In this document: one piece after another, positions 1 to 64,000 of the stretch
How the letters are laid out: every line of letters begins with the position of its first letter
Numbering within the stretch: position 1 is the stretch's first letter
Origin: an uncultured delta proteobacterium
GTDB lineage: Bacteria; Myxococcota_A; Polyangia; Polyangiales; B10-G4
DNA: 64,000 bases
Direction of reading: 5' to 3'
Assembly: GCA_963727445.1 (NCBI GenBank)
Contig: CAVSGI010000010.1
Coordinates: 1,024,001-1,088,000, forward strand
Made by a program: the position numbers and the translations under genes
The notes under the pieces: generated by a model
Databases searched by the model: none
Told to the model about the DNA's origin: nothing
What the model saw: only the letters and a program-made list of their open reading frames with translations

Positions 1-165
1 GGTCTCGCTGTCGTTGATCGAGACCACCATCCGATGCGCGGTCACCACCGACGGCTGGCCGACCGGAGCGAAGCACCCCCCGCAGGCATGAGCCGTTTTC
101 GGCACGAGGGCGCAGGTCGAGAGTGCGGCGGCCAAAAGGCCGACGTGAGAAGCCAAGCGAAGCAT
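1..165 (-). CDS. DUF2330-family secreted protein, N-terminal part (runs off the window edge)
   Basis: Manual translation MLRLASHVGLLAAALSTCALVPKTAHACGGCFAPVGQPSVVTAHRMVVSINDSET; signal peptide plus ACGGCF motif; GGAGG upstream. Confidence 0.65.
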   Translation of the reverse strand, partial: MLRLASHVGLLAAALSTCALVPKTAHACGGCFAPVGQPSVVTAHRMVVSINDSET

Positions 166-333
166 GTCGTTCCTCCATGCGCCGATCACGGCGCAGCTGC
201 GCCCTCCTACGGCAAGCGCCGTTCCAACCGCTGGCGCGCGTCTTCGTCGGCGCTTCCGCGCGACCCGTGACGCCCGCGCCCCGGGGCGGCACACGCTGAC
301 ACGCGTCCGATGTCGGTCTGCTATCGTCGGCTG

Positions 334-1725
334 GTGCTGGACTGGATCGCGCCTTTTCGCTTCAGCCCGCCCGGCGAAACGGAAGTGCGCGTGGAGGGTG
401 ACCTACCGCCCGACCTCCGGGGCAGGCTCCTCCGCACCACACCCGCCGGGCTCTCGCGCGGGACCTTTCACGCCCGGCACTGGTTCGACGGGTTGTGCAT
501 GCTCTACCGCTTCGATCTGCGGGAGAAGCCGACCTTTCGGAGCCGCTGGCTCGAGAGCGATTTCCTCCGCCAGGTGGACAGCGGCCGGCGTCCCGACGCC
601 ACCTTCGACACGCCCAGGAACCCGAACTTCTGGCACTGGCTCCTCCACCCCATCCCACCGCAGTACGACAACTGCAACGTGAACACGCTGAAGCTCGGCG
701 AGAGCTACCTCGCGCTCACCGAGACCTATCGGACGCTGGAGGTCGACCCGGAGACCCTCGCCGTGAAGCGACCTTACCCCTGGTCGGGTGCGCTCGGCCC
801 GAAGCTCCTACAGCTCGCTCACCCGCGCCTCCATCGGGAGCGCGGCGAGATGATCACGCTCTGCTCGAAGCTGGGGCCGACGAGCCAGATCCACGTCACC
901 GCCGCGAGCCCCACGGGGGAGCGGCGCGCGCTCAACACCTGGAAGACGCGCCGCTGGCCCTATCTCCACGACTTCGGCCTCACCGACACGCACGCGATCA
1001 TCATCGCGCACCCGTGGTCGGTGGACGCGCGCTTCATGCTCTGGGGCAAGAGCGGCCTGCTCCCCTACATTCGGCACCGTGACGCACCGACCCAGCTGGT
1101 GGTGCTGCCGCTCGACGGCGGCGAAGCGCGCATCTTCGAGACCGATCCGGGTTTCGTCTTCCACTTGTGGAACAGCCAGCAGCAGGGCGACGAGATCGTG
1201 CTGGACTTGATCGACCACGGCGGCGACGACGTGTTCGCCGATCTCGCCACCGACAACATCCTGCACGGCTGCCCGAAGCTCGGCGGCGCGCCCACACGCC
1301 TCAGGTTGGATCTGAAGGACGGCAAGGTCCGGCGCGAGTCGCTCGGCGACGAGCGCTGCGAGCTCCCGCGCATCCACTTTCGCGCCGTCCATCAGCGCCC
1401 CTATCGCTACGGCTACGCGGTGCGCGCCCGATGCAATGGCGAGGGTGACGCGCGGCGCTACGAGAGTCGCCTCCTCAAGCTCGACGTCGAGGGCGGAGCG
1501 ATGTGCTCCTTCGAAGAAGAGGAGTGGATCCCGGGCGAAGCCGTCTTCGTCCCCAAGGAGGACGCGCGCGAGGAGGACGACGGCTACCTCCTCTCGGTCG
1601 CCTCTCATCGCAAAGAAGAGCGGGCACAGCTCTGGATCCTGGAAGCGAAGGACATGTCGCTCCGCGCACGCCTCGAGGTGGACGTCGCCATCCCTCTCGG
1701 CTTCCACGGCAACTTCTATCGCTGA
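334..1725 (+). CDS. Carotenoid cleavage oxygenase (RPE65 family)
   Basis: HWFDG motif; four Fe-ligand His (LAHPR, YLHDF, VFHLW, GFHG); EDDGYLL. Start is GTG334 or ATG310. Confidence 0.9.
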   Translation: MLDWIAPFRFSPPGETEVRVEGDLPPDLRGRLLRTTPAGLSRGTFHARHWFDGLCMLYRFDLREKPTFRSRWLESDFLRQVDSGRRPDATFDTPRNPNFWHWLLHPIPPQYDNCNVNTLKLGESYLALTETYRTLEVDPETLAVKRPYPWSGALGPKLLQLAHPRLHRERGEMITLCSKLGPTSQIHVTAASPTGERRALNTWKTRRWPYLHDFGLTDTHAIIIAHPWSVDARFMLWGKSGLLPYIRHRDAPTQLVVLPLDGGEARIFETDPGFVFHLWNSQQQGDEIVLDLIDHGGDDVFADLATDNILHGCPKLGGAPTRLRLDLKDGKVRRESLGDERCELPRIHFRAVHQRPYRYGYAVRARCNGEGDARRYESRLLKLDVEGGAMCSFEEEEWIPGEAVFVPKEDAREEDDGYLLSVASHRKEERAQLWILEAKDMSLRARLEVDVAIPLGFHGNFYR

Positions 1726-1737
1726 CTTGCTCGGCGC

Positions 1738-3442
1738 CTACGGCTCCAACGACGAACACGCCCCCGAGTGCCCGCCTTCACAGGCGCGCTCGATGAGCTC
1801 CTGCGCCTTGTCCTCGTCGCGGATCTCTTCTATCGTCTGGTACATCATCCCCAGGGCGTAACAGGACTGCATGTCGCCGCCGTCGCATTGCCCCTGGAGC
1901 ATCCTCGCGCCGATGTTCAGGGCGGCGCCGTTGCCACCCTCGCCGTCCTGGCCGTTCTGCACCGCCTCCGCCAGCCCCGCGAGGTCGCCGAGCCCTTGGA
2001 GCAGACCCGGCATGGTCACCTCGTCGGCGTCGAGCCCCATTCGCGCCGCGTTGCCGCACGCGACGAGGTTGGTGGTGTGCCCATCGACCTCGAGGTCGGC
2101 GTACTGGACGTTCCACACGCCGCCGCTCTCGTTGGCGACGAAGGACACGGTGCCGCGCCCCTTCGAGCCGCTCACCGCGAAGGACCAATCGGCGTAGCCC
2201 GAGCCGCCCCCGGTCTCCAAGTTTCCGCAGCTCAGCCCCGGCGCCGCGCTGACCCCGGTCCCGAGCGTGTCGACGGCGCTCGGACAAGCTTCGATCATCT
2301 GGATCACCTGCGTCTCGGCCCCGTCCATCCCGCAGGAGCGGAAGAAGAGCGACGGCGCGATCATCGGGACCAGGAAGAGCAGCACCGGCGACAAGGTGAT
2401 GCATCCGACGGATGCCATGACGGCGCCCACGCGGCGGCCCGCTCCGCGGCCCATTCGCCGCTGCGCCTGGGCGTGGGCCTGTGCGCGCGCGGGGGCCGTG
2501 ATCTGTGCCTCCCACGCCTTCTGGTGGGGCTGCCCTGCCTCTTCGCGCGCGATCTCCGGCGGCCGGCCCGGGATAGGCGTCGAGGAGGATGCGCGCCTCT
2601 TCGTGGGGGTCGGCGCTGGCGGCGAGCGCACCCCGGAGCTCCCGGCGCGCGGAGACCGCGTCGCCGCTCCCCGCGAAGGCATGGGCCCGAACGAAGCGCG
2701 ACGCCTGCTCGCTCTCCTTCGCGATCGGTACCTCGGTCGGGTAGCGCCCCACCAACGCCATCACCTCGTCCCACTTCCCGTCGGCGAGCGCTTTCTTCGC
2801 ACGCGCGAGGCGCAGCGCGGAGTCCACTTCCAGATGAACGGGCTGCGGGTTCGCGTCCGCCACCCACGCATCGAAAGCCTCGCGGTCGCCGGCGTCGAGG
2901 GCGGCGCGCGCGAGGAAGAGGCGGAGGATGTCGCGCTGCCCGGGCTCGGAGACGAGGTGGATGGCGGTCTCGGCGACCGCGCGCGCGCGTGCGTCCTCGT
3001 CGTCGGCTGCGTAGAAGCGAGCAAGCCAGAACGCCGCACGAAAGGCCCGCGTCCCGCTCTGCCGGCTCGGCTGCGCGGTGGCCTCGGCGCGTGCTTGCTC
3101 CCACTCCTGCCGGAGCGCGGTCGCCGCGGCCGCGCGGGCCTCCTTGTTGGTGAGCATCGCCGCGAAGGCCTGCATGCCGTCTGGCGGGCGCGCGGAGAGC
3201 GGACCGTTCGGATCCTGCTTGCCCACCTGCGCGCGGAGCCCGGCGATGCGCGACGCTTCGTCGACGGGTGCGTGAGCCGCGTCCTTCGGGCGCACGACCA
3301 TGCGGAGCTGAGCGTTACAGAATCCGCATCGCGCTTCGGTGGCGCTGGCCTCGGTCACCACCGGACCGCCGCACTGATCGCACTCGACCGACTTCAGCTG
3401 ATAGGTGTAGGCGGTGCTCGCCACCGGCGCAGTGTGCGGCAT
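1738..3442 (-). CDS. Membrane protein with N-terminal Zn ribbon, helical/TPR-like region, TM, Coa1-like domain and Sel1-like repeat (frame break near 2555)
   Basis: CDQC...CGFC at N-terminus; downstream frame carries a TM, VSGSKGRGTV...W (Coa1-like) and CDGGDMQSCYALG (Sel1-like). Confidence 0.55.
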
Positions 3443-3500
3443 TTCCGCGCGCGGTCACAGGGGGCCTGTGCTCGCGCGGTGGAGTCGATGCTGCCGTCGG

Positions 3501-4214
3501 CTACGCGCTTCGCACGAAGCGCACCATCGGCCCCACGAAGGGTAGAACGGCGAGGAGCGCCGCGAGGGCGGCGACGCTGCCGAGGGCGTCGAGCATCAGC
3601 GGCTGAAGGGGCTGCTCCACCAGGAAGTGGGGTGCCTCGAAATAGGAGAGCGACGGCGCGAAGAAGATGCTGACGGCGAGGATGGGGGCGCCGATCAGGG
3701 CGACGAGCAACCCCCAGGTTCGACCGCGGGCGACGCCGAAGGTGCCGAGCCAGACGATGGACATGCCCACGATCACCGACAGGGCGACGGTCCCGCTCTG
3801 CTCCGGCGCCAGAGCGTAAGCCGCGGCGGGAACCAGACCGGCGCTGGCGAGCATCAGAGAGAGGCGCTGTCGACCGTGGAGGTGGTTCGGGACGAAGAAG
3901 GTCGACGCCAGCATCAGCGCGTGGGCGGCGAAGCCCACCGCGATCGAGGGCAGGTATCCCACCGCCCAGAAGGCCTGGATGAAGGCGCCGGTCCCGAAGA
4001 TTGCCAGCCCGCGCGCGAAGGGACGCGCGAAGGGCCGCGCTGTCCAGAGCCCCCCGGCGGCGACGAGGTAGAGGCCTCCGACGAGACACCAGGCGAGGAC
4101 CCAGTCGGTGCCGTTTCTCAGGAAGCCCCAGGCGGTGGTGAAGGCGGCGGCGCCGATCGCGAAGGTGAGGATGGCACAGAGGCGTGAGGCGAGGCGCCGT
4201 TCGGAGGACTCCAT
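3501..4214 (-). CDS. Multi-pass membrane protein, hypothetical
   Basis: About 8 hydrophobic segments; coding-like codon usage. Confidence 0.7.
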   Translation of the reverse strand: MESSERRLASRLCAILTFAIGAAAFTTAWGFLRNGTDWVLAWCLVGGLYLVAAGGLWTARPFARPFARGLAIFGTGAFIQAFWAVGYLPSIAVGFAAHALMLASTFFVPNHLHGRQRLSLMLASAGLVPAAAYALAPEQSGTVALSVIVGMSIVWLGTFGVARGRTWGLLVALIGAPILAVSIFFAPSLSYFEAPHFLVEQPLQPLMLDALGSVAALAALLAVLPFVGPMVRFVRSA

Positions 4215-4309
4215 GAAGTGTGTTACGCCCGGCCCGCACTGCACATTCCGTGAGCATCACGGCGAGATGTGATTTTCGCGATGCCTGATGTAGGGCGGAG
4301 TGCGCGGAC

Positions 4310-5893
4310 TCAGCGCTCGCGGCGACGAAAGGCGAGCATCACCCCGAGCGCGAGCAGCCAGCTCGAGCGCGCGGGCCCGCCGCTCGCGCTGCATCCGCCA
4401 CCTTCCTCCATCATCATCTCCGCGGGCGGCGGCGGGGCGCCGGGCTGGGGCGTGAGGTAGAGATGGCCGGTGACGACCCGGAGCGCGCCGGCGATGAGGA
4501 GCTCCGCGCGGACTCGGCCCTCGTTCATTCCGTAGGGGGCGTCGAGGTCGACCGAGACGTCGAAAGGATTGGCGTCGACGTCGATGAGCGAGACGGGCTC
4601 ACCATCCACCACGAAGCGGAGCTGGCTCCCCATGCCGCCCGTGACCCGAGCGGTGAAGGTCGTCGTCGGGCCCGGCACCGTGTCCCCGGGCATCGCGTCG
4701 CCGGCGGTGAGCTCCACCATCGGGTCGTCGGGGCCCTCGAGCTTCACCACGGTGCGGCCGCGGCGGATGCCCTCGAGGATGGCGTCAGCCGAGAGCCCCT
4801 CTGCGAAGATCATCGTCGTCGGGGAGCCGATCGGACTGTGCAGGGCATCGGTCGACGTGCCGCCGTCGTGGTCGTCGCTCCCGCCGATGGGCGCGATGTG
4901 GGCGCCGGAGTCGAGCATCCCCTCCCACATGTCGATGACCAGCGGGGTGAAGATCGAGCCCGCGGCCGACCAGGCCCCCGTTCCGATCTCGATGGCGTCG
5001 ATCTGTGCGGAATCCACGTCGTGCTTCCAGGCGCAGCCGATGCACGAGAGGCCGAGGTCGAGCGCGGCGTGGTTGATTGAGAAGAGCGCGCCCTGGGCGT
5101 GATAGGCGTCGATCGCGCCGTCGATGGTCACACCCGGCTCACCGATGCGGTGGCTGACCCATTCGGTGGCGCCGATACCGTTCGCGTGCCCGGCGTAGGT
5201 CGTGAACTCCACGCCGGGCAGGAGCAGGATGTCGGCGTGCCGCGCCTGCGCGTCGTTCATCAGCGTGAGCTGGGAGGTGGTGTTGTGCTCGGAGAGCTCG
5301 ACGAAGTCGAGGCCGCGCGAACGGGCGAAGGTGGCGACCTCTTCGAGGCTCGGGTGCGCGTCGCCGCTCTCTCGGGAGTGCACGTGGAAGTCACCCGCAT
5401 AGTAACGAGACTCCATCGCGAGCGGCGCGGCCGGCGCGTACGAGCTCCGCTCGGTCATGGGCGTGAGGGTCGCCTCGGTGCGGAGCGTGATCTCGACGTG
5501 GTACCGCGCCGGCATCTCGACCAACTTCGCCTTGCCCACCACCACCTGCCACTCCCCGGCCGCGATCGGGCCCGGCAGATAGCTGCGCGACGCGGCCTCC
5601 TCTCCGACGATGGCGTTCTCTTCGTTGCCGCCGCCCCACCCTCGAAAGCCGCTGGGATCGTCGATGCCCCAGTCGAGGATGTTCATCTCCGACAGATCGT
5701 CGTGGCTCACCTCGATCTCGACCGTCCCCGCCGGCACGTCGAAGGGCAGATAGAAGAAGTCGCCGTCGGTGTCGGGCACGTCTCCTTCGAGCACGATCTG
5801 CGCCTCTGCGTTCGCGCTGAGCATCAACGAGAGGCCGAGGACGCAGGCAGGGAGCGGACCGCGGAGCAGACGCGTGGTGGCGAGCGAGCGCAT
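4310..5893 (-). CDS. PHP-domain (CehA/McbA-like) metallohydrolase with signal peptide and MYXO-CTERM anchor
   Basis: GDFHVHS, SEHN, GHAN, INH, GGSDDH motifs; C-terminal GGCS...LLALG...RRR; GGAGG RBS. Confidence 0.85.
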   Translation of the reverse strand: MRSLATTRLLRGPLPACVLGLSLMLSANAEAQIVLEGDVPDTDGDFFYLPFDVPAGTVEIEVSHDDLSEMNILDWGIDDPSGFRGWGGGNEENAIVGEEAASRSYLPGPIAAGEWQVVVGKAKLVEMPARYHVEITLRTEATLTPMTERSSYAPAAPLAMESRYYAGDFHVHSRESGDAHPSLEEVATFARSRGLDFVELSEHNTTSQLTLMNDAQARHADILLLPGVEFTTYAGHANGIGATEWVSHRIGEPGVTIDGAIDAYHAQGALFSINHAALDLGLSCIGCAWKHDVDSAQIDAIEIGTGAWSAAGSIFTPLVIDMWEGMLDSGAHIAPIGGSDDHDGGTSTDALHSPIGSPTTMIFAEGLSADAILEGIRRGRTVVKLEGPDDPMVELTAGDAMPGDTVPGPTTTFTARVTGGMGSQLRFVVDGEPVSLIDVDANPFDVSVDLDAPYGMNEGRVRAELLIAGALRVVTGHLYLTPQPGAPPPPAEMMMEEGGGCSASGGPARSSWLLALGVMLAFRRRER

Positions 5894-6090
5894 GGAGACC
5901 TCCAGGATAAGCCAGCAACGTGCCAGGCCGACGCCTTCGGCTCCGTGCGCTCTTTCTGGTGGCCTGGCGCACGAGCGAGAGCAGCCGTCCGTGCGTTCTC
6001 GCCCGACCGGCGCGAGGGTCGTTCATCTTCCGGGCGGTCTGATCGCGGTCTCGGCACCTGTCTCGTCAGCGCTGACGTATGCTCCGCCCG

Positions 6091-8084
6091 ATGCGCGTGG
6101 CCACGACTCTCCTCGTCGCGTTCCTCGCTGTCGCGTGTGGCGACGACGAGGAGCCGGCCCCGGCTCCGCCCGAGGCCACCCGACAGGCGCCCCCGCCCGA
6201 GACCACCGCGCCCGCGGAGCCGACGCCGGCCGATGATTCTCGTCGACTTCGTCGGCGCGGCGAGCGAGATGCACGCGCCGCCCGACGACGCGCCTGCCGA
6301 CGTCGACGTGAACGACGAGCTCGGTGTCGCGGCGTTGGTCGCGGCGCATCGACGCCGGATGACCGAGGAGCGCGAGGCTGCGGTGCACGTCGTGTCCTCG
6401 AACGATCCCCTCGAAGCGGGCCGGAGGCTGTGTGAAGAGGTCGTTCCGCGGCGCCCCCCGTCGACGCCGGTGCTGCTCAAGCCCAATCTCGCCGGCATCA
6501 ACCTCTTGCGCCCACACCGCCTCGACGACGGGATCCTGCTGCGCACGACCAGCATCGACTTCCTGCGCGGCGTCGTCCGCTGCCTGAAGGCGCGCGGGCA
6601 TCGCGAGATCAGCATCGTCGAAGGTTGGTCGCGGCCCGAGCAGCTCGAGGACTGGCAGCGCGCCACCGGCCTCGACCGCCTCCTCGAAGAAGAGGACATC
6701 CACTACTACGGCCTCTACGACGACCGCGGGCCGGACGGAGATTCTCGAGCCGACGCTGGCCGCGCCCTTCGAAGGTGCGACGCGGATCCACAACGGCCTG
6801 AGGATCCCGCGCATCGTCGCCCGCCACCTGCGGGACGGCCTCTTCATCTCGATCCCGAAGATGAAGATGCACCGATTCGCGGTGATGACCCTGAGCATCA
6901 AGAACAACATGGGCCTGGTGGTGCTCGACGGCGCCGAAGCGCCGAGGAGCGGCGCGGGCGGTATGCACCGCGAGATCGGGCCCTGGCTCCACCGCTTCCG
7001 CAGCGAGGACGTGGACGACCGCGACGCCTACGTCGCCGCCCTCGAGACCTTCTCCGAACGCATCGTCGATTTGCTCGAGATCGTGACCCCCGACGCCACC
7101 CTCATCGACGGCATCCCACCGGTGGCGGGGGACGGCTTCGCGCTGATGGAGCCGCTCCCCGAAGGCGTGGCCATCGGCAGCACCAACCCGGTCTTCGCCG
7201 ACGCGGTCGCCCTCGAGTACATGGGCCTGCTCGACAACGCCGATCTCGCGCGCGAGATCCACCACCCCACCTCGCCGCTGATCGAGGAAGCGGCGCGGCG
7301 CTTCTGGGGCAGCACCGACGTGCTTCGCGACATACGCATCGCCGGCGACGACTCCTTCCGTCGGGGCCGGCGCGTGGCGCACTATCGCGCCTTCCCCGGC
7401 TTCGACATAGGGCGCGCGCCCTCGCCCATGGGCGAGCTGCCGTGGATCGCGGCCGCCATGACCGCGCCACGGGCCGCCGAAGCACCCACCATCGATGGCA
7501 ACCTCGACGACGCGGCCTGGGCGCGCGCGCCGGTGGTGCCGATCACCACCGACTGGCGCGGCCGACCCGCTGGCCCCGAGACGCGCGTGCGCGCGGTGTG
7601 GACGCCAGAGGCCCTCTACTTCGCCTTCGACTGCGCCTACGAGACGCTGGCGATCGACGAGGACGCCCCGACCGACGTCGAGCACCCCGCGCTCTATCGC
7701 TTCGATGCGGTAGAGGTCTTCCTCGACGACAGTCCGCGCACCCGCGCCACCTACCGCGAATTCGAGATGGGCCCCGCCGGTCACTACATGGACATCGACG
7801 TCGACCGCGGGCGCCGTCCCCGCGGCGACGTCGCATGGTCGAGCGGCATGACGGTAGCCTCGCGGATCGACGAGGAAGCGCACCACTACTACGTCGAGGC
7901 CTCCATCCCCGCGGCCGCCCTCGGCCGCCCCGCCCTGCGCCCCGCGGAGTACAAGCTCGCCCTCTACCGCGTGAGCGGTCCCTCACAGACGCGGGTCCAT
8001 CAGGCGCGCTTCCCCACCTACACCGATCGCCCCAATTTTCACGTCCCAGAGCGCTTCGGCTGGCTCCGACTGGTCGGGCGCTGA
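6091..8084 (+). CDS. Lipoprotein with DUF362 domain and C-terminal CBM9-like sugar-binding domain (frame breaks near 6238 and 6743)
   Basis: Lipobox AVAC; VLLKPN, ISIPKMKMH, TLSIKNNMG (DUF362); APTIDGNLDDAAW...DAVEVFLD (CBM9-like). Confidence 0.7.
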
Positions 8085-8129
8085 ACGGGGTGGCGACGCC
8101 GCGTAGCTTGCCCCATAGTCGCGCTCGCC

Positions 8130-8420
8130 ATGGCCCAAGCCGACCCCGATCGCATCGTCCACTGCAAGAAGCTCGACCAGGATCTTCCCGGGCTGGCGAA
8201 GCCGCCCTTCCCCAACGACTTCGGTCAGTGGATTTACGAGAACATCTCCCACCAGGCCTGGGAGGATTGGCTCAAGGAGAGCGTCCGCTACATCAACACC
8301 TATCGCGTCGACCTGTCGAGCAAGCAGGGGACCGAGTTCATGGTGAAGCAGATGAAGATCCACTTCGGCCTCGAAGAGGGCGACAAGGCCGAGACCGCCT
8401 GGGTTCCCGAGAAGGAATGA
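8130..8420 (+). CDS. yggX: Fe(II)-trafficking / oxidative damage protection protein
   Basis: VHCKKL...GL...PFP...G.WIYENISHQAW..W...INTYR pattern. Confidence 0.9.
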   Translation: MAQADPDRIVHCKKLDQDLPGLAKPPFPNDFGQWIYENISHQAWEDWLKESVRYINTYRVDLSSKQGTEFMVKQMKIHFGLEEGDKAETAWVPEKE

Positions 8421-8433
8421 TCCGCGGTCGCCG

Positions 8434-9432
8434 ATGACGGTCGACCTCGATCTCTTCGTGCGCCTCGCCCTCGCGTGCGTTCAACGCGAGTACCCGAACC
8501 AGGTCGCGCTGCGCCTCTCGAGCGACGCGGATCTCCGCCCGCCGCGAGAGCTCACGCCCGCGTTCTACGGCTGTTATGACTGGCACTCCGCGGTGCACGG
8601 CCACTGGCTCTTGGCGCGCGCGGTCCGCATGGGGAGCCGCGAGTCGCGCGCGGCGCGCGCCGCGCTCGCGCGGAGCCTGACCGCGGAGAACGTCGCCGGC
8701 GAGCTCCTCTACCTCGACCCGCGTCCTGGGTTCGAGCGCCCCTACGGGCTCGCCTGGCTCCTGGCCCTTCATCTCGAGCTCGTGACCGCGGGCGACGCGG
8801 AGCTCACGCAGCTGGGCCGGACTCTCGCGCCCCTCGCCCATCTCGCCGCCGCGCGCTTCGAGGCGTGGCTGCCGAAGCTCAGCCATCCCGTCCGAAGCGG
8901 CGTGCACAGCCAGACGGCGTTCGCCATGGGCCTGCTGCTCGACTGGGCGCGCGGGACGAACGCGACCGAGGTCGAGGCGCTCGTCGAGCGCCGCGCTCGC
9001 GACTATCACGGAGAGGATCGCGACCTGCCGCTTCGTCTCGAGCCGTCGGGTGAGGACTTCCTCTCCCCGTCGCTCGGCGTCGCGGACCTGATGGCGCGCA
9101 TCTTCGCGCCAGAGCGCTACGCCGCGTGGCTCGACCAGGCCCTCCCTGCGCTGAGCGAGGACACGCTCGCGCCGGCCCGGGTCACCGACCCGAGCGACGG
9201 GCGCCTCGCGCACCTCGACGGGCTGAACCTGAGCCGCGCCTGGATGCTGCGCACCATCGCCTCCGCGCTCCCCGGTGACGACCTGCGGCGAGACGGGCTC
9301 GACGCGTGTGCCCGCAGTCACGCGCAGGCGGGTTTGTCGGCGATCACCGCTCGCCCCTACGAGGGGACGCATTGGCTCGGCACCTTCGCGACCTACCTCA
9401 TCACACACGCTTCGAGCGCTGGCACACGCTGA
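8434..9432 (+). CDS. DUF2891 family protein
   Basis: REYPN, PAFYGCYDWHSAVHGHW, FERPYGLAWLL, HLDGLNLSRAW, YEGTHWLGTFA. Confidence 0.9.
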   Translation: MTVDLDLFVRLALACVQREYPNQVALRLSSDADLRPPRELTPAFYGCYDWHSAVHGHWLLARAVRMGSRESRAARAALARSLTAENVAGELLYLDPRPGFERPYGLAWLLALHLELVTAGDAELTQLGRTLAPLAHLAAARFEAWLPKLSHPVRSGVHSQTAFAMGLLLDWARGTNATEVEALVERRARDYHGEDRDLPLRLEPSGEDFLSPSLGVADLMARIFAPERYAAWLDQALPALSEDTLAPARVTDPSDGRLAHLDGLNLSRAWMLRTIASALPGDDLRRDGLDACARSHAQAGLSAITARPYEGTHWLGTFATYLITHASSAGTR

Positions 9433-9529
9433 CACGCACCGCGCCGAGCGCGTCGGGGTCGTCGGCGCACGAGGGAAATTGCCCCCGTGATCCGCGCGGC
9501 ACACCGGTTGCACAACCCCACATCGGAGG

Positions 9530-10366
9530 ATGCGGATGGGTGGAACGAAGTCGGTGAGTCTCGGGGTGCTTCTGGTGATGCTGCTCGCGCCCGGCGTCGG
9601 TCGCGCACAGGAGCAGGAGGAGATCGACACGGTCTTCGAACCGCCGCCGAGCGCGGAGATGGAAGCGGCGGCAGAGACGGACGTTGAGCCCGCGGAGATG
9701 GAGGGCGTCGAGGCGCTCCCCCCGCCCCCGCCGACGGCGCGGCTCACCTCCACCTCCAGGCCGAACGTCCCCAGCGGCTATCGCCTCGGTCACGCGCGTA
9801 TCGGCTCGGCTCGTGCGTTCCTGCCGCCGGGGACCGTGGTGCGCACCCCCGGCGAGCCGGTCGACGAGCCCGAGACCGGCTCCCGGATCCCCCGCATCAT
9901 GACCCTCGCCCTCGCCGGCGGCGCGACCATGGTCGGTTCGAGCTTCGGCATGTACGAGGTCGGCTGCGCAACCCAGGGCGGTCACGGCAGCCCGGGGTGC
10001 ATGGCGGTGGGTTTGCCGATGGGGATCGCGGCGTCGCTCTCGCTCACGCCGCTCAGCGTCTTCCTCGCGGGCAAGCTCATGGATGGAAACGGCGGCTACG
10101 GCTGGACGCTCCTCGGCACCGCGGCTGGCACGGCGGCGGGCTTCTTGGGGGCGCTGGCGCTGCTCGCCGTGGGTCAGTTCGGCGACGTGAGCTACGTTCC
10201 GCTGATGATCGGTCCGACCCTCGGCGCCATCATCGCCTATGAGCTCTCCTCCGACACGAGCCGCAGCGCGGTCGAGGCGGCCGAGCGGGCAGTCCACGCC
10301 ACCATCACGCCCACGGTCGCGCCGATGAACGGGGGCGGCATGGTGGGCCTCGCCGGGACCTTCTGA
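9530..10366 (+). CDS. Secreted/membrane hypothetical protein
   Basis: Signal peptide, Gly-rich hydrophobic helices, C-terminal GLAGTF. Confidence 0.7.
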   Translation: MRMGGTKSVSLGVLLVMLLAPGVGRAQEQEEIDTVFEPPPSAEMEAAAETDVEPAEMEGVEALPPPPPTARLTSTSRPNVPSGYRLGHARIGSARAFLPPGTVVRTPGEPVDEPETGSRIPRIMTLALAGGATMVGSSFGMYEVGCATQGGHGSPGCMAVGLPMGIAASLSLTPLSVFLAGKLMDGNGGYGWTLLGTAAGTAAGFLGALALLAVGQFGDVSYVPLMIGPTLGAIIAYELSSDTSRSAVEAAERAVHATITPTVAPMNGGGMVGLAGTF

Positions 10367-10484
10367 ACCCAGGCTTTTTCGGCCCTCGGCGAAAAAAATC
10401 GCCCCTCGCCCAAACCTCCGCGCTTCGCCGTTGTCCCAAATCTGAACGCGCGGCCCACGGGAGAGGCGCCGCCGAGGAGGATGA

Positions 10485-12446
10485 ATGGGACGGGCCGATG
10501 AGGACCGCGCCGTCGATGGAGACGTGCGCACGGAGCGTGACGAGAAGCGACGAATCAACATCGTGATGGGCGTGCTGATCGCCCTGCTGGGGTTGGTGGT
10601 GGTGGGAGCCACCGCCTGTGGGGTGCTCGTGAGCGCCGGTGACGAGGCGCCGAGCGTGCAGAGCGCGAGCACCGAGGCCGAGGCCCTTCCCACGCAACCG
10701 GCCACGGCCAACTACGCCCCGGCCGACGACGAGGGGGGACGCTTCGCGCTCGCGGAGGAGAGCGAAGCGGTCGCTGAGCCGGAGGTCGGGTACAACGCCG
10801 AGCCCCGGGCCGGCGCTGGCCGCGCCGGTGGTGGTCCCCGCGGCATGCGGCGCGCGGCCACGCCCCTCATCCCGATCGACCCAGGGTCTTCGGGAGCCGG
10901 GATGGCCGCCGCCCCTCCGGCGCGCGCGCCGCGCCCCCTCCCGCAGAATGGCGTTCTCGCCAACAACTTCGTCGGCGGCAGCGGCGCGTCGGCGCGCCTC
11001 GACGATCTCCTCGAGCGCGGGGTCGAAGTGGACGGCCAGCGCGTGCAGCTCGCCGCCTTCACCGAGCGCGACGACCTCCCCTACGCCCGCCCCTCCAACG
11101 AGGCGGTGGCGCTCCACGCCGAGCTCGAGCGCCCGCGGGTGGACGCGAGCGGCGACACCGTGCACCTGCAGATCGCGCTCATGGCGCGCGAGGGTGAGCT
11201 GCCCCGCCGTCCCCACATGGACATCCGCCTGGTCATCGACCAGAGCGGCTCGATGAGCGGCGAGAAGTTCGTCCATGCGATGAACGCCGCCCACGCGCTG
11301 GTCCGCCGGCTGAGCCCCAGCGATCGCATCGGCATCATCGGTTACCACACCGACGCGAGCGTCATCCTCCCCTCCGGCGCCGTCGGCGACGGCAGCCGGG
11401 CCCACGCCGCCCTGAGCACCATGCAGGTCGGCGGCGGCACCAACATCGACGCCGGCCTGAGCCTCGCCGCCGCCGATCCGCCCCGCCGCGATTGCCCGAG
11501 CGACCTCGGCCTGGTGGTGCTGATCAGCGATGGCCGCGCCACGGACGGGAACGGGGCGCCCAGCTACCTCGGCAGCATCGCGCGGCGCATGTACGACGAC
11601 CACGGCGTGCTCACGACCAGCGTCGGCCTCGGCACCGATTTCGACGAGACCACGATGCTCACCATCGCCCGCGAGGGGAGCGGCTCCTACCACTTCGTGC
11701 GGCGCCCGGCGGACATCACGCAGATCCTCACCGATGAGCTCGAAGAGCGCGCCCAGGCCGTGGCCCAGGCGCTGCGCGTCCGCGTCGTGCTCGGCCCCGG
11801 CGTCACGGCCCGCAAGGTCTATGGCTCGCGGATCCTCTCGGCGCAGGAGCACCAGGCGGTGCGCCGCACCGAGATCGCCACCGACCAGCGCATCGCCGAA
11901 GAGCTGGGCATCGCCCAGAACCGCCAGCACGAGGAAGAGGGGCTGCGCATGCACCTGCCCACCTTCCGCCGCGGCGACCAGCACGTGATCCTGATGGAGC
12001 TCGACGTGCCCGGCGGCCGCGCCACCAGCCGCGCCGGCATCGCGCACGTCTACCTCGACTACAAGGACCTCTACCGCGAGGCCAACGGCGAAGCGGAGCA
12101 GAACGTGGTCGCGACTCGGGTCGCGGACCGCCAGGACGCGATCGCGTCGACCGAGCGCACGGTGAAGCGCACCGTCCTCGCCTTCCAGGCGGGCGAGGCG
12201 CTGCAGCTCGCCGCCGACGCCCTCGCCTCGGGCGACCGCGCGAGTGCCCACACCATCCTCACCGAGCGCGCCGACGTGCTCGAAGCCGGCGCCGAGCTCT
12301 GGCGCGACCCGCTCCTCACGCGAGACGCGCAGCTCCTCGCGCAGTACCAGCGGGTGGTCGACGGGGCGTGGGACCACTTCGGCTACGGCGACCAACGAAC
12401 GCTGGTGATGGCGATGGGCTCCTTCGCGGACCGGAGGATGCGATGA
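10485..12446 (+). CDS. Membrane-anchored von Willebrand factor A domain protein
   Basis: MIDAS motif DQSGSM, GGTNI, ISDG; N-terminal TM. Confidence 0.85.
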   Translation: MGRADEDRAVDGDVRTERDEKRRINIVMGVLIALLGLVVVGATACGVLVSAGDEAPSVQSASTEAEALPTQPATANYAPADDEGGRFALAEESEAVAEPEVGYNAEPRAGAGRAGGGPRGMRRAATPLIPIDPGSSGAGMAAAPPARAPRPLPQNGVLANNFVGGSGASARLDDLLERGVEVDGQRVQLAAFTERDDLPYARPSNEAVALHAELERPRVDASGDTVHLQIALMAREGELPRRPHMDIRLVIDQSGSMSGEKFVHAMNAAHALVRRLSPSDRIGIIGYHTDASVILPSGAVGDGSRAHAALSTMQVGGGTNIDAGLSLAAADPPRRDCPSDLGLVVLISDGRATDGNGAPSYLGSIARRMYDDHGVLTTSVGLGTDFDETTMLTIAREGSGSYHFVRRPADITQILTDELEERAQAVAQALRVRVVLGPGVTARKVYGSRILSAQEHQAVRRTEIATDQRIAEELGIAQNRQHEEEGLRMHLPTFRRGDQHVILMELDVPGGRATSRAGIAHVYLDYKDLYREANGEAEQNVVATRVADRQDAIASTERTVKRTVLAFQAGEALQLAADALASGDRASAHTILTERADVLEAGAELWRDPLLTRDAQLLAQYQRVVDGAWDHFGYGDQRTLVMAMGSFADRRMR

Positions 12447-13436
12447 GAGCGGCCGCCGCGGCCGCCGCGTTCCTCTTCGTGATGCTCCTCGTCTCGGGCG
12501 CCGCCGCGCAGGGCCGCGCGTCGATCTCCACCTGGGGGCCGGGCCTCGACGTCGACGCCCTCGCCCAGCGCTCGGGCATCGCCCTCGCCCCCACGACCCG
12601 CGTGACCTTGAGCGGGACCCTCACCTCCACCGTCGATGGCGAGCGCTACGACGCGTTCCACCGCATCACCGACGCCGGGCCCCAGCGCGTGCCGCTGGTC
12701 GTCCTGCCCCCGGATGCGCGCATCATCGAAGAGGACTACGAGGCCCACCGCTACACGGTGGAGATGAAGCGCGGTCGACTGCTCCGCCTCGATCTGCGCG
12801 TGATCGGACAGCGCAGCTTGCACACCGTGAGCGAGATCCGCAGCGGCCTCCGCGGCGCGATCGTGGCGGACGTCGTGGGCGATCCGATCGCGCTGAGCGC
12901 CGCGGCTGCTGGCGCGGGTGCAGAGCCGCCGATGTCTGGAGCCGCCCTCGCGACCTACGGCGCCCTCGCAGCGACGCCGCCGATGCTCCTCCTCGCGTTC
13001 TTTGGCGCGTTCCGCCGCCGGCGACGCCCGGAGCGGGCGTTGATGCGCCGCATCCGGGTGGCCGTCGCCGCCGTTCACCGAGAAGCGAAGAGGCTCGGCC
13101 CCGCCTTCGCGCCGGTGCAGAGCGCCGCCGACGCCTCGCGCGCCGAGGCCGAGCGCCTCTTCCGTGCGCATCAGGGCGCGCGGGGAGCGAAGAGGCGCCT
13201 GCGCGCGATCGGCGGAAGCGGCAACGCACGCTTCGTCGATTCTCGACGGCGCCGAGCGGCAGGCCCTGCAGGAGCTCACCGTCCTCTGCGACCGCCTCGA
13301 GGACACCGCCGTCTCCCTCGCGAGCCACGACGCGCGCCACGCCAATGCCGGTGACGTCGAGTCCGCTCTCGGTTCGCTCGGCGAGGAGCTCGCCACGGCA
13401 CTCAGCGCCGACGAAGAGGCCCGCGCCGTCGCGTGA
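12443..13436 (+). CDS. Hypothetical membrane protein with C-terminal coiled coil (frame break near 13241)
   Basis: ATGA overlap with the VWA gene; signal peptide and TM; continues as LDGAERQALQEL in the next frame. Confidence 0.6.
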
Positions 13437-13448
13437 GGCCCGGGTCGA

Positions 13449-14369
13449 TCACTCGACCAGGACGGTGAGCTCGTAGGGCATGCAGGCGTTCATCCACGTC
13501 GAGCTGCGGACCTCGATGAAGAGGTTGCCGCTCTCGTCGCCGCCGCCGCAGAAGGTCTGGAGCTGCACCCGCTCCGGATCCTGCGCGGGGTTGTCGGAGA
13601 CGCAGCCCCGACCGAGCGGCCCGTCCATCTCCGACCCCGGAGGCGGCTCGTCGCAGCGCGTCGTGTTCGGCGTGCTGTCACAGCGAAAGAACGCGCCGAG
13701 CGAGAAATCGCTCGCGGGCGGGATGTTGCGGAGCTCGACCCGCAGGGTCGGCGCGGCGGTGCCGGTGTCGCGGACCCGCACCCGGTAGATGTCGACGTCG
13801 GAGTCGGTGTTCAGGGTGAATGCGGAGAAGGTCGCCATGGTGTCCGGCGTGTCCGGCCAATCCATCATCGTGTCGCTCGGAACGAGCAGGTACGCCTGCA
13901 GCTCCTCGTCGTTCGGCTCCGCGTCGTCGACCGTGCAGACGCACTGGTGCATGTCGTCACACATCCGCCCCATCCCGCACATGCCGCAGTCGATGGTGCC
14001 GCCGCATCCGTCCGACACGCCGCTGCCGCACATGGCGCCCGCTTCGGAGCAGCTCTGGGGCGCGCACCGGCAGGTGTCCCCCTCCTTGCGATAGGGCGGC
14101 GTGCACTGGACGTCGCAGAGCCCGCTCGAGGTGCAGGTCGCCATGCCGCCTTCGGTCGGCGCCGGGCACGGGTCGCCGCAACCGCGCCGGCAACCCATCG
14201 ACGGGTCGTTGATCTGGTCGGGGACGCACGAGCCGCTGCAGTCGTGCATGCCGCTCATGCAGGTGATGCCGCCGTCGGTGCGGCCACTGTCGGAGCCGCT
14301 GGTGTCGTCGCCGCAACCCGTCGCGAAGAAGGCCAGGCCGGCAGCGAGGAGGAACAAGAAAGAGCGCAT
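13449..14369 (-). CDS. Cys-rich lipoprotein with C-terminal PPC-like domain
   Basis: Lipobox ATGC; DGCGGTIDCG repeat; EPND...DVDIY. Confidence 0.75.
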   Translation of the reverse strand: MRSFLFLLAAGLAFFATGCGDDTSGSDSGRTDGGITCMSGMHDCSGSCVPDQINDPSMGCRRGCGDPCPAPTEGGMATCTSSGLCDVQCTPPYRKEGDTCRCAPQSCSEAGAMCGSGVSDGCGGTIDCGMCGMGRMCDDMHQCVCTVDDAEPNDEELQAYLLVPSDTMMDWPDTPDTMATFSAFTLNTDSDVDIYRVRVRDTGTAAPTLRVELRNIPPASDFSLGAFFRCDSTPNTTRCDEPPPGSEMDGPLGRGCVSDNPAQDPERVQLQTFCGGGDESGNLFIEVRSSTWMNACMPYELTVLVE

Positions 14370-14384
14370 CCTGCGATTATAGGG

Positions 14385-14822
14385 TCAAACCGCTTCGCAA
14401 GTCAGGACACCGGACATGTCCCGGCAGCGCAGCGCCGGAGGAAAGTCGCTTCCGTCGATGAACGCGAGCGTCACGTCGGTCGCGTTGTTGCGCTGCACGT
14501 CGATGACAAGCCCCAGCGTCCGGTACTGATACATGAACGAGCCGGGTGCGCTCTCGGGGAGATCGGTGGGGTGGACCGCGACCGGCTCACCGAGGATCTC
14601 CGGAGCACCGGAGCGCCAGACGACGTACGTCTCCTCCCCGGTGCCCGCGCAGTCGCCCGCGAGATCGAGGCGCAGGATCACCAGCGGCTCCCTGTCAGCG
14701 GTGTAGACCGGATTGACGTTCAAGAGGTCGCCCTCGAGGGCCGGGCAAGCGTCCGCCCCGGAGCCCCCGTCCGAACAGCCGACGACTGCGAGCGCGAGCG
14801 CCACCATCCACCGCCTAGACAT
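14385..14822 (-). CDS. Small lipoprotein, hypothetical
   Basis: MSRRWMVALALAVVGC lipobox. Confidence 0.65.
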   Translation of the reverse strand: MSRRWMVALALAVVGCSDGGSGADACPALEGDLLNVNPVYTADREPLVILRLDLAGDCAGTGEETYVVWRSGAPEILGEPVAVHPTDLPESAPGSFMYQYRTLGLVIDVQRNNATDVTLAFIDGSDFPPALRCRDMSGVLTCEAV

Positions 14823-14866
14823 GTGTCCATGGTAGCAGGTGACGCCTGGGCGGGCTGGATCGCGGT

Positions 14867-16258
14867 TCAGGCAAAGAGCAGAAAGAGCCGGAAGAGCAGC
14901 CCCGCGAGGATCATCGCCGCCGGCAACGTCAGCACCCACGCCAGCGCGATCTTCTTCACCGTCCCGCCCTGAAGCCCCGAACCCTGGGCCACCATCGTCC
15001 CCGCGATGCCCGACGAGAGCACGTGGGTCGTGCTCACCGGCAGTCCGAAGAAGCTGCTCAAGCCGATCGACGCGGCGGCGACGACCTCGGCGGAAGCGCC
15101 CTGGCCATAGGACAGATGCGTCTTGCCGATCTTTTCGCCGACTGTCACCACGATGCGCTTCCACCCGATGGTGGTGCCGACGCCGAGCGCGAGCGCCACG
15201 GCGATCAACACCCAGAGCGGCGCGTACTCGGTGAGACCGCGCACCACCTCGCGGTCCGATGCCAGCTGCGCACGGCCGGCCTCGTCGAGATGGAGCGCGC
15301 CGGACGCGAGCAGAGCGTCGATGTCATCCTCCGCGACCAGGATGTCGGCGCGCATGGGAAAGCGGGCCTCGGCGGGGATCGCAGCCACGCTCTCGTGCGC
15401 GGCGAGGCGCTCACGCAGATCCACGAGGTGGGCGCGGGCGCCTTCGACGTCGGCGCCCTCTGTCACGTGCGCGTCCAACAGCGTCTCCATCCGCTCGATG
15501 GCGCTCGCCGCGCGCTGGAGCTCGGCCCGACCGAGGGTGTCGTCGAGGGCGTAGCTCCCAGGCAACAGACCGATGAGGATCAACATGATGAGGCCCACGC
15601 CCTTCTGCCCGTCGTTGCTCCCGTGGGCGAAGCTGACGCTGGCGCAGGTGGCGACGAGGATCGCGCGCGTGCTCCCCGGCGGAGGCTCGCCCTGCTTCGC
15701 GGGCGCCGTCATCTTTCCGTCGCGGTCGAAGCGCTTGCCGAACGCGTAGAGCAGGTAGGAGAGGCCGAAGCCGACCAGCGGGCTGAGCAGGAGCGAGAGG
15801 CCGACCTCGACCGACTTGTCCCAATCGACGCCGTCGCCGAAGACGTGGCCCGGCAGCGTCGAATGCGCGAGGCCGCACCCCAGGATGGCCCCGATCAAAG
15901 TGTGTGAGCTGGACGCCGGCAGGCCGAGGTACCAGGTGCCGAGGTTCCAGAGCATGGCGGCGACGAGGAGCGCGAGCACCATCGCCAGTCCGGCCCCGGC
16001 TCCGCTCTCCACCAGGAGCTCGACGGGGAGCAGGTGGACGATGGCCATCGCCACCGCGATCCCGCCCGCGAAGACGCCGAGAAAATTGCAGAAGCCGGAG
16101 AGGATCACCGCGACCAGCGGTTTCAGGGTGTTCGTGTAGATGACGGTCGCCACCGCGTTGGCGGTGTCGTGGAAGCCGTTGACGAACTCGAAGCCGAGGG
16201 CGACCACGACGCTGGCGATCAAGAGGATCGCGCTCCCGGTCCCGAGGCTCCCGGCCAT
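14867..16258 (-). CDS. pitA: Inorganic phosphate transporter (PiT family)
   Basis: NGFHDTANAVAT, HGSNDGQKGVG, PVSTTHVLSSG, AWVLTLP. Confidence 0.93.
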   Translation of the reverse strand: MAGSLGTGSAILLIASVVVALGFEFVNGFHDTANAVATVIYTNTLKPLVAVILSGFCNFLGVFAGGIAVAMAIVHLLPVELLVESGAGAGLAMVLALLVAAMLWNLGTWYLGLPASSSHTLIGAILGCGLAHSTLPGHVFGDGVDWDKSVEVGLSLLLSPLVGFGLSYLLYAFGKRFDRDGKMTAPAKQGEPPPGSTRAILVATCASVSFAHGSNDGQKGVGLIMLILIGLLPGSYALDDTLGRAELQRAASAIERMETLLDAHVTEGADVEGARAHLVDLRERLAAHESVAAIPAEARFPMRADILVAEDDIDALLASGALHLDEAGRAQLASDREVVRGLTEYAPLWVLIAVALALGVGTTIGWKRIVVTVGEKIGKTHLSYGQGASAEVVAAASIGLSSFFGLPVSTTHVLSSGIAGTMVAQGSGLQGGTVKKIALAWVLTLPAAMILAGLLFRLFLLFA

Positions 16259-16321
16259 GAGGTGCTCCACTCGCCGCGAGGGTATCGCGGGTCTCCGGTT
16301 TTTCGTACTCTCGCGCCTTCT

Positions 16322-17587
16322 GTGTCACGCGGTCCCTTTCAGTTCGATCAACCCGCAGAGCCCCCTCTCCAGATCGTGAAGGTCATCCCGACGGGAGAGC
16401 ATCGCCTCCCCGGAGACCTGGCGGAGCGGGTCGCCATCTACACCCCCCACGACGGGGGTGCGATCCCCGACCGCTACTACTACGGGCCGAACGGCGAGCC
16501 TCGGATCGATCCGGAGCGTCTCGTGTCGCGCTACGTGGCCGCGCGCGATTGGGGCGCCAACGCGGTCGCGCATCAGATCGCCGCGTCCCTGGGCCTCCCC
16601 CGCTACGCCCGCTGCCGCATCGCGCGGGTTCTCCTGGACTTCAACCGCTTTCCCGGGAGCACGCCGCCGGGCGAAAGCGACCCCCTCGAGGCCCTGGCCA
16701 TCGGTCCGCTCTACGCCAACGCCCTCAACCACGACGACAAGACCGATCTCCTCGAGACCTGCTACGACGCCATCAGCGAGGAGATGGAGAAGATCCTCGC
16801 CGAGAGCCTCATCGGCATCTCCATCCACACCTACGACGAAGAGCACGCGAGCACGACCAAGCGCGCGGACCTCAGCCTGATCAGCCTTCCGCTCAGCTAC
16901 CAGCGCGAGTCGCGGCTCACCTACGGCATCTTCGATCCGATGTATCCCGACCACCTCGCGGAGTCGACGTGCAGCCGCATCCTCCGCGACCGCGTCAGCC
17001 TGAACCTCGAGCGCACTGGCTTTCGCGTCACCCACAACCACCCCTACCCGGTCCCCGACGGCGGCATCGAGATGCGCGCGCAGGTGTGGCACTTCTTCCG
17101 TTTCTTGAGGAAGCGCTTCGAAGCCGCGAACCCGGACACCGTCGGCCAGCCCTCCTACGAAGCGGTGTGGACGATGCTCCTCGACACCAACCTTCGCCTG
17201 GCGGCAGCCGAGTCGCTTCGCAGCTTCCTCCACCGCTTCCGGCGGATCGCGCCCGAGCGGCGCGCTCATTTCGCCGAGGCGCTCGAGGCCTATCGGCACA
17301 TCAAGCGCTTCCTCGCCGAAACCGGCGCGGAGACCGACTACCGCCGCCATCCACAGCGCCCGAGCTCCCTGGGCATCGAGATCCGAAAGGATCTCGTCTG
17401 CTCCTTCGACCCGAAGACGGGTTACCCCAAGCGTCCCAACGACGAGCAGAAGCAGACGGTGAGGGAGATCGCCCAGGCCATCGCCCAGGCCATCGCGACC
17501 TACATCGACACCGACCGCCCCGCGTACGAGCAGACCGCGCGGGACAAGCCGCCGACGATGGTGCCGCCAGCGGAGGAGCTCGGGTAG
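16322..17587 (+). CDS. N-formylglutamate amidohydrolase-like protein (start approximate)
   Basis: PHDG...RDWGA...RVLLDFNR...SIHTY...NHPY, then GIEIRKDL. Confidence 0.65.
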   Translation: MSRGPFQFDQPAEPPLQIVKVIPTGEHRLPGDLAERVAIYTPHDGGAIPDRYYYGPNGEPRIDPERLVSRYVAARDWGANAVAHQIAASLGLPRYARCRIARVLLDFNRFPGSTPPGESDPLEALAIGPLYANALNHDDKTDLLETCYDAISEEMEKILAESLIGISIHTYDEEHASTTKRADLSLISLPLSYQRESRLTYGIFDPMYPDHLAESTCSRILRDRVSLNLERTGFRVTHNHPYPVPDGGIEMRAQVWHFFRFLRKRFEAANPDTVGQPSYEAVWTMLLDTNLRLAAAESLRSFLHRFRRIAPERRAHFAEALEAYRHIKRFLAETGAETDYRRHPQRPSSLGIEIRKDLVCSFDPKTGYPKRPNDEQKQTVREIAQAIAQAIATYIDTDRPAYEQTARDKPPTMVPPAEELG

Positions 17588-17599
17588 ACTCCCGACGAC

Positions 17600-18061
17600 A
17601 TGTCATTGGCCAAGCACATCTTCGTCGCCACCGACTTCTCGGAGGGCTCCGATGCCGCCGTCGACGCGGCCGCCGAGCTCGCGCGCGCCTCGGGAGCGCA
17701 GGTCACGCTCTTCCACGCGTTCGATCCCGATCCGCTGATCCCGCCGGGGGCGATCCCCAACCCCGCACAGTTCCGCGAGAAGATCGTGAACGAGATGCAC
17801 TCGGCGGTGAAGAAGTCACTCGAGGAGACCGCCGCCGAGAGGCTCGCCGGAATCGACGGCGTCGAGTGTGTGGTCGCCGAAGACAGCTCCGCGGCCCGCG
17901 CGATCTGCGACGCCGCGAAGAAGGCGGGCGCCGACCTGATCGTCGTCTCGACGCAGGGCCGGACCGGTCTCGCCCACTTGTTGATCGGCAGCGTCGCCGA
18001 GCGTGTCGTACGTCACGCACACACCACCGTGCTCACCGTACGTGGGCCGGCGAAGAAGTAG
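17600..18061 (+). CDS. Universal stress protein
   Basis: HIFVATDFS...ADLIVVSTQGRTG...GSVAERVVRHA. Confidence 0.93.
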   Translation: MSLAKHIFVATDFSEGSDAAVDAAAELARASGAQVTLFHAFDPDPLIPPGAIPNPAQFREKIVNEMHSAVKKSLEETAAERLAGIDGVECVVAEDSSAARAICDAAKKAGADLIVVSTQGRTGLAHLLIGSVAERVVRHAHTTVLTVRGPAKK

Positions 18062-18070
18062 GAGAACACC

Positions 18071-19474
18071 CTGAAAATCGAATTCATCGGTGCCGCGCAG
18101 ACCGTCACCGGGTCCATGCACCTGGTGCACACGCCGCACGCGAAGGTCCTGCTCGACTGTGGGCTCTACCAGGGTCGCCGCGACGAGAGCATCGAGCGCA
18201 ACAAGAACCTGCCGGTTCCGGTCCGCGACCTCGACGCTGTCTGCCTGAGCCACGCGCACATCGATCACTCGGGCGCGTTGCCGCTGCTCTACAAGAAGGG
18301 CTACCGCGGCCCGATCTACACGACAGCCGCCACGCGAGACCTGTGCACCGCGATGCTTCAGGACGCGGCGATGATCCAGGAGGCCGACGCCCGCCACATC
18401 GCCAAGATGATCAAGCGCGATCACGCCAAGGTCCGGCCGGTGGAGCCGCTCTACAACAGCTACGACGCCATCGGCGTCACCAAGCTCTTCCGGACCATCA
18501 ACTACCGCCACAGAGAGCCCGTCGCCGACGGGGTGTGGGTGACCTTCCTCGACGCGGGGCACGTGCTCGGCAGCTCGATCGTCTGCCTCGACGTGGACGA
18601 CGTGGGCGAGATGAAGCGCATCGTCTTCACCGGCGACCTGGGTCGCCGTCACATGCCGATCCTCAAGGATCCGGAGATCCCGGAAAACGCGAACTTCCTG
18701 ATCACCGAGAGCACCTACGGCGATCGCGAGCACGAGCCGATCGAGCGGATGGAAGACGATCTCCTCGACGTGGTGAAGCGCACCATCGAGCGGCGGGGCA
18801 AGGTGATCATCCCCTCCTTCGCCCTGGAGCGCGCCCAGGAGGTCGTCTACTCGCTGAAGCGCCTCAAGGATCAGGGTCGGCTCCCGAAGGTGCCGGTCTA
18901 CGTCGACTCGCCGCTCACGGTGAAGCTCACCGAGGTCTTTCGCGATCACCCGGAGTGCTACGACAAGGAAGCGCGTCTGATGATCGAGGGCGAGAACTCG
19001 CCCTTCGACTTCGACGGCCTCACCTATGTGGAGTCGGTCGAGGACAGCAAGGCGATCGACCACTCACCCGACCCCTGCATCATCATCTCCGCGAGCGGCA
19101 TGTGCGAGTTCGGTCGCGTGGTCCATCACCTGAAGGCGTTCCTCGGGCAGAAGGAGAACACTGTCGTCATCGTGGGATGGCAGGCGCCCCACACCCTCGG
19201 TCGTCGCCTGGTCGAAGGGCGCACCCGGGTGCGCGTCTTCGGTGTCGAGCAGGAGAGGCGCGCCGAGGTGCGCGTGCTCAACGGCTTCAGCGCCCACGCC
19301 GACCAGAGCGATCTGCTCGACTTCGCCGAGGCGGTGCGCGAGCGGGGGCCTCTGCGTCAGGTCGCCCTGGTCCACGGTGAGCCCAAGGCGCAGCACGTGC
19401 TCGAGCAGGCCCTCGAGGAGAGACACTTCCCACAGGTGATCATCCCCGAGGCCGGAGACACGGCCGAGCTCTGA
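18071..19474 (+). CDS. MBL-fold beta-CASP ribonuclease (YSH1-like), probable CTG start
   Basis: (M)KIEFIGAAQTVTGSMH, SHAHIDHSG, AGHVLGS, ESTYG, FSAHADQ, VHGE; AGGAG RBS before CTG18071. Confidence 0.9.
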   Translation: MKIEFIGAAQTVTGSMHLVHTPHAKVLLDCGLYQGRRDESIERNKNLPVPVRDLDAVCLSHAHIDHSGALPLLYKKGYRGPIYTTAATRDLCTAMLQDAAMIQEADARHIAKMIKRDHAKVRPVEPLYNSYDAIGVTKLFRTINYRHREPVADGVWVTFLDAGHVLGSSIVCLDVDDVGEMKRIVFTGDLGRRHMPILKDPEIPENANFLITESTYGDREHEPIERMEDDLLDVVKRTIERRGKVIIPSFALERAQEVVYSLKRLKDQGRLPKVPVYVDSPLTVKLTEVFRDHPECYDKEARLMIEGENSPFDFDGLTYVESVEDSKAIDHSPDPCIIISASGMCEFGRVVHHLKAFLGQKENTVVIVGWQAPHTLGRRLVEGRTRVRVFGVEQERRAEVRVLNGFSAHADQSDLLDFAEAVRERGPLRQVALVHGEPKAQHVLEQALEERHFPQVIIPEAGDTAEL

Positions 19475-19529
19475 CCCTCCGGCGGAGGCTGGTGGCCATC
19501 CGGCTCGGCCTCTGGGATAAAGCACGGTC

Positions 19530-20618
19530 ATGTCCGACCGGGTCCCTCCTCCGCCGCCGAAGCCCGATCAGCTTCGCCGCATGCCGCCCCCGCCGCCGCC
19601 TCCCGCCGTGCGTCCGTCGGCACCCAAAGCGCCACCGCCGCCCATCCCCGCGACCGGACGGCCTTCGACGCAGCAGAAGGTGGCGCTGACGGTGAGCGCT
19701 CTCGAGCTCAGGGACGAGCAGGTCGAGGCGAAGATCCAGTTCTACAACGCCGACCAGCGCACCAACGCCGAGCTCGACGCGATCACCGATCAGATCGTGG
19801 CGGAGCTCCAAGCGCTCAAGAAGAAGGACGGCCCCAGCAACGAGGCGGCGCCGGACGTCGAAGTCGAGCTCATCCACAGCCTGCGGGTCTTGCTCGAGAA
19901 GCTCTTCTCGCCGCAGCGGACGGGCTTTCTCAACCGCAAGGTGCAGGACGTTCAGCGGCGGATCACCCAGCTCTTCTTCAGCTCGGAGCTCTACGCTCAA
20001 ATCTCGCGCCGCTCACAGGTCGTGCAGGAGGCGACCTGGCCCGAGCAGGCGCTGTACTTCGCGCTCAAGCGACACGAGCGGGAGATCCTCGCCGAGCTGG
20101 GGTCGATGTCCGTCGCCGACGAGGTGGTGCGCGCGGGGGCGACCGACCGGCTGAACGCCTTCACCAAGCGTCTCTGCACGGACTTCTTGTCGAAGGCCAC
20201 CCCCGAGCTCGAGAGCCTGCTCAGGATCTACAGCGAGGAGCTGACCCGCTTCTTCTACCGAGACTTTCCGGAGGGCCTCGGCGAGTTCTGTTGGGAGGTG
20301 ATCCGCGAGTCGCGCGTCGCGCGCGGCCACCGCCTCGGCTACAAGATCACCGCGGACAAGTTCGACGCTTTCCGCACTACCTTCGACAAGAAGCTCCTCG
20401 AGCGACTCGTCTTCCACGTTCAGGAGCCCATCGCCAAGCGCGCGGCCGAGGGCGAAGAGGACTTCCGCGACGCGACCTTGCGCTTCGTGTCCAACCCGGA
20501 GATCCACGTGCAGATCTGCGCCGCGATCAACGACGCGGTCTACGACTACCTTCACGGCGAGGGTTACCTGGACCTGCCGGAAGGCTGGCAGCGAGCGCTG
20601 TCGCGCGGCCGGCGCTGA
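19530..20618 (+). CDS. Hypothetical protein with Pro-rich N-terminus
   Basis: Long ORF with strong coding codon bias; no family recognised. Confidence 0.75.
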   Translation: MSDRVPPPPPKPDQLRRMPPPPPPPAVRPSAPKAPPPPIPATGRPSTQQKVALTVSALELRDEQVEAKIQFYNADQRTNAELDAITDQIVAELQALKKKDGPSNEAAPDVEVELIHSLRVLLEKLFSPQRTGFLNRKVQDVQRRITQLFFSSELYAQISRRSQVVQEATWPEQALYFALKRHEREILAELGSMSVADEVVRAGATDRLNAFTKRLCTDFLSKATPELESLLRIYSEELTRFFYRDFPEGLGEFCWEVIRESRVARGHRLGYKITADKFDAFRTTFDKKLLERLVFHVQEPIAKRAAEGEEDFRDATLRFVSNPEIHVQICAAINDAVYDYLHGEGYLDLPEGWQRALSRGRR

Positions 20619-20630
20619 AACGGGGCGCGT

Positions 20631-22201
20631 TCAGGGGAGCGCGCAGCCGCCAGCGCCGACGTTCAAGCGCTCGTGGACGCTGCTGCACGTGGCCCCCGGG
20701 AAGCTCGCTTCGTCGTTGACGCCGTCGACGATCGCGCCGCAGGGGAAGGCGCCGGTCGACGGATCCCATAGCGGCTCGTCGGTGAGCACTCCATCCACGT
20801 AGCGGTTCACGACGCTCGCCCCGATGTCCTGGCCGCCCGCGCCGGCGCCGCGCATCGGAGACGAGCCGGGGAGGTAGGCGCGGCAGGCGCCGAGGGCGGG
20901 ATCCGTGGTCCCGAGCCCCATGGGCGCGAACATGGGATCGATCTCGGCCGTCGTGCCGAAGGTGTTGCTCGACAGGACGCTGCCTTCGGCCTGGTCGCTG
21001 ATCGTGTACGCGGCGTCGGAGGTGCCGACGTCGAGGGCGTTGACGACAAGGAAGGACGAGTCGTCGACGGCCGCGTTGTCGGAGCTCACCTGAAAGACGA
21101 AGGCGTCGTCGCGGGCGCCGATGGAGGTGACGTTGCGCAGCACGACCCCCTCGGCGGCGTTCATGTTGAAGCCGTCGGAGGCGTCGACCGCGACGCTGTC
21201 GACGATCTCCAGGTCTCGGACGTGGTGCAGCTCCGGGCATGGATCCATGTCGTCGCAGTAGCTTCGCGCGCCGAAGCCCGCGCTGTTGGACTCGAGTGAG
21301 ATACTCCCGAGGATGCGCGTGCCCGTCGCCGCACGAGGAGCGCCCAGCACGCCTTCCGACCCGATGACGTTGAAAGGCTCGCACACCTTCTCGACGATGA
21401 CGTTCTCGATGGTCACATCGAAGCTCCCGTTGACCCACATGCCGTAGTCGGCGCTGTCGGTGCAGCAACAGTTGAACGCGGGATCCGGGAGGTTGGGGGT
21501 GTCGCGCCCGTTGACGTAGACCCGCCGCGCGGTGACGTGCTCCGAGCCGTGAAGATCACCGCCCCACGATGGAAGTCGTAGATCTCCGAGTCCTCGAGGA
21601 GCACGTACTGGGAGGTCCCCAGGAAGACCACGTGTCCGTTCGGCCACCGATTCAGGGTGTGGAAGAGCATGTTTCGCATCACGATGTGATCCGAGTCGGT
21701 CACCAGGCCGATGTTCGAGTAGTCGGTCGTCTCCTCGTCCCGCTGGTGCGCTTCGAAGCCGTCGATGACGACGTAGCTGCATCCGCGCACAAGCACGGCT
21801 TCCTGGAGGTTCGACAGCTCGACCGACCGCGGCGTCTCCGCGCGCACCGTGATCGGCCGGCCGCGCTCCCCGCTCGGACACGGCGCCCCGTCGCAGCTGT
21901 CGTTCTGGCAGTCGTAGGCGAGCCGCGAGGTGAAGACGCTGCCCTCCTTCACGACGAGCGTATCCCCCGGCGCGAGCTGCGCGATCGCGTGCGACCAGCT
22001 GGCGAAGGGTGCGGATTCGCTTCCGTCGGCGGAATCGTCACCATCGTCGGCGATCCAGAAGGTGCGCCCGGGCGGGGCCGCATCGGCATCGCCACCCACG
22101 TCGGCAGCGTCCAGGCCGGCGTCGGCCGAGGCATCGACGCTCGTCGCGTCGTCCCCACAGCCCCACAAAAGGAAGGCCGCGGAAAGCCAGGCCACTCTCA
22201 T
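20631..22201 (-). CDS. Right-handed parallel beta-helix lipoprotein (frame break near 21551)
   Basis: Lipobox LWGC; GDDSADGSESAPF...PGDTLVVKEG; beta-helix repeats; GQDIGA. Confidence 0.7.
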
Positions 22202-22227
22202 GCCCCGACTGTAGCAGAGGGCCCCTC

Positions 22228-22812
22228 TCAGAGGGGGTGAAGCTCGAGGACGCAGTCGAGGCAGTCGGTTACGATGACGCCGGGCGAGTAGGTTCCCATG
22301 CAGGTGACGGGGACTGGATCGGTGATGTTGATGGTGACCGTGGATCCGTCGATGGTGGCGGTTCCGGAGTAGCTCGGCGTCGAGAACTCGAAGTCGCAGC
22401 CACCGAGGGACCGAATGGTGAACACCTCCTCGCCGGCGGGATAGGCGCAGCTCATCACGTTCTGCCACATCCCGCTGACGTCATCGCAGGTGGAGACGCT
22501 GGTGTCGGGGCGGGTGTCCGTTCCCGTGTCGCGGGGTGGCACGGACGTGTCGGTGCGGATGCCGGTGTCGGTCGCGCCGTCCCGGACGCTGCCGTCCGGA
22601 AGACCACCATCGGGGACCACACCTTCACACGCAGGCGCGGCCGCGCAGTCCGGATCGTCGCAGTCGTAGAGGCGGTCGCCATCGTTGTCGGCGCCATCGG
22701 AGCACTCTCCGGCGTTCATCCCTTCGGTCCGGCCAGGGGCGCGACGGGAGCTGCCCTTGCACGCGGAGGCCAGCAGGCAGACAGCGAAGACGAAGAAAGC
22801 GAGGCGTTTCAT
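22228..22812 (-). CDS. Lipoprotein with Ca-binding-like CSDGADNDGDRLYDCDDPDC motif
   Basis: Lipobox ASAC; Asp/Cys motif. Confidence 0.75.
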   Translation of the reverse strand: MKRLAFFVFAVCLLASACKGSSRRAPGRTEGMNAGECSDGADNDGDRLYDCDDPDCAAAPACEGVVPDGGLPDGSVRDGATDTGIRTDTSVPPRDTGTDTRPDTSVSTCDDVSGMWQNVMSCAYPAGEEVFTIRSLGGCDFEFSTPSYSGTATIDGSTVTINITDPVPVTCMGTYSPGVIVTDCLDCVLELHPL

Positions 22813-22941
22813 GACGATCAGTGGATAGCGGGATCGGAGGTCCCCCGCACGCTGATACGGCTCACTGCTCCGAAAAATTCCGCCTCATCGGCCCGATCGC
22901 AGAGATCCGTATCTGTGGCCGGCGCCGAAGCTCGAACGCCC

Positions 22942-23094
22942 GGCCGCACGTGAGGACCCCGAGGGGCATCGGAGCGGTCGGGGATCGGGCGACGACGATT
23001 GACCACAGCACTGCGCGGTTCCCGAAACAAACGGGTGCTCCCACCCCCCCGACCCCACGACCGCCTCGACCCCTCGGGGTCCTCACGCACGGCC
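22942..23094. repeat. Long imperfect inverted repeat (about 48-nt arms, 58-nt loop)
   Basis: Perfect 18-bp core cgtgaggaccccgagggg (22949-22966) versus 23070-23087, with imperfect extensions. Confidence 0.85.
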
Positions 23095-23105
23095 TCCGGT
23101 GGTCA

Positions 23106-23216
23106 TCAATGGCGCAACTGGTCATTGCTGGTGGTGGCCTCGGCGGTCTGGAGCGCAGCCATGGTCTCGCGCGCCGATCCCACGGCATCGCCATACCTTG
23201 CGCCGGCGTTCATCAT
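23106..23216 (-). pseudogene. Fragment resembling the C-terminal half of a four-helix-bundle (IVP-like) protein
   Basis: MMNAGARYGDAVGSARETMAALQTAEA... recalls the A.GS..E...L..A motif. Confidence 0.45.
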
Positions 23217-23219
23217 TCA

Positions 23220-23376
23220 GCTCCTTCGCTCGACAAAGCGTCCCCCCGCCGCCGCGCGCAGGCCGGGTCAAGGCCGTCAGCCGCGCGAAGCGCGGGCGGG
23301 CCGCCACCCCGTGGCGGCCCGAGCGTTGACGCGGCCGAGCACAGCGGCACCCTCGAGGCGCCCCGAGCGAAGGAGC
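23220..23376. mobile_element. MITE/REP-like 157-bp element with 13-bp terminal inverted repeats
   Basis: gctccttcgctcg (23220-23232) / cgagcgaaggagc (23364-23376); internal hairpins. Confidence 0.55.
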
Positions 23377-23435
23377 CTCACCCATCCCACAAAGCAGGCG
23401 AGTTCGAGCCGAAGGCGATGAAGAGCCACCCGCGG

Positions 23436-23495
23436 ACGGCCACGGCCACGGTGACGGCCACGGCCACGGTTACGGCCACGGCCACGGTTACGGCC
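23436..23495. repeat. ACGGNN hexamer tandem repeat (10 units, 18-bp higher-order period)
   Basis: (acggcc acggcc acggtK) x3 plus acggcc; overlaps the permease stop codon. Confidence 0.9.
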
Positions 23496-25026
23496 CCGCC
23501 GCCGCCCCCGCCAAGAACTCCTCCGCCACCGCCCTCGCCGTCTCCCCCCGCTCGTCCACCGCCCGGTTCAGCGCCCGCATCGCCTGATTGTCGATGGCCC
23601 CTTCCAGACCTCGCAGCGCCGCGATCACCTCCGGCTCCTCCCGCGCCAGCCGCTCGCTGGCCAGCACGATGGCGTCGTAGGGCGGAATGGCGTGGCGGTC
23701 GTCCTCGAGGACCCGCAGCCCGTACGCGTCGATGCGCCCATCGGTCGAATAGGCGCTGATCACGTCGACGCTCTCGTTCTCGATCGCCTCGTACATGAGC
23801 GACGGATCCATCACGCGTTGCTCCGCGAACGCGAGGTCGTAGCTCTCCTCGATGCTCTGCCACTCGGGCCGCTCGAAGAACTCGAAGTCGCCGCCGATCG
23901 ACATGGCGAGCGCGAGCACGCCCAGATCCGAGATGCGCGAGACGCCGTCCGCTTCGGCGGCGCTCTCCTTCATCGCGAGGCAATAAGCGTTTTCGAAACC
24001 GAGCGCCGCGACGAGGACCACGCCGTACTCCGACTCGAGGCGCTCGCCCACCTCGCGGAGCATCGCCTCCCGATCCGCCGGCACCTCGTCCTCCCCCAGG
24101 ACCGTCGCCCAGATCGTGCCGCTGTAGTCCACGTAGACGTCGATCTCGCCCTGCCGGAGCGCGTCGAAGGCGACGGTGGAACCGAGGGAAGCCACGGTCT
24201 CGGTCGGGCGATCGGTCTCGGCGCTGACGTGCTGCGCCAGGATCTCCGCCAGCACGTACTGCTCGGTGAAGGTCTTGGCGCCGATGCGGATCGGCTGGTC
24301 ACCGCCCATCGACACCACCGAGCCGACGCTGCTCACGAACGCGAAGAGGTAGAGCGCGGCGATCCCGCCGGCGCCCAGACGGACCAAAGTCGCGTGCCGC
24401 TGACGAAGCCCGACCTCCACCGAGCGCACCAGAAGATCGAGGAGCTGCGCCAACAGCGCCGCGGCCACGCAGCCGACCAGCACCGCGGTGTAGTTGCGCA
24501 TCTGCAGGCCGCCGAAGATGTAGTTGCCGAGACTGGGCGCCCCGACCGGCGTCGAGAGCGTCGCCATCCCGACGCACCACACGGTCGATGTCCGGAGCCC
24601 GGAGACGATCACCGGCAGCGCCAGGGGCAGCTCGACCATCCGGAGCCGCTGGCGATCCGTCATCCCCACCCCGCGCGCGGCTTCGACCATCGCCGGGTCG
24701 ACCTCCTTCACGCCAGTGATGGTCCCCATGAGGATCGGGAAGATGCAGTAGAGCGTCAGCCCGATGATGGCGGGTGTGTAGCCGATCCCGCTGGCGCCGA
24801 GGAAGGCCAGGAGCGGCACCATGATGGCGAGCATCGCGAGCCCCGGCACCGTCTGGATCACGCTCGCCGTGCCCACCGCGATCTTCTCGAGGGTCGGGAT
24901 CCGCGTGGAGGCGATCCCCAGCGGCACGCTGATCACCGTGGCGACGAGCAACGACAAGAGGGACAGCCCCAGATGCGCCGACAGGAGCTCCGGGAGTTGG
25001 TCGAGCTGCTCGAGGAGCCCGTCCAT
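23488..25026 (-). CDS. Osmoprotectant (glycine betaine/choline) ABC transporter, fused permease and substrate-binding protein
   Basis: QTVPGLA, EAARGVGMT...VELPLALP, GAKTFTEQ, YSTDGRI, PPYDA. Confidence 0.93.
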   Translation of the reverse strand: MDGLLEQLDQLPELLSAHLGLSLLSLLVATVISVPLGIASTRIPTLEKIAVGTASVIQTVPGLAMLAIMVPLLAFLGASGIGYTPAIIGLTLYCIFPILMGTITGVKEVDPAMVEAARGVGMTDRQRLRMVELPLALPVIVSGLRTSTVWCVGMATLSTPVGAPSLGNYIFGGLQMRNYTAVLVGCVAAALLAQLLDLLVRSVEVGLRQRHATLVRLGAGGIAALYLFAFVSSVGSVVSMGGDQPIRIGAKTFTEQYVLAEILAQHVSAETDRPTETVASLGSTVAFDALRQGEIDVYVDYSGTIWATVLGEDEVPADREAMLREVGERLESEYGVVLVAALGFENAYCLAMKESAAEADGVSRISDLGVLALAMSIGGDFEFFERPEWQSIEESYDLAFAEQRVMDPSLMYEAIENESVDVISAYSTDGRIDAYGLRVLEDDRHAIPPYDAIVLASERLAREEPEVIAALRGLEGAIDNQAMRALNRAVDERGETARAVAEEFLAGAAAGP

Positions 25027-25794
25027 TCAGCCCTCGTCCCCCGCGATCAGCGCCTCGACGAAGTCGGCCTGCTCCTTCGGCGTGCTCATGAGCTGAGCGA
25101 CGTAGTCGTCCGCCGGCTCGGTCATCAGCTCGCGCGGCGTGCCCACCTGCACCAGCTTCCCGGCGTTCATCACCGCGATGCGATCGCCGAGGACCAGCGC
25201 CTCGACCATGTCGTGCGTCACGAAGATGGCGGTGAGCCCCGTCTCCTTTCGGATGCGCAGGAAGAACTGCTGGATGCGGTCGCGCGTCAGAGGATCGAGC
25301 GCACCGAAGGGCTCGTCGAGGAGCATCACCTTCGGCTCCGCCGCGAGGGCCCGCGCCACGCCCACTCGCTGCTGCTGACCGCCCGAGAGCTCGGAGGGCC
25401 GGCGATCGCGCACCTCTTTCGGATCGAGCTCGACGATCTCGAGGAGCTCGTCCACGCGCGCGCGGATGCGTTCCTTCTCCCAGCCGAGCAGGCGCGGGGT
25501 GATCCCCACGTTCTCCGCGATCGTCATGTGCGGAAAGAGCCCGATCTTCTGGAACGCGTAGCCGATGCGGCGGCGCAGCTCGTGGACCGGCTGTTCGGTG
25601 ACGTCCTCGCCGTCGAAGAGGATCTGGCCGCTCGTCGGCTCGATGAGCCGATTGATCATCTTGAGCGTGGTCGTCTTGCCCGAGCCCGACCCGCCGAGGA
25701 GCACCAGGAGTGTCCCCTCCTCCACCGTGAGCGAGACCGAGCTCACCGCCGTGAAGTCGGCGTAGCGCTTGGTGAGGTCGACCAGCTCGATCAC
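25027..25794 (-). CDS. Osmoprotectant ABC transporter ATP-binding subunit
   Basis: GGSGSGKTT, LSGGQQQRVG, LLDEPFGALDP, FVTHD. Confidence 0.95.
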   Translation of the reverse strand: MIELVDLTKRYADFTAVSSVSLTVEEGTLLVLLGGSGSGKTTTLKMINRLIEPTSGQILFDGEDVTEQPVHELRRRIGYAFQKIGLFPHMTIAENVGITPRLLGWEKERIRARVDELLEIVELDPKEVRDRRPSELSGGQQQRVGVARALAAEPKVMLLDEPFGALDPLTRDRIQQFFLRIRKETGLTAIFVTHDMVEALVLGDRIAVMNAGKLVQVGTPRELMTEPADDYVAQLMSTPKEQADFVEALIAGDEG

Positions 25795-25992
25795 GGCGGG
25801 ACCGTATCAGCACTTCGCGATGGGGCATCGGGCATCGGCAAAACCCGTGTTACGAGCCGCGAACCGCCCCATTTGAGGACCTCGCCTCGCGTTTTCGCCT
25901 CATTTCCCCGAGAAAGGCGCCGGCGGCGCGCTGAACACACGTGTACGCCCAATAGAAGCCAAATCTTTTCGGAGTCGGTATTCTGCGTGCGA

Positions 25993-28398
25993 ATGGCCGG
26001 ACGCGACGATACCGAGCCACCCGACCTCATGGGACGGGTTCAAGAGGCTCGGGTGATTCCGACCCTCCAGCAAGTCCCGGAGACGAAGGAAGAGATTCGC
26101 CGGCGGCGGATCACCCGCATCTCCACCGTCATCGCGATCATCGTGATCGTCACCATCGCGGTCTTCGTCGGTCTTCACATCTCCCACCGCTCCGCGATCA
26201 AGGAAGCCGCGCTGCTCGCAGGCGACGATGGACGCCCCGCGTCGATCGACGCCGCCCTGGCGCTGCTCGCAGACGAAACGGATCCCGACGACCTCGCGCT
26301 TCGCGCGCGTCTTCTCGCGACGCGCGTCCTCGAAGCGAACACCGACGACACCGAGCAGGTCACCTCGCTCCTCGAACAGCTCCCGGCGGAGCGCTCGATG
26401 AACGCGGTCGTGGCTTCCACGTACCTGGCTCTGCACGCCAACGAGCTCGAGCGCGCGCAATCGGAGGCCGCGCTGATCACCGTCGGCGGCACCTACGCAT
26501 CGGAGGCCGCGCACGCGCGCGCCCTGGTCGCGGTCGCCCTCGGCAATCCGGAGGCGGCGACGGCCGAGGCCGAGCTGGCCCTCGAGCGCCGCCCGGGCGC
26601 GCCCCGTCACGCCGCTCTGTTGGCGCTGATCCTCTCGCGAAAGGGCGAGCACGAAGCCGCCTTCGAGACCCTCGACGCCGCGACCGATCCGGAGAGCTCA
26701 CCGCGGATCCGCGTGACGCGCGCGCGGATCCTCCTCGAGGCCGGCGAGGATCCCGATCGGGCCGTCACCGAAGCGGAAGCCGTGCTGGGCGAGCTCTCCG
26801 ACCAGGCCCTGTCTCCCGAGATCGCGTGGGCCCGCTTGATCCGCGGTTGGGCCGCGGCGGGGCGCGGCGACTCGCAGGCAGCGCTCGCGGACGCCCGCGC
26901 CGCCGACGAGCAGCGCCCCCCGGCGGACGAGATGTTCGTGGTCGCCCTGGCCGAGACTTATCTGAAGGCGGGCGCCCTCGACGCGGCCGCCGAGGCGCTG
27001 GACTCGGTGCAGGCGCGAACGGCACACATTCGCGGGCGGCAGGCGCAGATCCGCGCCGAGCTGGCGCTCGCCCGTGGCAACCGGGCCGCCGCCGAGGCCG
27101 CGCTGGCCGAGGCCCTGCCGGGGACGCGCTCCGACCTGATCCGCGCGCGGCTCCTCGACGCCGCCGGCGACACGGAAGAGGCGAAGGCGCTCTACGCCCA
27201 GGCGGCGGAGGTCCCGGCCTTCTTCGTGGAGGCGAGCGCGCGCCTCGCGACCCTCGAGCTCAAGAGCGGGGACGCGCAGGAGGCCTCGGCCAGATTGGCG
27301 AGCGTGCTCGAGCGGACGCCGAGCCACCCGCTGGTCGCGCCCGTGGCGGTGAGGGCGAAGCTCGCCCTCGGCGACGCCGAGGGAGCGATGCGCATCGCGA
27401 CCCGCGCCCTCGAAGACCACCCGGAGGACCCCGATCTGCTCGCGGCCCGCGCCGCGGTGGAGATCGACAGTGGCGACGACGAGGCAGCGCTGCGTTCGCT
27501 TCGGGCGGCGATCGAGCGCCGGGACGACGACCCGCATCTGCACCTCATGCGCGCCAAAGCGGCGCGTCGCGTGGGCGAGATCGCCGAAGCGCGAGAGGCC
27601 TTCGACGCGGTTCTCGAGCGCACGCCGGACAACGAGGAGGCGCTGTTGGCGGCCGCCGAGCTCGCGGTGGAGGACGCCGATCCCGAGCGCGCCGAGCAGG
27701 TGCTCGACTTGATCGACGAGCACCACCTGCATGGCAAGGAGATCGACTACGCGCGCGCGGGCTTTCTCGTCGGCTCGGCCGCGGGACAGCGGGGCTTTCT
27801 GCCGGTGCGGCGCGCCCTGGCGCGCAATCAGCGCGACCCCTTCCTGCAGAACGCCCTGGGCGACCTCTTCCTCGAAGCGGAGGAGTGGCGCGCCGCCGCC
27901 AACGCCTTCACCGCCGCGGGCAACTATGCGGAAGAGCCCGACGCGCACGCCATCCTCGGAAAGACAATCGCCCAGATCCGCGTGGGGGTCCTGGGTGTGG
28001 CGCTGTCCAATCTCGAGGCCGCGCGGGAAGCCGGCGCGGAGCTCGGCCCGGCCTTCGAGGCGCGGGTGCTGGCCGCGGAGGGTCGCGTCTTGATGATGAC
28101 CGGCGGCTGGGCGCGCGCCGAGGAGAAGGCGCGGGCCTCCATCGCCGCCGACCCCAAGTGCAGCGAAGGCCATCTGCTGCTGGCCGACATCCTTCAGCAC
28201 AAGAACGACAATTCACTCCCCGAGCTCCGTCTCGCGGCCGAGGGACGGATCCCCCAGCCCGAAGCGATGGCGCGCATCTACCTCGCCGACCAGGAGGCCG
28301 AAGACGCGTGCACCTACGCCCGGGGCTACCTCCGCGCCGCCCCCCAGGGCCGCTACGCAGAGCGTATCCGGGACCTGGCCCGGCACTGTCCGCGCTGA
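25993..28398 (+). CDS. Membrane-anchored tetratricopeptide repeat protein
   Basis: N-terminal TM, then many Ala/Leu-rich TPR-like helical repeats. Confidence 0.8.
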   Translation: MAGRDDTEPPDLMGRVQEARVIPTLQQVPETKEEIRRRRITRISTVIAIIVIVTIAVFVGLHISHRSAIKEAALLAGDDGRPASIDAALALLADETDPDDLALRARLLATRVLEANTDDTEQVTSLLEQLPAERSMNAVVASTYLALHANELERAQSEAALITVGGTYASEAAHARALVAVALGNPEAATAEAELALERRPGAPRHAALLALILSRKGEHEAAFETLDAATDPESSPRIRVTRARILLEAGEDPDRAVTEAEAVLGELSDQALSPEIAWARLIRGWAAAGRGDSQAALADARAADEQRPPADEMFVVALAETYLKAGALDAAAEALDSVQARTAHIRGRQAQIRAELALARGNRAAAEAALAEALPGTRSDLIRARLLDAAGDTEEAKALYAQAAEVPAFFVEASARLATLELKSGDAQEASARLASVLERTPSHPLVAPVAVRAKLALGDAEGAMRIATRALEDHPEDPDLLAARAAVEIDSGDDEAALRSLRAAIERRDDDPHLHLMRAKAARRVGEIAEAREAFDAVLERTPDNEEALLAAAELAVEDADPERAEQVLDLIDEHHLHGKEIDYARAGFLVGSAAGQRGFLPVRRALARNQRDPFLQNALGDLFLEAEEWRAAANAFTAAGNYAEEPDAHAILGKTIAQIRVGVLGVALSNLEAAREAGAELGPAFEARVLAAEGRVLMMTGGWARAEEKARASIAADPKCSEGHLLLADILQHKNDNSLPELRLAAEGRIPQPEAMARIYLADQEAEDACTYARGYLRAAPQGRYAERIRDLARHCPR

Positions 28399-28440
28399 GG
28401 CCGGCGCACTGATCTGCACCGGGCCCGGGCCCCAAGATCC

Positions 28441-29166
28441 CGAGGGGAGGGTCCCCCTCGTCGCCTCGCGCTTCGCGCTCGGCTCTCACGTCTGCCCGGT
28501 CGCGGTGTTTGAGACTGACCCAGAGGGTCCATCTCTGAATGGCCCGGGACCTCTGCGGGCAGCGTTCGCACCCCTCGCGGGCGCCTGACGGCGCCCGGGT
28601 CGCGTTGCTTCGCAACGCTCCACTCCGTCCGGGTTACCGAGGAGCGCTTGATGGGGACGGTCTACACTTTTCAACTTTCGCTGGGTCGCGCGCATGCGGG
28701 ATAGCGCTTGATGGGGACGGTCTACACTTTTCAACTTTCGCTGGGTCGCGCGCATGCGGGATGAAACCCGGGAGGGCGGGGCGAAAGTTGAAAAGTGTAG
28801 ACCGTCCCCGTTAGCCCGCATGCGGGATGGAACCCGGGCGGGCGGGGCGAAAGTTGAAAAGTGTAGACCGTCCCCGTTAGCCCGCATGCGGGATGAAACC
28901 CGGGCGGGCGGGGCGAAAGTTGAAAAGTGTAGACCGTCCCCGTTAGGCCTGGTCCCCGTTAGGCCTGTCCCCGTTAGGCCTGCAGGAACCGGGGCGGCCG
29001 CCAGGGCCGCGACCCGGCGCCGCAGGCGCCGAGGGGGGCCGAACGCTGCCCGCACACCATCAGATCATTGCCAATGAGTATGGCGAGCCCATCTGTTCCA
29101 CACCGGGCGGGCAGTCGTGAGAGCCGAGCGCGAAGCGCGAGGCGACAGGGGGGGCTTGTCCCCCGC
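28441..29166. repeat. Two inverted copies of a ~180-nt multi-hairpin scaffold, each with a distinct 45-nt insert
   Basis: 39-nt IR 28460-28498 / 29108-29146 (1 mismatch); 15-nt IR 28554-28568 / 29040-29054; inserts 28509-28553 and 29055-29099. Confidence 0.85.
28653..28980. repeat. REP-like array of 29-bp core ggggacggtctacacttttcaactttcgc (2 direct + 3 inverted copies)
   Basis: Copies at 28653 and 28713 (60-bp period) and reverse complement at 28781, 28847, 28913 (66-bp period), then gtccccgttaggcct x3. Confidence 0.92.
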
Positions 29167-29534
29167 GGCTCACGATTGGTCACATTTTCCGCGGCGATGC
29201 CCGGCCCTGACGGACGATTCGGCCGAGGCGAGCGCCCGCCTCCCGGGTTCCGTCCGTCCCGACGGACGATTCGGCGGGGACGGACCGCTCTCGGAGGCAA
29301 CGGGCGATGGCTCGGACTCCGGTCCGCGTGGGCGGACCGCTCTCGGAGGCAACGGGCGATGGCTCGGACTCCGGTCCGCGTGGGCGGACCGCTCTCGGAG
29401 GCAACGGGCGATGGCTCGGACTCCGGTCCGCCGCGCGCGCGCATTCCTCCCGACCTGCGGTACCCCGCGCGCTCTGCGGTACCCCCTGCGCGCTCGATGC
29501 ATCTCGAGCCCGGAGAAATGACCAATCGTGAGCC
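29167..29534. mobile_element. MITE-like element with 16-bp terminal inverted repeats and internal 52-bp tandem repeats
   Basis: ggctcacgattggtca (29167-29182) / tgaccaatcgtgagcc (29519-29534); 52-bp units start at 29281, 29333, 29385. Confidence 0.65.
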
Positions 29535-29579
29535 CGGAGTGGGCCCATCCTCACGACCGGGAGCCGACTGAGCTGCCTC

Positions 29580-31190
29580 TCAGCCGTCGACGAAGAAGAC
29601 GCCCCTCAGATCCTCGGTGGCGGAGATGGCCGTCGCGGTGCCACCGCCGGGCATCCGGAAGGACGTCGCCCGGAACTGGTAGTACATCCCCGGCGTCATC
29701 GGACCCGCATAGTCGACGGTGACGGTGTCCATCCCGCTCACCCCCGGGACCATCATCTCCCACACCACGTCGCCGTAGGCGTTGAAGACCTGGACCTGGT
29801 AGTACTCCTCGCTCGAGTCGTCGGCCCACTCGAGAGTGGGCGGCGCGGTGACCGCCTCGGGTAGATCGCGTCCCGGACCCACGACGTCGAGGGCCTCGGT
29901 CACCTTGAAGGAGTCGGTGAGGGTCACCATCGGCCCGTCCGGCCCGGGGAGCTCGACGGTGACGATGGCGGTTCCCGCGATCAGCTGGTCGGGGTCCCGC
30001 ACCAGGCCATCGTTCTCGAAGCCGGCGAGAACCACGTAGCGACCATCGGGGATCCCCTCGATCGTCCAGCCGCTCTGGACGTCGGGCGGCCCGTCCCGGG
30101 GCGCGCGCAAGCCCGGCGGAAGCGAGCCACGTCCCAGCACCTCGTCGAAGGTGCTCTCCACGACCAGGACCACGCTGGTCCGCAGGTCCGCCGATGCGTT
30201 GACGATCTGAATCGTGCCCGTGAGCGTGTTGGTCTCGGCCATGGAATCGACGAGGTCGACCCCTTCGAGCGGCGCTCCGGCAACGGTGACGTCGGCCGGG
30301 GTGAGCTGGAGATCGGCGGCATAGCCGCGCACTTCGTAAGCGCCGTCGGTGACGTTGAAGATGGTGTAGGCGCCGCCCAGGTCGGAGATGCTGCTGAAGG
30401 CGCCGCCATCGCCCTCGGCCACCACCAGGACACCGGCCTCGCGACCTTCGGCCACGACGTGACCGGAGATGGTCGCCCTCGGCGTCGTCAGGTCCTCGAG
30501 GGGGATCAGCACGATCTCCGTCAGCGTTCCCTGAATCACCCAGGCGTCGTCCATCTCCACCGTCTCCGAGGTGTTGATCGGGAGCGCGGTGCGGATGCCG
30601 CCAGGGAAGGTCTGATAGCCGTCGGCGCTCGACCGCAGCGTGTAGGCCGCGTCGACGGGGCTCCCGTCCATGTTGCGGAGGGTGGGGAGCTCGAGGACGT
30701 AGTTGCCCATCGCGTCGCTCACGGCCACGTCCGTGACCGCGACCGGCAGGTCGTCGAGCGCGATCACCTGCGCCCCCTCGATGGGAGAGGAATCGGTGGC
30801 ATCGCGGACGAGCCCGCGGATCTCGAGCGGCCGCTCGCAGGCGTAGCTCATGTCCACCAGCTGCACGCAACGCAGGGCCGGGTCACAGCCGTCCTCCGCC
30901 GGATCGCAGGCCGCACCTTCGGGGAGGTAGCAGGTGCCCGTGGTGTTCCCCATGTCGTCGGTCATCGACACACAGACCGCGTCCCCTTCGCACCAGGCCA
31001 TGTCGGCCTCGGGGTCGCACATACCACCGACCGGGACCTGGCAACGGGCTTCCCCGTCGCTCGCGGCGGCGCAAACCAGGCCCTCGTCGCAGGCGTTGGT
31101 GCTGGCCACGTCACAGGTGTCACCCGCGCTGCCGCTGCTGCTGCACCCCGCGACCGCACCCACGATGAACAAAGAAAGAAAGAGCTTCAC
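29580..31190 (-). CDS. Cys-rich lipoprotein with carboxypeptidase regulatory-like (Cna-B-type) domains
   Basis: GTG start with GGAGG; lipobox VAGC; GLVRDATDSSPIEGAQV. Confidence 0.8.
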   Translation of the reverse strand: MKLFLSLFIVGAVAGCSSSGSAGDTCDVASTNACDEGLVCAAASDGEARCQVPVGGMCDPEADMAWCEGDAVCVSMTDDMGNTTGTCYLPEGAACDPAEDGCDPALRCVQLVDMSYACERPLEIRGLVRDATDSSPIEGAQVIALDDLPVAVTDVAVSDAMGNYVLELPTLRNMDGSPVDAAYTLRSSADGYQTFPGGIRTALPINTSETVEMDDAWVIQGTLTEIVLIPLEDLTTPRATISGHVVAEGREAGVLVVAEGDGGAFSSISDLGGAYTIFNVTDGAYEVRGYAADLQLTPADVTVAGAPLEGVDLVDSMAETNTLTGTIQIVNASADLRTSVVLVVESTFDEVLGRGSLPPGLRAPRDGPPDVQSGWTIEGIPDGRYVVLAGFENDGLVRDPDQLIAGTAIVTVELPGPDGPMVTLTDSFKVTEALDVVGPGRDLPEAVTAPPTLEWADDSSEEYYQVQVFNAYGDVVWEMMVPGVSGMDTVTVDYAGPMTPGMYYQFRATSFRMPGGGTATAISATEDLRGVFFVDG

Positions 31191-31365
31191 GACCACCTCC
31201 CACCCGGGATCCTCCCAAATTTTGGTGAGGCAAACCACACAACACTTCGGCGCCCGGGGTACAGATCCTGGAAACTGGGCGGGAATTGGCGGTTTTTCTA
31301 GCTGCGCCGCCATCTTGCATCCGGCCCCGCCCTACGTTAAAGAACCGGCGCGTTCGAGGGGAGCG

Positions 31366-32346
31366 ATGTCGGAGTTTCGCGAAGGAAAGGCGCTGATCAA
31401 CGCCACCCGCCCTTTCACCAAAGAGGACAAGGCGCGGAGCTGGTTCCACGTGGTGAGCACCCTGCTCATCATCGCGGGCTTTTTGGCGATCGCCGTCACC
31501 GCGCCCTGGTGGCCGCTTCAGCTCCTGGCCTCGCTCCTCGGCGGGCTCACCATCGTGCGGGGCTTCATCCTCTATCACGACTTCTATCACGGGGCGCTCC
31601 TCAAGAACTCGAAGCTCGCCCGCGCGATCTTCAGCGTCTACGGCATCCTGGTGCTGACCCCGCCGCGGGTCTGGAAGCAGACGCACAACTACCACCACGC
31701 CAACAACGCCAAGATCGTCGGCTCCCATGTCGGTAGCTACCCGATGATGACGGTGGAGATGTGGAAGAAGGCGACGCTCAATCAGCGACGCTTCTACCGG
31801 ATCGCCCGCCACCCGCTGACCATTCTCTTCGGCTACATCTTCATCTTCCAGTACGGGATGTGCGTGAGCGGGTTCCTCCGCCGCCCCAAGAAGAACTGGG
31901 ACAGCGCCGTCGCGCTGATCGTGCATTTCACGATCGTGGGCCTGGTCGCGTACTTCTTCGGGCTCAACATCGTCTTCTTCGGCGTGATCCTCCCGCTCAT
32001 GGTGGCCACCGCTTCCGGCGCTTACCTCTTCTATGCGCAGCACAACTTCGAGGGGATGCGCCTTCAGCCCCGCGAGAATTGGAGCTACACGCGGGCCGCC
32101 ATCGAGTCCTCCAGCTTCATGAAGACCGGGCGCTTCTGGGCCTTCATGACAGGCAACATCGGCTACCACCACGTGCACCATCTCAACCCGGGGATCCCCT
32201 TCTACCGCCTGCCCGAGGCCCACGAAGCCATCCCCGAGCTGCACCAGGCCAAGGTCACCACCCTCTGGCCGAAGGACATCGCGGCCTGCTTCCGCCTGAA
32301 GATCTGGGACCCAGAGCAGCAGAAGATGGTCGGCTACCCCAGCTGA
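31366..32346 (+). CDS. Membrane fatty acid desaturase
   Basis: His boxes HDFYH, HNYHH, HHVHH; FYAQHNF; IPFYRL. Confidence 0.93.
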   Translation: MSEFREGKALINATRPFTKEDKARSWFHVVSTLLIIAGFLAIAVTAPWWPLQLLASLLGGLTIVRGFILYHDFYHGALLKNSKLARAIFSVYGILVLTPPRVWKQTHNYHHANNAKIVGSHVGSYPMMTVEMWKKATLNQRRFYRIARHPLTILFGYIFIFQYGMCVSGFLRRPKKNWDSAVALIVHFTIVGLVAYFFGLNIVFFGVILPLMVATASGAYLFYAQHNFEGMRLQPRENWSYTRAAIESSSFMKTGRFWAFMTGNIGYHHVHHLNPGIPFYRLPEAHEAIPELHQAKVTTLWPKDIAACFRLKIWDPEQQKMVGYPS

Positions 32347-32373
32347 CGTCGAGAAGGCGCTATATTTCCGGCG

Positions 32374-33984
32374 TTGATCGACGTCGGCAGCAAAGTCGGT
32401 GACTACGAGATCATCGCCCAGCTGAAGTCGGGCGGCATGGCGACCCTCTTCCTCGGGCGCCGTGGTGGCGCCTCCGGGTTCTCGCGTCACGTCGCGATCA
32501 AGGTGGTTCATCCCCACCTCGGCCGGGACTCGACCTTCGTCCGGATGTTCGTGGACGAGGCCAAGCTCTCGGCGCGCATCAGCCACCCGAACGTGGTCCA
32601 CGTCGAGGAGCTCGGCGAGTCCGACGGCACGCATTTCCTGGTGATGGAGTACGTCCACGGCTGCTCGCTCTCGGACATGCTCAAGGCGCTGTCCCGCATG
32701 GGCCGCCGGCTCTCACCGGATCTGTCGGTGTGGCTCGCGATGAAGGTGCTCGAGGGGCTCCACGCCGCGCACGAGCTCCGCGACGACAAGCGACAGCTCA
32801 TGGGCGTCGTGCATCGCGACGTCTCGCCGCAGAACGTGCTCATCTCGCAGACCGGCAACATCAAGCTGATCGACTTCGGGATCGCGAAGGCTCGCGGGCG
32901 ACAGCAGCAGACGGCGACCGGCGCCCTCAAGGGCAAGCTCAGCTACATGCCGCCCGAGCAGGCCTACGGACAGCCCCTCGATCGCACCGCAGACATCTAC
33001 GCGCTCGGCATCGTGCTCTGGGAGATGCTCACCATGCGGCGCGCCTTTCGCGCCGACAACGACCTCGCGATGATCGACGAGGTGCGCAACCCGCGGATCG
33101 CGCCGCCGAGCACCTACTCCAACGACGTCTCCCCGGAGCTCGACGCGGCGGTGATGTTCGCGCTCGCTCCTGATCGCGACGCGCGGCCCCAAACCGCGCT
33201 CGAGCTTCGAAGGCGACTCGCGCAGGCGAGCCCGAAAGCGTTGGCCCTCGACGTCGGACACATGGCGGAGGTCGTGGAGGCCATCCTCGGCAAGGAGCTC
33301 GAGCAGCGAAGGCGCGAGCTGCCGGAGAGCCTCACCGGCATGAGCCGCGACATCCCGATGGCGCACGAGCCGACCCGGCGCGCCAAGGCCCCGCGCATGG
33401 CCGACGAGGTGATGAAGGAGATGACCATGAGCGCGCCAGGCAGCACGCTCTACGTCGACGAGTCGAGCGACGACACCGGGTCGCTCGACGCGATTCACGC
33501 CGAGCCCACCCGCGCCGCCCGCCCCTCGAGCCGGCCGCCGCGCCGGGAAGCCACGCCCGCCACGCCCGCCACCGCCGTGCCGCGAGGCATGTCCACCGAG
33601 CGGATCATCGCCGTCGGCGCGATCCTGGTCGCGCTCTTCGCGCTCGGTGCGGCGGGCTTCGCCATCGCGAAGCTGATGGGCGGCGAGGAGCCTCAGGTCC
33701 AGGGCGAGCCCTCCATCGCGACGCCGCCGGCGCCGCCGCCGACGACCGAGGCCGCCGAGCCGGTCGAACCCAACGCCGCCGAACCGGACGCGAGCGTCGA
33801 AGAGGAGGTCGTGGAAGACGACACCAATCTCGCACAGCAAGAGGCCGCGGAAACTCCAGAGCAGAGCGCGCGCATGACCCGCGGAATGCGCCGCACCATG
33901 ATGCGCCCCGCGATGGACGACACCGAGATGATGGGCATGAGCCTCGTCGACGGCGTCCCCATCTTCGACGACGACGACTTCTAG
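32374..33984 (+). CDS. Hanks-type Ser/Thr protein kinase with TM
   Basis: GGMA, VAIK, HRDVSPQN, DFG, YMPPEQ, DIYALG. Confidence 0.95.
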   Translation: MIDVGSKVGDYEIIAQLKSGGMATLFLGRRGGASGFSRHVAIKVVHPHLGRDSTFVRMFVDEAKLSARISHPNVVHVEELGESDGTHFLVMEYVHGCSLSDMLKALSRMGRRLSPDLSVWLAMKVLEGLHAAHELRDDKRQLMGVVHRDVSPQNVLISQTGNIKLIDFGIAKARGRQQQTATGALKGKLSYMPPEQAYGQPLDRTADIYALGIVLWEMLTMRRAFRADNDLAMIDEVRNPRIAPPSTYSNDVSPELDAAVMFALAPDRDARPQTALELRRRLAQASPKALALDVGHMAEVVEAILGKELEQRRRELPESLTGMSRDIPMAHEPTRRAKAPRMADEVMKEMTMSAPGSTLYVDESSDDTGSLDAIHAEPTRAARPSSRPPRREATPATPATAVPRGMSTERIIAVGAILVALFALGAAGFAIAKLMGGEEPQVQGEPSIATPPAPPPTTEAAEPVEPNAAEPDASVEEEVVEDDTNLAQQEAAETPEQSARMTRGMRRTMMRPAMDDTEMMGMSLVDGVPIFDDDDF

Positions 33985-35042
33985 AAGGTCAGCTGCTCGA
34001 TGAGCGCTTCGATGGGCGTCGCCAGGTCGCTCTGACAACTCGACTGAAACGACACGTCGACGCCGCCCAACTCGAGCCCCCATCCGGTCTCCAGGAGCCT
34101 CCGGGCAGGAAAGGCGAGACCAGCACTGGTGTTACAGACGGGACGAAGCCGCGTGGGCATGGAGGGATCGATCTCCTCGACCATGCGCGGGTCGCCGATG
34201 ATATCGGGGTAACTGCGTCCGGCGAGGTCGGTCGGGATCCCGGCGATCACCATGTAGCTCAGCCGCCGCGGGTCCTTCGCCGCTAGCAATCCGTCGACGT
34301 ATCGAGCCGTCTCCATGACCGCCTCGGGATACCGGAGGCAGCGCGTGTTCAGGTCGCCTGTGTAGGCATCGCTGTCGGGATAGGCGAGCTCCGGATCCCG
34401 CAACGAGCAGTCGTCTTCTTCCGCGAGCACCACGATGGCGAGGTGCGCGTCGTCGCGAAGAAATCCCGCGTTTGCACCGTCGGCGTGCCCCGGCGTGGCC
34501 ATGTTGAAGGCGGCATCGAACGCGCCCGAGCGAGAGACAGTCGAGGGCGCGACCGCCTTCAACATCGATTCCAATGGCTGCTCGAGCCCGCACCCGTCCG
34601 TCCCGACCATGACGAGGCAGGCAGCCTCCTCGGCGAGATCGGCGGCGGTCGTTGCGCTCGAGAAGTTCTCGCCCGATGCGAGACAGCTCGGGTCTGCGAC
34701 GACGAGGATGCCGTCATCCCCGAAGTTCGGCTCCTCGCATCCGGGAACGGTGAAGCCACCCGACCCCATGTTCATCGTGATGACCCCCACGTGGATCGAG
34801 TCGAATCTCGAAGCCGTCGCCTCGAAGAATTGCGGCATCGACCGCGCGAGCGCTGTCTGCTCTGGCGTCAGGTAGCCGCCGCTCTCGATGACGAAGAGAA
34901 GATCGAGATCCCGCGCCGACGAAAGTGGCGGAGGAGGCATCTCGGGCTCGGAGTCCGTACGTGGCCCCTCTGGCGAGCGCGACGACCAGCATCCAGCACT
35001 CACGAGCGCCAAGAACAGTGGCATGTGAGCGAGCACTCTCAC
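33981..35042 (-). CDS. Myxobacterial VWA-like lipoprotein
   Basis: Lipobox SAGC; DLLFVI, GTDGCGLEQPLES, FLRDDAHLAIVVLAEEDDCS. Confidence 0.75.
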   Translation of the reverse strand: MRVLAHMPLFLALVSAGCWSSRSPEGPRTDSEPEMPPPPLSSARDLDLLFVIESGGYLTPEQTALARSMPQFFEATASRFDSIHVGVITMNMGSGGFTVPGCEEPNFGDDGILVVADPSCLASGENFSSATTAADLAEEAACLVMVGTDGCGLEQPLESMLKAVAPSTVSRSGAFDAAFNMATPGHADGANAGFLRDDAHLAIVVLAEEDDCSLRDPELAYPDSDAYTGDLNTRCLRYPEAVMETARYVDGLLAAKDPRRLSYMVIAGIPTDLAGRSYPDIIGDPRMVEEIDPSMPTRLRPVCNTSAGLAFPARRLLETGWGLELGGVDVSFQSSCQSDLATPIEALIEQLTF

Positions 35043-35229
35043 GGTTACACCATACGCGGTCTGCCAAGCGCCCGCGAACCGCGCGTCACGGCGAAGTGCT
35101 CTACAATCTCCGCGTCTGGCACGAAACGGATCGAGTCGCGAACGGACCTCTGGATCTACCGAGATGCGCCCGCGGTGATCTTCGCGGGGGTTCGTGCGCG
35201 CCAGCGTCGGCGAGCCCGGGCCCCTCAGC

Positions 35230-36948
35230 TCATAGACGCAGGCCGACATCCACCAACGCGTCGGTGGAGCTCACGAACTGCCCCTGACCCAGCTGGCCGA
35301 GGCCGCCGTCGCCGATGCACTGCACCGCGCCCGTCGTTTGAAGGACGCAGGTGAAACCCGGCGTCATTGCGCCCGTCGACGCACCTCCGGTCCTCACCTG
35401 AGAGGGCATCGTCTCGAGGAGCGTCATCGGCGTCGGCATCGGAACGTCCATGGTCATCCCATCGCCGAGCTGCCCCGTGGCGTTCGCGCCCCAGCACGAC
35501 GCGCCCGAGTCGGTCACGGCGCAGCTGTGCGACGCGCTGGGGCCCGTGCCGATGGCGGTGACCGATCCCGAAAGCATGACGGGGGTCGGCGTGGGCATTT
35601 GTGTCATCGTCCCGTTGCCCACCTGCCCGTGGCCGTTCCCACCCCAGCACGAGACGCTCCCATCGCCGAGTCGGGCGCAGGTGTGGTTCCGCCCCGCCAC
35701 CACCTCGACCGCATTGCTGATGCCCGTCACGGCCTGCGGGAGCGCCGCGTCCATGCCCATCGTGTCGAGGCCGAGCTGACCCGCGCCGTTGGCGCCCCAA
35801 CACGCGACGCGGCCGTCCATGAAGGCCGCACAGCTGTGGAGCGAGCCCGTCGCGATGCTGACCACGGGGTCGCCCACGATCACCATCTGCGGCGTGAGCG
35901 CGGGATCGGTCGTCCCGTTGCCGACCTGCCCGCGATCGTTGCCGCCCCAGCACATGACGTCCCCGGTGCCGACGAGCGCGCAGGTGTGCCGAACGCCCGC
36001 GCTCACCGCGGTCGCGCCCGTGATCCCCACCGCCACGGGCAGCGGCTGGGGCTCGGTGTTGCCGTCGCCGAGCGCGCCGTCTTCGTCGTCGCCCCAGCAG
36101 GAGACCTCACCGCCCGCCACCGCGCAGGTGTGTGCGACGCCGGCGCTGACCTGGGTCGCGCCGGTGATGCCGGGCACCTCCACGGGGAAGGGTCAATCGA
36201 TGTATCCGCCATCGCCGAGCTGACCGTAGGCGTTCCACCCCCAGCAGGCGACGGACCCGCTCGCGCGCACCACGCAGGCGTGCGCCCCGCCCGTCGACAG
36301 AGCGCTCGCCCGCTCCGAATCGCAGTAGCCTCCGCCGCAGCTCTCGCCACCCGGACAGGTGCGCCCGCACTCTCCACAGTTCGCGGGGTCCATGCCGACG
36401 TCGATGCCCTCGTCGATCATCTCGTCGCAGTCGTCGTCGTAGAGGTTGCACTGCTCGTCGCGGGGCGTGCACGCGGGGCCGGAGAGGACCGGCGCGGTTC
36501 CGGGCCACTCGGGGAGCGCGTCCGAAGCGATCGGCACCGCGCGGCAGCCGGCTTCGTCGCAGGTCTCCCCCGCCGCGCAGGTGATCTCGAGGCAGCGCGC
36601 CGCCAGGATCGCGCGTAGCATCCGCGTCTCGCCGTCGACGAAGGAGGTGCGCGCTTCCCACCGCGTCACCTCGGCGCCCATCAGTCGCCCGATCACGGTC
36701 ACCGCGAGGTCACCCCCTCCGGTCGTCGAAAAGGTGGTGAGCGTGAGGGGGAGGTCGGGCGTGCCTGCGGCGGTGAGATCGGCGACGACGTTGGTGGGCG
36801 TACCGCTGCTACCGGAGAGCGAGATCTCGATCCGATCGAGCGCGTCGGGGACCACGAGATCGGAGTCGATGACCAGGACCACCTCGGTGGGACCGCCGCC
36901 GGCGCAGGAGGCGAGCGCGAGCGCGAGCAGGACCATGCTGCGCCGCAT
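35230..36948 (-). CDS. RCC1-repeat lipoprotein with MopE-like and Cys-rich motifs; in-frame TGA at 36193-36195
   Basis: Lipobox LASC; EQCNLYDDDCDEMIDEG; repeated HTCA...CWG.N..GQLG; both ORF halves are in the same frame. Confidence 0.8.
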
Positions 36949-37760
36949 CAGTTGATCTCCACGCGGAAGGGGGAGAGGTTGCCCATGACCGGATCGCGCT
37001 GCTCGCCACTGGTGACGATGACGATCGGGATCACCACCGCCGCGGCCACCACCACGCCGGCGATGATCCAGAACCACGGCGAGGAGAAGATCGAGCTGCT
37101 GGACTCCTGTGCCGTGGTGGTCGTGGTGTCCTCGCCCAGGATCTGATCGCCCTCGGGCGTGGGACGGCCGCCGACCGGTACCCAGTGCTCCGGCGTGGCG
37201 TCGACCACCACGTCGCGGGTGGCGCCTTCGCGGATCTCGAACTCGACGACGAGCTGCTCGTGCCCCTCGCGATCGACGGTGACCCGATGCTCGCCCGGAT
37301 CGACGGGAAGCTCCTCGTCGAGCACCGCGCGAGAGACCTCCCAACCGTCCAGGCTCAGGGCGTCACCCTCCTGGAAGCCGAGCACGCGCAGCTCCACGAC
37401 GGGGATGCGCCCTTCGAGCTCGGTGAGCGCCTGCTCGGCCGCCGCGCGATGCTGCGCCGGTCGGCCCCGCCGGGCCTGGCGGATGAAGCGCCGGTACGCC
37501 TCGGCTCCCTCGACCAGACGGCCCGTCTGCACCATCGCACCCGCGAGGTTGAGCAGCGTGATCGGGCGCTGCACCAGCGCATAGGAGCTCTGAAACGACT
37601 CGAAGGCCGACTCCCAATCGCCCGACTGCGCCGCCTCGAGCCCATCGCGAAACTGAGAGCGCGCGAGGGAGCGTTCGTTCGCGGACTGGGCGCTCGCCAC
37701 CATCGGCCACCACGCAGCGCTCGCCACGACCAGCAGCGCCGCTGCGACGAGGCCTCGCAT
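36948..37760 (-). CDS. TPR + PEGA-like protein with C-terminal TM
   Basis: ARSQFRDG...LLNLA; VDPGEHRVTV; SPWFWIIAGVV; TGATG coupling to the next gene. Confidence 0.8.
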   Translation of the reverse strand: MRGLVAAALLVVASAAWWPMVASAQSANERSLARSQFRDGLEAAQSGDWESAFESFQSSYALVQRPITLLNLAGAMVQTGRLVEGAEAYRRFIRQARRGRPAQHRAAAEQALTELEGRIPVVELRVLGFQEGDALSLDGWEVSRAVLDEELPVDPGEHRVTVDREGHEQLVVEFEIREGATRDVVVDATPEHWVPVGGRPTPEGDQILGEDTTTTTAQESSSSIFSSPWFWIIAGVVVAAAVVIPIVIVTSGEQRDPVMGNLSPFRVEIN

Positions 37761-39235
37761 CACGGGCACACCATGGTGTCGGCGGGGCAGTCGCCGGTGG
37801 AACATCGGTTGGCGACGAGCTCGGGGTCACAGGGCTGCCCCATGCCCACCACCGGCCGGAGCGACGCCTGGAGCTCGAAGCGCGTGGTCATCCCCGCCTC
37901 GACCCCGGCGTAGTCCTCGACGAAGGCCGTGTAGGTCCCCATCGCATCGAGCACCTCGACCGTCGACAAGAGGCCATCGCCGTTGTCGTCGTTGCACCAC
38001 TCTTCGAGGGTGCTGTCGGGATCGGTGCAGTTCGAGCGTACGTACAGGACGGTGTCGGCGTCGGGCGCCGTCCCCGGCGCGTCGGTGGTCAACAGCAGGT
38101 CCCAGGCGCCTGCGGGAACCTCGAAGTGATAGAAGAGCTCGGTCCCCGAGGTGGCACCGCACGGGCCGCGAAAGCTTCCCATCCCCTGCATGAGCACCCC
38201 CATCGTCGACGACGTGACCATCGGCGTCAGCATCGTGGTGGGGGCTGCCGCGCAGGCCGCCGCGCGGTCGGGCGTCGCCTGACAGGTCCCGCTGGTGCAC
38301 GTCAGCTCGCGCGGACAGACAGTCATCATTCCGTCGCACATCTCTCCGAAGCCGACGCGGGTTCCTGTCTCCACCGACACTCTGAGCGGATTGCTGAGCT
38401 GGTTGCCGTCGTCGGTGATGCGCACGATCGCCTCCACCGCGCCGGTCACGTTCGTCACCGGGATGGTCGACGTCTCGGTGAATCGCGTCGCGCCGGTCAC
38501 TGGCGTGTCGAGGAACTGGATCAGCACGTCGGTCTGATCGGCGACGTCGTCGTCGTTCACGTCGACCAGCCCGCGCGTCGCGTCGAGCACCGACACCCAC
38601 ACTCCGTCGGCGTTGCCGTCCTCGTCCCCACCGGTCACGTCCACCTCGATGCTGTCGCCGACGAGGCGCACGAAGGCCTCCTCGAGGGTGGGCGGCGCGT
38701 TGCGCGTGGCGGTGATGTCGAGCTGGATCGGCCCGGCGTCGTCGGCGGTGTAGGTCGTGACCACCAGCCAGAGGGTGTCGCCGCCGTTGGCCGGGAACGC
38801 GCCCTTGGCACGGAAGTCACCCATGAAGTCGTCGAAACAGCGGGGCGGGTAGTTGCGGATCACCGGCTCGTCACAAGCCACGTTCCGGACGTCGATGACG
38901 GTATCCGTCTCGGTGGATGTGCCCGGGACCTGGGTGTCGAGGAGCACCTTCATCGGGCCGGTGCCAGGGACCCGATACTCGATGACCACCTGCGGCGCGT
39001 CGTCGGTTCCGCCGCAGCCCGCGAGGTCGAGGCCGCCCGGCGCCCCCTCGCTCGTGTCCAACATCAAGGTGAGGGTCTCCCCCTCCATCGAGCTGCCGGA
39101 CAGCGGCATGTCGCAGCTCGGGAGCATGGGCCCCATGGTGGTCGCGTCCGGAAAGCTGGCGTCCCCGGTCGTGGACGAGTCGTCTCCACATCCGAAAAGA
39201 AAAGCAAATGCGAGCGTCAGCGTGATTGCACGCAT
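37760..39235 (-). CDS. Cys-rich lipoprotein with PPC-like domains
   Basis: Lipobox LFGC; DTVLYVRSNC...CNDD. Confidence 0.78.
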   Translation of the reverse strand: MRAITLTLAFAFLFGCGDDSSTTGDASFPDATTMGPMLPSCDMPLSGSSMEGETLTLMLDTSEGAPGGLDLAGCGGTDDAPQVVIEYRVPGTGPMKVLLDTQVPGTSTETDTVIDVRNVACDEPVIRNYPPRCFDDFMGDFRAKGAFPANGGDTLWLVVTTYTADDAGPIQLDITATRNAPPTLEEAFVRLVGDSIEVDVTGGDEDGNADGVWVSVLDATRGLVDVNDDDVADQTDVLIQFLDTPVTGATRFTETSTIPVTNVTGAVEAIVRITDDGNQLSNPLRVSVETGTRVGFGEMCDGMMTVCPRELTCTSGTCQATPDRAAACAAAPTTMLTPMVTSSTMGVLMQGMGSFRGPCGATSGTELFYHFEVPAGAWDLLLTTDAPGTAPDADTVLYVRSNCTDPDSTLEEWCNDDNGDGLLSTVEVLDAMGTYTAFVEDYAGVEAGMTTRFELQASLRPVVGMGQPCDPELVANRCSTGDCPADTMVCP

Positions 39236-39297
39236 CGAGAGAACCTTCTCGCGGGAGCGGGCAGAGGGTCAAGCTCGCTGGGTGTATCGTCGGGTTG

Positions 39298-40266
39298 ATG
39301 GAGACGGGCACCAAGGCGAAAGCGGGCCTCGCGGCCGGGGGTGTGCTCGCGGCGGTGCTGGGCCTGATGGGTGATTGTGGTCGGGTGGGCATGCGCGCGG
39401 GTCGCCACGTCGACGACGTGGTCGGGGTGGCCCGATATGGCGACGAGCTGGCGGGCGCAGGCGCAGCCGCCGGGCACCTCGACGAGCTCGACGAGCTCGT
39501 GGGGCTGACGCGCCTGAATCCCGGCGCGCCGAGCCGGACAGAGACCCTCGGCCATCTGCGGAGCTCGCGTTGGGACGACTTCGAAGCGCTGGTCGAAGGT
39601 GGCGAGACGACCATCGAGGTGGGGATGAACGCGAGCGATCTGCTGGTGGACGACGAAGAGTCGTCCCTCGACACGCCCCTTCCCGAGATCCTCCAGACCG
39701 TCCGCCATCCCGCGGTCGCGGCGATCATGCCGCCCTACGAAGACGCGAGCTACGAGGAGCGCGAGCTCCGCGAGCAGATGTCCGCGGACGGGGTTCGACA
39801 CCTCGACGCGCCCTCATCGCTGGCGACGATGCTCGAAGAGGCGCCGCGTCCACTGCTGATCGTCGCGCGGATCGGCTCGGCGGAGGGGACCCTGCGAGCG
39901 CCCGACGGCAGCGACCTCGGGGCGCTCGATCTCCTCACCTACTGCGCGGCGGCAGGCGCCGATTGCGCAGCCCTCGTCTGCAACACGGACGACACGGAGT
40001 GTCTCGGCGCGGCCTACCGCGTCGCCGACGCGACGCTCGCTGCGAATCAACAGCGCCTGCCCGACCTCTACCGCGCGCTCTTGAGCGGACGCTACGCCGC
40101 GGGAGAGCTCGGCCGTTTCGACATCTTTCGTCTCGCCGAAGGACAGCTCGTGCGCTCGGACGGCTCGACGGGCGAGGCGCCGAGCGAGGATCTCGGCACC
40201 GACACCGAAGCGGAGAGCGCTCCGAGCGGCGGCGACGAGGCGGTGGGGCCGGCGACGCAAACCTGA
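39298..40266 (+). CDS. Hypothetical protein
   Basis: Coding-like ORF with N-terminal hydrophobic segment. Confidence 0.6.
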   Translation: METGTKAKAGLAAGGVLAAVLGLMGDCGRVGMRAGRHVDDVVGVARYGDELAGAGAAAGHLDELDELVGLTRLNPGAPSRTETLGHLRSSRWDDFEALVEGGETTIEVGMNASDLLVDDEESSLDTPLPEILQTVRHPAVAAIMPPYEDASYEERELREQMSADGVRHLDAPSSLATMLEEAPRPLLIVARIGSAEGTLRAPDGSDLGALDLLTYCAAAGADCAALVCNTDDTECLGAAYRVADATLAANQQRLPDLYRALLSGRYAAGELGRFDIFRLAEGQLVRSDGSTGEAPSEDLGTDTEAESAPSGGDEAVGPATQT

Positions 40267-40286
40267 TTTCGTGCGAGCATCGGAGC

Positions 40287-41039
40287 ATGCTTCGCTCCCT
40301 CTTCTTCGCGTTCGCCGCCCTGATGCTCGTCGCCTGCGACGGAGGCTCGTCGTCGACCGATGGCGGCAGCGACTGCCCCGCCCCGAGCTGTGGCCTGATG
40401 TGCTCGGATGGGCTGAAACGAGACGCCGACGGCTGCGAGATCTGCGAGTGCAATCCGACCCCCGACACGCGCTGCAGCGTCGATGACGATTGCGTCCTGG
40501 CGGTGGATCACGCGGATTGCTGCGGCTGCCGAAGCGCCTACGCGGCCACCAGCATCGAGGGGCACGCCTGCATCCGACCGGTGACGGAGCCGCCGCCCCC
40601 CGGATGTGCGCCCGACTCCTGCACCGGTGAAGCGTGCCGCTGCTCCTATCCGATCCGCGCCGCCTGCCAGAGCGGCGCGTGCGTCGCCCTCGACGACTGC
40701 CCCGCGGGACAGGTCCAGGAGCTCGGCGCATGCGTCGCCGGGTGTGCGAGCCACGCGGACTGCACCATCGCGGCGGACTACGGCAGCTGCTGCGGCGGAT
40801 GCACGCCGCTGACCCGGGCGACCGTCGACGCGAACCCCTGCTACGCCGAGCGCTCGAGCGACTCGGAGTGCTCCCCCGGCAGCTGCGAAGGGCTGGGGTG
40901 CGCTTCGCCGGCGCTCGACTGCTCCACGATCGGCACGGCCGTGTGCATGGCGGACGGAACGTGTCAGCTGGGCGGCGCCTCCGGCGAATGCCCCGCGGGC
41001 TCGATGGAGATGGGCGGGGTCTGCGTCCCCACACCCTGA
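40287..41039 (+). CDS. Very Cys-rich lipoprotein with antistasin-like motif
   Basis: Lipobox LVAC; CGLMCSDGLKRDADGCEICEC; duplicated C...DC...CCG module. Confidence 0.75.
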   Translation: MLRSLFFAFAALMLVACDGGSSSTDGGSDCPAPSCGLMCSDGLKRDADGCEICECNPTPDTRCSVDDDCVLAVDHADCCGCRSAYAATSIEGHACIRPVTEPPPPGCAPDSCTGEACRCSYPIRAACQSGACVALDDCPAGQVQELGACVAGCASHADCTIAADYGSCCGGCTPLTRATVDANPCYAERSSDSECSPGSCEGLGCASPALDCSTIGTAVCMADGTCQLGGASGECPAGSMEMGGVCVPTP

Positions 41040-41048
41040 CGCGGAAGC

Positions 41049-41918
41049 TCAGAGCCCGCGGAAGCGCTCGGGGCGCAGCGGCACCTCGCCGCGCAGCGCC
41101 GCATCGATCGCGTCGACGATCGCTTCGCGATCGCGCGGGAGGCGGCCCGCGAGGGGCAGGTAGTTCGAGGCGTGGTTCGTCCGGAAGAGGGCGTCGGTGG
41201 GGCGCGCCAGATCGACCATCGTCCGTAGCTCCGCGAGGAGCGCCATGACGTCGGGGACGGCGAAACGACCGCGACTCTCGAGCGTGGCGAGCGGCGTGCC
41301 CGGGACGACCGTCACCGTCAGCGCCGCAAAGAACGCGGGATCCATCTCGGTCACGAGCCGGGCCGTGGCCTCGGCGTGCTCGCGGCTGCGCTCGCCGGCG
41401 ATGCCGAGGAGCGCGATGACGCTGAGCTTCATCCCCGCCGCGTGCGCGCGCCGGGCGGCCTCGACGTGGCCCGCGAAGGTGTCGCCCTTGGCGATCTGCT
41501 TCAGGACCACGTCGTCCCCCGACTCCGGGCCGATGTAGAGGGTCGTCAGTCCGCCTTCACGCAGCTCGGCGAGCTCGCCCTCGGACTTGGAAGCGACGTT
41601 GCGGGCCATGGCGTAACAGGAGACGCGTCGAAGGTTGGGGAAGCGCTCCTTCGCGGCGGCGAGGATGGCGCGCCAATGAGCCATGGGCATGCCGAGGGCG
41701 TCGCCGTCGGCGACGAAGAGCTTCTGCACCCGCGGCCCGACCGCGCGGGCGGCCTCTTCGAGGTCTTCGAGGCACTCCGCCACGGGCCTCTCCGCATACA
41801 CCTTGTCGCGGTACATGTCGCAATAGGTGCAGTGGTTCCAGCTACAGCCGATGGTGGCTTGCAGGATCAGCGCGTCCGCCTCGGAGGGCGGCCGGAAGAT
41901 GCGACCGACGTAGCGCAA
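41049..41918 (-). CDS. Radical SAM protein, uncharacterised RPPSEA family
   Basis: FRPPSEA...GCSWNHCTYCDMY; YIGPESG; FRTNHASNYL. Confidence 0.88.
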   Translation of the reverse strand: MRYVGRIFRPPSEADALILQATIGCSWNHCTYCDMYRDKVYAERPVAECLEDLEEAARAVGPRVQKLFVADGDALGMPMAHWRAILAAAKERFPNLRRVSCYAMARNVASKSEGELAELREGGLTTLYIGPESGDDVVLKQIAKGDTFAGHVEAARRAHAAGMKLSVIALLGIAGERSREHAEATARLVTEMDPAFFAALTVTVVPGTPLATLESRGRFAVPDVMALLAELRTMVDLARPTDALFRTNHASNYLPLAGRLPRDREAIVDAIDAALRGEVPLRPERFRGL

Positions 41919-42022
41919 CGTCCCAGGTATCGCACGACCTCGCCGCGCGGCAATCAGTTGCCGAGAAAGACCAAGCGAGGAGGCGGCGCCCCGCCGAGAC
42001 GGGGCGCCGCCCACTCAGGCAC

Positions 42023-43193
42023 TTAGTCCACCGCGCGGACGACGCCCGCACCGATGGTGCGCCCGCCCTCACGGATGGCGAAGCGCATGCCCGCCTCGAG
42101 GGCGACGCCGCGGTCGAGAGCAAAACGGACGGTGGCCCGATCACCGGGCTCGGCCCGTCCCGCCTCGAAGTCGAGCTTCGCCGTGACCCGGGTAGCGCCG
42201 AAGTAGAGCTGCGGCGCGTAACCCGAGGTCGCGGCGCGCTTGCGCCCGCCTTCGGCCGCGGTGAGGAGAAAGATCTCCGCCGCGCCGCGCGCGTGCGCAC
42301 CGACCGAGCCGGGCGCGACCACGACCTGGCCGCGCAAGACCTCCCCGCGGCCGACGCCGCGAAGAAGCAGGCCGACGTTCTGGCCGGCCACCGCCTCGGC
42401 GACGTCGCGGTGAAACGACTGGATGCCGCTCACCACCGCCTCGAGGACGCCCTCACGACGGCCGACCACCTCGACCTTCCCCTCGCGAGCGAGGACGCCG
42501 CGGCCGACCCGGCCCGTCACGACCGTGCCGCGACCGGGGATGGTGCAGACGGCCTCGATGGGCATCAGGAAGGGCGCCTCCAGAATCCCGCGCGGGGATC
42601 GGGAGGTGCGCGTCCATCGCCTCGAGAAGCGCACGGATGCACGCCGTCGCCTCGTCGTCGAACTGGCCGAGGGCGCACGCCTCGAGGGCCCGAAGCGCGG
42701 AGCCGCGCACGAAGCGCGCCTCGTAGCCGTGGGCCGCGAGGAGCTCACGCACCTCGAGCTCGACGAGCTCGAGAAGCTCCGGGTCGGCGACGTCCACCTT
42801 GTTGATGAAGCAGACGAGGTGATCGACACCCAGCTGGCGGGCGAGCAGCACGTGCTCGCGGGTCTGGGCCTCGACGCCCTGACTGCCGTCGACGAGGAGG
42901 ATGCCGCCGTCCATCTGGCTGGCGCCGGTGATCATGTTCTTCACGAAGTCGGCGTGACCGGGACAGTCGACGTGGGCGTAGATCCGCCCCGCCGTCTCGT
43001 AGCGGACGTGGCTCGAGACGATGGTGATGCCGCGGCGCTTCTCCTCGGGGGCACGGTCGATCTCGGAAAAGGCCCAAGCCGTGCCACCGTGAAGATGCGA
43101 GGCCACCGCCGAGAGGGCGGCGGTGAGGGTGGTCTTGCCGTGGTCGACGTGGCCGATGGTGCCGACGCTGACGTGCTGCTTCGTGATGTTCAT
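42023..43193 (-). CDS. tuf: Divergent elongation factor Tu paralog (+1 frame break near 42584)
   Basis: [55 protein letters not shown]; about 389 aa once corrected. Confidence 0.9.
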
Positions 43194-43296
43194 TTCGCTA
43201 TCGATCTCCACTTCTCCTTCCGCGGCCGCGGGATTGCGGCGCGCGGGGACAGCCCGGGACGGACCTCTCCGGCAGAGGTTGGAGACGGACGAACGT

Positions 43297-43326
43297 GGCC
43301 CCCTGCCGGCGATGCCGGAGGGGGCC
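43297..43326 (-). promoter_or_regulatory. Leader hairpin of a putative attenuator upstream of the tuf paralog
   Basis: ggcccc...ccggc gat gccgg...ggggcc stem-loop, whose 5' arm is also complementary to the uORF. Confidence 0.55.
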
Positions 43327-43350
43327 TTCATCTTCAGGACGCTGAACGAC

Positions 43351-43446
43351 TCAGCGTTTGGCAGGACCCTCCGGCCAGACGTGCACCCGCGTCGCGACCG
43401 TGAGGTCGCGGAGGGCGCGCGTGACTGACGAGAGGTCGCGGCTCAT
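43351..43446 (-). CDS. Putative leader peptide (31 aa)
   Basis: [31 protein letters not shown], 157 nt upstream of the tuf start. Confidence 0.5.
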
Positions 43447-43485
43447 GGCCGACACGATGTGTCGTGCCGCGGCCGAGTCAACGGG

Positions 43486-44607
43486 TCAGTTGTCGCTCGA
43501 GATGGTGATGATGTTCTTGACGCCGCCGGCCTTGCCGGTGAGCAGCTCCTGGAAGCTGTCCATGGGGAAGCGGCCGCTGATCAGCGTGTCGAAGACGTGC
43601 GGCGTGTCCTTCTTGAACGCCTCGAGGTCGGCGACCGCCGCGTCGAAGGCGTCCTTGCCGGCGTTCACCGTGCCGAGCAGGACGTGGTTTTCGAGGACCA
43701 GGTTCCGCATGATGCGGCCGCCGTCGAAGCTCACGTCCTGGGCGCGGCCCGGCACGCCGGTGAAGATGAAGATGGCGTTGGGCCCCATCACATCCAGCAC
43801 CGAGAACGACAGCTGCGAGGCGCCGGTCGCCTCGTAGACGAGATCGACATCGCCGATGCGCTCGAAGAGCCCGGCGACGTCCACCTCTTTGCCGGAGTGA
43901 TACTCGACCCCGATGGATTCGAGCATCGTCGCGCGCGGCGTCCCCTCCTCTTCGAGGGAGTAGACGTGGGTGTCGAAGCCGTTGCGCTTCAGCACCAGGG
44001 CGCCGAGCAGACCGATCGGCCCCGCGCCGAGCACCAGCGCCTTGAGCTTGGGCGCTTCGCCCGCGGCCCGCGCCTCCTTACCGGCCCACGGCAGGCGCTC
44101 CTGGATGTCCCAGACCTGCAGGAGCGCCTTTTCGGCGATGGTGAGGGGCTCGACCAGGACGGCGATGTCGCGAAGGTCCTCCGGGATCTTCACGAAGTAC
44201 TTCTCCCGGTCGACGATCCGCTCGGCGAAGTATCCGTGCGCGCCCTTGATGCCGCGCTCCGTGAAGTTGCCCGTGAAGCAGAAGTCCTGACGGTCGGCCT
44301 TGCACGCGAGGCACTTGTCGTCGCCGCAGGGGCGGCGCACCGTCGGAACGACGAGGTCACCGACCGCGAGCTCCTCGACCCCGCTGCCCACCTCGATCAC
44401 GCGGCCGAGGGCTTCGTGATGCATCACCAGGTAGTCTTCACCTTTGGGCGGGAGGCCGTGGAGGGTATGGGCGATTTCCTTGTCGGTGCCGCAGACGCCG
44501 ACCTCCAGGACCTGCACCTTCACTTCGTCATCTCGGCCGATCTCCGGTTCCGGGTGATCGACGAGCCGAATGGCCTTCTCGGCCGGAAATATGCCCAATG
44601 CTTTCAT
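43486..44607 (-). CDS. Zn-dependent glucose 1-dehydrogenase (MDR family)
   Basis: VGVCGTDKE, VPTVRRPC, ERGIKG.HG, GAGPIG, GTVNA. Confidence 0.88.
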   Translation of the reverse strand: MKALGIFPAEKAIRLVDHPEPEIGRDDEVKVQVLEVGVCGTDKEIAHTLHGLPPKGEDYLVMHHEALGRVIEVGSGVEELAVGDLVVPTVRRPCGDDKCLACKADRQDFCFTGNFTERGIKGAHGYFAERIVDREKYFVKIPEDLRDIAVLVEPLTIAEKALLQVWDIQERLPWAGKEARAAGEAPKLKALVLGAGPIGLLGALVLKRNGFDTHVYSLEEEGTPRATMLESIGVEYHSGKEVDVAGLFERIGDVDLVYEATGASQLSFSVLDVMGPNAIFIFTGVPGRAQDVSFDGGRIMRNLVLENHVLLGTVNAGKDAFDAAVADLEAFKKDTPHVFDTLISGRFPMDSFQELLTGKAGGVKNIITISSDN

Positions 44608-44714
44608 CTTCCGCCTCCTGACAGGCGAAGAGTGATCGGACAGCGACGGTTCTTTGGCAAGGGGATAACCGGGCCAACCTGATCTATCCTCCCGGACTCG
44701 CCAGACGAGGAACC

Positions 44715-47360
44715 ATGGCCGATGCAGAGATAGCCCGCCTCGAAGAGGACGCCCAAAGAGAAAAGAACTGGAAGCGCTGGGGTCCTTACCTCTCCGAACG
44801 GCAGTGGGGGACGGTGCGTGAGGACTACAGCGCCGGGGGCTCCTCCTGGACCGACTTCCCGCACGAGCAAGCGCGCAGCCGCACCTATCGCTGGGGCGAG
44901 GACGGCCTGCTCGGATTCACCGACCGGCGCTGTCGGCTCTGCTTCGGTCTGGCGCTCTGGAACGAAGCGGACCCGATCCTCAAGGAACGTCTCTTCGGGC
45001 TCACCGGCCCCGAGGGCAATCACGGCGAGGACGTGAAGGAGCTCTACTACTACCTCGACGCGACGCCGACCTATTCGTACGCGAAAGCGCTCTACAAGTA
45101 TCCGCAGCGCGAGTTCCCCTACGCGGCGCTGGTGGAGGAGAACGCCCGCCGCGACAAGCAAACGCACGAGTACGAGCTTCTCGACACCGGCGTCTTCGAC
45201 GAGGACCGTTACTTCGACGTCTTCGCGGAGTACGCCAAGGCGTCGCCGAACGATCTGCTGATCCGGGTCACCGTACACAACCGCGGCCCCGAGGCAGCGA
45301 AGATCCACGTGCTGCCCACGCTCTGGTTCCGGAACACCTGGGCCTGGGGACGAACGGGCGACGGCTACTGGCCCGAGCCGACCATCGAGCGCGATGGCGA
45401 CGGCCTGCGCCTCGAGCACGACTCGAGTCTCGGCGTCTTTCGTTTCTTCGCGCGCCGCAAGGCCGCGCCGATCTTCACGAACAACGAGACGAACGCCGAG
45501 CGCCTCTTCGGCGCCGACAACGCGAAGCCTGCGGTGAAGGACGCGTTCCACGACTTCGTGATCCACGGGGACGCGAGCGCCCTGGCCCAGGACGAGCGTG
45601 GGACGAAGGCGGCCTACCACTACGCCCTCGAGATTGGCCCGGGCCAGTCGGAGGTCCTCGAGTTCCGCCTCACCGCCGAAGACGAGGTGAAGGGGGCGCC
45701 CTGGGAAGACTTCGACCCGGTCTTCGCCGAGCGGCACGCGGAGGCCGATGCCTTCTATCGCGAGCGCATCCCGAAGGAGCTCGACGAAGAAGAGGCGCGC
45801 GTCGCGCGGCAGGCCTACGGGAGCCTCTTGTGGACCAATCAGGTCTTCCACTACGTGGTGCGCGACTGGCTGGAAGGCGACCCTAGCGGGCCGCCGCCGC
45901 CGGACTCGCGTTGGGCGGGGCGCAACGCCGAGTGGCGGCACCTGTTCAACCTCGACGTGGTGTCCATGCCCGACAAGTGGGAGTACCCCTGGTACGCGGC
46001 GTGGGACCTCGCGTTCCACATGATCCCCTATGCCCACGTCGACACCCACTTCGCCAAGCACCAGCTGCTGCTCTTTCTGCGCGAGTGGTACATGCACCCC
46101 AACGGACAGATCCCGGCGTACGAGTTCTCCCTCGGCGACGTGAACCCGCCGGTGCACGCGTGGGCGGTGTGGCGCACCTACAGGCGCGCCGCGGTGCGCG
46201 GCGATCGAGACACACAGTGGCTCAAGCGCTGCTTCAACAAGCTGCTGCTCAACTACGGCTGGTGGGTCAACCGAAAGGACGCCGACGGGAACAACCTCTT
46301 CAGCGGCGGCTTCCTCGGCCTCGACAACATCGGCGTCTTCGATCGCTCGAACCACCTGCCGCGCGGCGGGCGGCTCGAGCAGGCGGACGGAACCGCCTGG
46401 ATGGCCTTCTTCTCCGGAACGATGCTCTCCATCGCCATCGAGCTCGCCCAGGACGACCCGACCTACGAGGACATGGCGTCGCGCTTCTTCGAGCACTTCG
46501 TCGAGATCGTCGACGCCTTGAACAACCTCGGCGAGAGCGGCTTGTGGAGCGAAGAGGACGGCTTCTACTACGACAACCTCTACGCGGGCGACGACGTGAT
46601 CCCGCTCCGCACCCGCTCGCTGGTTGGCCTCGCGCCGCTCTTCGCCGTGCACGTGCTCGAGCAGGATCAGATCGAGAAGCTCCCCGGCTTTCACAAGCGG
46701 ATGCAGTGGTTCCTCGAGAACCGCCGCGACCTCGCTCAGACCATCAGCTACATGCAGAAAAGCCCGGCACACGGCCGGCGGCTGCTCGCCGTCCCGACGC
46801 GAGAGCGGCTCGAGCGCATGCTGGGCTACATGCTCGACGAGAACGAGTTCCTCTCCGAATACGGCATCCGGAGCCTGTCAAAGGCTCACCACGACCCGCC
46901 CTACGAGCTCCGCCTGGACGGCCACAGCCACACCGTGCGCTACACGCCGGGCGAATCGGACACGCACATGTTCGGGGGCAACTCCAATTGGCGCGGACCC
47001 ATCTGGTTCCCCCTGAACTTCCTCCTCCTCGAGGCCCTCGAGCGCTACGCCTATTTCTACGGCGACGACCTGAAGGTGGAGATGCCCACCGGCTCGGGCA
47101 ACTACGTCACCCTCGACGTCGCCGCCTCCGAAATCGCCAAGCGCCTCTCGCGGATCTTCGTCCCCGGTCCCGAAGGACGGCGCCCGGTTCACGGTCGTCA
47201 TCATCGCTACGCCGAGGACCCGGCGTTCGCCGACCTCGTCCTCTTCTACGAATACTTCCACGGCGAGACCGGCCGCGGCTGCGGAGCGAGCCATCAGACC
47301 GGATGGACGGCGCTCGTCGCGAGCTGCCTCGAGAAGGTCGGCCGCAGCCGCGAGGAATAG
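44715..47360 (+). CDS. GH63/MGH1-like glucosidase
   Basis: WGPYLSERQWGTVREDYS, MPDKWEYPWYAAWDLAFH, NSNWRGPIW, GASHQTGWT. Confidence 0.93.
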   Translation: MADAEIARLEEDAQREKNWKRWGPYLSERQWGTVREDYSAGGSSWTDFPHEQARSRTYRWGEDGLLGFTDRRCRLCFGLALWNEADPILKERLFGLTGPEGNHGEDVKELYYYLDATPTYSYAKALYKYPQREFPYAALVEENARRDKQTHEYELLDTGVFDEDRYFDVFAEYAKASPNDLLIRVTVHNRGPEAAKIHVLPTLWFRNTWAWGRTGDGYWPEPTIERDGDGLRLEHDSSLGVFRFFARRKAAPIFTNNETNAERLFGADNAKPAVKDAFHDFVIHGDASALAQDERGTKAAYHYALEIGPGQSEVLEFRLTAEDEVKGAPWEDFDPVFAERHAEADAFYRERIPKELDEEEARVARQAYGSLLWTNQVFHYVVRDWLEGDPSGPPPPDSRWAGRNAEWRHLFNLDVVSMPDKWEYPWYAAWDLAFHMIPYAHVDTHFAKHQLLLFLREWYMHPNGQIPAYEFSLGDVNPPVHAWAVWRTYRRAAVRGDRDTQWLKRCFNKLLLNYGWWVNRKDADGNNLFSGGFLGLDNIGVFDRSNHLPRGGRLEQADGTAWMAFFSGTMLSIAIELAQDDPTYEDMASRFFEHFVEIVDALNNLGESGLWSEEDGFYYDNLYAGDDVIPLRTRSLVGLAPLFAVHVLEQDQIEKLPGFHKRMQWFLENRRDLAQTISYMQKSPAHGRRLLAVPTRERLERMLGYMLDENEFLSEYGIRSLSKAHHDPPYELRLDGHSHTVRYTPGESDTHMFGGNSNWRGPIWFPLNFLLLEALERYAYFYGDDLKVEMPTGSGNYVTLDVAASEIAKRLSRIFVPGPEGRRPVHGRHHRYAEDPAFADLVLFYEYFHGETGRGCGASHQTGWTALVASCLEKVGRSREE

Positions 47361-47369
47361 GGCGCGACC

Positions 47370-47645
47370 TCAGGTCCCGACGGCGACGCTGGCGTCGGCG
47401 GGACCGACGTCGAAGGGCGCGATCGCCGCGCTCGCGCTGTCGACCACCACCGCGTCGGCGTCGACCGCATCGGGGGCGGCGTCCGATGCTTCCGATGCAC
47501 CGTGCGCGACGGGCCATGCGTCGGAGGTGATGGGCAGGCCTCCTTCGCCGCCGCACGGCCCATCGTCAGTCGCGCCGCCGAGCGACGAGCTTGCGTCGAG
47601 CGAACAGCCGGCCAACAGAAGGGAGACGCAGACGACGAGCCTCAC
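47370..47645 (-). CDS. Small lipoprotein, possibly truncated
   Basis: Lipobox LAGC; acidic low-complexity tail. Confidence 0.5.
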   Translation of the reverse strand: MRLVVCVSLLLAGCSLDASSSLGGATDDGPCGGEGGLPITSDAWPVAHGASEASDAAPDAVDADAVVVDSASAAIAPFDVGPADASVAVGT

Positions 47646-47722
47646 GCCTTCATCATAGCGCTCACTGCATGCTCCTCAAACCGACCCCGGCGAAAACTGC
47701 GGGGGTGGTACGCTGGACGTCG

Positions 47723-48865
47723 ATGTACCAATTGGGTGCCGCGCTCGCCCTGAGCCTCACTGCCGCGGGCTGTGGACGCGTCGGCTTCGACGCGCAGAGC
47801 AGCGCGCCGGACGCGACGTCCTTCGACTCCGCGATGCCGGTCGACAGCGGCATGGGCGACGACGGCGGAGGCGATGCGGCCGTGGACGCCGCGGTCCTCG
47901 TCGACCTGCCGGGCGAAAGCGCCGTCCTGCCCGATGGATGGCGGGGAGATGTCTGGGTCGACTTCTCTTCGGACTACTCGTACATCGACGTCCAGTACCT
48001 CGACGTCACCTACCCCTTCAACAATCGCCCGCATCACATGGCGCTCCTGTCCGCGCCCTTCGATCCCGGGATCGCCCTCGTCGGCACCTGGGAGATCTGG
48101 GAAGTGCGCGCGCCCGACGTCTTCGTCTCGCACTTCTACTACCCGGGATCGGATGACGGGCCCGGACCCGATGCGTTCTTCGACGCCGCCTGGTGCGATA
48201 GCTGGATGGCGTCTGCGCCCGGGCTCTGCGTCGCCGCCGGATCGCAGAACGCGGGTGACGGCGTTTACCGCATCGAATCCGATTGGTCGATCAGCCGCAT
48301 CTCCACCGACAACAACGTGGGCGACATGGCCTTCGACGCGAGGGGCGCCTTCGACGACATCGGCGCGCCCACGCTCTACTGGTCGGGACCCGACGGGCTG
48401 CGCCGCTTCGGTGAGGCCGTCTTCTATCCCGGCATGCTCAACGGCGCGTTCACCGAGATCATCCCGAGCGGCGACATCCTCACCATGCACACCGACGTCT
48501 CGAGCGGCCTGCGCCGGCTCTTGATCCTCGCGTCGGGGAGCCACAGTGAGACGATCGTCGACATGACCAGCGCTTCGGCGGACCCGGTCGCGCGGCAAAA
48601 CGCGGGCGTCTTCGCAGTGGTGGCGGGCGACGTCACTCAGCTCCGTGGCTTCGGCTACGCCATCCGCCGAACCCACGAGCTGCTCGAGATCGCCAGCGAC
48701 GGCTCGTACACGGTGATCGCCTCCGCTGGCCCGCGCTGGCGCTGGACCCACGCCCTCATCCCGCCGGCCTCGCACCCGCTGAGCGCCGACGGCCCGGCGC
48801 TCTACGTGCTCGAATACCAGCCCACGACGGAAGTGAATCGGATCATCCGACTGAGGCCACCGTGA
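47723..48865 (+). CDS. Lipoprotein with probable beta-propeller domain
   Basis: AAGCGRVGFD lipobox typical of myxobacteria; beta-rich body. Confidence 0.7.
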   Translation: MYQLGAALALSLTAAGCGRVGFDAQSSAPDATSFDSAMPVDSGMGDDGGGDAAVDAAVLVDLPGESAVLPDGWRGDVWVDFSSDYSYIDVQYLDVTYPFNNRPHHMALLSAPFDPGIALVGTWEIWEVRAPDVFVSHFYYPGSDDGPGPDAFFDAAWCDSWMASAPGLCVAAGSQNAGDGVYRIESDWSISRISTDNNVGDMAFDARGAFDDIGAPTLYWSGPDGLRRFGEAVFYPGMLNGAFTEIIPSGDILTMHTDVSSGLRRLLILASGSHSETIVDMTSASADPVARQNAGVFAVVAGDVTQLRGFGYAIRRTHELLEIASDGSYTVIASAGPRWRWTHALIPPASHPLSADGPALYVLEYQPTTEVNRIIRLRPP

Positions 48866-48878
48866 CGCCTCGCCAACG

Positions 48879-50324
48879 CTACATCGACTTCGTGTAGGAG
48901 AACTGGTCCAGCATCGAGCCGTCGAGACGATAGGCGGTGTACGTGATCGACAGCCCGTCGACGTCGACGACGGCGTAGTTGTTGGTGCTCTCGTTGACCA
49001 CGGTGTGCTCGCAGGTCTCGCTCCCGTAGAGCGGTGCACCAGCGCCGCCGCTGACGAAGTACACGGTCCCGCTCCCGTCGACCGGCTCACCGCTCGCGCC
49101 CTGGGCGCCGTACACGGGGTCGGTGCCTGACGAAAAGCCGCGGATGGGCTTGGAGCGCTCGTAGATGTGGTCGTGGCCGTTGAACACGAAGTCGACCTCG
49201 AGCTCGTCGTAGACGGGCTGCCAGACCTCCCGGAGATCGAGCTGGGAGCCGTGGCTGGTGGAGCAGCTGTAGAGGGCGCGGTGATGCATCACGAAGATCC
49301 ACGGAGTGGAGCTGCGGTCGACGCCCAACAGGTCGGTGCGGAGCCAGTCGCGCTGCGCGTCGAGGATGGACGAGTCGGGGACGGAATCGTTGAGCACCGC
49401 GAAGTGCGCGTTGCCGTAGTCGAAGGAGTACCACTCCTCACCGCGCGAAGGCTCCGACTCCATCGGCGACGGATCTTGAGGAAGCGCGAAGAGCAGCAGG
49501 TAGTTGATCGCCAGCGACTCGTGGTTGCCGTTGGCCACCATGAAGGGTGTCTCGGCGAGGACGTCCTGCACCGAGAAGGTGTCGATCTCCTGACCGAAGA
49601 AGTCGCTCCACGCGGGCTGATCGATCCCGATGCCCACCGCGTCCCCGGTGAAGACCTGGAAGTCGACGGCCTCGTCGCCGATCGCCTGTACGGTCTCGGC
49701 CCAGACGACCGAGTCGTTTCGGGCATCGCCGGCCACGGCGAATCGGAAGGGCTCGGCAGACCCCGGTGTCGGTGCGGTGGAGAGGGTGTAGACGTCGCTC
49801 CACGCGCCGGGGCCTCCGACTTTGTACGAATAGCTCGTCGACGGGTCGAGCCCACAGACGTGCGCCTCGTGGATTCGATAGTCGGTGGCCGTCACGTCCC
49901 GAAAGAGAACGTGGTGACCGAGGACATCCATCACCGTCGCCGAGCCCCCGTCCGCCGCCTCCACCTCGGCGGCGTCCGCGCCGAACAGGAGATGGGAGAC
50001 GGTGGTGTCGACGCCGGTCTGCCAGTTCACGGCGAAGCCATCGTCGCTCGGGCCCGCGAAGCTCGCGTGGATGAAGCGCGGGGACGGATCGCTCCCGACC
50101 TCGTCTCCCGACCGCTCAGCCTCCACCACCTCCGGCGTGCTGACCTCGTAGGTGCACCCGTCCGGCGTGTAGGTCAGGGTCGTCAGGGTCGACGACGTGC
50201 CGGTGTCGGTCGCCCGGCTGTCGGTCGCCAGCGCGTCCACGGCTGCGTCCACGGGAGCCGTGTCGTCGTCACCGCAAGCCATGACGAAGATCAGTGAAAA
50301 GACGAACGAACAAGCGCGCTGCAT
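48879..50324 (-). CDS. Purple acid phosphatase-type metallophosphoesterase lipoprotein
   Basis: AGD, TGD, GNHE, MHH, GHDHIYERS; FN3-like N-domain; lipobox. Confidence 0.9.
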   Translation of the reverse strand: MQRACSFVFSLIFVMACGDDDTAPVDAAVDALATDSRATDTGTSSTLTTLTYTPDGCTYEVSTPEVVEAERSGDEVGSDPSPRFIHASFAGPSDDGFAVNWQTGVDTTVSHLLFGADAAEVEAADGGSATVMDVLGHHVLFRDVTATDYRIHEAHVCGLDPSTSYSYKVGGPGAWSDVYTLSTAPTPGSAEPFRFAVAGDARNDSVVWAETVQAIGDEAVDFQVFTGDAVGIGIDQPAWSDFFGQEIDTFSVQDVLAETPFMVANGNHESLAINYLLLFALPQDPSPMESEPSRGEEWYSFDYGNAHFAVLNDSVPDSSILDAQRDWLRTDLLGVDRSSTPWIFVMHHRALYSCSTSHGSQLDLREVWQPVYDELEVDFVFNGHDHIYERSKPIRGFSSGTDPVYGAQGASGEPVDGSGTVYFVSGGAGAPLYGSETCEHTVVNESTNNYAVVDVDGLSITYTAYRLDGSMLDQFSYTKSM

Positions 50325-50380
50325 GACCCGAAGTCATGCCACGACCACCTCCGACGGCAACCCGGCCCCCTGACGACGAA

Positions 50381-50410
50381 GAGCCGGCGGGGCAAATGCC
50401 CGGCCGGCTC
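50381..50410 (-). terminator. Stem-loop downstream of the Tat-peptide gene
   Basis: gagccggcggggc aaat gcccggccggctc, 19 nt past the stop codon; weak U tract. Confidence 0.55.
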
Positions 50411-50429
50411 TCCTCATCTTCGTCTTGGC

Positions 50430-50798
50430 TCAGGTTCCGCGGCAGGGCCCGCGGCCCTGGCCGCCCGGATCGGCGTTGCCGCCCGAGTCGGAGTCGCTAT
50501 GCCCGCGACGACGGCATACGCCGTAGCCGCCCGGATCGCCCGTGCCATCGGGACCACCCTGGGTGTCGCGGTCGGTGTGGCCGCTACGGGGCTTGTCGGC
50601 CGGGTCGGCGTATTGGCCGGTGTCGTTGTCGGTCACCAGCTCCACCGAGTCGTCGGCCTTGGCGCGCGACTGTGGTCCGAGCACGACCGAGGTCGCTCCG
50701 AGGGCGAGCCCTCCCCCGACGACACCGAGCATCGAACGACGGCTCATGCCCGTCTCCGACACGATGTCTTCCTTCCGCAGGCTCTTCTTTTTGCTCAT
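50430..50798 (-). CDS. Tat-signal small protein with three Asp/Gly-rich repeats (122 aa)
   Basis: GGAGGAG RBS; SRRSML twin-Arg motif; AKA cleavage site; [TS]DxD[TS]...DP repeats. Confidence 0.8.
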   Translation of the reverse strand: MSKKKSLRKEDIVSETGMSRRSMLGVVGGGLALGATSVVLGPQSRAKADDSVELVTDNDTGQYADPADKPRSGHTDRDTQGGPDGTGDPGGYGVCRRRGHSDSDSGGNADPGGQGRGPCRGT

Positions 50799-50920
50799 TG
50801 CTCCTCCACTCGCGTCCGCTCCAAAGAGCGCTCGAACTATGAAAGCCGAAGCAGTGAATGAACACAAGCCTACTGCACACGGCCGTTGACAGACGTGCGG
50901 GGCTGGCGCTGCATTCATTC

Positions 50921-52114
50921 ATGCCCGCCACCTATTCGCTCAGTCGCCTCCTACATCCGATTACACCGGAGACATTCGAGGCCGAATACCGAGAGAAGAA
51001 GCCACTTCTGGTGAAGCGCGGTGAGCCGAATTACTACCGAGAGCTCCTGAACATGGACGTGGTCGACCGGGTGATCACCACCATGCACCCCAAGTACCCG
51101 GACGTGTTCCTGACGAACGCGGCGGCCGAGGAGATCAAGCCCGCGGAGTACACCTACCCCTCCGGCCTCATCGACGTCGCCCGCATCTACGGCCTCTTCT
51201 CCGAAGGGGGCACGATCGTGATGAGCAACCTGGAGCTGATGGTGGACTCCCTCGCGAACCTCTGCCGTTCGCTCGAGCGGGAGATGAGCGCGCGCTTTCA
51301 GGCGAACATCTATCTCACCCCGCACAACGCTCAGGGCTTCCGCCGGCACTACGACGCCCACGATGTCTTCGTGGTGCAGCTCGACGGCAGCAAGCTCTGG
51401 CGTGTCTACGACACCCCGGTGCAGCTCCCGCTTCCAGGCGAGCCCTTCGACCCCCGGGACTTCGACATCGACCCGAACGCCACGCCGACGATGGAGTTCG
51501 AGCTCGAGGCGGGCGACGTCTTCTATCTGCCGCGCGGGATCATGCACGACGCCATGAGCACCCAGAAGGCGAGCCTCCACATCACCGTCGGCACCTTCGG
51601 CCCGAGTTGGGTGCAGCTCCTCCTGGAAGCGGTGGCGAAGGTCGGTGTGAAGCACCCCGAGATGCGGCGCTCCTTGCCGATGGGCTTCGCGAAGCCCGGC
51701 TACGATTGCGCACAGGCGAAGAAGTTCTTCGATGAGCTCATGGCGACGGTCGCCGCAGAGGCGGACTTCGACGCGGCCCTGGACCACTTCGCCGACGACC
51801 TGGTGTCCAGTCGCCACTCGCTGCTCGTGGGGCAGCTCGACCAGGTGCTTCGCCTCCCCGAGCTCTCCCTCGACAGCGAGGTCGGCGCGCGGCCCAACCT
51901 CCTCTACCACCTTCGCACCGACGACGCGTTCGTCTACGTCTCCTGCTACGGCTCGAATCTCCGCATGCCGGTGCACGCCGCCGAGCCCCTCGCGTATGCC
52001 CTCACCACCGAGCGCTTCCGCGTCGGCGACCTCCCAGGCGACCTCGACGACGACGGCAAGCTGGTGTTGATCGAGCGCCTGATCCGCGATGGCTTGGTGC
52101 TGCAGCACGCCTGA
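50921..52114 (+). CDS. JmjC/Cupin_4 2-oxoglutarate-Fe(II) oxygenase (NO66/YcfD-like)
   Basis: ANIYLTP, HYDAHDVFVVQLDGSKLW, GDVFYLPRGIMH; C-terminal winged-helix-like LIERLIRDGLV. Confidence 0.9.
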   Translation: MPATYSLSRLLHPITPETFEAEYREKKPLLVKRGEPNYYRELLNMDVVDRVITTMHPKYPDVFLTNAAAEEIKPAEYTYPSGLIDVARIYGLFSEGGTIVMSNLELMVDSLANLCRSLEREMSARFQANIYLTPHNAQGFRRHYDAHDVFVVQLDGSKLWRVYDTPVQLPLPGEPFDPRDFDIDPNATPTMEFELEAGDVFYLPRGIMHDAMSTQKASLHITVGTFGPSWVQLLLEAVAKVGVKHPEMRRSLPMGFAKPGYDCAQAKKFFDELMATVAAEADFDAALDHFADDLVSSRHSLLVGQLDQVLRLPELSLDSEVGARPNLLYHLRTDDAFVYVSCYGSNLRMPVHAAEPLAYALTTERFRVGDLPGDLDDDGKLVLIERLIRDGLVLQHA

Positions 52115-52181
52115 TCGGCGCGACAGAGGGAAGACGCGGGCGGTCCTTTGACGTAGATCTGGGGCCGAGGAGGAGCTGCCG

Positions 52182-55100
52182 ATGCCGCGCTACGAGCTCG
52201 TCGAAGGGAAGTCGTCCAAGTTCTGGGAAGTCGAGGTCGAGGGGAAGGATCTCCACCTCGCCTGGGGCCGCATCGGAACGAACGGCCAGGAGAAGACGAA
52301 GAGCTTCGCCAGCAGCGCGGCCGCCGAAGCCGAACGCGACAAGCTGATCCAGCAGAAGACGAAGAAGGGATACTCGCTGGTCTCGGGGACAGAGACGAAG
52401 ACGGCAGCCGAGACGGAAACGGAGACGGAGACGGCAGCGGAGACGGAGACGACGGAAACGGCGACGGAAACGGACACGGCGACGGGAACGGAAACGGCGA
52501 CGGAAACGGCCAGGGCAACGGAGACAAGCGCCGTCGCGGGGCCGGAAGAAGAGGGCATCACCTTCTCCCCCGCCTGGCGTCGCCTCGTCCATCCGAGGCG
52601 CGGCCACCCGAGCGCTTCCTTCCTCGGTGCGACGCCGAGCGCGGAGGAGAGTTGGAAGAAGATTCACGCGAGCTGGGTGGGGCGGATGAGCGAGACCTGG
52701 ACGGCGCCCGAGCCGGAGCGACTCACGAAGGCGTTCGCGTTCCTCGCCGCACAGGAGCCTCCCACGCCGGAAGACGCCGCGGTGCAGGGGGTGGTGGGGC
52801 GTCTGCTCGGATTCAAGCGGGCCTACAACGACAAGCCGATCACGGCGCCGCTCGTCGACTTCTGGATGGCCACCAAGGGCCCCGCTTTCGCGACGCACGC
52901 CGCGTTCCGCACTCTCGAGATGCGCTACGGAAGTGGCACCGAGCTCCGCTCTCGCGCCGCGACGCCAGCCTCCAATCACTGGATCGAGTCCGCCCCCACC
53001 GTGTTCCCGCGTCTCCGCGCGCGGCTCGCCTCGGTGGACGACGCGCAGTACGCCGAGGCGCGCGAGGTCGCGGCGGGCTATCGGGCGCTGGGCGACGACG
53101 CGCGTGCCGCCGCCGCTTTCGTCTTTCCCACCGAGAAGGAGTGGGTCGACGCCTCCGTCGCCGAGCTCACGGGGAGCGGGCTCGACTTCGAGCGCAAGCT
53201 CGTGGTCTCCAGCCTGACGCGGGCCGATCAGCTCGAGCCGCTCTTCATCGGGCTGCGGGCCTTCATGATCGTCGGCCGCTGGCGGGGGCCGAATCAGCTC
53301 CCTTCGCTCTGCGAGGGCCTGGGCGAAGAGCTCACCCCCTTCGTCCTGCGCTGGCTCGGTGAGGAGTATCTCGACGCCGACACCACCAAGGAGCTCTACG
53401 AAGCGCTCGCGATCCTCCCGGGACAGACGCCTCTCGACGCCCTCCTCGATCGGCTGAGCGACAAGTACGTCCTGCCCATCGCGATGGAAGCGGTGCTCAA
53501 TCGACCCCGCCGGGCGACGCGCATGCTGAGCGCGCGCATCGCCGCGCGAGGCAAGAACGTCGACGGCGCGAAGCGGCTCCTGACCACGGTGATCGCGAAG
53601 ATGCCCGAGGTCGTCGACGCCGTACGCGGCGAGCTCCCGGAAGGACAACAGGCGGCCATCGCCGAGATCGAAGCCTCGCGCGTGCAGAAGCCGCCCGCCG
53701 ACGTCGACTCACTGCCCGAGATCCTCGTCGCGCCGCCGTGGAGCAAGAAGACGAAGCGACCGAAGCTTCCGGTGATCAAGGACGTCACCCCGCTTCGAGT
53801 TCCGTCGAAGATGAGCTGGGCGCCGGGCGAAAAGGAAAAGTGGCAGGCCTCGCATCGGGCCCCGGGTTACGCGACCAACGCCAGCGCTCAGGATTGGGAG
53901 ACCCATCTCTCGAAGCTCCGCGCCGGCACCCTGCCCATGTACTACCAGGAGATGCTCCTGGTCGGCGCCCCCGACGCGGTGGCGGCCGAAGCGGTGACGC
54001 ACTGGGTCCCCAAGGACCCCTGGTACATCGGCAACTTCTTCCGCGCGGCCATCGCGCGTCACGAGCTCGCGCTCTACTCCTCGGTCGCCTACTTCGTCCG
54101 GGAGCACTTGAAGGACGGCCTCGCCTACATCGGCCCGTTCGACATCCCGGAGCTCGCGCCTTACGTCGCCGACGCTTTCATCCGCCTCAAGTCCGCGCGC
54201 AACGACGCCATGACCTGGATGCTGCGCCATCCAGAGGCGACCGCGGTCGGTGTGATCCCCGAGGCGGTGGGCAGGGCCGGCAAGAAGCGCCGGGCAGGCG
54301 AGGCCGCGCTCCGCTTTCTGAAGTCCGAAGGGCACGAGGGGACGGTGCTGAAGATCGCCGCGGACTACGGCGACGAGGTGCGTGGGGCCGTGGAGCAGAT
54401 CCTCGCCATCGACCCCAAGGACGTCCTGCCCAAGAAGCTCCCGACGATGCCGTCGTTCTGGGAGCCGAGCGCCCTGCCCGCGCCGCTCCTCGCGGACCGC
54501 GAGCGCTCGCTCCCACCGTCGGCGATCGAGCACGTCGGGATCATGCTCGCCATGTCGAAGCCGGGCGAGGAGTACCCGGGGCTCGACGACGTGCTCGCGG
54601 TCTGCGATCGCGAATCGCTCGCGCGCTTCGCCTGGGCGGTCTTCGAAGCGTGGCAGGCCGCGGGCCATCCCGCGAAGGAAGGCTGGGCCTTCACCGCGCT
54701 CGCGATCTTCGGAGACGACGAGGTCGCGCGGCGCCTCACACCGCTGATTCGCCGGTGGCCCGGGGACGGCGGCCATGCGCGCGCGGTGACCGGTCTCGAC
54801 GTGCTGACCGCGATCGGCAGCGACGTCGCCCTGATGCACCTGCACGGCATCGCGCAGAAGGTGAAGTTCAAGGGCCTTCAGAAGAACGCGAAGGAGAAGA
54901 TCGCGATCATCGCCCAGGAGCGCAACCTGACGCCGGAGGAGCTCGCGGATCGCCTGGTGCCCGACCTCGGCCTCGAGGACGACGGATCGATGGTCCTCGA
55001 CTACGGCCCGCGCCAGTTCACGGTCGGTTTCGACGAGCACCTCAAGCCCTTCGTCCTCGCCGACGGCAAACCGCGCAAGAGCCTGCCCAAGCCTGGTGCC

Positions 55101-55880
55101 AAGGATGACCCGGAGAAGGCCCCCGCCGCCTACAAACGGTTCAGCGCGCTGAAGAAGGACGCGAAGACGGCGGCGAAGTCACAGATACTTCGTCTCGAGC
55201 TGGCCATGGTCGGCCAGCGGCGCTGGAGCGGCGCACAGCTTCGTCGCTTCTTCCTCGAGCACCCTCTGATGATCCACCTGAGCCGGCGCCTCTTGTGGGC
55301 GCGCTACGACGAGGCGGGCGCCGTGACCGAGACCTTCCGCGTCGCGGAGGACGGCTCCCTCGCCAGCGCCGAGGACGAGGAGATCAGCCTCGCCGACGAC
55401 GCACGGGTCGGCATCGTTCACTCCCTCGATCTCGGGGAGAGCGACGCCGGGAAATGGGGCGAGGTCTTCGGCGACTACGAGATCCTGCAGCCCTTCACCC
55501 AGCTCGGTCGCGAGACCTACGCCATCGAGGAGAGCGAGAAGAAGGAGCTCGCGCTCGCGCGCTTCCGCGGAAAGAAGGTCCCCACCCGCGCGGTGATCGG
55601 CCTCGAAGCGAGAGGTTGGCGGCGCGGGCCTCCGATGGACGGCGGCATCGTGGGCTGGATGCAGAAGCAGCTCCCGAACGGGGCCTGCGCCTGCTTGAAC
55701 CTCGACCCCGGCCTCTTCACCGGCTACCTCGACGAGGAGCCCGAGCAGACCCTCGACGACCTGACCGTCACGCGCTCCGCCCAGTCCTGGGACTCGCGCG
55801 GACAGACGCCGATGGGTGAGCTGTCGCCGGTGATCTTCTCCGAGCTTGTGCGGGACGTCACCCAGCTCAGCGAAGCTTGA
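52182..55880 (+). CDS. WGR-domain / DUF4132 protein (MolR-like)
   Basis: SSKFWEV...WGRIGTNGQ...KKGY; EELADRLVPDLGL; QPFTQLGRE. Confidence 0.9.
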   Translation: MPRYELVEGKSSKFWEVEVEGKDLHLAWGRIGTNGQEKTKSFASSAAAEAERDKLIQQKTKKGYSLVSGTETKTAAETETETETAAETETTETATETDTATGTETATETARATETSAVAGPEEEGITFSPAWRRLVHPRRGHPSASFLGATPSAEESWKKIHASWVGRMSETWTAPEPERLTKAFAFLAAQEPPTPEDAAVQGVVGRLLGFKRAYNDKPITAPLVDFWMATKGPAFATHAAFRTLEMRYGSGTELRSRAATPASNHWIESAPTVFPRLRARLASVDDAQYAEAREVAAGYRALGDDARAAAAFVFPTEKEWVDASVAELTGSGLDFERKLVVSSLTRADQLEPLFIGLRAFMIVGRWRGPNQLPSLCEGLGEELTPFVLRWLGEEYLDADTTKELYEALAILPGQTPLDALLDRLSDKYVLPIAMEAVLNRPRRATRMLSARIAARGKNVDGAKRLLTTVIAKMPEVVDAVRGELPEGQQAAIAEIEASRVQKPPADVDSLPEILVAPPWSKKTKRPKLPVIKDVTPLRVPSKMSWAPGEKEKWQASHRAPGYATNASAQDWETHLSKLRAGTLPMYYQEMLLVGAPDAVAAEAVTHWVPKDPWYIGNFFRAAIARHELALYSSVAYFVREHLKDGLAYIGPFDIPELAPYVADAFIRLKSARNDAMTWMLRHPEATAVGVIPEAVGRAGKKRRAGEAALRFLKSEGHEGTVLKIAADYGDEVRGAVEQILAIDPKDVLPKKLPTMPSFWEPSALPAPLLADRERSLPPSAIEHVGIMLAMSKPGEEYPGLDDVLAVCDRESLARFAWAVFEAWQAAGHPAKEGWAFTALAIFGDDEVARRLTPLIRRWPGDGGHARAVTGLDVLTAIGSDVALMHLHGIAQKVKFKGLQKNAKEKIAIIAQERNLTPEELADRLVPDLGLEDDGSMVLDYGPRQFTVGFDEHLKPFVLADGKPRKSLPKPGAKDDPEKAPAAYKRFSALKKDAKTAAKSQILRLELAMVGQRRWSGAQLRRFFLEHPLMIHLSRRLLWARYDEAGAVTETFRVAEDGSLASAEDEEISLADDARVGIVHSLDLGESDAGKWGEVFGDYEILQPFTQLGRETYAIEESEKKELALARFRGKKVPTRAVIGLEARGWRRGPPMDGGIVGWMQKQLPNGACACLNLDPGLFTGYLDEEPEQTLDDLTVTRSAQSWDSRGQTPMGELSPVIFSELVRDVTQLSEA

Positions 55881-56883
55881 GGGCGGCGGCGAGCGCGTCC
55901 GGGCCCATGTTCGGCGCGCCCTGGCCCGCCGACTCGGCCTCGCGGATCCGTTCGACGATCCGCGCGTTCAGCGGCGCGCGCACGCCGCTCGCTTCGGCGA
56001 GGCGCACGATCGCCCCGTTGAGATAGTCCACCTCGGTCTTTCGGCCGCGCGTGAGGTCCTCCCACATGGAGGAGCGCGCCTCGGGATCCACCTTCATCTG
56101 GGCCGACAGGACCAGTCGCGCGATGGCGTCCGGCAACCGGAGAACGCGAGGCATCAAATAGACCGGCACACCCCTCAGCGGCGCGGGACGAATGCCCGCA
56201 GCGCGCAGGACGCAGAGGCCTTCGGCGATCACGTCCGCGACGATGCGGCGATACGCGCGCTTCGCGAGGAGCTCGCGGGTGGGCGCGCCAGAGAGCGCGC
56301 TGATCGAGTTGTTCAGGTTCACCAGGAGCTTCGTCCATTGATGAGGCACCAGGTCGTCGTGAACCTCCACGACCAGATCCCCCTTCTCGAGCGCCTTCAC
56401 CAGCGGCGCGAAAGATTCGTGCGCGTTCTTCTCGAGCGCGATCGCTCCATCCATACCGCGATGAAAGACGCCGCTGCCACGCGCGACGACGTTGAAGCCG
56501 ACGATGCCGGCCACCACCCGTTGTCGACCGAGCGCCTCACCGAGGAAGCGCGCGTTGTCGACGCCGTTCTGTAGGCTCACCACGAGCGTCGCCTCCGGCA
56601 GGAGCGCGGCGAGCTCGCGCGCGATCGCCTCCGTTTGTGCGCTCTTCACACAGACCAGCACCACCGCCGCGCGTCGCGCCTCTGCCGCGCTCTCGACGTA
56701 CCGCACCATGTCCGCTGGGATGACGGCGGGGGCCTGATCGAGGCCTTCGGCGCGAAGGCCGTGCGCCCGGATCTCCTCCCCGAAACGTGGCCGGCCGACC
56801 AGCGTCACCTCGGTGCCCCCATACATGAGGCGGCCACCCACGTAGCAACCGATCGAACCTGCTCCAAAAATGGCGACGTGCAC
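55867..56883 (-). CDS. panE: 2-dehydropantoate 2-reductase family
   Basis: GAGSIG, VKS, SLQNG, KLLVN, SSMWED...TEVDYLNG. Confidence 0.9.
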   Translation of the reverse strand: MHVAIFGAGSIGCYVGGRLMYGGTEVTLVGRPRFGEEIRAHGLRAEGLDQAPAVIPADMVRYVESAAEARRAAVVLVCVKSAQTEAIARELAALLPEATLVVSLQNGVDNARFLGEALGRQRVVAGIVGFNVVARGSGVFHRGMDGAIALEKNAHESFAPLVKALEKGDLVVEVHDDLVPHQWTKLLVNLNNSISALSGAPTRELLAKRAYRRIVADVIAEGLCVLRAAGIRPAPLRGVPVYLMPRVLRLPDAIARLVLSAQMKVDPEARSSMWEDLTRGRKTEVDYLNGAIVRLAEASGVRAPLNARIVERIREAESAGQGAPNMGPDALAAALKLR

Positions 56884-56990
56884 GAGTGCTCTCTTGGGCG
56901 TCGGGTGGGAGTATTGGGCGCCCGAGCCTCGAATTCATGAAAAAATCACGAAACCCCGAACGCTCGGCCCGCGATCGGGCACAGAGGGAT

Positions 56991-57584
56991 GTGACCGAGC
57001 CCGCACCATCGAACGTCGTGCCCTTTCGAGGGCGCCTCGAAGTGAACGAGGCGCTGCTCTCCGCCATCGCCCAGCGCGACCCCGAGGCGGTCGCGCGGGT
57101 CTACCGAGCGCACCACGCACGAGTGCGCGCCTTCGCCCGCCGGATGCTCGGTGACGAAGCGCTGTCGGAGGACGTGGTGCACGACGTCTTCGTCGCGCTC
57201 CCCGAGGCGATCCATCGCTTTCGTGGCGACGCGTCCCTGGGCACGCTCCTCATGTCGATCGCGGTCAATCTCTGCCGCCGCCACATCCGATCCAGCGAGC
57301 GCGGACGGCGCGCCGCGCAACGGATGCACGCGCGGAACGTCGTCGCGATGGTGGAGACGCCGGAAGCCGAAGCCCGGCGACGGCGCCTCGCGGCGGCGCT
57401 CACCCGGGGTCTCGAGACGCTCTGCATCGAACATCGCGAGGTCTTCATCCTCGCCGCGGTGGAAGAACGCACGAGCACCGAGGTCGCCGACATCCTCGAC
57501 GTGGCGCCTGGAACCGTGCGACGGCGCCTTCATCACGCGCGCGCCGAGCTGCGCAGCTTCTTCGAAGCCGAGGGGATCGAGTGA
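56991..57584 (+). CDS. ECF RNA polymerase sigma factor
   Basis: EDVVHDVF...FRG...IAVN (region 2); REVFIL...EVADIL...GTVRRRLHHAR (region 4). Confidence 0.9.
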   Translation: MTEPAPSNVVPFRGRLEVNEALLSAIAQRDPEAVARVYRAHHARVRAFARRMLGDEALSEDVVHDVFVALPEAIHRFRGDASLGTLLMSIAVNLCRRHIRSSERGRRAAQRMHARNVVAMVETPEAEARRRRLAAALTRGLETLCIEHREVFILAAVEERTSTEVADILDVAPGTVRRRLHHARAELRSFFEAEGIE

Positions 57585-58558
57585 GCGACGACCTGCTCGA
57601 CGAGGCGACCCGTGCGCTGCGCGAGGAGATGGTCCCCGAGCCGGAGGGCGAGGAGACGCTCGCGGAGGTGCTCGACCATCTCGCCGAAGGGCGAGGCGCG
57701 ATCGTCGACGAGGCCGCGCGCGCACTTCGCGAACAGGACGACTCCGTGCGCACGAGCGACGCGAAAGCGGAACGGACGCTGAAGCGGATCCTGAGCTCTC
57801 TCGACGGTGATCGACCGCGCGAAGCGCCGGCGCCGCGCCGCCCGCCGCGATGGACAGCGCATGCCACGCGGTGGATGGCCGCGGCACTCGTGCTCCTGGC
57901 CATCGGCACCGGAGCACCGACGATCTGGGCATGGTGGAACGGGCGCCCACCCGCGTGGGCGGTGGCGATCGGGCTCGGGCGCCCGGCGGAGGAGGCGACC
58001 ACCCACGCGGCGCCGACGCGGAACCGCCCCGCGCCCCCGCCGGCGCACGAAGACACGCCCGTTCTTCAGCCGGCGCCTCTGCCCCTCCCTCAGCCGACGC
58101 CTTCGCCCGCCCCGGCGGTGGAGACACCCACGCCGACGAACGAGGGCGACCGCCGTCGCGCGGCCGTCCCGAGCACCTCGGACCGCGACGCGGTCGAAGG
58201 CGAAGTGACGGCCGTCGCGGCGACCAGCTCCGAAGGGGTCGCGGCGGCCGACGAGAGCGAAGCGCCCGACGACGCGGAGAGTCGTCGTTTCGAGAGCGCT
58301 CATCACACGCACTTCGGCGGCGGCAGCCCCGCGAACGCCCTCGCTGCCTGGGACGCCTACCTCGCGGAATACCCCCACGGGCGCTACGAGCCGGAGGCCC
58401 GATACAACCGCGGCCTCGCCCTCGTGCGGCTGGGCCGTCTCACCGAGGCGCGCGACGCCATCGCGCCCTTCGCCGAGGGACGTTACGGCGCCTACCGTCG
58501 CACCGAAGCCCGCGCGCTGGTCGACGCCCTCGAGACGAGGATTGGGGAGCAGCCGTGA
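57581..58558 (+). CDS. Putative anti-sigma factor (TM, Pro-rich linker, C-terminal TPR)
   Basis: GTGA overlap with sigma gene; YLAEYPHGRYEPEARYNR. Confidence 0.75.
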   Translation: MSDDLLDEATRALREEMVPEPEGEETLAEVLDHLAEGRGAIVDEAARALREQDDSVRTSDAKAERTLKRILSSLDGDRPREAPAPRRPPRWTAHATRWMAAALVLLAIGTGAPTIWAWWNGRPPAWAVAIGLGRPAEEATTHAAPTRNRPAPPPAHEDTPVLQPAPLPLPQPTPSPAPAVETPTPTNEGDRRRAAVPSTSDRDAVEGEVTAVAATSSEGVAAADESEAPDDAESRRFESAHHTHFGGGSPANALAAWDAYLAEYPHGRYEPEARYNRGLALVRLGRLTEARDAIAPFAEGRYGAYRRTEARALVDALETRIGEQP

Positions 58559-59964
58559 GACACGCGCCTGCGCTCCTGGCCGCGGCCCTCGCGCTGGTCG
58601 CGACCACACCTGCCGCCGCGCAAGACGGGGAGGCGCCGCTGCTGGTGCTCGTGCGCGACGCGTCATCGCTCGATCCCGAAGCGCTCGCCCAGGGGCTCGA
58701 GGCAGACCTCGGGCGGCCGGTCGTGCTCGCCAGTCCGGAGGCCGAAGAGGGCGCGGCAGTGATCATCGACAGCACCAAGGACGGCGTGATCCATCTGGAG
58801 GTTCGCCGCGCTGGTCTCGAGGCCCTCGAACGCGACACGCCGATCACCGACCGCGCCCAGACCACCCTCAGCGTGAGCCTCCTTGTCGCGAATCTGGTTC
58901 GGGACGAATCGGTCGAGGTGCTGGCGATGATCCAGGCGGACGGCTCCCGGGCGACCGCCGGGGTGGAGGAGCCGGCGCCCGAAGCTGTGGAGGAGCCGGC
59001 GCCCGCGGAGCCGAATGAGCCGGCGCCCGCGGAGCCACCGGCACCGACACGCATCGCGGCTGGCGTGGATCTCTTTCCGCTCGTCGGCGTCTCGAGCGCC
59101 TACCTCGGCACCGAACGTCGCCACCTCTCCCTGGGCGCCGTGGGCGCGCTCAGCGGCGGGGTCGACGGGCTCGCGCTCTCGGGCGTCGTCGATCTCTCGC
59201 TCGGCAGCGTGCACGGCATCCAGCTCGCTGGCGTCCACGCCCAGAGCGGCGACCTCGAGGGCCTGCAGATCGGCGGCGTGAGCGCGATCGCCCTCGGCGC
59301 CGCCCAGGGCGTTCAACTCGGCGGCATCGCGGCCATCGCTACCGGCCCGATGGAAGGCCTTCAGCTCGCGCCGGTGAACGTGACCGCGGCGGAGGTCGTC
59401 GGTGCCCAGATCGGCCTCTTCAACATCGGTGGTCGGGTGCACGGCCTGCAGCTCGGGCTCTTCAACGTCGCCGAGGAAGCCGACGCGTCCGTCGGCCTGT
59501 TCAGCGTGCAGCGGCGCGGCAGCAATCATCTGCGCGCCGAGATCGACAGCAACGGTTTCTTCTCCGTCGCCTTCGTCAATCGCGGCGCCGTCACCTATGC
59601 GATCGTGAGCGCAGGGATCGAGCCCTTCATCGAAAAGCCCACCGGCTCCTTCGGCGTCGGCTTCGGCGCCCGCGCGACCCTCACGGACGCGCTCTATCTC
59701 GACTTCGAGGCCCTCGCCCACATTCTCTTCGATCGGGAGCTGGCCCAGGAGGGTCCGAGCTCGCTCTACGACGCGCGGATCCTCTTCGGTGCACGAATCA
59801 CACCGCAGCTCCTGGCGTACCTCGGCATCGGGATCCGAACGCACCTCGAGGTCGGAACGCGGTCGGGGCTCGGCGCGCCGATCATGATTCACGACGAGCC
59901 GACGGCGGGGAGCCCGCGCGCTCGGGTGTGGCCGACGATCACGGGGGGCGTCGAGCTCTTCTGA
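58555..59964 (+). CDS. Secreted protein with LA_2272-like GxQ repeats and C-terminal beta-barrel-like region
   Basis: Signal peptide; GIQLAG, GLQIGG, GAQIGLFN, GLQLGLFN repeats; C-terminal Phe. Confidence 0.75.
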   Translation: MRHAPALLAAALALVATTPAAAQDGEAPLLVLVRDASSLDPEALAQGLEADLGRPVVLASPEAEEGAAVIIDSTKDGVIHLEVRRAGLEALERDTPITDRAQTTLSVSLLVANLVRDESVEVLAMIQADGSRATAGVEEPAPEAVEEPAPAEPNEPAPAEPPAPTRIAAGVDLFPLVGVSSAYLGTERRHLSLGAVGALSGGVDGLALSGVVDLSLGSVHGIQLAGVHAQSGDLEGLQIGGVSAIALGAAQGVQLGGIAAIATGPMEGLQLAPVNVTAAEVVGAQIGLFNIGGRVHGLQLGLFNVAEEADASVGLFSVQRRGSNHLRAEIDSNGFFSVAFVNRGAVTYAIVSAGIEPFIEKPTGSFGVGFGARATLTDALYLDFEALAHILFDRELAQEGPSSLYDARILFGARITPQLLAYLGIGIRTHLEVGTRSGLGAPIMIHDEPTAGSPRARVWPTITGGVELF

Positions 59965-60041
59965 CCACGGCGTCGACGAATGCTCCGCGCCGGGCGACCG
60001 GCGCGACGAATGGCCGCCTGTGCGCGGCGAAAGGATAGGAC

Positions 60042-60779
60042 ATGCTTCGACACTTCCTGATCGCTGTCACCCTCGTGGGCCTCGGGGCCGCGACCCTCGC
60101 CGGCTGCTCCCCCGACAGCCGGATCGTGCACCGAGAACAGCTCGAGCTCGGGGTGCTCGACGCCACCGCCCTCGAGCTGGTCGTCGGCGCGGGCTCCCTG
60201 GACGTGATCGGCGAGCCGGCGAGAGACCGCGTCCTGCTCGACGTGACGCTTCGTACCAACCGCGCCGTGATCACCGACGACGATCGTGCGCGCGAATCGC
60301 TCGACATCCAGCTGCAACAAACGGAGGCCGGCGAGCGCATCCTCAGCCACGTGCTCTTGGACGACGGTCCCGGCGGCTACTATGCGGACGTGGTCCTGCG
60401 CGTTCCGTCGGCGCTGGGGATCGACGCCGAGGACAGCTCCGGCGACATCATCATCGAAGACGTCGCCTGGCTCGCCCTCACCGATGACAGCGGAGACATC
60501 GAGGTCCGCCGCATCGCGGGCGGCGCGCAGATCACCGACGACTCGGGACAGATCGTCATCGACACGGTCGGCTCCGCGTCGATCGTCGACGGCTCGGGGG
60601 ACGTGGAGTGCTACGACGTCGAAGGCGACGTCGACGTCGTCGACGACTCCGGCGGCCTGCGTTTCGAGCGCGTCGGCGGCACCGTGCGCGTCCGCGATGG
60701 GAGCGGAGACGTGGTGGCGATCGACGTCGGCGACCTCGAGATGATCTCCGACGGGAGCGGGAACGTGGAGCGGAGGTGA
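60042..60779 (+). CDS. DUF4097-like beta-strand repeat lipoprotein
   Basis: Lipobox LAGC; repeated D[DGS]SG[DQG][IVL]. Confidence 0.85.
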   Translation: MLRHFLIAVTLVGLGAATLAGCSPDSRIVHREQLELGVLDATALELVVGAGSLDVIGEPARDRVLLDVTLRTNRAVITDDDRARESLDIQLQQTEAGERILSHVLLDDGPGGYYADVVLRVPSALGIDAEDSSGDIIIEDVAWLALTDDSGDIEVRRIAGGAQITDDSGQIVIDTVGSASIVDGSGDVECYDVEGDVDVVDDSGGLRFERVGGTVRVRDGSGDVVAIDVGDLEMISDGSGNVERR

Positions 60780-60874
60780 CGCGAGCGGATGGGCGTACGG
60801 AACTTCGACGTATGTGCACGAATTCGCGCTCCCGGTACACGTTTGACCGAGTCGTGTATGCGTGACACGCCCCG

Positions 60875-62335
60875 ATGATGGTCGGCGAGCCGTCCCTTGC
60901 ACCCGCACGCCGCGCGCCCGTCCATCCCTCCTACCGAGGGCAGCGTGACCTCGAGGCCTATGGCGGCATCCGCACCCGACGCGCGGTGGAGGTCTACGCG
61001 CCGACGTCCGAGCCAGCGCTCGCGAATCTGATCGCGCGGCTTCGCGAGCGGGGCCGGCGATTCGCGCCTCTCGGTGCTTGTCTCGCCTTCGACGGACAGG
61101 GCTTGCCCGAGAGCGTCGCGATCGAGACGTCGGGGCTCGACCACCTCCACGTCGACGTCGGCGAGCGCCGCCTGATCGCAGGCGCGGGGGTGACGACGGG
61201 GCGCGCGGCGGCCGCCGCCCTCTTGCACGGCATGATGATCCCGGTCGTGCCCAGCACCAGCCGAGTCACGCTCGGCGGCTCGGCGTCGTCCGACGCCTAC
61301 TCCCGGATGACCCCGGGCCTCGGCCGCGAGAGCCGACACATCCGCGCCATCCGTCTGCTCACGCCGTGCGGCGAGGCGCTGCGTTGCTCGAGGCACGACA
61401 ACGCCGACCTCTTCCATGCCGCCGTGGGAGGCTTCGGGCTCACGGGAATCATCACGGAGGTCGAGTACGCGCTTCTGGACATCGGATGCCCGTCGGCTCT
61501 CCGCTCGAGCGCGCACGCCTTCGAGGGCGTGGACGGCCTCGCGCATCTCGTGCCCGAAAATCTGCCCAACGGCCTCGCCGAGGGATCCTGGCCGGGCGCG
61601 GGCTCGGTCGTCATCCGCCGAGGCGACCGGCTCAAGACGATGCTGACCCGACATCGCTACGAGCAGAGCGCCGAGCGGCGGCCCACGGTCGCCCACGAGC
61701 GAGGCCCGATGCGCCTCGGAATCGAGCTCTTCGTCCGGAGCATGCCCGGCGTCGCCTCGTGGTTCTGGGAGCGAAACTGGGTGCCAGGCAGACCCCTGGA
61801 GTTCGTGGACGACGTCTGGTCCGCGACCTTCTTCATGGACGCGAACCTCGATGCGAACGCTCTGGTGCGGCGATTGGGGCATGCGACGACCATCATCCAG
61901 CAGAGCTTCGTCCTTCCCGCAGACGGGCGCGCCGCGTCTTCCGCGCTCCGAGTCGAGTGCTTCGTTCGCGAAGCCATGGATCGTTTCCGCCGTGCCGACC
62001 TCCATCCGACCATGTTCGATGTGGGCTTTCTGCCGGCCGCCGAGCCTTTCGTCTTCGCCAGCAATCCTGGCTTCGATGCTTTTCTGGTCTCCGCCGCCTT
62101 TCTCCTCGCGCCCCGGGCTGCGCCCGCGCCCGTTTCGCGGGCTCTCGAGGCGCTCACGACCGTCTGTGTCCGGGATTACGGGGGCACGGTCCACCTCACG
62201 AAACAGGCGTTCTGCTCCGACCAGCTCCTCCGCGACCTCTACGAGGAGCCCATCCGAAGGCTCCGCGCCCTGCGCCGAGCGCATGATCCCGAGGCCCTGG
62301 TCGACACCGCGCTCGGGGCGCGCCTCGGCCTCTGA
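60875..62335 (+). CDS. FAD-linked oxidoreductase (VAO/DprE1-like)
   Basis: AGAGV, PVVPSTSRVTLGG, DLFHAAVGGFGLTGII, GGTVHLTK, HDP. Confidence 0.8.
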   Translation: MMVGEPSLAPARRAPVHPSYRGQRDLEAYGGIRTRRAVEVYAPTSEPALANLIARLRERGRRFAPLGACLAFDGQGLPESVAIETSGLDHLHVDVGERRLIAGAGVTTGRAAAAALLHGMMIPVVPSTSRVTLGGSASSDAYSRMTPGLGRESRHIRAIRLLTPCGEALRCSRHDNADLFHAAVGGFGLTGIITEVEYALLDIGCPSALRSSAHAFEGVDGLAHLVPENLPNGLAEGSWPGAGSVVIRRGDRLKTMLTRHRYEQSAERRPTVAHERGPMRLGIELFVRSMPGVASWFWERNWVPGRPLEFVDDVWSATFFMDANLDANALVRRLGHATTIIQQSFVLPADGRAASSALRVECFVREAMDRFRRADLHPTMFDVGFLPAAEPFVFASNPGFDAFLVSAAFLLAPRAAPAPVSRALEALTTVCVRDYGGTVHLTKQAFCSDQLLRDLYEEPIRRLRALRRAHDPEALVDTALGARLGL

Positions 62336-62407
62336 TCGCCGCCCTCTCCCGCCCAAAGGTGCACCATTCTGCCTCCGCTCGGCGGCTTTGAGGTACGCTC
62401 CCTTTCG

Positions 62408-62818
62408 ATGCCCTCTGATCCACTCTTCGACGCGCTGGGTCGCTTCCGCCAAGCCTGGGTATCGCGCGGCTGGAGTTGGGACCGTCGCTTCGATTGCGTC
62501 GCGTCGACCTTCGATCTCACCCTCATCGGCAGCGCGCGCGATGCGGTGACCGGCGCCTTCCCGCACGAGTGGACCTCGAAGACGCTCAAGCGCGCCCCGG
62601 AGATGGTGCGTTTGGTCGCGGAGATGACCGGCGGCGTGAGGCCGGACCAGCTGATCTACGCGATGAGCGACGACGACGACGAAGCGGTGGTCTGCTTCGC
62701 TCTGTGGTGGCCGTGGGGCGGTGAGGGCAGCAACATCTCGCTGCGCGTCGGGCTCTACGGCGCCTCCTTCGAAGAAGTCACGCAGCTCCGCGAGCTCTTC
62801 GGCGCGATGGACGACTGA
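62408..62818 (+). CDS. Hypothetical protein
   Basis: Coding-like ORF; WSWD, GGVR..Q, LWWPWG. Confidence 0.7.
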   Translation: MPSDPLFDALGRFRQAWVSRGWSWDRRFDCVASTFDLTLIGSARDAVTGAFPHEWTSKTLKRAPEMVRLVAEMTGGVRPDQLIYAMSDDDDEAVVCFALWWPWGGEGSNISLRVGLYGASFEEVTQLRELFGAMDD

Positions 62819-62826
62819 AAGCGGCG

Positions 62827-63981
62827 TCAGTCGTTCTTCAGCTCGACGCGCAGGTCCTTCAGGAAGCGCGGGCCAGCAACGCGGAGAAAGGGTCCGACCG
62901 GGAGGTTGGCCCCCAGGGCCAGGATGTCGGTCGCGTTCGCGTGCTCGTCCAGGAAGGCGAACACGCGATCGGGCGGGTTGTAGTGAAACATCGCCGCGAA
63001 GACCTCCGCCATGCGCTCCGGAGAACGCGCGGTCACCTTCAGGAAGATCTGGTCGAGCCACGCGAAGACCGATGGCGTCTCGGGGAGTGCGAAGGGATGT
63101 CCTTCGGCCGCCAGGCTCTCGGCGATCCGCTCGGCGTCGTCGACGATGCGCGTGAATGCATATCCCGAGGTCGGCTTGAGCCGACCGCCGGCGAGCCCGA
63201 TGGCGAGCTGTCGCTCACCGAGCTTCCTCGGGAACGGCGCGTCGGTCATCAAGCTGTCTCCCGACTCGCGGCGAGCGATCGAGTAGTCCTCGATGCCGAG
63301 GACTCGCTCGACGTAATCGCCGAGCGCTGCCGCATGATCGCAAGGGTCGAAGCTCACGTGCTCCACCAGCGCCTTTCGACGCGAGAAAGGCAACACGTAG
63401 ACGAAGCGTTGGTCGTGCTCCTGGGGCGTGCGGAAGTCGAAGAGGGTCACGCGGCGATCGTCGAAGGCGTCGTGCACCGTCTCCACGTCCCAGCCGAGAA
63501 AGCGCTGGGTGAGGGCGACGTGTCCGTCGGCCGGGCGGACCCGGGTCGCGGTGGGACGGCTGTCGAAAAGCCATTTCCCACGCCGCGCGCCGCCAGAGAA
63601 ACGCGCCTCCACCGCGTCGGGCCCCTCCGCGATCTCGTTCACCGATGCGCGGACGATCTCCGCACGGCCCGCCCGTTCGAGGCGCGCGAGGCAGGTTTCG
63701 CGAAGCGCGCGGCCCGTGATGACGTGGTAGCGGTAGGTGTCGAGATCGCCGAGCTCCCGGCCGCGCTCGGTGATCACCTCCACCTCTTTCCAGGTGGCGC
63801 TCACCGCCTCGGCGAGCGGTGGCTCCCCCGTGCACCAGAAGGCGTAGGTCCGGTTCTCGAGGTCTGCCAGGCTGGGATCGATGAGGCACGCGCTGGCCTC
63901 CCCGAAGCGTTCGAGGAGCTGCACTGCGGTGACCAGACCTGAAGCGCCGGCACCGGCGAAGAGGAAATCCACGTCGCTCAC
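62827..63981 (-). CDS. Lycopene cyclase family FAD protein
   Basis: AGAGASG, Q.FLGW, FDFR, FVYVLPFS...ALVE, GG.LKPTSGYAF. Confidence 0.85.
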   Translation of the reverse strand: MSDVDFLFAGAGASGLVTAVQLLERFGEASACLIDPSLADLENRTYAFWCTGEPPLAEAVSATWKEVEVITERGRELGDLDTYRYHVITGRALRETCLARLERAGRAEIVRASVNEIAEGPDAVEARFSGGARRGKWLFDSRPTATRVRPADGHVALTQRFLGWDVETVHDAFDDRRVTLFDFRTPQEHDQRFVYVLPFSRRKALVEHVSFDPCDHAAALGDYVERVLGIEDYSIARRESGDSLMTDAPFPRKLGERQLAIGLAGGRLKPTSGYAFTRIVDDAERIAESLAAEGHPFALPETPSVFAWLDQIFLKVTARSPERMAEVFAAMFHYNPPDRVFAFLDEHANATDILALGANLPVGPFLRVAGPRFLKDLRVELKND

Positions 63982-64000
63982 GAGCGCGCATCATCCCACA

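Follow-up and report, generated by a model that had tools for sequence, protein, structure and literature searches.

A dispersed repeat with two unlike folded arms, probably REPIN/BIME-like, in an uncultured Polyangiales genome

The intergenic region described here, from a 64,000-nt stretch of DNA (the window), is one damaged copy of a dispersed repeat that we call A/B. When intact, the element runs from a REP-like hairpin through arm A, a short linker and the inverted arm B to a second REP-like hairpin. It is probably a non-autonomous REPIN/BIME-like element with two unlike folded single-stranded DNA (ssDNA) arms, and a Y1-HUH (RAYT-like) enzyme would mobilize it in trans. In the mechanism that we propose, each arm would fold while the DNA is single-stranded; the outer tagged hairpins would be bound by a TnpA-REP/RAYT-superfamily Y1-HUH enzyme with its gene at another place, which would cut and rejoin the strand close to the TTAA-like ends and thereby copy the element into new intergenic sites. 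The 55-57-nt core of each arm would serve as an inherited end-specific domain, with a few unconstrained patches, that distinguishes the ends or spaces the hairpins, and not as a reloaded guide. The initial annotation of the region had offered a REPIN/MITE-like family with an enzyme in trans as one of its readings, and this reading is supported by the dispersed copies, the tagged inverted ends and the lack of a mobility gene beside the loci.

The annotation had also described two opposite-strand copies of one scaffold between convergent genes, and a covariance model built from 13 arms places both of them (Table 1). The window does contain the hairpins and the ctgcccg/cgggcag stem, as well as the swap between gcgttg/caacgc and gcggcc/ggccgc, and the two 45-nt inserts are indeed lower in GC, at 60% and 51% G+C versus ∼69% in the genome assembly (G000; 9.47 Mb, 69% G+C, 86% complete). 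The window copy is without both outer hairpins: that of arm A is degenerate, and unrelated sequence stands in place of that of arm B. The internal loop in hairpin 3 of arm A is one that we take to form tandem G.A pairs and to be stable. With regard to the neighboring repeat block, its perfect 16-nt inverted repeat (29167-29182 / 29519-29534) is what takes the place of the arm B outer hairpin here, and the 52-nt tandem unit (29271-29431) is present at three loci and resembles, by eye, repeats beside a HUH-like ORF at G000:C27:412.3-413.0 kb.

Table 1. Features of the A/B copy and its surroundings, in window coordinates
Feature	Position	Strand	Remarks
Upstream host gene, TPR-repeat protein	25918..28398 (start codon not fixed)	+	Pfam TPR matches
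Arm A of the element	28414..28626	+	Covariance model match, 171.7 bits
Hairpin 3 of arm A	28463..28483	+	On the opposite strand, C(GAA)G triloop and GA/GA tandem internal loop
Central stem of arm A	28488..28565 (28488-28498 pairs with 28556-28565)	+	10 invariant pairs
A-type core, 57 nt, holding the annotated 45-nt insert	28499..28555	+	Two variable patches
Inner hairpins 5 and 6 of arm A	28580..28618	+	Module common to arm B and family D
Beginning of the short A-B linker, interrupted in the window by the M cluster	28619..28642	+	Uninterrupted at the C20, C21 and C27 loci
Repeat M cluster, secondary insertion	28643..28982	.	Five copies (++---)
Arm B of the element	28986..29189	-	Covariance model match, 179.7 bits
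B-type core, 55 nt, holding the second annotated insert	29053..29107	-	No indels among 8 copies
Adjacent unrelated repeat block	29167..29534	.	16-nt perfect inverted repeat (29167-29182 / 29519-29534) around three 52-nt tandem units (29271-29431)
Downstream convergent host gene, carboxypeptidase-regulatory-like domain	29580..31313	-	

The two copies visible in the window belong to a much larger set, as the genome holds, over 14 loci, 15 full arms (7 A and 8 B) together with 5 partial ones. Two full arms occur at 5 of the 14 loci, with A facing B in all 5; the other loci are truncated or single. The uninterrupted element (on C20, C21, and C27) is ∼445 nt long with a linker of ∼35 nt, and each arm spans ∼205-215 nt with 5-6 helices, such that the outer hairpin alone is REP-sized. 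The annotation had suggested looking for genes linked to the other copies. Among 26 ORFs beside 13 other A/B loci, picked with a simple ORF caller, and the two window ORFs, there is no transposase or integrase family; the neighbors are unrelated host genes with no protein family common to them. Many copies are truncated or invaded by a second repeat, M, which suits a selfish repeat. No orientation bias of A/B against base skew or replication strand was detected, the skew signal itself being weak. At two loci (L169 and L170), the outer ends of both arms have locus-specific letters in common, which, together with short tandem duplications of the terminal hairpin at L169, suggests conversion between inverted arms.

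Intact copies are mostly bounded on both sides by TTAA-like words, TTAATTG...CAATTAA, the word being palindromic. Such ends are also what one would expect of a MITE of a DDE-type insertion sequence, with imperfect terminal inverted repeats of ∼200 nt, a TTAA target duplication and the hairpins as passengers, and the ability of the whole element to fold into one long rod suits this explanation as well. We nevertheless regard it as unlikely, given that double-stranded recognition of terminal inverted repeats needs neither strand-specific GNA loops nor compensatory changes, that no transposase gene with A/B ends is found among the genome-wide end-motif matches, and that the homologous family D (see below) forms direct tandem arrays and not inverted pairs.

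The 340-nt center of the annotated interval (28643-28982) is absent from the initial annotation as a unit of its own; it belongs to the separate repeat family M, whose 154 copies in the genome form 53 clusters. M is dispersed as dimers and clusters, matches the GGGGWSAS consensus at 7 of 8 positions, and flanks, in inverted order (++++--), a PF01797 Y1-HUH (TIRYT-like) gene at G000:C9:566-568 kb (L133: 566.2-567.8 kb). Inverted GGGGWSAS-type repeats flanking a Y1 gene constitute the TIRtron arrangement (PMC3733652), and TIRtron/TIRYT is TnpA-Y1 subclass 2.1 (PMC6006769). The likeness to TIRtrons belongs to M, with its inverted placement around a Y1 gene, its dimers and its clusters; the arms of A/B differ in being multi-hairpin structures that do not flank the Y1 gene of M. 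M lies within 8 of the 14 A/B loci versus 34 of 1862 intergenic regions of at least 300 nt (Fisher p = 1.4e-11, with rough region calling), and it is best read as a later insertion into A/B. Contigs in which the A end is joined to B over a 24-32-nt linker without M were found in two of four public runs examined, at a depth of 2-4 and with placement by 80% likeness, another family locus being a possible source. DNA nearly identical to that of the window is present in wetland and salt-marsh runs. We also observe that M is often located at the truncation of an arm, as though one repeat family were targeting another. A C-rich shift at silent sites has reportedly been seen beside RAYT repeats. Here, the C fraction at fourfold-degenerate sites within 150 nt of the gene end is 0.68 beside M-only loci (48 regions) and shows the same shift, to 0.62, beside a second TIR family (25 regions), versus 0.48 in controls; beside A/B the shift is weak or absent (0.57 and 0.49), which we count against the RAYT reading.

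The most striking claim of the annotation was that the scaffold carries interchangeable inserts of fixed length, as a programmable guide or a cargo carrier would. Core identity is 65-89% among A arms and 60-100% among B arms but 35-57% (mean 44%) between A and B, which indicates that the inserts are inherited with the arm type. The two inserts of the window are unrelated in sequence, as had been stated, since A-B identity is near the shuffle level (mean 44% versus 38% ± 6%). Their equal length of 45 nt depends on the cut position, because the cores between the stem halves are 57 and 55 nt; what does stand is that length is fixed within an arm type, the stem-to-stem core measuring 56-57 nt in A and 55 nt in B genome-wide. 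The B core has no indels in 8 copies, and an invariant 5-mer separates its two variable patches; 7 of the 8 B cores are distinct and two are identical, and the same or nearly the same patches recur in several B arms from different loci. The A core has variable patches of 6 nt and ∼14 nt. Core length is thus constant per subfamily, yet short patches vary around invariant words. The annotation had taken variation from copy to copy as its prediction and identical inserts as evidence to the contrary, and near-identity within each arm type is largely what the other copies show. By eye, the cores were dropped as coding sequence on account of stops and length changes that break the frame, and an inner stem within the A core was rejected since its pairing is broken and compensation is absent.

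A search for targets gave no above-chance match. Between a core and its own 60-nt flanks, the longest common word averages 6.7 nt versus 6.5 nt for foreign flanks (15 arms, with rough flanks and the single longest word scored), and the longest match in the masked own genome is 14.4 nt for the 14 distinct cores as well as for 84 shuffles. BLAST of the two window cores against 50,697 phage records returned a best E of 1; the phage and host comparisons that the annotation proposed yield nothing for a programmable scaffold, within tests that are blind to split guides of 7-9 nt. In IS200/IS605 (IS608) and REP elements, short base pairing links a guide to the cleavage site. It is accordingly conceivable that the variable core patches of A/B guide a Y1-HUH enzyme through base pairing with DNA of the target or cleavage site, as the fixed core length with varying patches in both A and B and the two variable ∼18-nt strands in the internal loop of family D would suggest. 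We judge such a DNA-level guide improbable, because the cores show no excess match to their own flanks, B arms at different loci carry the same or near-same patches, and a family in another genome (G023) has a plain 27-nt hairpin in that slot.

The folding of the arms points to DNA. Among 45 perfect triloop hairpins in 15 arms, 28 are of the form C(GNA)G on the strand opposite the one read in the annotation and 0 on the annotated strand, against a C(GNA)G background of 7% for both strands combined (0.8 Mb). According to PMC13037366, GNA alone among the 64 triloops gives a DNA mini-hairpin; the GAAA form has a far less stable RNA counterpart, which melts at a far lower temperature. By analogy, the strand-specific C(GNA)G loops of the arms are a putative DNA mini-hairpin signature. 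Covariation of the stems between copies, which the annotation had reported, is present to a limited degree: 5 of 34 pairs change on both sides among 13 related arms, mostly as the single A/B split, and the central stem is invariant at 10 of 10 pairs. The shuffle control overstates covariation because the arm sequences are kin. Folded as RNA, arm A has a z-score of -2.69 and arm B of -0.52, and Rfam gives no family at cut-off, the matches to mir-4436, mir-2576 and atpB being far below cut-off and all in the M cluster. Selection on RNA or ssDNA structure had been proposed; the ssDNA half is supported by the strand-specific GNA loops.

In IS110 bridge RNAs and other guide RNAs, a structured scaffold holds internal variable segments of fixed length. 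The annotation had favored a reading of this kind, with each arm transcribed and its loop reprogrammed per copy, and a conserved scaffold around a fixed-length variable core, some covariation and 8 IS110-family matches in the genome are compatible with it. We find it extremely unlikely: the cores are inherited by arm type and have no targets, the loops are of the DNA type, no Rfam family is reached at cut-off, and none of the covariance model matches near the IS110 loci falls below E 0.16, which leaves A/B without a link to them. The annotated strand, moreover, reads cUUCGc, and the RNA tetraloop form is cUUCGg. The skipping-rope, drum, and DUF3800 RNA motifs (PMC5737381) are likewise orphan structured motifs found via covariation; A/B differs from them in having no Rfam match and no common neighboring protein family. 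A/B provides no evidence for a new RNA-guided system. Likenesses to group II intron domain V, attC and skipping-rope were considered and dropped, and a link to IS91 genes was not found, the weak model matches at IS91 loci lying inside the coding region.

We therefore return to the REPIN/BIME-like reading. A GTAG/GTGG tag precedes the outer hairpin by 2 nt in 7 of the 12 arms whose outer hairpin is recognizable (15 examined), the other 5 being without it; because the copies are related, this counts as one ancestral feature. It agrees with the definition of REPs in PMC6006769, in which the tag is 0-2 nt from the stem and tag plus short stem take up 10-13 nt. In A/B the tag shares its strand with the TNC loops, opposite the GNA loops, which we count against the HUH reading. 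In the portions of PMC6006769, PMC3733652, and PMC8266576 that describe GTAG-tagged REPs, REPINs and BIMEs with RAYT/TnpA-REP, the features common to A/B are dispersed intergenic copies of species-specific sequence, inverted tagged end hairpins, mosaic clusters with other repeats and Y1-HUH genes in the genome. The same portions give REPs a size of 20-65 nt and a simple or bulged hairpin, well short of an A/B arm of ∼205-215 nt with 5-6 helices, and A/B differs from REPINs in that its arms are unlike each other by the 55-57-nt core, with the tag intact in 7 of 12 outer hairpins. Nor is a REPtron with exact A/B ends found, as none of the four PF01797 genes in the 86%-complete assembly is flanked by whole arms. 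Because the arms exceed the REP size and a REPtron is unproven, we do not class A/B as a member of the REPs or REPINs; its substrates are far more elaborate than classic REPs. The spread of REP-type repeats is itself described as poorly understood (PMC8266576). Our literature search found no paper on REPs, REPINs or RAYT with a transposase in myxobacteria, although related repeats may figure in the REP and TIR tables of PMC3733652 and PMC6006769, and absence from print is not established.

Non-autonomous derivatives of IS200/IS605 elements have unlike left and right ends that fold as ssDNA. A/B resembles them in its two non-identical structured ends in fixed relation, a predicted ssDNA substrate for a Y1 enzyme; it differs in that its ends are inverted homologues of ∼200 nt and that the ∼35-nt linker holds no evident tnpA/tnpB remnant.

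With regard to the enzyme, the genome has four PF01797 genes and a fifth HUH-like ORF, several of them flanked by their own dispersed repeats. The best candidates are two related RAYT-like genes, 83% identical, at G000:C9:168.5-169.2 kb and C10:985.5-986.2 kb, which we offer as a lead; both proteins score under the NCBIfam RAYT cut-off (46 and 51 versus 80 bits). It is equally plausible that a canonical RAYT is missing from the 86%-complete assembly. The C9:168 kb gene is enclosed by a 155-nt inverted repeat, and a hairpin-plus-C-linker motif, written post hoc after viewing the arms and flanks, has 10 matches genome-wide, namely, 8 A/B arms and the 2 inverted flanks of this gene. The covariance model gives E values of 0.03 and 0.07 on these flanks, which are without the GTAG tag, and no A...B pair encloses an enzyme gene among the copies. 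The candidate protein is matched in 36 of 151 genomes, a count that includes weak matches, its own genome and G122. GNA hairpins number 19 in 83 kb near the homologue genes versus 15 in 104 kb further off (72 loci, some duplicated), 40 further homologue loci gave no significant covariance model match, and most homologues are without A/B-like structured flanks. With no fewer than four Y1-HUH genes, numerous repeat families and a strong enrichment of M within A/B, the genome offers a natural set of enzyme-substrate pairs.

Several observations attach to these enzymes. The fifth ORF (G000:C27:412.3-413.0 kb), an HUH...Y ORF missed by the PF01797 search, has long tandem arrays of ∼52-nt units on both sides. 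Long repeats flank genes of the same RAYT-like branch at L183 (228-nt inverted, 81%), L199 (183-nt direct, 80%), and L185 (146-nt inverted, 79%), and some genomes have at least 18 matches to the candidate protein.

Two further families have the layout of A/B. Family D, a third subfamily in the same genome, comprises ∼30 units of ∼210 nt in direct tandem arrays. Its center consists of a stem and two variable ∼18-nt strands, forming an internal loop, around a hairpin, and its inner hairpin module is that of A/B; the model matches 8 of the units at full length (25-39 bits), and these lie in 4 of the 14 listed D loci. Family D loci include L153, L154, L156, L157, L158, and L161-L163 (e.g., G000:C21:133.7-134.4 kb). 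The second family occurs in G023, a 54%-complete genome of another taxonomic family, where a repeat has the A/B module order by eye, with the 27-nt hairpin in the central slot. It is a dispersed mosaic hairpin family with 78 matches (L209, L254, L319-L338); the covariance model found its units not significant, and a separate, near-identical inner module in G023 gave E 2e-4, which is not independent. The only two PF01797 matches of G023 are the closest homologues of the candidate enzyme (57% identity); one lies directly downstream of a repeat array and the second copy 2.2 kb from another array. The two copies of this G023 gene are otherwise bordered by long low-complexity C-rich tracts.

One could extend these likenesses and suppose that A, B, D and the G023 family form a modular class of folded ssDNA with a swappable center (55-57-nt cores, 18+18-nt internal loop, 27-nt hairpin), served by an uncharacterized myxobacterial Y1-HUH branch, with the variable patches as DNA guides that set the choice of target or partner end. 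We hold out little likelihood for this combination. If variable patches did steer target choice, A/B would represent a naturally retargetable DNA-guided ssDNA transposase and a compact programmable cutter-joiner of ssDNA.

Full-length homologues of A/B were not found outside its own genome in 149 genomes of the order, nor was any homologue found in the same-genus genome G001, and the exact patterns used elsewhere miss diverged relatives. The covariance model gave weak matches in 6 of the 149 genomes (15 candidates scored per genome), of which G023 and G112 have partial modules and the others do not look homologous. An exact-pattern scan yielded 75 matches in genome contigs and 9 in viral contigs, none of which proved on inspection to be surrounded by the scaffold; the hairpin-3 pattern gave 2 metagenome and 4 viral matches, all unrelated, and the inner-module pattern 0 viral matches. 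A pattern scan of 400 other genomes of the phylum gave a lone match in one genome, and BLAST in 60 relatives gave 3 marginal matches that are not homologues. A plasmid BLAST reached a best E of 0.06. Orthologues of the upstream TPR gene in G001 and G023 are without the element past the stop, but their downstream sequence is non-syntenic and a clean empty site is not available.

This narrow distribution bears on whether A/B serves its host as a folded DNA site, such as a primer-synthesis signal, a gyrase or nucleoid-protein site or a two-way terminator, with recombination and no dedicated transposase behind its spread. Convergent gene pairs flank 8 of 15 classed intergenic regions, a set that includes one false locus, compared with 451 of 2218 controls, and phage and plasmid priming sites carry GNA mini-hairpins (PMC13037366), both of which suit a host site. 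We think such a function improbable for an element so restricted in lineage, for which neither the 149 genomes of the order nor G001 yielded a full-length homologue, and of which many copies are truncated or M-invaded as befits a selfish repeat.

Other folded repeats accompany A/B. A ∼190-nt module that combines GNA hairpins with purine/T-rich linkers often lies directly against the TTAA end, outside arm B at L170, L172, L173, and L175 and outside arm A at L167, L168, and L171; it is also found solitary, with 22 strict motif matches at 15 loci. AGATG/TGATG words recur on the same strand in B cores, D linkers and repeat M, with a 9-10-nt spacing in the B cores and D linkers. At L219 (G112:C16), three hairpins like the first three of A/B/D lie ∼300 nt before the apparent start of a CRISPR repeat array. 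Further GNA-hairpin families include one in tandem units of ∼105 nt (42 copies, 21 loci), a palindromic one of ∼50 nt (184 motif matches, 16 loci) and smaller ones, with sites at G000:C2:91.7 kb, C6:79.1 kb, C21:569.3 kb, C25:58.6 kb, C10:249.9 kb, and others.
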